NCBI GenBank assembly: GCA_002189035.1
Contig: NEEC01000129.1
Span: 1 to 35,544 of the forward strand
From: Utricularia gibba
Taxonomy: Eukaryota; Plantae; Magnoliophyta
DNA: 35,544 nt
Direction of reading: 5' to 3'
Part shown: positions 1 to 35,544 of the stretch, piece by piece
How positions within the stretch are numbered: position 1 is the first letter of the stretch
Layout of the letters: every line of letters starts with the position of its first letter
Program-made: the position numbers and the translations under genes
The notes under the pieces: model-generated
Database searches by the model: none
Told to the model about the DNA's origin: nothing
Seen by the model: only the letters and a program-made list of their open reading frames with translations

Positions 1-37
1 CTTCGGTTTACTTGCAAAATTTCCCAAATGGGATTGA

Positions 38-2040
38 ATGCAAGGAAAAACGTTGTCTTTCTGTTGCTCTTCTCCCTTGTTTATCATTTTCAGTTGTGCA
101 TGCTGTGCTTCCGCGGCTTCATCACCGGCGAGTAAGTAGTGATGTTTACGCTGTTCGTTGGTGTGTGTGTTTCCGCATTGTGGGTAATGTTTCTTGTGTT
201 GTCTTTCCCCAGGACCTGTGAACAGCTTTCTTTCGAATGTGTTGTCCATGCTGGTCAAATGGGTTTTGTCGATGAGGTACACTACTATAACAGGTATGGG
301 ATTTTATTCGCCTCTGATTGTTTGTAATTACTCACTGGACTACGCTGTTGTGTTCGTTCCCTGCATCCTGACTCTTCCAGCGTTGAATCGCCGCCCAATA
401 ATGAAGTTTGAAGGTGGGTATGATGTGGAGACGGTGCTTGATGGTAGCAAGCTTGGAATCGAGCCATACTCTGTACAGGTTTTGCCTGATGGAGACCTTC
501 TTATCTTGGATTCTGCTAATTGTAATCTGTACAAGATATCTTCTTCGTTATCTGTGTGTAAGTTATCCCCCTCATGCATCCATGTATGTAAATGTTTGAC
601 AACAAGGATCATGCCCATCTTCTGTGTTTTTCCCCAGCTAATCTTCATTGTGAAAACTAACCTGGTTACTCTTGGGAATCATAGACACCAGGCCAAGGTT
701 GATCTCAGGTTCCACAGATGGATTTTGTGGTTATGTCGATGGGAAAGGTAAAGAAGCCCGAATGAATCATCCAAAAGGACTAGCGGTTGATGACAGAGGA
801 AATGTTTATGTTGCTGATACGGATAACATGGCCATCAGGAAGATAAGTGACACTGGTAAGCTTCTATTCTTGTTAATCTCTTCATGAGTTACACATGCGT
901 TGTTTCCTTGAAGCCTGTTGATTGAACTTCATCTGGGCATCTTCCTGATAGGAGTTACTACAATTGCCGGTGGAAAACAGGGCACACACTTCGACGGACA
1001 AGGCAAAGAAGCAAGATTCTCAAATGACTTCGATGTGGTCTACCTTGGAAGCAGCTGTTCTCTTCTAGTCATTGACCGTGGGAACAAGGCCATAAGGGAG
1101 ATACAACTCCATTTTCATGATTGCGCTTATCAGTACACAACCAGCTTTCCTGCCGGTAAACTCCTGCAACATCAGCAGACAATATTCCCTGTGCAGTGTT
1201 CATTTCCATTAAAACTGTCATGGCTCCAATGCTCTGCAGGGACCGGTGTGCTCCTTGTTGCTGGATTCGTAGGTTACATAATGGCGTTGCTTCAACAAAG
1301 AATGGCATCTTCCCGAAAGGTGATTCTGAGTCACACTCTTTTCTTCTGGTCCCCATCAATCTCATTCGCCCCTTCTTGTTTCTTTTCCTCCTGCAGGAGA
1401 AAGAAGCCATGAAAGGTGCTTATGTTTCACTTAGTCCATATCAGAAGTCCTGGAGTTCTTCGATGCATTCCGAAGTGGCTTCGGAGTATGATGAGGAAAA
1501 GCAAGGAGTGACCTTTCTGGGATCGATCGGAGGCTGGCAACACAAACCGTGGAAGCAGCTGCAGAAGTTCTGGGAATAGTTCCCCTGTTGAGGAGCAGCA
1601 AGAGTAGAAGCAATGAATATCAATACAAGGATGCAAATTCATGGCCTTTGCAAGAGAGTTTCGTTATTCCAGCTGAAGATGATCCTCCATCCATAGAGCC
1701 AGGGATTCCTACCCCAAAAAAGACGTATGCCTTCATGACAAATGATTTGGAGAAAATGCAGCAGCTTAGGCAAAGTCGAGCCCTGTACTCCAGCTGGGAT
1801 GGCGAGTTTCAGACGCATCAGACGAACAAAAAACATCAGCAACATCCCCATCAGTACATCGCGTCTCAGCCACACACTTTCTATGAGCAAACCTCAAAGA
1901 GACCAGAGGAAATCATCTTTGGAGCTGTGCAAGAGCAAGAGAAACAGGGGGCAAATGTGCTATATAAGGCTGTGGATCATGGGGCTCTTTATGACAAGTC
2001 TAATGTTCGTTCTAGGCTCAGTCATGTGCGTTTAGTTTGA
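38..2040 (+). CDS. NHL-repeat-containing protein (plant NHL domain family, signal peptide + TM); exons approx 38(or 28)-131, 213-293, 381-557, 685-855, 952-1155, 1240-1319, 1397-2040; one -1 frameshift at ~1531
   Basis: Spliced GT-AG exons give MKFEGGYDVETVLDGSKLGIEPYSVQVLPDGDLLILDS, HPKGLAVDDRGNVYVADTDNMAIRKIS, ARFSNDFDVVYLGSSCSLLVIDRGNKAIREIQLHF and WPLQESFVIP...TPKKTYAFM...MQQLRQSRA, all typical of plant NHL proteins. Adding one base at 1531 joins FLGSIG to RLATQTVEAAAEVLG. Confidence 0.9.
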
Positions 2041-2296
2041 GTGCAACTATAATACCATATATAACTTGTTATTTGCGGCATGATACTATACATTCAAAGC
2101 ACCTTAGATCATGAATTATAAGACAAGGCAAACTAAGGAAGCACTCATGTCTGAAATCATATCCAAAACCACCCAATGCTTTGATAAGGGTGATGGAAGC
2201 AAGAACCTGAGAAGCTAAAACAAATGAGTAACATAACTGTCTTAGGTTTTTGAATCAAGATGCTTCCAATGGAGGGCATCTTCAATCCTCCTTGGA

Positions 2297-4221
<1,925 letters not shown>

Positions 4222-4737
4222 TTACCTCAAGCTGAATACTTATAGTGCAGCCAGTCACACAAATGCACAGTCGTGCCGTTTCCCTTCTCTTCGTCGGCTG
4301 ACGAGTGAGCTAACATTCGATATTCCAACGCCTTTCAGCCGTTCAACAGCCAAACCTCTTGTACACGTGTATTAATCTGAACCGCTGATTAAAGCAATGC
4401 ATTCCTCCCTTTTATTTTATTTTAAAAGAGTTGGTAGCATACCAAATTAAGCTAAGAATAAAAAAAAGGAAATTTTATACTTTTATAAAATAGACCAATG
4501 GTAGCATATACTTGATGATTTAAATTGGTACGAATATATTATTTTCTCATTTTTTATTTTTGAATAAATTCTATGAAATAAAAATTTATTTAAATTTAAT
4601 TCTTTTGAATTAAAGACTATTTTTGATCAAAAAATTAAAATTTGAGATAATCTTGTGTAGTCAAAACATCATTCGGCATTTAATTCCATAAATAGGATAG
4701 ATTGACCCGGTCATCCATTACGACTGATGGCGTCATG

Positions 4738-4896
4738 TGGGCCCATGAATATATTGTATTGTCTGCTTTTTGGGCCCCCAAATGAATATCAATGTTGCAA
4801 TATCACCCTGTTCGTTTCTGGGCCTCCGTGGGGAATTGAATTCTAATGTCTTGGGGCTGAAAAATCATTCAGCGAGAAGCGGATTGGTTTAGGGCT
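4738..4896. promoter_or_regulatory. Site II (TGGGCY) cluster plus telo-box-like element
   Basis: TGGGCC at ~4738, ~4771 and ~4819, and GGTTTAGGGCT (telo-box-like, reverse orientation) at ~4886-4896. This TCP site II/telo-box combination is typical of housekeeping, ribosome-biogenesis and snoRNA promoters. Confidence 0.5.
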
Positions 4897-7391
4897 CGAT
4901 TTTATGGAGCTCTTTACAGATTTCAGTGTTGGGAGGTGCGTTTATGGACTGTCTGCTAGCAGTGAAGTTATGGGAAGTTGATGTAGTCCAAGTCTCAGGC
5001 CCAACTCATGTGCAGACCCGTTGACAGCACCTTGTACGAGGGGAGGAGGTGGGGGCGGGTTTTTTTTTTTTTTCGAATTTTGTGGGGTTTTGTTGGTTCT
5101 TGCTTCAAGAACGTCGGAGTGCCGGGTGGGAGTACCAACTGTGTGAGTGCTCTTGTCCTGGAAATCGTGCATTGTTGTGTAGTTCTTCTTTAATTGCTGT
5201 TACATCTTGCTGGAATTGTAGTTGGAACATTTTCTTAACTCTTGGGAGTCACTTTTGATAGTGTGAATCATATTTTGTTGGCGTCTTCCATCGTTTCTAT
5301 TCTTGGCCTGCATTAGAAATGCATGTGGATACTTCGTAGAGAGCCATTTTTTATTCTAATTTGATGTGTTTTGCCCATAGCGAAACGCTTTTATTTGCAA
5401 GCTTGATCTTTGAAGAAAAATGTATGGTTTCATTGGGAGAGATGAGCCTGTAACTGATGGAAATCTTTGTGAGTTGTCTGGGATTCAAAAATTCATACAT
5501 TGCTGGCAATACGTAATGGCATTATCATTCAAGGAGGAGATGTGGCAAGCTCAGGCATACCAAGGATAAATGTTGTAGTTACAGCGTGAATAGGAAAACT
5601 GCGTTAACCAATGCAGTTGCTGCCCACATGACAGGCGATGGGATGAACACTCAGATTATATTGACATTCTCCTTGGTTACCATCTAACTTGGTTAATTTT
5701 GTGAATTTCATGTGATCTATATATCAAGCACATGGGTACTTATATGATGACAGGGGAATTTTCAGGTATGAATTTATGGTTTAATGCATATTCTCGATAG
5801 TTTTGAATTTATGTATTTTCTTATCAAATTAGGTACGATTATCCTCTGCTGGAATAGGGATTTTGATTGGTTGCTATCAAATGTGGTTCGTGTTTTCAAT
5901 TCCATTTTACTCTCATCGAAGAGACAAAAAGGAACTCTGCTGAGTTATTCAAAAATCAGCATATCTTCCTTCATTGTCAGTTAACTCAGGGACCTTTGGG
6001 AGGTTAAGTATTTCTGAATCTTGAGTTTTTTCAACTACATGCACAATCAATGGAATCTCCACTTCCCAAATGGCTTCTGCTATCTGATAACACATCACCA
6101 TTATCATAAGCAACTTGTGGCGTCTCACTGGGTGATGAATCAACTTTCAACTAGTTAATGTAACAACCACAAGTAACTCACTGAGATGTGGCTGCTCTAC
6201 ATGTTCCATATTCGCGTGGGACTTTTAATTGGAAACTTGCATTGCAGACACATTATGATGTAGATTGGGAACATGTCTTACAATTTATTGTTCTCTTACA
6301 AGTTGCTACATTTACTTTGAGGACAGATGATGAGAACTTAATAGAATGCTATCTCCAAGTCGTCTGTTGAGACTGAATATAAACATGGCTACAATCACTG
6401 TTGAGCTCAAGCTGTTCATTTCCATCTTAAAGATATGATGTATCCAGTTTGGCAATCCATCTCTCTGATTTATGATAACATGAAATGTCATAAATGTTGA
6501 TAATCATGTCTAAGTTCCTTCCAGAAGCCAAGTTGCAAATATTTTTACATCTTCAAGATGCTTCCAAATTGCATCTTCAGGAAGAAGTATTAAAATAATT
6601 TGTCAAAATGAATGTATTTATTATTTCTTAAATACTAGAATATGGTGTATTTAATAACTTTCCATAAATTGTACATATTACATGTATAGTAGCTTCCTTA
6701 AACAGTATATGGTAGCTTCCTTAATTTAATTATTCTGTATTTTATATATACATTATCTTTTCTTCAATAAAATTACTTTTTCCAATCCAGTCTTCGTTTC
6801 TTCAAATATCTTTTTGGATTCCTTCAAGTAAGCTGCTCGTAGTTGACGATTTGTAGTTGTAATCTCTCCCAGTTCTAGTAATTTCCTTCCCTTCCTTTCA
6901 TCCCTGCTATCGAACTTGGAACATGTTTTTGGAAATTGTGACGTTAATAAGAAGCTTTAAATGAAATAGTTTGTATTCTGTGATTTACGTATGATGGGGA
7001 AGAAATGGGAAAGCCCACCAAAAATGAATTCTTGGAGATGGTGTATTCTGGATGGCGATGTCTTGTTTGTTGTTTTGAGGGTAGAACGGTTTGGGAGATG
7101 GAGGCGGTGCTTTCTAACGTACCATCTTCGAACCGGTTCAGTTTATATATGGCAATTGGCATTCTTCGTCTCCTGCATTTCTGTGCCTCTCGAATGTAAC
7201 GTACAGATAGATTCCTTCCCCAGTTCACGAGGGTGTCTTTTGGATTAGACCCACCTGCTTTAAATTTTTCACCTTTTTTGGGTTTTCGGTTCTCACTAGT
7301 TTGTGATTTATCCACTTAAACGTAGATTTTAAGGCAAACCGGGGGACTGACTTTCTCTGCTGCTGCTTCTGCCACTGCCTTTTGATCGGAG

Positions 7392-10089
7392 ATGGCCAGT
7401 CGAAGGATCGCATCCCTTGTTTCTCGTTCACTTCCTCCTCTATCTGGTGGAGGTATACTTTTCTCTCCACTCATTTTTCGACCCTGATCAGGAGTCACAT
7501 AAGGTAGTGATCATGTAATTTTTCGTGAGCCGGAATTTTCTTTTTTCTTTTTTTTTAGTGGAATATCGGCGTGTTTTCACATCTGGGCTTCTTTATTGAG
7601 AATCTGGGAAATTTGAGAGTAGGGCGTGGTGTGTGTTGAAGTGGATGAAAGATCCTCCTTTTCCCCCGTTTCTTTAATCACGTGGATCAATATCTGGAAT
7701 CTGGGTATTTACCGGTGGCATCAAGATTAAGGAGTCTGTTATTAGAGTGAATTAATGATGATTCAAGACTGAGTGCTCATGTGTTTTGCCCTTGAATTAA
7801 AACGATTGTTACAGGAAAACAAAGATTTGCTGGGAGAGGGATTCACCGCTACAGCACAGCAGCAGCAGCAGCTGTTGAGGATCCAATCAAGCCACCAGTT
7901 AGCGTCCTCTATGATAAACTTTTAATCAATGGACAGTTTGTAGATGCAGCAGCAGGTTAAAGTCCTTGTTTTTGCATAAAATAGGCTATTTTCCTGAGCT
8001 AACTCTTCAGCTCTTGTGAAACCAGGGAAAACTTTCCCAACATTGGACCCTAGAACGGGTGAGGTGATTGCACATGTTGCTGAAGGTGGAGCGGAGGATG
8101 TTAATCGAGCAGTAGCTTCGGCTAGAAAGGCTTTTGATGAAGGACCATGGCCTAGGATGACTGCTTATGTAGCATATTCCTTTGTGGATTCATTTTTTGA
8201 CTTCATTCACTCCTTTACTTAGAAACTGTTTGATTTCTGCAGGAGAGGCAGCGGATATTGCTGCGTTTTGCTGATCTGGTTGAGAAGAATAATGATGAGA
8301 TTGCAGCCTTGAGACTTGGGATAGCGGCAAGCCGTTTGAGCAAACATCCCAAATAGAAGTTCCCATGTTTGTTAGACTATTTCGCTACTATGCTGGTGAG
8401 TTCCCAAACAAGTTCCTAGAAGTAAATCCTGAGGGACACTTTAGTTTCCGCTTTCCTCACCCTTTTTGAATGTGAATGCAGGCTGGGCAGAAAGATTCAT
8501 GGAATGACTATTCCAGCAGATGGAGCTCTTCATGTTCAAACACTGCATGAACCAATAGGTGTTGCAGGCCAGATTATCCCATGGAACTTTCCATTAGTTA
8601 TGTTTGCTTGGAAAGTTGGTCCAGCACTGGCTTGTGGCAATACCATTGTTCTCAAAACAGCAGAGCAAACTCCATTATCAGCATTTCTTGTAGGCAAACT
8701 ATTACATGAGGTAACACACAAGCTTGCAATTCTAGTAATTCCATGGTTTTCTGATTCGATGCATTTAGAATCTCACCCTGGTGCCGATTCCTGGTATTCA
8801 TATGATAGGCTGGCCTTCCTGATGGGGTTCTGAACATTGTTTCTGGGTATGGTCCAACAGCAGGGGCGGCTCTCTGTAATCATATGGATGTTGACAAGGT
8901 AGAATGACCACCATCATCACAACTAACTTTGTTTTTGCTCGCAAGTAATTGAACTCTGTGATCCATACTTTGAACCTATGCAGCTTGCATTCACAGGCTC
9001 GACAGACACTGGAAAGATTGTTCTTGAGTTGGCTGCCAAGAGTAATCTGAAACCAGTAACACTGGAGCTTGGAGGGAAGTCGCCTTTCATTGTATGTGAA
9101 GATGCTGATGTGGATCAAGCCGTTGAGCTCGCTCATTTTGCTCTGTTTTTCAACCAGGTACTCCATGCTTACACAATACGCATCACTGCTTATTACGACT
9201 TTCCTGCTTGTTCTTGGATTTAAGCTGATTGGATCAAAACATTGAAGGGACAATGCTGCTGTGCTGGATCCAGGACATATGTACACGAGAAGGTTTATGA
9301 TGAGTTTCTTGAGAAAGCAAAGGCCCGTGCTTTGAAGCGTCTGGTTGGGGATCCATTCAGGACAGGAGTTGAACAAGGCCCGCAGGTATTAATTTCATCT
9401 TGCATGAGCTATTTTCCATAAACCCACAAACTTAAGACGTCGTTGTACACAATCTCAGATCGATCAAGAACAATTCAACAAGATACTTGGGTACATCAGA
9501 GCTGGACAAGAATCCGGAGCTACCCTTGAAACTGGGGGAGACAGATTGGGTAGCAAAGGCTACTACATTCAGCCCACTGTCTTCTCCGATGTCAAGGTAC
9601 ACATCATACTTAAGAAGCAAAGACAATAGAATAACCAGGGTGAACATATTCCAGGATGACATGGTGATTGCCAAAGAGGAGATCTTCGGTCCTGTTCAGA
9701 CTGTTCTCAAGTACAAGTAATGCCTCTGAAATCGTTAACATGTTGGAAGATCTTTTGATGAAATAGTAGTATACTTGAAGACATACTAATCACAAACATC
9801 GGTTCTGTTGATGCAGAGAACTTGATGAAGTGATCAAGAGAGCAAACAACACCAATTATGGGCTTGCTGCTGGAGTCTTCACTCACAATCTAGACACAGC
9901 CAACACATTGACCAGAGCGTTGAGGGCAGGGACCGTATGGATCAATTGCTTTGACACCTTGACGCAGCAATTCCTTTCGGTGGATACAAGATGAGTGGCA
10001 TAGGAAGGGAGAAGGGTGAATACGGCCTCAAGAACTACCTGCAAGTGAAAGCAGTGGTTACTGCTCTCAAAAGCCCAGCTTGGCTGTGA
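7392..10089 (+). CDS. ALDH2B: Mitochondrial aldehyde dehydrogenase family 2B; exons approx 7392-7452, 7815-7955, 8026-8168, 8243-8395, 8482-8710, 8809-8898, 8984-9157, 9248-9385, 9459-9596, 9655-9716, 9817-10089; -1 frameshifts at ~8308, ~8491, ~9959
   Basis: Transit peptide [91 protein letters not shown], catalytic region [53 protein letters not shown], and C-terminus SPAWL*. Confidence 0.95.
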
Positions 10090-10430
10090 GTGTAAGTTTA
10101 TGGATCCACATGGTGTTGGACAATGAATCACTCTTCTGGTTTAAGAATAATATCAATAAGAGCCATTAGACAATCATCAAGCAACGATGAATCCATAAAG
10201 GGACAATACTGGAAAAAAAAGGTCATCTCATAGGGTACAGTGCAGAAGTCATCATCCAATGGCACGGTAAACCTTGTGTTAGTTTGCATATTTCTTTTCA
10301 GTAAAATTTTGGCCGAGGCGAAGATGAAATAAAATAGATAAAAAAATGATTAATGGATCTGGACTGGGGTGTAAGAACAAATCTGGATACATTGGTGGTG
10401 CAATGAGAACTTCAGCATCACTATTTCAGT

Positions 10431-12235
10431 CTAAGGATTCTTCATTTTGATCCTCAGTTTCCTAGCTATGGCTGCAGCTCTTGGATGCACAGTTCTTTTA
10501 CTTGGGTTACTGTGTTCTACTTCCACCCAATTGATCACCTTCAGTAGAAGTGACTGAGGAACACGTTGTGTATTCGTTGTCTCTGCTCCTTTCGGTTTCT
10601 TCTTGCTCTCTTCCAATGCTTTATCTAGAAAATCCATAAACCATTTGGATGCTTCCGCTTCGATCTGCTTGCTAAGCTTGATTGTGCTGAGCAAACTGCT
10701 ACAAGAAGCAGTTTCAGGGGAGGATACTTTTTTATCCACTGCTGATGATGGTGCTCTCAGATGCTTTCCTAAAATAGACTTGGACTTCTGAATATCTGCC
10801 TTTCTCTTTGATTCTGAACTTGGTTTCTGCTCCATGAAATTTGGAGCAATTTCATTTAAAACTGAGCTGGGTTCATCTTCACTTGCTTCAGCATTTGAAC
10901 TTTTCGCTGTTTCTGTAGCATTGGTGGCTGCCTGGATCGATGCCATTTCAACTACCGCTTGCACAATTTGGCTGTGAAACTCGAGAAACTTGTTGAAACA
11001 CGCTACTGGAGCATCGACTTTCGCTGATTTCATCACGGTGGCAAATGCCCTACAGGCAACAAAACCGTGTAAACAGGAAGAAAAGAAGCAATAAAAAAAA
11101 AAGGTGCTGTTTTACTTGAGAGAGCGAACAAGGTTAGCTGCGGCTTGAGCATCTCTTAGTGCTTGATGTGCTATTCTCTGCGCTGTTTCTTGTTGTTGAA
11201 CAGCTTCCTGGATGCATGGCATCAGGTATTCATCAAACTTCCAAAACATCTCGTTCTGACATTTAAGCTAATCATTCATTGTCACTCACCCTTCCAAGAC
11301 TGCTCAGTTTTCCAGTTAAGTTCACACAAAGACTAGAGTTTGTGGAGCTTGAAGTGTCAGCAAATGAAAACTCGGATTGTTTCGTCTCTGCATCTTGACG
11401 TAGACAGGGAGAAGCTGCCGTGGCATCATTCCTCAACCTTGGAGGTGGAGTTGAGCTCTTCTTCTCCTGGAATCCATGCTATAATCAGCTCCACAACAAG
11501 GCACACATCTCAGTTAACACAAAGAAGAAAAAGGGTTCTCACAGCTGCGTTGGAAGGACTCTCAGAAATCCTCTGATCTCTCCGGGAAGCACTCTTGCTC
11601 CTAAGGAATGAAGGAGTGACTGCACTTCTCCTGATCAACGGCGTTTCCGGTAATTTAGACAAAAACACACCACTGACAGAAGATCTTACAGCGCTTCCAT
11701 CTCTCATAGTCCTCCCTTTTACCACTGGTGATGACAACACCAAGGAGCTTTTCACCGGTGTACACTGATCGAACTCAAGCGGAACTGCCTTAGGGGATCC
11801 CGGCCCGGTTCCCCAGAAACTCCTCTTAGCGACAGAAGGACCCCCATTGTTCTTTTCTCCCTTTGCTTTCAACTCCATCAATGGCTCTGGCGTAGCCACT
11901 AAAGGGTGCCTTCCTGGAATCAGTTTCGCCCCTTTAACAAGAGGAACAGGGGAACCGGGCTCGAGTTTATCGACATAAATAAACTGCCCCAGCTGCAGTT
12001 TGTTACTCATAACCAGCTCATCTTGATCGAATGGCAAATTGGCGTAGATGGAATGGGAAGAATCTGAAAGCTTGATGTAGAAACCGTGTCTGGGTACAAG
12101 GTTCTTCTCATCGAGATCAGCTGGGACAATATCAGTAACCTGCAACAGCGAACTCCTATACTCGCTCGTGGGTTTCGTCCCCGTGCTCATCCCATCTAGA
12201 AGCTTCAAAAGAACTCCCGGAGCCAGCGCCGTCAT
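10431..12235 (-). CDS. DUF936 plant protein (CORD-like microtubule-associated family); exons approx 12235-11543, 11466-11290, 11207-11116, 11049-10431
   Basis: N-terminus [13 protein letters not shown]...[34 protein letters not shown]...[25 protein letters not shown] is the DUF936 signature. The C-terminal block [11 protein letters not shown]...[11 protein letters not shown]...[13 protein letters not shown] is conserved. The four exons splice in frame. Confidence 0.9.
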
Positions 12236-12987
12236 GATCTATATTCCTTCTAGAATCAGAAAGTGCCGGAAATTGAGAGGATGAAATGGAGGGAAGAAGG
12301 AAAGAAGTTTTGATTTGATGCTCGTGTTATTGAACTGGGAATCATCCGCTTCAGATGATGCCCGTGAGTACAAGTTAAGAAAGAGGTGGAGTGTGTCCCA
12401 ACGGTCGGGTAGCCATGGCTGACTTTTGGACGTCTTTGCATTTTAAAACCTTAGCCCTAACGGTCATCTTTTTCAAATCTGATGTCTGTGCAACGGTTTC
12501 TTTGAAAAGGGCTCTCTATTAATAGGCCCTGAAAGCCCATGGCCCAAACCCTGTTTATTAAACGGGCTTCTAACATCATTCACTCCTACTATTTATGAAA
12601 ATTATCATTATTATTTATTATTACCAATATTAATTATTTTGTGTAATTAATTTACTAATGTTTATATAAAAATTTGAATAATCATAATTAAAATAATTAT
12701 TTAAAAATTGATACAATTAATTCTCAATTAATCTTGCTTAGTTTTTGAATAATAGAAAACCAATTATATCTAGTTTTTAAATTATAATAAATCAAAAATA
12801 GTTATTACCGATCTTTTACAAAAATAGTCATCTTTCCTTTTTTTTCATATACTAAAAGCAAATTTTTATATATAAGATTGTCAATTTTTTGATACACTCA
12901 AAATACAGTAACCAATTTCCTAATACAACCTAAATATTACACACAACAAAAGCATAATTCTACAGGTGCTTCTTTCCGGCGACGGTT

Positions 12988-13228
12988 TCAGTATCTGATG
13001 AAGTCGCCGAAATAGGCAGAAGAAGCCCATCTGGTGAGGCGAACTTCTGATGCTCCATTTTGATGAACTGGTCGGCCATGGCATCAATGGTTCCCTTGCT
13101 GCTGCCCTCTCCCGTGCCGGAGGAGATCCGGCGACCTGAAAGCTGGGAGGCATGTGCTCCCGCTCATACAGTTCGTAGGCGTCCGGCGGACGGTGGTGTC
13201 GGGCGACGTCGTTGCTCTGCTTCCCCAT
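12988..13228 (-). CDS. Small (~80 aa) uncharacterised single-exon protein with an IDAMADQFIKMEHQKF(A)L(T)RW motif; needs two single-base restorations (~13160, ~13038)
   Basis: GC-rich island in AT-rich DNA, with TATATAA on the minus strand ~40 bp upstream of ATG 13228. The motif IDAMADQFIKMEHQKF is out of frame with that ATG unless one G is added to a GGG run. It resembles the D.D..A..FI...H.KF.L..W motif I recall from small uncharacterised plant proteins. Confidence 0.5.
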
Positions 13229-13852
13229 GTGCTGAGATGAATATGTGTTGGCGGAATGGTGAACTGATTATATAGACGCGCCGCGCCGCCGGAGCTCGTG
13301 ATAAGTGGGAATCAGGTTCCCTTTGACCCCCTCACTGGATTCCATCCACCACCTTCCTACTGGTATCCTTTGAAATATTCTAGCAACTCATCTTGAAACA
13401 CGTTTTTTTTTAATTGTGAATATTTTGCTCGTGGGATTTAAATATACTAAAAAATATTTTAATAGGAATATGTGAATAAGATATGAAGATGAGATGAGAT
13501 ATGTTTGACTGAATATGATATTAATTATTTTTGATATAAAAATAATTGCAATTTTAATATTTTCAATATAAAAATTGGTGAATGTTAGAATTACCAAATG
13601 AGTAATAAATGTTAAATCTACCTAGAAATCTTATCACATTTAACAAACATACAATTTTGATATATCTATTAACATTTTTCATCTAATATCATATATCGAC
13701 ACATTTTAAAAAAATATGGTTTTTTTATTAGAAGAATATAACATATTTAATATTTAAAATTGACAATATCATACATAAATTATGATATTTGATATCATAC
13801 ACAACCATGATTCATTCACTCAACTTTAGTAGAGCCTCTCTAGTGTCACAAC

Positions 13853-14150
13853 CCACCCTTCTCATTACATAAGTTGGTACAAGTTTGATGAGATGATGAA
13901 GGATTCAGTATTGAAATTAAGAATTCAATAAGGTTAGGCAAACACACCTAAAGTCTATCTATATAATAAACATTAATTAAATTATAAAAAAATTAAATTC
14001 AATTAAATACTTATGATTTATAATTTTTATATATTTAATTATTTTAATTTTAAATATCGTATGAGATTGATTATTCTGTAACTAGTGTCACCACCCACCA
14101 TTTTTATCACATAAGTTGATACAAGTTTGATGAGACTATGAAGGAATGCA
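13853..14150 (+). repeat. Pair of imperfect ~65-bp direct repeats (13853-13915 and 14085-14150) around an AT-rich spacer
   Basis: gtgtcacaacccaccc..acataagttggtacaagtttgatgagatgatgaagga versus gtgtcaccacccacca..acataagttgatacaagtttgatgagactatgaagga. Confidence 0.7.
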
Positions 14151-14449
14151 TGTTGTCCAAGTCATAAAGTTGGCAGTTATGCAATGATGTGAAGATGGTT
14201 AGCTAATGGAATACGAGGGCTGTGCGCAGCCGTCAAACTCATTGTTACGATGTGTTTGAATCAGGAAGCTTCATCACGTAACCACAAGCTGTATAGGGAA
14301 AACCAAGCATGTGGATTCCAGAGGTTTCTCAAAACAAAACCTTGAATGTCAACAATCAAATCTTGTCAGCTGAAATATTCCATTCCTTTTCGTAGTGAGT
14401 CCACGTATGCCAACCAGTCCATTCTCAGACCATGGTTCCAGAAACCCCA

Positions 14450-16569
14450 TTACTTTTCTTCTGGTTGGATGGGAGGAGCTGCTTTCTCCACATCTTTATT
14501 GGCTTTTTCCCCTCTCCAGTACTTGATCCTTTTCACTGCGGTGGAGGCCTGAAATCCAGTGGAATTGTGGGTGGTTTATTTGGAATAACTGTGATGGGGT
14601 GGTGTCCTTTGTACCTCCTTTTCCCAGTTTGTTCTGTAAACGATCCAGAAGAGAATCAATGTCTGGACTATCGTCCCTGCTACCATTCCGTACCATATAC
14701 CCTGCAGAAAGAAGAAGAAGAAGATCATGCATCTCTTGACTTTTCCGGTTGGTTCCGGTGGATGAATGAACTTACGGCGGCGCCCATGTTGAGAGTGTAG
14801 CCCATGACCAAACCAAGAGGGACGCCGAACACGTAGTAGCACACGATGTTCACGTAGGCGATCAGCGATTGCCATCCGGCTCCGATCGCGACTCCTGCAT
14901 CGGATTATTTGTTTTAGATGATATGCATCACTTGGGCGGCGGATCAGGAAGCAAAAGAACCTGATAGAGCGGGCTGGATGCTGTTGACAACGATGGAGAA
15001 GGCCAGCAATGGGGTGAGATCATACACGATGGCCACGACCTCGTCGCTGTCGGTGAAGAGCGCCGGATATTGATCCTTCAAGACGATGAGGACGGTTGCG
15101 AATACGGTTCCGACGAGCAGCGCCCATATCACCATTACCACAACTGAAAATTTAGCAGTTCGCGGATGGGATGCTCCGAGCTCATTCGACACTCTTACAC
15201 TACGCAAATCAACACAGAAGATGTCACCGTGTTTGCTCAAGTGGGGACATCATCAATCAATCTATCTCTCACCTGATTGCAGCATTGAATCCAACTGCTA
15301 TCATGTTGGTGAATCCCAATATGTTTGTGCTGCACAAGATGCAGATTCTCAGATTTGGACATGTTTGAAACGACTGGTTTCTAAAGATTATATCTTGATA
15401 ACTGGGAGCATATCAACACAACTCACCAAACAGATAGAGCAGCAACAGCTACCTCAGCGTTCTTCAAGTAACCAGCCAGAAGAGTCAAAGCCATGAAATA
15501 CCATGTTTCCAAGCTGTAAGTAAACATGCCATGGTAAAAAGGGTGAATCTTTACAGGAATCTTGATCCACAACAGGGAAATACGATGAGTTACCACATCA
15601 TTACTGCAGATGCAAGAGAGAGCCTTACGAATCCCCATAGATTTTGTACCGCTCTCAAGCTGAATCCTGGCCAAGCTTTTCCGCAGGTTCCAGAAAGAAT
15701 GTAAATCGCTTGCGCTATCACAATGAACCACCACGAGGCGTCGAGAACCGCAGCACCGCCAGCTAGTCCCCAGCCGAATTTAAGCATAAAAAGCCAGCTA
15801 AAAAGTATGTGCAGGGCAAGAGCCGAAGCTGAGATCCAAGCCATGGCCATTATCTTGCTCTGCGCCTGCAAAAACTTGGCTGTCGGAAAATTCAAAGCGT
15901 AGGCGAAAAGCTGAGGAATCATCCACCAGGCCAATTTTCCGGCGACTTGAGAAATGCTCTGTTTCTGGCCAATTAGCAGCAAAAAGGGCAAGGCGAAAAT
16001 GTATAGAAACATCATAATCAGAGCAGTTCCGAGAAGAATAATCCATGATCTCTGCAAATAAACACCCAGCATATCAAGCTGCCCAGCCCCAAACGCCTGT
16101 CCACAAAGCGTTTCCACCGCGCTTCCCATTCCCAACTGCGAAAAACTCGAATCTTTGTCAACAAAATTACAAAGAAAAAAACCCATCATTCAAATTGGTT
16201 CAATACCATGACTCCCAGAGACAATCCCGCGATTACGGAGTTCTCGATCGAGAATGCGGATAATTCCAGCGTACCCACATGCCCCGCGAAAGTTTGCGTC
16301 GAACCTCCGAGCGTATATTGGCAAAGGGATGTGAAAATTGCTGGTCCAGCAAGATACCACAGCTTCCCCGACTCCTCCTTGAACGCCCAAAAAAACCCAT
16401 TAACATTCTCGATGGGCGGGATGTCGTCCTCACCGGCGACGAAGGAGGAGAAAACGGATAAGTTGGAGAGACGGTGGAAGGAAGATAGCCGCGGGGTAAC
16501 CTCCGGCACAACGTCATCGTCTTCCTCCGGCACAAGAAGCAATTGTTTGGCTTCGTTGTTGTCCGCCAT
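14450..16569 (-). CDS. MATE efflux transporter (DETOXIFICATION family, DTX29-33-like group); exons approx 16569-16207, 16135-15594, 15513-15427, 15329-15273, 15200-14961, 14895-14777, 14702-14616, 14548-14450
   Basis: [159 protein letters not shown]; eight-exon MATE structure. Confidence 0.95.
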
Positions 16570-17271
16570 TGTTACTCCCAAGAAAGGAATACAACGCACC
16601 AAGATTTAACCGGAGCTGCAACCACGTGTATCTGAAATATTGGACTGAAAAACGAATGGACTCGTTTCGCTCACCTGCCTGAGCGTGATGCATGGGTGCT
16701 GACCTATATCTCTTAACAATGAGATCTTTATCGGATCTCTGACCAGTAGGAATCAAATACGACTCGGCTCAACCACGTGCAAACCTACTTCCGGCAGCAC
16801 GAAGATGCAGGACAAATATGTAAACACCGCCGACCTTTTTTGTCTAAAAAAGAAACAACAGGAATTATGATCCAAAATTAAAATTCATTATTATTACCAG
16901 ATTTTTTAATTTTTTAAAAACCTATTCATAACATTAAAAAGCTTAATACGTTTAAAAGAAGTAAAAAAAATAAACAAATTAATATTTTTTTATCAGTAAA
17001 TAAAGGAATGTAATTCTATTTATGGCATTATTTATTTTCTGATTACCATTAACCCATGAAAAAAAAATAAATGCCCACCATCTTCCATTCTCACCCATAT
17101 TCAAATTTCGGATTTGATCCAAAAAACGAAATTTCACGTAAATTTCAGAAAAAATTATCAAATTTCCCAAAAAAGAAAATATTTTATTTCTGAAAAAATC
17201 GAAAATTTTGGGGTTGAAAACAACACGACAAAGGCGTCTGATCTAGACTTCGGAGGGTTGCCACGTGGACG

Positions 17272-17990
17272 CAAGTTCAGCGCCTAGCATTTTCCAGAGA
17301 GTTTTCTTCTATTCTCTTCTCTTCATTCAAAGGCATGATGCAGAGAGATTTCTTGAAATGTGTCGTTTTCTCAGGCCCCGGATATCTCCACACAACCAGA
17401 TGATCGCAGATTCCGAAGGGCAGAACTCTCGGATTAGGGTTTCACCGCCTATGGCGAATCAACGGACACTACCACGGCGGTAAGAAAAAACACCACCAGG
17501 ACGACCACGAGCACCACCCTCACCACTCCGACTCGTGTACTTTCATTCTAGAATGAACAGCGCAGCGCAGCTCGCCCAGGTTGACGGACGTTAACCGCCA
17601 CCGCCACCCACGTCTACCGTCGACCGTGCCACTGCCGCCCGCTTTGCTTTGTGCCCGCCACCGCCATCAACCACCACCACCAGCGGGCCTGTTGGGGCGC
17701 GGGCACGATCGTCCGTCGCTAGTTTAAGATTTGACTATGAGGCGTGGTTTGAAATTAAGGTATAACATTGATTTATAATGTGTTTAATAAAATTATTTTG
17801 TTTTGTATGAAGATATAATTATACTAATTATATGGGTATAATTATCATTATATCTATATAATAACTTCATATATGACTATATGTATATTCAATGAAAATA
17901 TGGATATTTTTTAAATCTACATATTTAGATTTATTTAAATTCAAATAATTTAAACTCACCAATATATCAACACACTAACGAAACAAAGAC
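17272..17990 (+). repeat. Dispersed repeat, copy 1 (GC-rich core then AT-rich tail); copy 2 at ~21421-22545
   Basis: 17395-17990 is nearly identical to 21950-22545, and 17272-17385 matches 21421-21560. No convincing ORF; probably transposon-derived. Confidence 0.85.
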
Positions 17991-18250
17991 TGATTATTCA
18001 GTCTATTAATTTGAAAATATAATAATATAATCCAAATAATACAAAAGAGTTTCACCATCATCAATGGTAAGTACCAGGTGTGACTGACGTGACCAATTTT
18101 CTTAGCCTATTCTCAGTCTCCGACCAAGAGGGCGCATGCGTTCCCCCGTCCACGAAAGGCGTTTGCTTCGAATGTCAAAATGTAGCTCCAAGTGTAGTAT
18201 ATATTTGTCTCCCTTGATCGGCGAGGAGCCTAAGTCAAGTTCAGGTCAGG

Positions 18251-18502
18251 ATGTTGAAACATATAGCTTTGGCTGTCTTCTTGCTGCTCGTGATCGCGCC
18301 ATGCTTGGCCTCTCCGGTCCACCGGAGGATGCCCGCGCTTGCAGTTTCCAAAAGGGGGATCATAGCCCGGCCTCCGGCGCCGGCGGCCAAAAATGGGTTT
18401 ATCAAGACACATTTAAATGTTGCAGATAACAGCGGGAAGCAGAATGAGATGTTGTTTATCCGAGATCCGCCTCCACCACTACTGGAGGGAGGAATGGTGT
18501 AA
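18251..18502 (+). CDS. Small secreted Pro-rich peptide precursor A (83 aa)
   Basis: Hydrophobic signal peptide MLKHIALAVFLLLVIAPCLAS, then AVSKR-GIIA-RPPAP-AAKN and C-terminal RDPPPPLLEGGMV*. TATA-like TATATAT ~45 bp upstream. Clear paralogy with the genes at 20114 and 23111. Confidence 0.75.
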   Translation: MLKHIALAVFLLLVIAPCLASPVHRRMPALAVSKRGIIARPPAPAAKNGFIKTHLNVADNSGKQNEMLFIRDPPPPLLEGGMV

Positions 18503-18594
18503 AGGTATTCCACGTTTGCGGCATCTACGCATCGTGACGCCGTTGTTTGTGTTGGCTCCGAGGTTTGTTATTTTTACAGTGATGTCGTTAGTGA

Positions 18595-19133
18595 TGTTGA
18601 GTGAGGATGAACATGAGATAAACCAGCAGCAAACTGTGAGAAATGTGGAGGACCCAGAACAGGAAAATAAAAATGTGTCGAGAGATAACGGGAGGAAGAA
18701 GAGAAAGGTCTGTCACCAACTCGGACTAGTTATACTGGACAGCAAGATGGGACACCAACAAAGATACTCCAACTCATCCACTTCAAGAAAATGGCCCAAC
18801 ATGAGGATATGGCCCAACGTGCTGAAGTCAATACTGTTGGAAGTCTTAGTGAGCAACGGGTAATCCCTAGAAGTAGGCGACCGTTGCTAAAGAACTATAA
18901 ATATGTGTATTTTTGTATAACACAATAACTTTGTTTTTTTCTCTAAGGAGAAATACATATATCAAATTAGCCACATCCTTTTCTCATATCTGTTCTACAA
19001 GCCTCACACACTGATATAAATTGCTATCAATTAGACCTATTTTAGGTCAAATATGTTGGGTCCAATCCATTACACTTTACCTATGGACTTTGCTTGCAGT
19101 CTTGAGTGTATGCTTCGTGCTTGTGTGTTACAG
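18595..19133 (+). mobile_element. Degenerate LTR-like fragment (possible solo LTR)
   Basis: Begins TGTTG and ends GTGTTACA, with an internal CTATAAATA at ~18895. Related copies lie at ~21563-21948 and, inverted and more diverged, at ~21171-21400. No target-site duplication found. Confidence 0.35.
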
Positions 19134-19362
19134 TCATCTTAAATAAATGGAGTTTAGTCACAAATTTTCACTTTACTCTTATTAGAAAAAAAAAAAGCAA
19201 ATAATATATCAATAAATATAATCAAATATATAAAAAAAATTATCATTAATAATGAATTGTATTCAATTTTTTTCCAATGAAATCTATATTTTTTATTTAC
19301 TTAAATTTCATGTATGTTCGTCTCATTCATAAGATTTTTAATTTCAACAAACATATCTGCAT

Positions 19363-19374
19363 TGGTATCAAAGC
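19363..19374 (+). other. PBS-like motif TGGTATCAAAGC (tRNA-iMet primer-binding-site variant)
   Basis: One mismatch from the canonical plant LTR-retrotransposon PBS TGGTATCAGAGC, and preceded by ...CA-T. No gag/pol ORF follows. Confidence 0.3.
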
Positions 19375-20113
19375 AGCCTCACTTTGGTCCTTTCGATACT
19401 TTTATCTTTCCCAAATTCATGAGAAGATTTACCAGAATCCCCAGGAACACTTCTACTCAAGAGAAGACCTATGAGAATTCTGCCTGTTTGAAAAGGAGTG
19501 CGTGCAATCTTCTTCTTGAGTTCTGAGTGATCGTTGTATCACTTAGTGTGGGGATTTTGTTATCACCAAGTGCATGTCAGTACTGCTATTGTATCTGTGA
19601 ACACACAGTGAATTGCCTCTTGGTTTGGTTTGGATGAACTCTAGCCAATGATATTTCCCAGTTCTTACGGTTTTATCTGGTAAAAAAAAACAATGTCTCT
19701 AAAATAACATAAATCTAAAAATACTTTTTATTACATAGTTTTAACTTTTCGTTTAATTTCATTTTTTAATTAAAAATCATATTTTAATAATTATACTTTT
19801 ATGAATTTTAAATTATGTTAAAAATTTAATAATAAAATAATAATTATTCTGAATTTTTCAGAATTTTTATTATATTTATAATTCAATATATACATTCAAA
19901 TTTCAAATTATGTATTTTTCTAAAATCTAAACACCCTTACTATTTTTCAAAATTAACGTGTCGGTGATGCGGCCCGGCCCATTCGCAGTCTCTGACCAGG
20001 TGGGCGTCTGCGTTCCTACCTGACATTCCGTTCTCAAAAGGCGTTTGCTGTCCACAACTTGCTCCAAATGTGTTATATATTCATCTCCCTTCCTCAGCAG
20101 TAGCCAACTCAAG

Positions 20114-20411
20114 ATGAAGAAACCAACAACAGCTTTGGCTGTCTTCCTGCTGCTCCTGATTGCACCATGCTTGGCCTCTCCTCTCCGCCAGAGTATGTTC
20201 GGGCTCGCACTTGCAGATTCCAAAAGGGAGATGGAAATCAGGCCTCCGGCGCCGATGACAAGACAGTTTAAAATCTCGGAGGTCCCCAGTCCGCCTCCAC
20301 CACAACCACCACCACCACCGGAGGGGAATTCCTGTATCAACCACCACTACCGGAGGGGAATTGCTGTATCCACCACAACCATCACCAACACCGGAGGGGG
20401 AATTGCTGTAA
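20114..20411 (+). CDS. Small secreted Pro-rich peptide precursor B (99 aa if one G is restored in each of two G-runs; the as-assembled ORF runs to 20476)
   Basis: Signal peptide MKKPTTALAVFLLLLIAPCLAS, ADSKR-EMEI-RPPAP, PSPPPPQ, then three nucleotide repeats. These read PEGEFLY / PEGELLY / PEGELL* when G-runs 20323-26 and 20355-58 are read as five G, as in the third repeat. The TAA at 20409 aligns with the stop of paralog A. Confidence 0.75.
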
Positions 20412-20584
20412 AGTTGTACCATGTTTATGGCATCTGTTGCTTCTTTGACGATTTTAGAGTTACGGTCTCCCTGTAGTTCTTGGTGTTGAGCAATGCATTA
20501 TCAAGTTTTCTGTAAGATAAATTGGGTTATCAGTGAATGAGTCGAACTCGACGGAGGAACATGCCTGCGATTGGCTATCTAAGA

Positions 20585-20872
20585 CGATGTCAATAGTGGC
20601 TCAAGCTCGTTGCTTGAAGAAACAAACGCGCCTGCTTTGTTCTAGAATGAAAAGCCCGCGCAAGGAGACTACACAGTCCACACGTATACATTGAAAAGGT
20701 TAACAAGAAACAAACGCGCCTACGCAATGTAATGGTTTTCGAAGTGACCAAAGACTTGACGCGTTCCAGGTCAAGGGTCCTCAATATCGGATCAGGAGTG
20801 TGGAATCTACTTTCCGCCCAAGGAAAAACAGGGTTGGTGAAAGAGTAGAGTTCGCCTTCCTTGTATATACAA
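20585..20872 (+). promoter_or_regulatory. CGCG-box/W-box-rich promoter of peptide gene D (duplicated at ~23547-23834 for gene E)
   Basis: ACGCGC at 20626 and 20714 (within a 17-bp direct repeat aagaaacaaacgcgcct), CCGCGC at 20656, TTGACGCGT at 20756-64, GGTCAA (W-box TTGACC on the minus strand) at 20769, and TATA-like gtatatac ~75 bp before the ATG. Confidence 0.55.
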
Positions 20873-20939
20873 GTGCCAAGGCTCATCTCTCTTGTTGCAA
20901 AGGGCAACTGAGAGAAAGGAGGAGTCTTTAGCATTGGAA

Positions 20940-21195
20940 ATGAAGAAACTTGATAGCAGAGCCACTGCTGCATTCATGGTGACTCTCTTGCTGCTTATCG
21001 TGATGATTACACACTGTTTTGCCGCCGGCAAAGCAACAGCAGCAGTTCCTCTTCAAGGTAATTCATGCTTGCACTAGCAGTGATCCATCACAGGCACTGA
21101 AAATTGGTCGTTTGTTTTAAGGTTCAGAGATGTCTATCCCATCTCGCAACAACCGGAAGATGTTTCCGTTTCATGGACTTGGGTCTTCTCCTTAA
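20940..21195 (+). pseudogene. Secreted peptide precursor D, truncated paralog of E; exons 20940-21057 and 21128-21195
   Basis: Same signal-peptide exon and 70-nt GT-AG intron as E. Exon 2 matches E only up to RNNRKMFPF, then switches to unrelated repeat-derived sequence (HGLGSSP*), losing the conserved SRR...PIPAP block. Confidence 0.6.
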
Positions 21196-21400
21196 GTGTG
21201 GACTCCTTAGTATTTGATTCATATTCGCGAGAGGGCCATTTCATGGAATTAGGATTCAATATAATAAGGTCCATATCTGTCTCATGTCTTCTCTTCGTCT
21301 TCTTACCACCAGCATCGTTCCTGCGAAATCCCTGAGTTCTCAGCTTCAACATCAGCTTCATTCTCACACAATTCATTCTTCAATTCATCTAGGTCAACCT
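21171..21400 (-). mobile_element. Inverted, diverged LTR-like fragment abutting the truncation point of gene D
   Basis: The reverse complement shares blocks (agaagacatg, tt-at-xx-tgxa, aaatggccc) with 18595-18900 and 21563-21800. Confidence 0.3.
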
Positions 21401-21420
21401 TCAGGAGGGATGCTGCGTGA

Positions 21421-22545
21421 ACGCAAGTTCAGCGCCGATGAAGAAGCCTATGGCTTCCTGGTTAGCATCTTGCAGACAGTTTTCTTCTATTCTCTTCTCT
21501 TCATTCAAGGGCATGATGCAGAGAGATTTCTTGAAATGGGTCGTTTCTTAAGCCCCGGAAATTGATGATGAGTGAGGACGAATATGAGACAACGCAGCAG
21601 CAAGCTATTAGAAATGCGGAAGACTCAAACCTAGAAATCAGGAGTGTGTGGAAAGATAACAGGAGGAAGAAGAAGACATGCCAGCATCTCGCGCTAATTA
21701 TGCTGGACAGCAAAGTAAGGAAATGAACTACAAACGATGATCCAGCAATTCCCAGAAGTAGGCAACCGTTACCCACCATTGAACTATAAATATGTATAAA
21801 TATGTGTATCCAGGCACGTCCTAAACTAACTTTGTATGCAGAAAAATTCCTCATTGAGGAAAACAATTTCCAAAATCGTACAATATCTGCCTCCCATATT
21901 CGTCCTACAAAGCCACATACTCTTATACATTGATCAACGGATTGTACACTACCAGATGATCGAAGATTCCGAGAGGGAGAAATCTCGGATTAGGGTTTCA
22001 CCGCCTATGGCGAATCAACGGACACTACCACGGCGGTAAGAAAAACCACCACCAGGACGACCACGAGCACCACCCTCACCACTCCGACTCGTGTGCTTTC
22101 ATTCTAGAATAGACAGCGCAGCGCAGCTCACCCAGGTTGACGGACGTTAACCGCCACCGCCACCCACGTCTACCGTCGACCGTGCCACTGCCGCCCGCTT
22201 TGCTTTTTGCCCGCCACCGCCATCAACCAGTACCACCAGCGGGCCCGTTGGGGCGCGGGCACGATCGTCCGTCGCTAGTTTAAGATTTGACTATGAGGCG
22301 TGGTTTGAAATTAAGGTATAACATTGATTTATAGTGTATTTAATAAAATTATTTTGTTTTGTATCAAGATATAATTATACTAATTATATGGTTATAATTA
22401 TCATTATATTTATATAATAACTTCATATATGGTTATATGTATATCCAATGAAAATATGGATATTTTTAAATCTATGTATTTGGATTTATCTAAATTCAAA
22501 TAATTTAAACTTACCACTATATCAATACACCAACGAAACAAAGAC
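21421..22545 (+). repeat. Dispersed repeat copy 2, interrupted by a ~385-bp LTR-like insert (21563-21948)
   Basis: The flanks match 17272-17385 and 17395-17990. The insert matches 18595-19010 (atgagtgaggaYgaaYatgaga...gaactataaatatgt). Confidence 0.8.
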
Positions 22546-22984
22546 ATGTGATTGTGACTCAGCCTGTTAACCGGTTTTTCTTGTTTTAGGGTTAATCAAG
22601 TACCAATTTTTAGAATTTTTTTATTAAAAGTAGTACTGCCATTGCTTTTATCAAATTGCAGGGTAATGATTGTTTATTTATAAATTTTAGTATTATCTAT
22701 AGTTCTTGGATAAATATTTCACACTATCAATTCTTAATTTTGCTAATTTTTCAATACTTGTTTTGTTCTTGTAATTGTATGTAAATGACATTTAAAATCA
22801 ATGCATTTTTCTGTTTTTTTATACTCAATGTTTGAGTTAATGAAAACTTAATAATAATATTTAATGATCTTTATATCTATAGATGATAAATAATGATATA
22901 AGATATTATTTTATACTTTATTATATAATAATAATATAAATTTTAATATGATATATATATTGACCGGTTAAACTCAGACGCATT

Positions 22985-24133
22985 CAGTCTCTGACCAGGT
23001 GGGCGTCTGCGTTCGTACCTCACACCGTTCTCAGAAGGCGTTTGCCGTCCACAACTTGCTCCAAATGTGTTATATATTCATCTCCCTTCCTCAGCAGGAG
23101 CCAACTCAAGATGAAGAAACCAACAGCAGCTTTGGCTGTCTTCCTGCTGCTCCTGATTGCACCATGCTTGGCCTCTCCGCTCCGCCAGAGTATGTCCGGG
23201 CTAGCAGATTCTAAAAGGCAGATCGACATCAGGCCTCCGGCGCCGATTAAAAATCAGTTTAGAATCTGGAGTGTCCCCAGTCCGCCTCCACCACGACCAA
23301 CAACACCGGAGGGGAATGGCTGTATACACCACATCGACAACCACCACCACCACCGGAGGGGGAATTGCTGTAAAGTTGTACCATGTTTATGGCATATGTT
23401 GCTTCTTTGACGATTTTAGAGTTACGGTCTCCCTGTAGTTCTTGATGTTGAGCAATGCATTATCAAGTTTTCTGTAAAATAAATTGGGTTATCAATGAAT
23501 GAGTCGAACTCGACGGAGGAACATGCCTGCGTTTGGCTATCTAAGACGATGTCAATAGTGGCTCAAGCTCGTTGCTTGAAGAAACAAACGCATCTGCTTT
23601 GTTCTAGAATGAAAAGCCCGCGCAAGGAGACTACACAGTCCACACGTATACATCGAAAAGATTAAGAAGAAACAAACGCGCCTACGCAATGTAATGGTTT
23701 TCGAAGTGACCAAAGACTTGACGCGTTCCAGGTCAAGGGTCCTCAATATCAGATCAGGAGTGTGGAATCTACTTTCCGCCCAAGGAAAAACAGGGTTGGT
23801 GAAAGAGTAGAGTTCGCCTTCCTTGTATATACAAGTGCCAAGGTTCATCTCCCTTGTAGCCAAGGCCAACTGAGAGAAAGGAGGAGTCTTTAGCATTGGA
23901 TATGAAGAAACTTGATAGCAGAGCCACTGCTGCATTTATGGTGACTCTCTTGCTGCTTATCGTGATGATTACACACTGCTTTGCCGCCGGCAAAGCAACA
24001 GCAGCAGTTCCTCTTCAAGGTAATTCATGCTTGCACTAGCAGTGATCCCATCACAGGCACTGAAAATTGGTCGTTTGTTTTAAGTTTCAGAGATGTCTAT
24101 CCCATCTCGCAACAACCGGAAGATGTTTCCGTT
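22985..24133 (+). repeat. Tandem segmental duplication unit 2 (module C+E)
   Basis: Aligns by eye base-for-base with 19986-21170 apart from scattered substitutions and small indels. Confidence 0.95.
23111..23373 (+). CDS. Small secreted Pro-rich peptide precursor C (87 aa if one G is restored; the as-assembled ORF runs to 23410)
   Basis: Signal peptide MKKPTAALAVFLLLLIAPCLAS, ADSKR-QIDI-RPPAP-IKNQ, PSPPPPR. With five G at 23311-14 it reads PEGEWLYTPHRQPPPPPEGELL*, using the same TAA-AG stop as A and B. Confidence 0.75.
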
Positions 24134-24212
24134 CGCAGTTTCGAGGCGGTCGATCGACTTCCCGATTCCAGCGCCCATGGCCAACGTGCGTGATCCACCG
24201 CCTGCTCCTTGA
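23902..24212 (+). CDS. Spliced small secreted peptide precursor E (79 aa); exons 23902-24019 and 24091-24212
   Basis: MKKLDSRATAAFMVTLLLLIVMITHCFAAGKATAAVPLQ-E-MSIPSRNNRKMFPFAVSRRSIDFPIPAPMANVRDPPPAP*. Donor CAAG|GTAATT, acceptor TTTCAG|AG, 71-nt intron, phase-consistent. It shares AVS[KR]R, P.PAP..N and RDPPP with gene A. Confidence 0.75.
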
Positions 24213-24424
24213 TTTGGGTCTCACTGAACGCTACGAAGTGATTTGAAAGCTTATAAGTTGAATAAAGTATGGAACTTTCATGATATGAACTGAAAGGCAC
24301 ATCCTCTCCATCTAAGATTTATACAGAGCACGCGTGTGTTCATTTTAAAATCTCAACATCAAAGTGCCTCGTTGATACGCAATTCGCTTTATCATCTTCA
24401 CTGATGCCGCAGTCATAATCTGCA

Positions 24425-26402
24425 TCAGTTATGGTGCACTTCGTTGGGCAACGTGGGAAGCTTCCTGAACGCGTGTTTCCTGCACCGCTCGAAAATGCTG
24501 TCGTATATCAGATCGAATTCAACTCCAGCTCTTTCTCTGTTTATTATAAACAGAATATGATCGCCTTCCACAACTTTGTAGTACCTGGAACAGATCAGTG
24601 CAAAATGGTGAACAACAGGGAATGGAAATGGAAACTCAAATGCACCAAATGATTTCAGAGCAACCAACCATATCCCTGGCTGCAGAGGATGGAACTCTGA
24701 ATCATGGGTAACAAACTGGCTTGGATGTTCAACAGGGAAACGAGGATGCGTCATTGAGATTGTGTTCAGGGCTCCATCGTTTTCCCACCAGTCTTCGTCC
24801 CTACGCGCATGGATATGCAAGATTTCAAACGTAAAGCAAGGGCTCAGATGAGACATTGGCACCCCCTGACTCACCTGTAACCTTTGTACGGAGGAGTAGC
24901 ATCCGATGGATGCCGCCATTGGCTCATCTGAAGCACCCGGAGGAATAACATCGGGTGTATCCCGAATACGCCGGAGGGGACGGTGGTACCCATGAATTTT
25001 CTAGTACGTTTGGTGGCGTAGCTGAAGTAGTATGTATCAGGAAATGTACGTATATGGCTGTTTAACCTGATGGAGCCCTGGATTGTGAGATCAGGGAGGA
25101 TCCAATCTCCAGATGCAAATGGTCCTGCTTTGCCCATTAGGCAGGAAATGAGGCCCCGGATTCCGATCCTCTTCCACGATAACTCGAAATGATCAAACCC
25201 GAAATTGTAATAGTATTTCAGCATTGGAATGTCAAACCAGTCATAAAGAAGAACACCTATCCTGCATAGCTGCAGGAGGCAGACCGGCTTCAGTGACTTG
25301 CCATCCTCTGGCCTGTGAAGAAGAAGCATGCTTCCATGAAGCTGAATGGGCGCTGTTTATTTAAAAGCAAGAAACAGAGAACAACAATCAGGCAGAAACA
25401 TACTGCATTCCATCCAAATAAGTCCTTGTTGTGCCATTGAAAGCCCCAGATAATGAGGTTATGCTTATAACCCAGTTTGCTGAAGTGTTTTCATGGCCTT
25501 TGAACATCTGCAAACGAATCAGAATCGACGCTTTGATAAAAAAAAACAGTTTGTATGAACAATTTGTAACATGAATTAAGTGCATCTTACCTTGTCAGCA
25601 AGCATCTGCTGCAAGACTCTTACAACCTGAGCTCCGGCAGAGTGCCCGACAAAATGAATTGGATGGTCCTCATCCCATTCAGGATAATGCCCTGAAATAC
25701 GATGGAAGCTTCATAGAAGTGGGAACAACAAGAAAATAAAACAACTCACAAGAATGAAGACAAAAGCAACCGACCGATTTCATAGATTCTTCCAAACTGA
25801 GAGTGCCCACAAGCTTTACTGTGTTCCTCCCCGTAATCCACTTGGCCTCCCTTAGATAGTAAAACAACTCCCTGGCACTAAAACATGAAGAGAACATATA
25901 CAATCTTCAGATTAAGTTCTAGGCACAGAGCTTATAGGGTTTATTAAGTTAGTTTAAATCACACTAACCGATCATAAATACTGGTTAATGAACCTAAATC
26001 AGGGACAAGAACATTATCATCTTTCTTTTCAGCCCCGGCAAAGTAGGACAATCCTCCCAATCTCTTCGGAGCATACAGGAAAACTTCAGCATTTGACTAT
26101 GAAAACTTTGATCCTAAAAAAACTCAAAATTGCAGAATAAATATGCATACCCCTTTTCCAAAACCAAAGATCCCATGAACCAAAACAATCGGAGGAAGGC
26201 CGTGACCCCGCGTGGAGCCTGTATATTCTTCCCTTTTGTAAAAATCAGTCAAATTTGGGCCAAAGAGCCAATCGCTTAAAGTCATTGACAAATCCCCAGC
26301 CACAGCTGTGCTAAATATGTAGAAGCCATACACAATATGCACCAGAGAACTCACGAACAGTTCAGCCAATTGCAGGGACAACACCCACCATTTCCCCATC
26401 AT
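24425..26402 (-). CDS. Alpha/beta-hydrolase superfamily lipase; exons approx 26402-26151, 26063-25969, 25880-25775, 25691-25591, 25507-25404, 25312-24875, 24802-24669, 24586-24425; -1 frameshift at ~25851
   Basis: LPPIVLVHGIFGFGKGRLGGLSYFAGAEKKD, nucleophile elbow PIHFVGHSAGAQV, SLSGAFNGTTRTYLDG, WWENDGALNTISMTHP, and WYYKVVEGDHILFI. Confidence 0.93.
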
Positions 26403-27555
26403 TTTTTCACAAACAGAAGAAATACAGAGGGGATCGATGGATTAGAGAGCCTTCCCCTTGTCTTATCAAAAAACAAGAGAAGGCTCTTGTCTTGATCGCC
26501 ACGAGGAATGAAGAACGACACCGAATCTTCAACCCAGCAGTTAGGTTGTTATTTGGTAAACAACGACAGCCTGGAATTTAACCTGCCCCCATCATTTCCT
26601 AATCATCGGACAGCCGCTTCTGTGTAAAATCCTTGCAACCTTATCTCAAGAACAAGCACAACAATCCCCAATTTCTGCCTTCCCAACGGAATTGAGAGAA
26701 ATTGAGAAAAAGCAAGGGATTCCGAAATGACCCAGAATCTCGAAAAGGTAAACTCTCATCTAGGGGCCGAAAGCATCCATTTTTGTCAGCCACATACTTG
26801 AACATGTATGGTTTTTGAATAAATGATCAAAAGTGGAGGCTTGCGGTTGTGTGGTCGTTGAAACTTCCAATTTCCACATAAGTTATGAACCGGCGCGCGG
26901 CGCCTATAATGCTTTTCTCCGGAACCCTCTGGAACACATCTGACCACTATTTTATAGATACGATAAATAGTAGCCGGGGAAAGTCAAAACAAACAATCAA
27001 TGCAACAGTGAGCAGCTTGTGCCAACCACTTATTCAGACAACCATTCATGATACCACTCCGAAATCTTCACTCTTGGGATCCTTCATTACTTGGGATGCT
27101 GCAATCTTGATTTCAATCTCCATATGAAAGTAGAGAACACGCCCCTTCAACCTGATTTCCGGCATGGGATACAGGTAGATCACGCAAAAAAAAAGACTAT
27201 TTCGATTGGGGCGATCAGAAAAAATGCATCTCATCTCACCGCCCAATTAGAGCGGCAGATAACGCATTTTATCTTGAGTAGGACGAACATGGCAGCTACC
27301 ATAAATGCTGCCGGTGCCAACTTCCACGGTTCGCCGGTGGTAGGAAATAGGAAGAGGGCGCCGCCCAATAATAATTCATGGGCTGACGGCCCATAATAAA
27401 AAATAGAAGAAAGAATGGGGCCCACTTTATCTGATTATTTGGGCCAATTCTCCGAAGCCCAAAAATAAAAAATCATTATTTTAATACATTTTATGGACTA
27501 ATTGGTGAAATATATTAAAAATTAAAAAATAAGAAAATTAAATTTCTATATTCCT

Positions 27556-29388
27556 TCAAGGACAACCGGGATTCTTCCCGGGGCCGCCGTAGTAGAAGTA
27601 ATTTCCCCAGACTCTGTTAACGCCGCCGCGTATGTCGTAACAGTTGGGATGATCGGCGAGTACCCGGAGATCGGAGAGTGGGATCAAGCTGTTGTCCCAA
27701 TCCACCACTTGCAGGTTTCTGAAATACGACGACTTTCCGAACCCTTCTCCTGCGAAATGCCCGCTTCCCATTTGCGTCGGCGTGTGAGTCCCCATACTAC
27801 GTGTATTTACAATCTCACCCCCGAACTGGACCATGTTTGCGTGCTCTCTCAGATGTGTGAACAGAATCGATGGCCAATAACCCACCAACACTCCGTTGCC
27901 GAATTCCAGCCACCAGTTTCCGTGTTTTGGGTCCTGAGGAGATTGATTGAATTCCAGTTCAAAGTCGGGGAAAGTTTGGGGTTACGGGGAAGCGGGAAAA
28001 ATGATGTGAAAAGCACCACCAGCTAGAATGATTGTGCTTGAAGCATGGTGAAAGGCCGCGCTTTTCTGCTATTCACGCTTTCTCTTTTTTTTTTTTAACG
28101 AAATTTGAAGTATGGTGATTTACCTTCCATATCAACAAGGTGATGTCGAACTGTCCGCTGTTGTAGGAAGAAGTTGGTGAAATGGCTGCTCCTATTGCTA
28201 TTTTGCTGTTGGTTTGAATGAACCCAGAGCAGAGCAAGTTGTAACAGCCTGTTGCTTGGTAGGCATCGCTCTGCATTGATCTTAATCTTAGTTCCAAGGA
28301 TAATTAGCAGCTATGAAAAGCGCTGGCAGTTAACTTACAGTCCAGTAGGTGAAGAATCTGGGGTGGTTGTCGCCATAGAGCTCAGGGCTAACCTGTTTTT
28401 CAAGAATGAGAATGAAGCTCAGATGTTAGTGGCGAACGTATTCTGTTCTGTCTGTGAAAATAACAATGAAGAGAAACTGGAACTTGCCTGCCAACCTGCT
28501 TCAATGGTGTTAAGATCACCTCCAAAAGAACCACCAATAACCCACATTTGTGACAAGCTGAATTCGTATGGATTAGCAACTCTTGGAGCCCACACATTAA
28601 TACTTGCTTTCGCTCCGTAGTATTCCTGTCCAGATGCATAACCTACAGCGTGCTGCAACAGAAGGAACCAAAACGAGAGTATTTGATATAGAAACTCATG
28701 GTTGATGAAAGAATGAAAGACTTGGTTTTTATTGTTGATGAAGTATGAACCTCATGCATGTTGCTGGAGGATTCTCTCCGAACCGGCCTTATCTTCTTCC
28801 CGAATCGAAGGAGAGAGCTTGCTCTTACAATGTCTGCCTCTGTTGTTCTTCTGATTGGAATGGTTCCTTCTGGACAGAACTCATTGTTGATGCTCCAAAG
28901 CTGGAAGCTTTCTTCAAGAACATGCTTTCTTGATGAATGCCCTTTTGGCCTATCAGGCGGATCCTGCAACTCACCAACAAAACTGAGCTATTGGATTGTA
29001 AAACCAGCAACAGAATGGCAATGGGGTTTCGTTCTTACTAGTGGCTTTTGCCCTCTTAATTTGGGATGATCGAAAGCCGGCTGTTCATGTGACATCACAC
29101 AATCTATGATATCACCATCAGGGCTCTGTTCAACGCAAGCGTCCATCTGATTAGGAGAAAACAACAAAGGGCAAGAAAAAAAAAATAAAAACTTGCCTGA
29201 ATTGTCTTCACTGCAGGCTTATTGATTCTCCGGAGATGGGATCTTATCAACCTGAGCTTCCTCAACTCCTCCGTCGGCCTGAAACTCCGATCGGTGTCGT
29301 TGAAACTCATGGAAGAAGCCGGAGAAAGCGAAGATACAAAAAACAGGAAGAAAAAGATCGGCAAAAACTTGCAAGAAGTATCTCCCAT
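27556..29388 (-). CDS. Neprosin / DUF239 domain protein (putative secreted proline-specific endoprotease, with activation-peptide domain); exons approx 29388-29197, 29125-29039, 28963-28751, 28652-28488, 28392-28339, 28270-28124, 27933-27556; two GC-AG introns
   Basis: Signal peptide, then INKPAVKTIQSPDGDIIDCV...QPAFDHP, CPEGTIPIRR, HEHAV..YYGAKASINVWAP, EFSLSQMWV, NTIEAGWQVSPELYGD..RFFTYWTSDAYQATGCYNLLCSGFIQ, QFGGEIVN, TQMGSGHF, and YFYYGGPG. Confidence 0.95.
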
Positions 29389-30408
29389 TCCAGAAGTGCT
29401 CACTGAAGCAACCTCCTCCTCCTCTTCATACTTCTAGCATTTCCATCAACTATGTGAGCTCGGTTCTTTCAACTTCACTCGTTTTTTTATATTCCAGAAA
29501 CAGCTGCTCCTGTAGATCATTGAATGAGGAGAGTGCATGAAGCCAGGAGCATGTTTCCTGTTTGCAATACAAACACTGAGACGTCATAATAGGAACAAAT
29601 GTGGTGGTTGCTTTCATTTTGTGTTCTGAAATTCCAAAGTTTGCTTGTCTTCTTTGCTTTCACACTTCCCAAAACCTTCTTTTCTTTTCTTTTTCCTTTT
29701 CTTTTTTTTTCAACATTTTGTCCCCCGTTTCTCCTTTCCTTTCACACATTCAGACGCTTGTTGGACTGCACAACAGTTTATACCTAACTTCACCGTCTTC
29801 CACAGAATTGCCTTCAAAGTGAAGCATTAGCCCATAATTCATCAGACACTAGACTTCTGTATTAGCACTTGGTAAATTAAAATAAACTCCATGGGTGAAA
29901 AGATAATGAAGCAAAGCTTTTATATTTGTTCTGTATTGATTTTTATTTCAACTTACTATTTGTCTACAGAAACTACCATGGCTCAATCAAAGCAGCCTAC
30001 CAGCACCACAACAGGAAGTGCTCGAGTGGGAAGCTGGAGGAGGACCAGGGAAGCAGAAAAATAAAGGGGGGTTGTTGGATTCTTATTCCCTGCATATAAC
30101 AGAAGAACAATGATGATGCTAACACGCATGCATTCGCAACCATCACCTTGCTTCTTCCTTCACTGCTGACAACTCAGCCATAAAGGATGCGGAAAGGTAT
30201 GGAATAATCATCAATGTCTGTTATTGTGAACTGGGAAAAAAAATCTCAGGCCAACAATACTTGTTTCTTTCATTAACTAGAAAAGATGATGGAGAAGTAC
30301 AAGAGACATGCAATCTGCCAGGTAAGTACCTGAGCTATACTAAAAAGACGCAGAGTTCCTTGAAGAGGCCTGCCTGGTTCTGTCCTAATGTATGTGAATA
30401 GAACGGCG

Positions 30409-30921
30409 CTAGTTTTGCAGGACGACTGCCAAGCAGTTTTCCACCTGCCTGTTTAGAATTGTGGTGTACTTTGCAAGCGGGGAGTTGACATGAAACTCGG
30501 CCAGCGCATCGTCGCAGTCGTTGCTCAAGGCTGCGCTGAGATGCGTCACCGCTGTGCCTTTGTCGTTGGACTGCAGGCCTTCGAGGCTCGTCTGCAAGTC
30601 GTCGACGAGACGGTCGAAGCCCTCGACGCACGTCCCCATGACGGCGTCCTGGCTCGTGCTGTCCATGGTTGAGATGGCTGGCTGCAGCATACCAAGCTTG
30701 GCCTGGGCACGGCGTCCCGCCGCAAGGGCAGCTTTCACTGCATTGATGGAGGCGCCTTCCAAGGTGGTGGCGCCATTCACCATTCTGTTGCACAGTCGCT
30801 TGTGGGTCGCGGTGCGGCACATTGGATTGACGTCAGGGAGACCCACAGCGTCACTAGTCGAGAACCCCATGATCAGCAGCAGTACAACAGCAAAGGCACA
30901 GGTGACCATCTGGGAAGCCAT
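30409..30921 (-). CDS. Plant invertase / pectin methylesterase inhibitor (PMEI-domain) protein, 170 aa, intronless
   Basis: Signal peptide, N-terminal Cys pair (MCRTATHKRLC), helical core with TC.E.FD..VDDLQ and LSAALS.DCDDAL, and C-terminal NCLAV. Confidence 0.85.
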   Translation of the reverse strand: MASQMVTCAFAVVLLLIMGFSTSDAVGLPDVNPMCRTATHKRLCNRMVNGATTLEGASINAVKAALAAGRRAQAKLGMLQPAISTMDSTSQDAVMGTCVEGFDRLVDDLQTSLEGLQSNDKGTAVTHLSAALSNDCDDALAEFHVNSPLAKYTTILNRQVENCLAVVLQN

Positions 30922-31181
30922 TTTTCCTTCCGGAGCTGTATATCGATATGTGGTTTCTCCACAAACGGAGACCAGAATTCAAAATCAAGAACAAGGGGGT
31001 GTACAGTGGATATGATTCTTCATATATATATGAGATTGAAAATCTTGAAAGTTACTGGTCCTTCACTTTCTCAGCAACATATCACGGATAGCCTTCCAAT
31101 AATAGAATGAATAGAATTACTCAACATAGCAAGATTGAGAGATTGACCGTGTTTCTCGTAGAGAACCACAGAAATTGGATG

Positions 31182-33691
31182 TCAATCCTTCCAAGTCCAA
31201 GATCCTCGTCCAGTCTTCAACAAGCAGCATAGAGCAGCTCATTCCATGAATCTGGTACACCTGGTAAGCACCAATGACTGCAGTCTTCGGCATGTATTTC
31301 TTGTTGAGCAGATTGATAATCCGGCCGGTAGATTGAAGGATGGGCATCCTTTCTGTAATCTGTAAGCTTGCTTATGTTTAGATAGAAACAGGGGTACGCA
31401 TATCCTTCAGCACGTACTCCAGGACCTTCATCTTCGAAGGGTACTTCGCTAAATATGTATCATTGTATATGGGCTCAGTCTCCTGGTGGCACTGCCCTCC
31501 TGAATTCCAAGGTCCACCCCTGCAATACAATCAGGAAAAAGGGTTAAAATTCAGTAATGTGAATCTATAAGTAGGAAGAAAAAAGACTTTTTTTAACCTG
31601 AAATGAGTGACAGAGAATCCTCTGAAAATCACTTGGGTATGGCTATTCTTGATGTTCTTATCCACCCATCTTGCCCAAGTCGTCAATGCCCTTTTGAAAG
31701 CTTCCAAAACTTTCAATCTTGGATAAACGTGATTACCTTCCTGGTAGTAGTCTTCCCTTAAAAAACACAAACAAACAGACTCAACACCCGTACTTTTAAA
31801 AGCAACTACTGCAACTGAGAAGAACCAATTGATTTCAAGAACTCACCCTTGAGAAGTTTTCTCATGAGTCCACCAGTGGCCGGTATTGAATATAAGAACA
31901 TCTGCATCATGATACATATGTGTCGTGTCGTCCATTAGATCAAGTCGGAGAGTCTCAAAGGAACCATTTTTCCCTTTGAAAGATGATTCCTTGACAAGGA
32001 ATGGAGAACTGACGAAGTCTATGGAGCAGTTGTAATCCTGAAAGCAAAACCAGATAAAGACAGAAGGATTAGACAACAGAACTGAAGTGCAACACTTTTT
32101 CGGATAATTTGTATGGGGTGAGAGTCGATCATGCCTCGTATCTGAATGCATAAAAACCTTTCTTTTTGAAATCGTGTCTTCCAGAAATCTCATACACTCG
32201 GCTTTTATCCTCAACACCATGACGAAGCAGGCAAACAAGAGACTCCCACATGTTCCTATTGAGAGAATCTCCAACGAACACTAGCTTCTGCCCCCTCAGC
32301 CTCTCAAGAAAATCAGTAGCATTGAACCTATTAACCACATAGCATTCAGTCAACAAAGTGGACTTTAATTTAAGAGAGCAACTTTTGTTATAAAACATAT
32401 TGAACCACTAAGACATCCTTGACTTCACAATAAAAGAAGAATCCAAAGGGATAGATACCAGTCTGCGACTCAGCTCTTCATTAAGGCAGAAACTTTCAAA
32501 ATTCTTACTGAACCACTAAAACATGTTGTGACTACAAGTAGCAAATGTGTGAAAACTCGATCAACCATGAAATAGGTAGAATGGGAAGTGAACACAATCT
32601 TAAACCAGAGACAGTATCGGATTCTTTTTGTATGTCTACTCCACGTCAAACATATCTTGGTGGTTCAAAACCTCTAGCCATACATAGCAGCTAGTAAACG
32701 TTCAAGTCAAACAGATGCAAAGTTTTGGTAAACTAAAATTGAAAGACAAAAAAGATGTACCTAGGAATTTCACAGCCGTATGGTTGCCATCTCCACTTCT
32801 CAAATTCATTATCCCGTCTCCCATTAAGGTGGCAATCGAAATCCTTATCGATGTAAGGGCAGGACAGTGGAGGATAATATGGGAGTGTGTCATCCTTCAC
32901 CCATCTACCATCAAACAAATCACAGTTCTTCAAAGATTTGGTGACGACTGGCGGAGTTTCAGTTCCTTCGCTCCTCTTACCATCACCAGCAGCCGTAGGA
33001 TTCGTCGCATTCACAGAAAATTCACCGGAACCGGCGTCCACTGCATCGGTTTCGTTCTCTTTACCACTTGATAAGACTGGATTTGGAGCAGATTCTGATC
33101 CGTTATTTGCAAAGGTGGCATTTTGAGGGTTATCAAAAACCTTCTTTTGGCCATCAGATCTTGTTGGCGCCGCTTCATTCAATTCACCCAAATGGGCGTC
33201 CAAAGACTCCCCCTTGTACTCGCTAGCAGTTGCTATGACTGAACTCTTGGCAGACTCCGACCCATTATTGGAAAAGCGTGCATCTTGAGGCTTATCAACC
33301 ACTTCACCCACATGGGCATCATCAAAAACCTCCTTTTTCCCATCCGAACTTGTTGCCACCGTGGGATTCAATTCACCCGAACGATTCCCAGCGGTCTGAA
33401 CAATTTCAGAAACATTAGCGCTTCCGGAAGTAGTACCATTACCTGAATCGGTGTAGGAAACTGAAAAGGGCCAATGCAACAAGGGGGATTACTCAGAGAA
33501 CCAAAGCTATTCAATCTCTGGAACAAAGGGTCAAGGAAAGGCGTCCGGGAAGACGCATTCACCAACACTGCACTCACAACTATGAAAGACAACAGTACCA
33601 CTACACTAAACGGCGAAACAGCCTTCCTCTTAAACGAAGATAGCCACTGATCTGAATCCGCTCTGGGTAAACCGGCAAAAAAGGTAACCAT
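31182..33691 (-). CDS. TBL2: Trichome birefringence-like (PC-esterase/O-acetyltransferase) protein, TBL2-like; exons approx 33691-32761, 32328-32135, 32037-31847, 31756-31598, 31521-31182; -1 frameshifts at ~33485, ~31387, ~31222; GC-AG intron 32134-32038
   Basis: [66 protein letters not shown] (GDS motif), [12 protein letters not shown], and [19 protein letters not shown] (DxxH motif). The [14 protein letters not shown] segment and the long low-complexity spacer match the TBL1/2 clade as I recall it. Confidence 0.9.
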
Positions 33692-33916
33692 CTAGACTAA
33701 GTACACCGAAAACTCTACAAAATCCAAAGAATGCGGGTAATATAAAGAAGGTCGGCTGTCTGTTGCTTTGATGAGCTTGAACAAAAATACACTGCAAAAC
33801 AACGATGGTGGTAACCATAAAATTAGTGGAGGAGAAGCAGGAAGACGGAGGAGACACTTCGAGAGCGGACGTTAAGGGGCATCTTTGTAACATCACCCTC
33901 ACCGACGATGAGCCTC

Positions 33917-34113
33917 TGCCACGTGGCACCGGGAACCCATACGCCGTACGCGGACGCGCCCCATGGAAACTGTTCTCTGCTTATGAAAGGTGCTCCTGGG
34001 CAGTGGGCACCACAGTCTTAAATCCTCGGATGGTCATTCAAACGTACTGATTGGGCCTTTAAGCCCATCGTATATTGAGCCGATAATTCAAGGCCCGATG
34101 TTCGCCCAATGGG
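33917..34113. promoter_or_regulatory. TBL upstream region: palindromic G-box GCCACGTGGC (~33918) and a site II cluster (34050-34113)
   Basis: The motifs are read directly from the sequence, 230-420 bp upstream of the TBL ATG. Confidence 0.4.
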
Positions 34114-34336
34114 CTTTCATTTTTCTCAAAAAAAGAATATTTTTTTTTGTTCACATTTCATCTTCGTCGTCCCTGCCGCTGCTGCACGGCGAACAGAAAA
34201 ACCAGAAGCTTCCTCTAATTCAATGCTTTTTACAGTAACTATTCTCAGATCACATCACGCCTTCCTCAAAAACAAGCTAAACTTCGTACTACACAACTTC
34301 AAAGTTGTGTACAAAACAAGGGGGCATAAGCTATAT

Positions 34337-35538
34337 CTATCTCGGGCCCGACAGTTCCATAGCCTCGACCATGGACGACTCCTCGAAGTAATCGGAATAC
34401 CGTTCCGGCGGCAAGTTAAAACGACCGCTGCCGTGGGCTCTCTTCTACACTCAGGGATTGCTCCCATTTCTCGGCAAGCCCATCGCCTTCAAGCATTCTC
34501 AAAACCTCGGACATCTTCGGCCTGTAAGAAGGATCGAATTGTGTGCACAGGAGGGCCACCCGCACCATTTCTTCCAGCTCCATACCATCGAAGTCGTTCT
34601 TCAGTTCTTTATCCACCATCAGATTCAGTTTCCCATCCTGGTGAAGCTTTCTTACCTGAATGAACCACAAAATCAAGTATTGAAGGGATTTTGGTGCCTG
34701 GGTTTGAAGTAGCGATAGAACAACATACCCAGTCGAGAATGGCGCCTTTCTGGCTCGCCCCACGTCCGAAATCAACAGCTTTCTGGCCGGTGATGAGTTC
34801 CAGGAGTAGGATTCCAAACCCGAAGACATCAGTTTTTTCAGATGATTGGCCGGTGGAGAGATACTCTGGCGCGATATGGCCGACAGTGCCACGGACTGCA
34901 GTGGTGACATGAGAGTCCCGGTGGTCCAAAAGCTTGGCTAAACCAAAATCTCCGACCACCGGCTCAAAATCCTCTTCTAACAAAATGTTGGCTGCTTTCA
35001 CATCACGGTGAATGATTTTGGGGTCACATTGTTCATGCAAAATAAACGAGGCCCCGTGCAGTTCCAAGGGCAACACTCTTCCTCCTCGGCCAATCCAAAA
35101 TCGGCCGCCCGTGACTCTGATCTGCAAACTCAGACAAACCAGACATCACATGTTAAAGTTCATATTCTTGTCCAAGTGAACTAAGATCAAGCAATCACCT
35201 CTTAGTCTTGACGCAACGCTACCATTAGGCAGATACGGGTAAACGAGGAGGCGCTCGTTCTCCGTGGAGCAGAAGCCCCAGAGACGAAGAAGATTTCTGT
35301 GGACTGCTAAACTGATAAGCTCTACTTCTGTCTGAAACTGGGCTTCGCCGCCGACAGCGTTGAAGTCGTTTAATCTTTTTACCGCAACCACTGTGCCATT
35401 GCCAAGCCGTCCTTGTATACAGTACCGAATCCTCCCCTTCCGAGAATGTTTTTGGAGTTGAAATTATCCGTTGCTGCCTTCAGCTCCTTGAAACTAAATC
35501 TCTCAGATGACCTAAACGTATTTCTGGGTCGGATTGAT
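34337..35538 (-). CDS. NIK3: LRR receptor-like kinase subfamily II (NIK3/CIK-like), 3' kinase exons only; exons approx 35538-35199, 35121-34729, 34655-34337; gene continues past the window end; frameshifts at ~35501, ~35412, ~35040, ~34419
   Basis: [99 protein letters not shown] (RD kinase), [46 protein letters not shown], and C-terminus EAMELSGPR*. Confidence 0.92.
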
Positions 35539-35544
35539 CTGCCA

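Follow-up and report, generated by a model that had tools for sequence, protein, structure and literature searches.

Tandemly duplicated genes for candidate small secreted proline-rich prepropeptides in Utricularia gibba

Plant HypSys precursors possess one or more Pro-rich segments of 15-20 residues, and the mature HypSys peptides, themselves 15-20 residues in length, carry hydroxyproline with pentose chains and are induced by wounding or jasmonate. Other small secreted peptides are recognised by defining motifs, namely a terminal His-Asn in IDA and CLE, SGPS..GH in PIP, GxGH in CEP, and DY in GLV; such signatures span 12-15 residues, that of CLE reading R..P.GP.P.HN in full, and IDA/IDL proteins carry at the C-terminus a PIPPSAPSKRHN-type motif whose last residues are His-Asn. 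Tomato systemin (AVQSKPPSKRDPPKMQTD) is released from a prosystemin of 200 aa devoid of a signal peptide, and among structural wall proteins SPPPP represents the classical extensin arabinosylation motif. HypSys has been listed as a Pro-hydroxylated class (PMC11756074).

The cluster described here lies within a 35.5-kb stretch of Utricularia gibba DNA (the window), and its features, all on the + strand, are the following.

18251..18502, +: gene A, intact ORF of 83 aa; ORF and motif read from the sequence.
19986..21170, +: duplicated block 1, comprising B and the 5' part of D, with 22985-24133 as its paralogue; segment identities computed.
20114..20411, +: gene B, with signal peptide, core SKR-EMEI-RPPAP (20219-20254), SPPPP block and repeat units.
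20940..21195, +: gene D, partial E copy; exon 1 20940-21057, intron 21058-21121, start of exon 2.
21141..21814, +: low-level spliced transcript 3' of D; exons 21141-21266 and 21391-21814, GT..AG intron.
22985..24133, +: duplicated block 2, comprising C and the 5' part of E, paralogous to 19986..21170.
23111..23373, +: gene C, with signal peptide, core SKR-QIDI-RPPAP (23210-23245), SPPPP block and repeat units.
23902..24019, +: gene E exon 1, coding for another kind of signal peptide (MKKLDSRATAAFMVTLLLLIVMITHCFA followed by AG), by hydropathy.
24020..24084, +: gene E intron of 65 nt, GT..AG, placed by the RNA joint 24019/24085.
24085..24212, +: gene E exon 2, with pro-region, core SRR-SIDF-PIPAP (24141-24176), MANV-RDPPPAP and stop.

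We give a slightly better than even chance to the explanation that this cluster represents a tandemly duplicated family, restricted to one lineage, of small secreted Pro-rich prepropeptides, taken jointly with the processing and the ligand or effector mechanism proposed below. The five short ORFs of the original prediction, starting at 18251, 20114, 20940, 23111, and 23902, are all present, as are the elements of the proposed architecture: signal peptide, variable pro-region, dibasic S[KR]R, and Pro-rich core. Its tandem array of five genes, however, comprises three live members (B, C, and E, as judged by RNA), whereas A is without RNA support and D is truncated. At the DNA level A, B, and C are clear paralogues, and blastn aligned blocks 1 and 2 with 92.6% identity over 1187 nt and revealed a rearranged locus in which segments were shuffled between units.

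In a six-frame translation of the window, the expression S[KR]R.{4}[RP][PI]PAP matched exactly four times, with starts at 18347, 20219, 23210, and 24141, so that the shared core is confined to A, B, C, and E; the second Pro block was likewise found in each of its announced forms (RDPPPP, RDPPPAP, and VPSPPPP). In gene A, for instance, the signal peptide is followed by the core SKR-GIIA-RPPAP (18347-18382), an additional segment found only in A, the string RDPPPP-LLEGGMV, and the stop. Exon 2 of E scored above its composition-preserving shuffles when aligned with A (p about 0.001), C (0.004), and B (0.04), and the core pattern, which was defined post hoc, arose in 63 of 2,000,000 shuffles of this exon. 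The motif is kept among paralogues inside a fast-diverging pro-region, a statement drawn from few sequences and a core defined after the fact. By a hydropathy heuristic the N-termini are signal-peptide-like as claimed, with a best 12-residue Kyte-Doolittle value of 2.9-3.4, a Lys-containing n-region, and AxA-like (-3,-1) cleavage sites predicted between CLA and SP in A/B/C and between CFA and AG in D/E. The signal peptides of A/B/C and D/E do differ, but a separate origin of the two groups is not favoured: E exon 2 aligns with A/B/C starting just past their signal-peptide cleavage site, and therefore E looks like a paralogue that has exchanged its first exon rather than a gene of independent origin.

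Transcription was assessed with k-mer contigs from RNA runs of other accessions, and RNA-silent intergenic stretches argue against DNA contamination as the source of the transcripts. This check of expression and splicing bore out transcription of B, C, and E as well as splicing of E, but lent no support to A. E is the best-supported gene of the cluster: its contigs begin at 23814/23862 with depths of 12-73 over exon 1 and of 12-80 for the gene, the joint 24019/24085 was present in runs X1, X2, and X4 and the same acceptor was used in X9, giving four runs from three studies. The whole E product comprises 81 aa with the exon junction between PLQ and VSEMS, an intron position that corrects the earlier one, and the two variants of exon 2 in other accessions (24161 and 24176) are both synonymous. 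For A, the sole match among RNA contigs was confined to 32 nt of a foreign contig, and while fractions of 0.76-0.89 of its words were present in DNA runs, at most 0.08 were present in RNA runs; A is an unexpressed copy. D is 98-100% identical to E as far as 21170, where homology stops, and ends with a stop codon at 21193-21195; since it lacks the core, D is best read as a truncated E copy or pseudogene. Expression of its exon 1 is indistinguishable from that of E exon 1, as only three sites differ. A contig from run X9 that seemed to join D exon 1 to E exon 2 is a mosaic compatible with its being an E allele and was set aside.

With A silent and D truncated, the family is also decaying, which raises the quite unlikely alternative that the genes are orphans of recent origin, or duplicates in decay that are still transcribed, with no selected function, and that they simply owe their common core to a recent shared ancestor within a duplication-prone, rearranging region. 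The shuffled segments of the locus, the frameshifts of B and C in the assembly, the lack of any relative in protein or metagenome searches, and a dN/dS of at least 1 outside the core would all suit it. Nevertheless, E is correctly spliced and expressed at considerable depth, in its mature part the accessions differ by synonymous variants only, and the changes in repeat units seen in RNA (33 and 42 nt) keep the frame. Moreover, the signal peptides of B and C are near-invariant while the pro-region diverges, which is not the pattern of neutral decay: B and C share 96.6% identity in the flanks, 98.5% in the signal peptide, and 85.7% in the post-signal region, the mismatch counts compared being 19/132 and 22/647 (Fisher p = 6e-6). 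Core residues also persist between E and A/B/C despite saturated synonymous sites, as the 13 core codons compared with E gave pS of 0.75-0.83 and pN of 0.15-0.27, whereas the non-core codons gave dN/dS of 0.9-3; the dN/dS values come from 36-42 codons, and the choice of core columns followed inspection of the alignment. The proposed selection on the core is hence borne out weakly, and the comparison with E points weakly to constraint on its residues. Between B and C, dN was 0.177 and dS 0.108 (dN/dS about 1.6), and gene conversion of the flanks, not positive selection, could be the cause of this raised divergence. A fixed core amid fast change, together with gain and loss of copies and units, would fit diversifying pressure as in defence or reproduction.

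B and C additionally contain a C-terminal PEGE[F/L/W]LY module, missed previously, which is repeated one to three times and varies in number between accessions. Its recognition depends on the reading frame. In the window's own frame, the ORFs of B and C extend to 20476 and 23410, respectively, but the frame changes in the assembly at GGAGGGG(G)AAT runs, where RNA contigs have an additional G. For B, the extra G follows 20354 in RNA contigs from three runs, which also miss one 32-nt unit of the window sequence (TRF period 32); record 12 of run X4 spans the gene at 20062-20526, and the RNA-supported frame comprises three PEGE[F/L]LY-type units ending with TAA at 20409-20411. For C, which RNA contigs cover at 23166-23391, a run of five G at 23308 yields PEGEWLY and PEGELL units ending with TAA at 23371-23373, and record 14 of X9 joins the units via such a 5-G run. 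In this frame the tails of both genes terminate at a TAA homologous to the stop of A. The units in the window measure 32, 41, and 47 nt, each one below a multiple of three, while those gained or lost in RNA are in frame, including a 42-nt unit gain. Given the RNA-borne G, the window probably presents B and C in the wrong frame past the second Pro block, and the Cys/His-rich tails of that frame (RRGNCC.. and GGGIAVKLYHVYG..) were rejected as real domains, as RNA favours the frame ending in PEGELL and a stop. Should the 4-G frameshifts be genuine, this accession would have B and C in damaged form. Because both genes are mis-framed at G runs in the assembly, automated annotation would miss or mistranslate them.

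These repeats bring the products near to extensins and PRPs, with which they share the SPPPP block, Tyr-containing tandem Pro-rich repeats (B and C), and repeat-number polymorphism. They might be small structural Hyp-rich wall proteins of a mini extensin- or PRP-like kind, with SPPPP and Tyr repeats glycosylated and cross-linked into the wall or matrix and with the S[KR]R..PPAP stretch as merely one more Hyp-glycosylation module. We think this unlikely, even though SPPPP matches the extensin arabinosylation motif and the tandem units of B and C carry one Tyr each in numbers that vary between accessions. E, the highest-expressed member, has neither repeats nor a Tyr after the core, and A is likewise devoid of repeats; the cross-link motifs YxY, VYK, and PPVYK are absent; and what all members share is the short core rather than the repeats. 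At 80-110 residues with one to three repeats, the proteins are much shorter than extensins or PRPs, E being expected to yield a product of only 20-50 residues, and with one SPPPP block each in B and C and none in A or E they fall short of the many repeats by which extensins and PRPs are recognised.

Searches with A, B, C, and either exon of E against Pfam, including the CLE_plant, IDL5, GLV, and RGF models, gave no match at E-values up to 10 beyond noise at 0.18-0.24. Word-based comparison of A and of C with 5.8 billion proteins retrieved no relative, and an exhaustive HMMER profile search, run with A, B(1-69), C(1-66), and E exon 2 over 1.84 billion representatives, retrieved no plant match; its single hit, P0001, a 2167-aa animal repeat protein aligned only at 'GLALVKRR', was discarded as spurious. 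A metagenome scan with C gave 600 pattern matches, of which 0 were confirmed. The description of the family as undescribed therefore stands as far as these searches reach. Small ORFs commonly go unannotated, which makes the absence of relatives weak evidence either way. In addition, A and the neighbouring PMEI protein were looked up as exact sequences and neither had a record, indicating that proteins of the source genome are not in that collection. Nothing relevant emerged from a full-text literature search for PEGELLY-type strings or from a review (PMC11756074) inspected for PPAP, DPPP, and SPPPP, and the literature on Utricularia tandem duplicates held nothing on peptides of this kind. A language-model feature search (Atlas) placed C closest to unnamed small plant protein clusters (0.87, 171 shared features), which is no more than a lead, followed by GLV, CLE, and IDA-like clusters, the nearest named ones; the CLE, GLV-RGF, CEP, and PIP families were placed only at 0.65-0.68. 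The search was uninformative for E exon 2 and for A, the latter retrieving secreted animal and fungal peptide precursors, apidaecin among them, with low scores in the chance range.

IDA/IDL, PIP/PIPL, CEP, CLE, and GLV/RGF resemble the cluster in overall design: a signal peptide precedes a variable pro-domain, a short conserved motif with Pro lies towards the C-terminus, and the genes are small, have one or two exons, and frequently stand in tandem. They differ from it by lacking a second Pro block after the motif and the repeats of B and C. As predicted, the cluster conforms to no CEP, IDA, PIP, or CLE consensus: CLE, GLV-RGF, CEP, and PIP signatures are absent from the translated sequences, and PIPAP or RPPAP without an SKRHN end, together with the lack of an IDL5 profile match, speaks against IDA/IDL membership. 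The AVS[KR]R ... RDPPP of A and E superficially resembles AVQSK..SKRDPPK of tomato systemin, a likeness that needs a gap of 15-40 residues, found no match in searches, and was treated as coincidence. A further comparison is with HypSys of Solanaceae and Convolvulaceae, whose precursors also combine a signal peptide with a poorly conserved pro-region; the 20-mer predicted after SRR of E has 7 Pro, and Lamiales and Solanales, to which HypSys belongs, are both lamiids. However, the profile and word-based searches detected no sequence similarity to any plant protein, HypSys precursors are about twice as long, and none of them is known with a conserved dibasic site and xPPAP core or with PEGExLY repeats.

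From their sequences, the genes look like precursors of peptide hormones or defence peptides, and a signalling role of these candidates, as put forward in the original prediction, is plausible as an inference. In our model, the products would enter the ER, where the signal peptide is cut after CLA (A/B/C) or CFA (E); prolyl-4-hydroxylases would then turn the prolines of PPAP, SPPPP, and DPPPAP into hydroxyproline, contiguous Hyp being arabinosylated. A subtilase-type protease may cleave at the dibasic S[KR]R and thereby deliver a Hyp-rich C-terminal peptide, of 20 residues in the case of E, into the apoplast, where it would act as a phytocytokine- or HypSys-like ligand or as another extracellular effector. 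More tentatively, and in our estimate improbable in its entirety, the family might constitute a new Hyp-rich signalling-peptide class of one Lamiales lineage, maybe of small-genome carnivorous plants, with a ligand built on the S[KR]R-x4-xPPAP...DPPP core, polyprotein-like B and C precursors also releasing PEGExLY peptides, and copy and repeat number varying under diversifying selection. If active, these peptides would extend the few known Pro/Hyp-rich plant peptide signals by one family and provide a lamiid counterpart to HypSys outside Solanales, and the natural variants in copy number, repeat number, and hypervariable flanks would be usable for structure-function work. Orphan small secreted proteins are numerous in plant genomes, and the cluster, whose genes are absent from the public protein sets searched, remains a candidate.

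Secreted Pro-rich antimicrobial or digestive-fluid peptides, acting directly on microbes or prey without a plant receptor, would be a further and very unlikely explanation. A constant signal peptide next to a fast-diversifying mature part is typical of host-defence peptides, the host is a Lamiales plant, probably with a small genome, a neprosin-domain gene is close by, and apidaecin was among the low-scoring precursors retrieved with A; yet the predicted mature parts have no marked cationic character, and the Atlas scores for A do not exceed chance.

As to the surroundings of the cluster, a PMEI gene is among its neighbours, and the neprosin-domain gene lies 3.4 kb away. Rfam detected no RNA family over the whole window. 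Finally, the transcript 3' of D is supported by record 2 of run X1 with a splice joint at 21266/21391, and contains segments homologous to 18592-18745 (3' of A) and to 17285-17385.

The five short open reading frames of the original prediction were all found in place, and a six-frame translation of all 35.5 kb held four matches to the shared core, S[KR]R.{4}[RP][PI]PAP, which are exactly A, B, C and E:

18251, start of A
20114, start of B
20940, start of D, a truncated copy of E
23111, start of C
23902-24019 and 24085-24212, exons 1 and 2 of E

The claimed signal peptides held up as well, as the N-termini are signal-peptide-like by a heuristic combining a basic n-region, a 12-residue hydropathy of 2.9-3.4 and cleavage-type sites (CLA/SP in A, B and C; CFA/AG in D and E). 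D matches E up to 21170 and diverges beyond, reaching a stop at 21193-21195 with no core.

By self-comparison, a 1.19-kb block at 19986-21170 (B and the 5' part of D) recurs at 22985-24133 (C and the 5' part of E) with 92.6% identity, and A is a remoter DNA paralogue of B and C (71% over ~280 nt, upstream region included). Exon 2 of E has no match to A, B or C at the DNA level; its protein aligns with theirs from just past their signal-peptide cleavage site, via the core, to the second Pro block (RDPPPP in A, RDPPPAP in E), with scores exceeding those of composition-preserving shuffles (p = 0.001-0.04). These alignments are best explained if E is an old paralogue in which the first exon has been exchanged and an intron gained. 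Furthermore, self-comparison revealed that 17285-17385 resembles 21463-21562, that 18592-18745 resembles 21563-21713 and that a 620-nt segment at 17390-18009 is duplicated at 21946-22570 (93% identity); segments have been shuffled between units, and therefore the locus is rearranging. The 620-nt segment comprises a GC-rich part, in which a 48-aa Pro/His/Arg-rich ORF lies, and then an AT-rich one; it showed no transcription in the RNA runs examined and may be a transposon fragment or a dead promoter/exon. Within an A-specific extra segment (~18392-18460), 32 nt (18405-18436) are identical to an inner stretch of a 1186-nt RNA contig; this contig is abundant, originates elsewhere in the genome and is unmatched to A on both sides, pointing to the insertion of templated or filler sequence in gene A.

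RNA contigs from three studies were placed on 18235-24230, where depth was zero in the intergenic stretches; therefore, the signal does not stem from genomic DNA contamination. Expression was borne out for B (covered at 20062-20526), C (23166-23391) and E (depth 12-80), the last also being spliced: its 65-nt GT..AG intron (24020-24084) is removed in runs X1, X2 and X4 from other accessions, its acceptor is also used in a further such run, X9, and the spliced product has 81 aa. RNA support failed for A, whose sole match among these contigs was the 32-nt piece of the abundant foreign contig; in a separate index search, words of A reached 0.76-0.89 in DNA runs and at most 0.08 in RNA runs. A low-level spliced transcript lies 3' of the truncated D (21141-21266 joined to 21391-21814, plus strand, GT..AG intron 21267-21390); it lacks a convincing ORF and is possibly a non-coding relic of an ancestral 3' region also present at A. 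One contig joining exon 1 of D to exon 2 of E was rejected as allelic mosaicism, since the first exons of D and E differ at just three sites. Contigs bearing E extend ~790-840 nt beyond 24230 (window 24213-25060), into the 3' end of a convergent gene:

24425-25329, minus strand, ORFs of the convergent gene, lipase-like by eye, no Pfam match

This extension probably reflects overlapping 3' UTRs fused by unstranded assembly.

In the window, B and C pass through all three frames at GGAGGGG(G)AAT runs within their C-terminal repeat units (PEGE[F/L/W]LY type). With five G at every run, the tail of B reads ...SPPPPQPPPPPEGEFLYQPPLPEGELLYPPQPSPTPEGELL and that of C ...TTPEGEWLYTPHRQPPPPPEGELL, each then reaching a stop. 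At three GGAGGGGAAT runs (20320-20326, 20352-20358, 23308-23314) the window shows four G, one fewer than the five that RNA contigs or frame logic demand, and the unit lengths in the window (32, 41 and 47 nt) are each a multiple of three minus one. An extra G after 20354 occurs in three RNA runs; in X9 record 14, units are joined via five-G runs, C's first run among them, and an additional 42-nt unit amounts to 14 codons. One 32-nt unit is missing from the contigs that X1, X2 and X4 give for B; combined with the extra G, its loss yields, as reconstructed from coordinates, an open frame ending in PEGELL and TAA. The intact ORF of A (..PPPPLLEGGMV) stops at the homologous TAA, with homology extending 3' of it. 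Because of the extra G, the five-G joins, the frame of the B contigs and this homologous TAA, we consider it likely that the assembly under-calls G runs in B and C; real frameshifts in this accession are the alternative. If the runs are under-called, further genes of the genome may contain the same error.

Divergence between B and C is unevenly distributed:

Identity between B and C by region
Non-coding flanks, 96.6%
Signal peptide, 98.5%
Post-signal region, 85.7%

Mismatches number 19/132 in the post-signal region vs 22/647 in the flanks (Fisher p = 6e-6), a contrast that gene conversion of the flanks could alternatively explain; dN and dS of the post-signal region, from few codons, are 0.177 and 0.108, and no difference falls in the RPPAP codons or those next to them. 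In comparisons with E, 75-83% of the synonymous sites in the 13 core codons differ, with a pN of only 0.15-0.27; the dN/dS of non-core codons is 0.9-3. Both sets of values come from few codons and a core chosen post hoc. Variants in other accessions show this pattern too. In E, both variants of the mature-region exon are synonymous, as is one in exon 1, where two more alter signal-peptide residues. Four of six C variants replace residues near the core; one turns the first Arg of RPPAP into Gly, so this position is not fixed.

A family of its own, as originally proposed, agrees with the database searches. Pfam 38.1, whose annotation includes CLE_plant, IDL5, GLV1-2 and RGF3, gave no match to the Pro-rich genes, and Rfam no RNA family. 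Word-based searches with A and C among 5.8 billion proteins, in collections without this genome's own proteins, found no relative, nor did a metagenome scan; among 1.84 billion representatives, an exhaustive HMMER profile search found no true relative, its sole match, an animal protein, being dismissed as spurious. A language-model feature search placed C nearest to small plant proteins without a name (0.87, 171 shared features) and next to GLV, CLE and IDA-like clusters (0.65-0.68), and was uninformative for A and exon 2 of E. Because the Pfam, protein, profile and metagenome searches gave no relative, the family is, judged by sequence, not a detectable member of IDA, CLE, CEP, PIP, GLV or HypSys, with whose precursors it has its general design in common. 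That no relatives turned up argues only weakly for a family truly restricted to one lineage, because the genome's own proteins are missing from the collections and small ORFs are frequently left unannotated. Orphan secreted small proteins are numerous in plant genomes, and A-E are a new family of a known kind, with a putative function.

Transcription, splicing, signal-peptide-like N-termini and a core conserved amid a variable pro-region were observed. Judging by how plant peptides generally mature, the precursor would enter the ER, its prolines at PPAP, SPPPP and DPPPAP would be hydroxylated and the resulting Hyp arabinosylated, a subtilase would cut at the dibasic S[KR]R, and the Hyp-rich peptide so freed, a 20-mer in the case of E, would act extracellularly. 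We slightly favour a real family of secreted Pro-rich prepropeptides that are matured into extracellular peptides; rival readings are that the genes encode small structural HRGPs, that they are functionless young duplicates, or that the products are direct antimicrobial or digestive-fluid peptides. Within the secreted-prepropeptide reading, receptor-mediated signalling specifically is perhaps rather unlikely. The original observation was confirmed and refined, and its signalling-peptide interpretation is supported in part.

The window is gene-dense plant nuclear DNA with ~1 gene per 3 kb and short introns; neighbours include MATE, DUF936, PMR5/TBL and protein kinase genes as well as two further genes:

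27556-27891, minus strand, neprosin-domain ORF (PF03080, E 3e-34, strong match), ~3.4 kb from gene E
30409-30921, minus strand, single-exon pectin-methylesterase-inhibitor-like (PMEI-like) gene

Neprosins are post-proline endopeptidases, and the presence of one beside an array of Pro-rich peptide genes may be coincidental, as the domain is common in plants. The best database relatives of the PMEI-like gene are just 44-49% identical, and all belong to Lamiales (Oleaceae, Gesneriaceae, Phrymaceae).

What the first reader, a model, noticed from the sequence alone, without database searches (positions are those of the whole stretch)
20300..23373. Hidden internally repeated PxPEGE(F/L/W)LY motif in precursors B and C, masked by G-run frameshifts: possible multi-copy (polyprotein) peptide precursor
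Seen: B has three copies of the unit ccggagggg(g)aattScTgta and C has two. In both genes the last copy has five G and reads PEGELL-TAA, which aligns codon-for-codon with the stop of paralog A (LEGGMV-TAA-AG). The earlier copies show only four G. Adding one G to each puts everything in one frame: B ...PSPPPPQPPPPPEGEFLYQPPLPEGELLYPPQPSPTPEGELL* (99 aa) and C ...PSPPPPRPTTPEGEWLYTPHRQPPPPPEGELL* (87 aa). The as-assembled tails (GNSCINHHYRRG..., NCCKVVPCLWH) are then artefacts. Inference: repeat copy number varies between paralogs (1, 3, 2), as in multi-peptide precursors such as HypSys or multi-domain CLE/CEP genes. The stop codon appears to be a TAT-to-TAA change of the repeat's Tyr codon.
Basis: partly seen in the sequence, partly recalled or inferred. 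Interest (0 to 1): 0.8.

Follow-up and report, generated by a model that had tools for sequence, protein, structure and literature searches.

The report
Secreted proline-rich peptide genes, repeats unmasked
Two neighbouring small plant genes look frameshifted only because the assembly dropped one G in three G-runs; read correctly they encode secreted proline-rich proteins of an orphan family, but nothing shows that the two or three repeats in their tails are cut into separate peptides.

Summary
The 19-20-nt unit CCGGAGGGG(G)AATTSCTGTA occurs three times in gene B and twice in gene C. In the assembly the G-runs are 4,4,5 and 4,5.

Contigs from two DNA and two RNA runs (four studies) all carry an extra G at 20355-58. 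The one run covering C copy 1 carries an extra G at 23311-14. Two DNA contigs across B are exactly two letters longer than the assembly, so a second +1 lies at or beside 20323-26.

The true ORFs are B 99 aa and C 87 aa, both ending PEGELL-stop. B is transcribed from about 20106, roughly 25-30 nt downstream of a TATA box.

New here:
- The repeat units are 42+33+42 nt in B and 39+48 nt in C. Each starts at codon position 3 and ends in TA, so the Tyr codon is TA of the old stop plus T of the next unit. The tail grew by tandem duplication through the stop codon, so stop became Tyr, not the reverse.
- RNA contigs show shorter in-frame forms: two-copy B and a one-copy C-like form.
- No homolog was found in any library searched, including 1.84 billion proteins.

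Release of separate peptides is untested. The unit cores are almost identical as DNA, so their similarity shows recent duplication, not selection. The scan also noted this array under s1-219308.

The parts
20114..20411 (+). Gene B coding sequence. It encodes 99 aa once the two missing G are counted; the assembly frameshifts it at 20323-26 and 20355-58.
   Evidence: translation with N at the breaks; DNA and RNA contigs with the extra letters; RNA contig spanning 20106-20569.
23111..23373 (+). Gene C coding sequence. It encodes 87 aa once the missing G is counted; the assembly frameshifts it at 23311-14.
   Evidence: In one search, 'G put in behind 23310' in DNA run X2 at 4.3 of 4.3 depth.
18251..18502 (+). 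Paralog A, an intact 83-aa ORF with a single degenerate tail unit (18472-18501) ending LEGGMV-TAA.
20323..20326 (+). G-run of B copy 1: 4 G in the assembly, and most likely 5 G in reality.
   Evidence: This position lies in the zone the tool skipped as repeat (20285-20327), so no row is listed. DNA contigs X1 rec1 (617 letters on 615 nt, 0 other letters, 2 gaps) and X2 rec12 (252 on 250 nt, 2 gaps) require a second +1 besides the one at 20354. That the added letter is G, and sits in this run, is inferred.
20355..20358 (+). G-run of B copy 2: 4 G in the assembly, 5 G in reads.
   Evidence: table 4: 'G put in behind 20354' at full depth in all four runs (X1 and X2 DNA; X10 and X7 RNA).
23311..23314 (+). 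G-run of C copy 1: 4 G in the assembly, 5 G in reads.
   Evidence: table 4: 'G put in behind 23310' in X2, the only run with a colinear contig there.
20296..20336 (+). B repeat unit 1 (42 nt in reality): T + CCA-rich spacer + CCGGAGGGGGAATTCCTGTA.
   Evidence: unit dissection.
20337..20368 (+). B repeat unit 2 (33 nt in reality).
20369..20410 (+). B repeat unit 3 (42 nt), followed by the A at 20411 that completes the TAA stop.
23287..23324 (+). C repeat unit 1 (39 nt in reality).
23325..23372 (+). C repeat unit 2 (48 nt), followed by the A at 23373 that completes the TAA stop.
20073..20113 (+). B core promoter and leader: TATATATT box about 25-30 nt upstream of the transcript start at about 20106, leaving an 8-nt 5' UTR.
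   Evidence: In one search, table 7, RNA contig X10 rec9 carries 24 non-genomic letters ending in GGG directly before 20106. Reading these as a template-switch adaptor is my inference.
23902..24212 (+). Gene E, a two-exon relative (exon 1 23902-24019, intron 24020-24084, exon 2 24085-24212). It shares the S-R-R ... PAP ... PPP core but has no PEGELL tail.
   Evidence: In one search, E-type RNA contigs show the homologous GT..AG joint when laid on copy D.

Best explanation
B and C are intact, transcribed genes of a lineage-restricted family (A, B, C, E in this array) of small secreted proline-rich precursors. Their apparent frameshifts come from the assembly dropping one G in three 5-G runs. 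Each protein has a signal peptide (probably cleaved after CLA), a short pro-region ending in a conserved S-K/R-R site, a conserved (R/P)(P/I)PAP core, and an S/D-PPPP block. In B and C this is followed by a tail of 3 or 2 in-frame units, Pro(n)-E-G-E-(F/L/W)-L-Y, the last ending PEGELL-stop. The tail grew by tandem duplication of a roughly 42-nt segment whose 3' breakpoint lies inside the stop codon (TA|A). Each junction therefore reads TA+T = Tyr and translation runs on into the next copy's stop. Inferred, not shown: the protein enters the secretory pathway, the contiguous prolines are hydroxylated and arabinosylated, and the pro-region is removed at the K/R-R site. That would leave one Hyp-rich (glyco)peptide of about 50-60 residues with a fast-evolving tail of variable copy number, rather than a polyprotein cut into PEGExLY peptides.
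For: Reads:
- An extra G at 20354 appears in 4 of 4 runs from 4 studies, and at 23310 in the one covering run.
- Two DNA contigs across B are exactly +2 letters; one of them otherwise has 0 differences over 615 nt.

Frame:
- One frame runs from the ATG to a stop homologous to A's stop.

Expression:
- RNA contigs from two studies span 20106-20569, with an adaptor-like 5' end about 25-30 nt downstream of a TATA box.

Secretion signal:
- The N-termini have KK, a 12-residue hydrophobic core (mean Kyte-Doolittle 2.9-3.4) and C-L-A before S-P.

Family core:
- Columns S22, M28, A34, S36, R38, P45-A46-P47 and P60-P62 are invariant across A, B, C and E.

Duplication mechanism:
- Units are 42, 33, 42 nt (B) and 39, 48 nt (C), with a single 30-nt unit in A.
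- All start with the T at codon position 3 of CCT and end in CTG TA. The last unit is followed by A AG.

ORF is kept:
- All five units, and both shorter RNA forms (minus 33 and minus 45 nt), are multiples of 3 and end at the same stop.

Assembly error signature:
- Other first-stage notes on this genome list many -1 lesions in G/C homopolymers (unchecked leads).
Against: - The first G-run (20323-26) is supported only through contig lengths, because the tool skipped that zone.
- All runs are kept as contigs, not raw reads, so minority 4-G alleles cannot be excluded.
- No ortholog or homolog was found anywhere, so there is no comparative evidence that the protein is functional.
- Protein-level evidence is absent.
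- The RNA contigs do not show the 3-copy B or the 2-copy C form as such; they show one unit less.
- CCA-repeat slippage favours 3n changes by itself, which weakens the ORF-maintenance argument.
- pN > pS between B and C is not significant on its own (p = 0.24).
Confidence: 0.7

Rival explanations
1. One reading: B and C are polyprotein precursors, and each PEGE(F/L/W)LY unit is excised as a separate bioactive hydroxyproline peptide, as in HypSys or multi-domain CLE/CEP genes. Copy number would then act as signal amplification.
For: - In-frame units of 11-16 residues match the size range of mature modified plant peptides.
- Copy number differs between paralogs and between DNA and RNA forms while the frame is always kept.
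- HypSys precursors also lack recognisable processing sites and yield several Hyp-rich peptides (PMC11371470).
- Multi-CLE-domain proteins exist (PMC2254619).
Against: - No basic, Asp or other known cleavage motif lies between units.
- The unit cores are nearly identical at nucleotide level, so their similarity is explained by recent duplication.
- The Tyr is a by-product of the duplication junction.
- Relatives A (one degenerate unit) and E (none) share only the upstream core, which is the better candidate for the active part.
- There are no orthologs to show conservation of the unit.
Confidence: 0.12
2. Young orphan ORFs without peptide function: the genes are transcribed, but the tail, and perhaps the whole mature region, drifts neutrally. 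Repeats come and go by slippage in a CCA-rich tract.
For: - No homolog in 1.84 billion representative proteins, Pfam or metagenomes.
- The mature region diverges about five times faster than the flanking non-coding DNA (pN 0.167 against 0.03-0.04, p = 6e-8).
- Copy number is unstable.
Against: - The signal peptide and promoter are strongly conserved among paralogs (pN 0.02).
- The S-K/R-R, PAP and PPP columns are invariant across four paralogs, including the structurally different E.
- Every length variant keeps the frame and the stop.
- A mature region that changes faster than neutral flanks points to positive selection, or to gene conversion of the flanks, rather than plain drift.
Confidence: 0.13
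3. The 4-G runs are real in the sequenced individual, as frameshifted alleles, and the 5-G versions belong to other individuals.
For: The assembly shows 4 G at three sites while the two terminal copies, in the same sequence context, were called with 5 G.
Against: - Four runs from four studies all show 5 G at full contig depth.
- The X1 contig is identical to the assembly over 615 nt except for the two added letters.
- Three independent -1 mutations, all in the same motif and all compensating to one frame, are far less likely than a consensus-calling error.
- Other windows of this genome were noted with the same -1 G/C signature.
Confidence: 0.04

Closest known systems
Hydroxyproline-rich systemin (HypSys) precursors of Solanaceae and Convolvulaceae
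   Same: A small secreted precursor with a signal peptide and Pro-rich segments containing Ser-Pro(n) blocks that are expected to be hydroxylated and pentosylated. There is more than one similar Pro-rich unit per precursor and no recognisable processing motif (PMC11371470).
   Different: No detectable sequence similarity: the profile search over 1.84 billion proteins gave no family hit. HypSys peptides lie scattered between long non-Pro spacers in a 146-165-aa precursor, whereas here the units are head-to-tail at the extreme C-terminus and nearly identical. Release, glycosylation and defence activity are untested. The taxon is probably outside Solanales.
Multi-domain CLE and CEP precursors
   Same: A short peptide-sized unit is repeated in one secreted precursor, and copy number differs between paralogs. 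This has been proposed as signal amplification (PMC2254619).
   Different: There is no CLE or CEP motif (no terminal H-N, no G-x-S-P-G-x-G-H). The units are not separated by spacers with processing sites. The repeats are very young.
IDA/IDL peptides (PIPPSAPSKRHN)
   Same: The conserved core of the family, (R/P)(P/I)PAP, recalls the PIPPSAP part of IDA. Both are small secreted precursors with basic sites upstream.
   Different: The defining C-terminal S-K-R-H-N / His-Asn is absent in A, B, C and E (IDA motif from my own knowledge).
Extensin-like and proline-rich cell-wall proteins (HRGPs, ENOD2/ENOD12-type)
   Same: SPPPP and Pro-Pro-x-Glu-type repeats, tandem repetition by slippage, Tyr in the repeat.
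   Different: Only 2-3 units and a product under 100 aa. There are no YxY or VYK cross-link motifs. A conserved non-repetitive pro-region and core precede the repeats.

Membership tests
HypSys precursors | N-terminal signal peptide directing the precursor to the secretory pathway | tested here: met
   KK n-region, a 12-residue hydrophobic core (mean KD 2.9-3.4) and small residues at -3/-1 (C-L-A|S). No dedicated predictor was available.
HypSys precursors | Sequence kinship with the Solanaceae or Convolvulaceae preproHypSys proteins | tested here: not met
   The HMMER profile of A, B, C and E against 1.84 billion representatives returned one hit at E <= 0.001, a 2167-aa repeat protein. The word-based search found none.
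HypSys precursors | Several Hyp-rich glycopeptides of 15-20 aa are released from one precursor | not testable with these tools
   Needs peptidomics. The sequence shows 2-3 Pro-rich units but no cleavage motif.
HypSys precursors | Wound or defence induction and alkalinisation activity | not tested
   The RNA runs are coded and their conditions are unknown.
Multi-domain CLE / CEP | Presence of the CLE (R-x-x-P-x-G-P-x-P-x-H-N) or CEP (…P-G-x-S-P-G-x-G-H) motif in each unit | tested here: not met
   The units read Pro(n)-E-G-E-(F/L/W)-L-Y. Pfam scans of the N-terminal parts of B and C (up to the first break), all of A and E exon 2 found nothing significant; the repeat tails were too short to scan. 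The reference motifs are from my own knowledge.
IDA/IDL | C-terminal P-S-[AG]-P-S-x-x-H-N motif | tested here: not met
   Alignment A1 shows PAP but no H-N in any of the four paralogs.
Tyr-sulfated peptides (PSK, PSY, RGF, CIF) | Asp directly before the sulfated Tyr (D-Y) | tested here: not met
   The Tyr is preceded by Leu (F-L-Y, L-L-Y, W-L-Y). The D-Y rule is from my own knowledge.
Extensins / PRPs | Long arrays of SPPPP or PPxxK repeats with Tyr cross-link motifs | tested here: not met
   One SPPPP block, 2-3 units, and a total length of 87-99 aa.

The most novel reading that the evidence does not exclude
B and C are a HypSys-like system that arose independently in another lineage. In this reading they are polymorphic precursors whose C-terminal Hyp-glycopeptide unit is multiplied by duplications through the stop codon, with each unit released as a signal or defence peptide, so that dose is set by copy number (3/2 in the genome accession, 2/1 in the RNA accessions).
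Probability: 0.12. Interest if true: 0.65.

Novelty: new member of a known kind. Interest (0 to 1): 0.4.

Why it matters
Practically, three single-base assembly errors hide two real genes. The as-assembled ORFs would give wrong His/Cys-rich proteins, and none of A, B or C (as assembled) is in the protein collection checked. The case adds read-level proof, at three sites, to the genome-wide suspicion of -1 errors in G/C homopolymers.

Biologically, it documents an expressed orphan family of secreted Pro-rich precursors with a conserved signal peptide and a fast-changing mature part. It also gives a clean example of how a protein tail can be lengthened: a tandem duplication with one breakpoint inside the stop codon turns stop into Tyr and re-uses the copied stop.

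If the units were shown to be released, this would be an independent invention of a multi-copy hydroxyproline-peptide precursor outside Solanales.

Tried and rejected
- **Intron explanation for the frame changes.** No GT..AG of workable size lies between the copies, and the RNA contigs are colinear there apart from the added G.
- **k-mer collapse as the cause of the shorter RNA forms.** The copies share at most about 21 nt, less than the 31-nt word that I understand Logan's assembler to use (the k value is my own knowledge; the tool output only speaks of a 31-letter word index), so collapse is unlikely.
- **RT template switching.** It could explain the B form, whose deletion lies between CAACCACCAC repeats. 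It does not explain the C-like form, which has no microhomology at the joint, an extra CCG, and one mismatch in each flank. This remains unresolved.
- **Homolog searches, all blank.** The word-based protein search found nothing. The exhaustive HMMER profile search gave only a spurious 2167-aa repeat protein. Pfam gave nothing significant. The ESM Atlas gave nothing of weight (best score 0.81, below the 0.9 lead level). The JGI metagenome scan by protein pattern was blank, as was the scan by the 20-nt motif. Exact look-ups of A and of as-assembled B and C found nothing.
- **Rfam.** No RNA family in 17900-24600.
- **A second local example of a homopolymer frameshift.** The two lipase ORFs at 24425-25329 turned out to be separated by an ordinary GT..AG intron.
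- **The 'C put in behind 21084' row.** This is not an assembly error. Those contigs carry 10 other letters and are E-type sequence laid on copy D.
- **Organism.** It is coded. The only clue is a neighbouring pectin-methylesterase-inhibitor gene whose single hit is 47% identical to an Erythranthe guttata protein, which would fit a lamiid eudicot with a compact genome. I did not pursue this.
Full report
**What is in the sequence**

The window is plant nuclear DNA. Between a MATE transporter gene (minus strand, about 14700-16580) and a lipase gene (about 24400-26400) lies a small array of short genes on the + strand:
- A, 18251-18502.
- B, ATG at 20114.
- D, ATG at 20941.
- C, ATG at 23111.
- E, ATG at 23902.

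B+D and C+E are two copies of a roughly 3-kb duplication. The unit CCGGAGGGG(G)AATTSCTGTA sits at 20318, 20350 and 20391 in B and at 23306 and 23353 in C. The assembly has G-runs of 4, 4, 5 and 4, 5. Tandem Repeats Finder reports the B array independently, with period 32 at 20308-20381.

Copy 1 of each gene is in the ATG frame. Successive copies are 32, 41 and 47 nt apart, each one short of a multiple of three.

**Are the 4-G runs real?**

I laid contigs of two DNA runs (X1, X2) and two RNA runs (X10, X7), from four different studies, on 19950-23450.
- All four runs show 'G put in behind 20354' at full depth.
- X2, the only run with a colinear contig over C copy 1, shows 'G put in behind 23310'.
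- The first B run lies in a zone the tool skipped as repetitive (20285-20327), so no row is printed for it.
- However, the X1 contig covering 20095-20709 has 617 letters for 615 positions, with 0 other letters and 2 gaps. The X2 contig covering 20169-20418 has 252 letters for 250 positions, also with 2 gaps.
- A second single-letter insertion therefore lies in or next to 20323-26. That it is a G in that run is an inference from the other two sites.

Short-read-derived contigs contradicting the assembly at exactly the three predicted sites, while otherwise identical to it, is what an assembly undercall looks like. Other first-stage notes on this genome list many -1 lesions in G/C homopolymers (unchecked leads).

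**The genes are real and expressed**

RNA contigs from two studies cover B from 20106 to 20569 and from 20169 to 20429. The X10 contig carries 24 non-genomic letters ending in GGG directly before 20106. I read these as a template-switch adaptor, which would place the transcript start 8 nt upstream of the ATG and about 25-30 nt downstream of TATATATT.

The N-termini have two lysines, a 12-residue hydrophobic core (mean Kyte-Doolittle 2.9-3.4) and C-L-A before S-P, as expected of a cleavable signal peptide. After the conserved K-R site the product has 31-34% Pro and no Cys.

**Family**

Aligning A, the N-terminal parts of B and C, and exon 2 of E gives invariant S, M, A, S-x-R, P-A-P and P-P-P columns. 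This matches the S[KR]R-x4-[RP][PI]PAP core noted by another first-stage note (s1-219308). E ends straight after the PPP block. A has one degenerate tail unit, LEGGMV-stop. Only B and C have repeats.

Nothing related was found elsewhere:
- Word-based protein search.
- HMMER profile search over 1.84 billion representatives, which gave one spurious repeat protein.
- Pfam.
- ESM Atlas, best score 0.81, below lead level.
- Two metagenome scans.
- Rfam.

A and the as-assembled B and C proteins are also absent from the protein collection, so the genes appear to be unannotated.

**How the repeats arose**

Cutting the read-corrected sequence after every CTGTA gives units of 42, 33 and 42 nt in B and 39 and 48 nt in C. 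A has a single 30-nt unit.

Every unit begins with the T that is the third base of a CCT codon, just before CCA CCA C. Every unit ends with CTG TA. The last unit is followed by A AG, so its TA is completed to the stop TAA, and that stop aligns with A's stop, with the 3' UTR continuing to align.

The internal Tyr codons are thus TA, the first two bases of the old stop, plus T, the first base of the next unit. The simplest history is a tandem duplication of the last roughly 14 codons with its 3' breakpoint inside the stop codon. This destroys the stop in the upstream copy and lets translation run into the downstream copy. A further duplication (or loss) and small CCA-type indels followed.

**Is it a polyprotein?**

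The evidence here neither shows nor excludes it, and I rate it unlikely (about 0.12).

For:
- The units are peptide-sized (11-16 aa).
- Every length variant keeps the frame and the stop. That covers five genomic units and two shorter RNA forms: a two-copy B of 88 aa and a one-copy C-like form of 72 aa.

Against:
- The 20-nt cores are almost identical at DNA level and differ only in the F/L/W codon. Their similarity shows recency, not selection.
- No recognisable cleavage motif separates the units.
- The residues conserved across the whole family lie upstream, in the core.

Comparing B with C gives the following:

| Region | Divergence |
|---|---|
| Signal peptide | pN 0.02 |
| 5' and 3' flanks | 0.03-0.04 |
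| Mature region, non-synonymous | pN 0.167 |
| Mature region, synonymous | pS 0.079 |

The mature-region pN is significantly above the flanks (Fisher p = 6e-8). pN against pS alone is not significant (p = 0.24). This pattern of conserved signal and fast mature part fits diversifying selection, or gene conversion restricted to the flanks. It is common in secreted defence and signalling peptides.

**Most likely working model (inferred)**

The steps I consider most likely are:
1. Entry into the ER through the signal peptide.
2. Hydroxylation and arabinosylation of the contiguous prolines (the Ser-Hyp4 rule of hydroxyproline-rich glycoproteins; established knowledge).
3. Removal of the pro-region at the K/R-R site.
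4. Secretion of one Hyp-rich (glyco)peptide with a variable tail.

**Unexplained**

Both RNA studies show B with 23 letters where the genome has 55 (56 in reality). This is consistent with loss of one 33-nt unit between two CAACCACCAC repeats. X7 shows only a 78-nt C-like contig that skips 23309-23352, has an extra CCG at the joint, and has one mismatch in each flank. These may be alleles of other accessions, further paralogs or, for B, reverse-transcription artefacts.

**Comparison with known systems**

The nearest analogue in kind is the HypSys precursor: a secreted protein yielding several Hyp-rich glycopeptides, with processing unknown, restricted to Solanaceae and Convolvulaceae (PMC11371470; PMC11756074). 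Multi-domain CLE proteins are a second analogue (PMC2254619). Membership in either is not supported, because there is no sequence kinship and no defining motif. IDA-like, Tyr-sulfated and extensin classes each fail a defining feature (see the membership table).

**Verdict**

The frameshift-artefact prediction is confirmed by reads. The repeat architecture is real and its origin is explained. The polyprotein function is unproven. The finding is of moderate interest: a corrected annotation and a neat mechanism of tail growth in an orphan secreted-peptide family.

Noticed in passing
window 20285-20339 and 23309-23352: RNA contigs from two studies carry shorter, still in-frame forms: B with one unit less (88 aa) and a C-like form with one unit (72 aa; extra CCG at the joint, one mismatch in each flank). 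DNA contigs show the full 3- and 2-copy forms. These could be alleles, extra paralogs or an RT artefact; this is undecided.
   Followed up: partly
window 20941-21196 (gene D) and 21141-21814: D is a truncated copy of E. Its exon 2 matches E only up to 21170, then ends early (…MFPFHGLGSSP-stop) without the PAP core. An RNA contig with 0 mismatches (X7 rec21) spans 21141-21266 and 21391-21814 with a 124-nt GT..AG intron, so the D locus is transcribed into a longer spliced RNA.
   Followed up: partly
window 19986-20113, 22985-23110, about 18110-18250: A promoter block of about 130 nt is 96% identical between B and C and recognisably shared with A (CAGTCTC[TC]GACCA…GGCGTTTGC…TATATATT). It is better conserved than the mature coding region.
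   Followed up: partly
window 17390-17689 vs 21946-22245; 18560-18740 vs 21562-21726: A 300-nt GC-rich element (95% identical) followed by similar AT-rich DNA precedes both A and C. An acidic/basic ORF-like segment (…SEDE…QQQ…RKK…LDSK) follows both A and D. The array is built from more repeated modules than the peptide genes alone.
   Followed up: no
window 20200-20400 vs 23195-23360: Between B and C the mature-peptide region has pN 0.167, about five times the divergence of the UTRs and flanks (0.03-0.04), while the signal peptide has pN 0.02. This suggests diversifying selection, or gene conversion limited to the flanks.
   Followed up: partly
window 30412-30921 (minus strand): An intact single-exon pectin-methylesterase-inhibitor gene. 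Its only database relative is 47% identical (Erythranthe guttata), and its exact sequence is not in the collection. This genome's proteins seem to be largely absent from the public protein sets searched.
   Followed up: no
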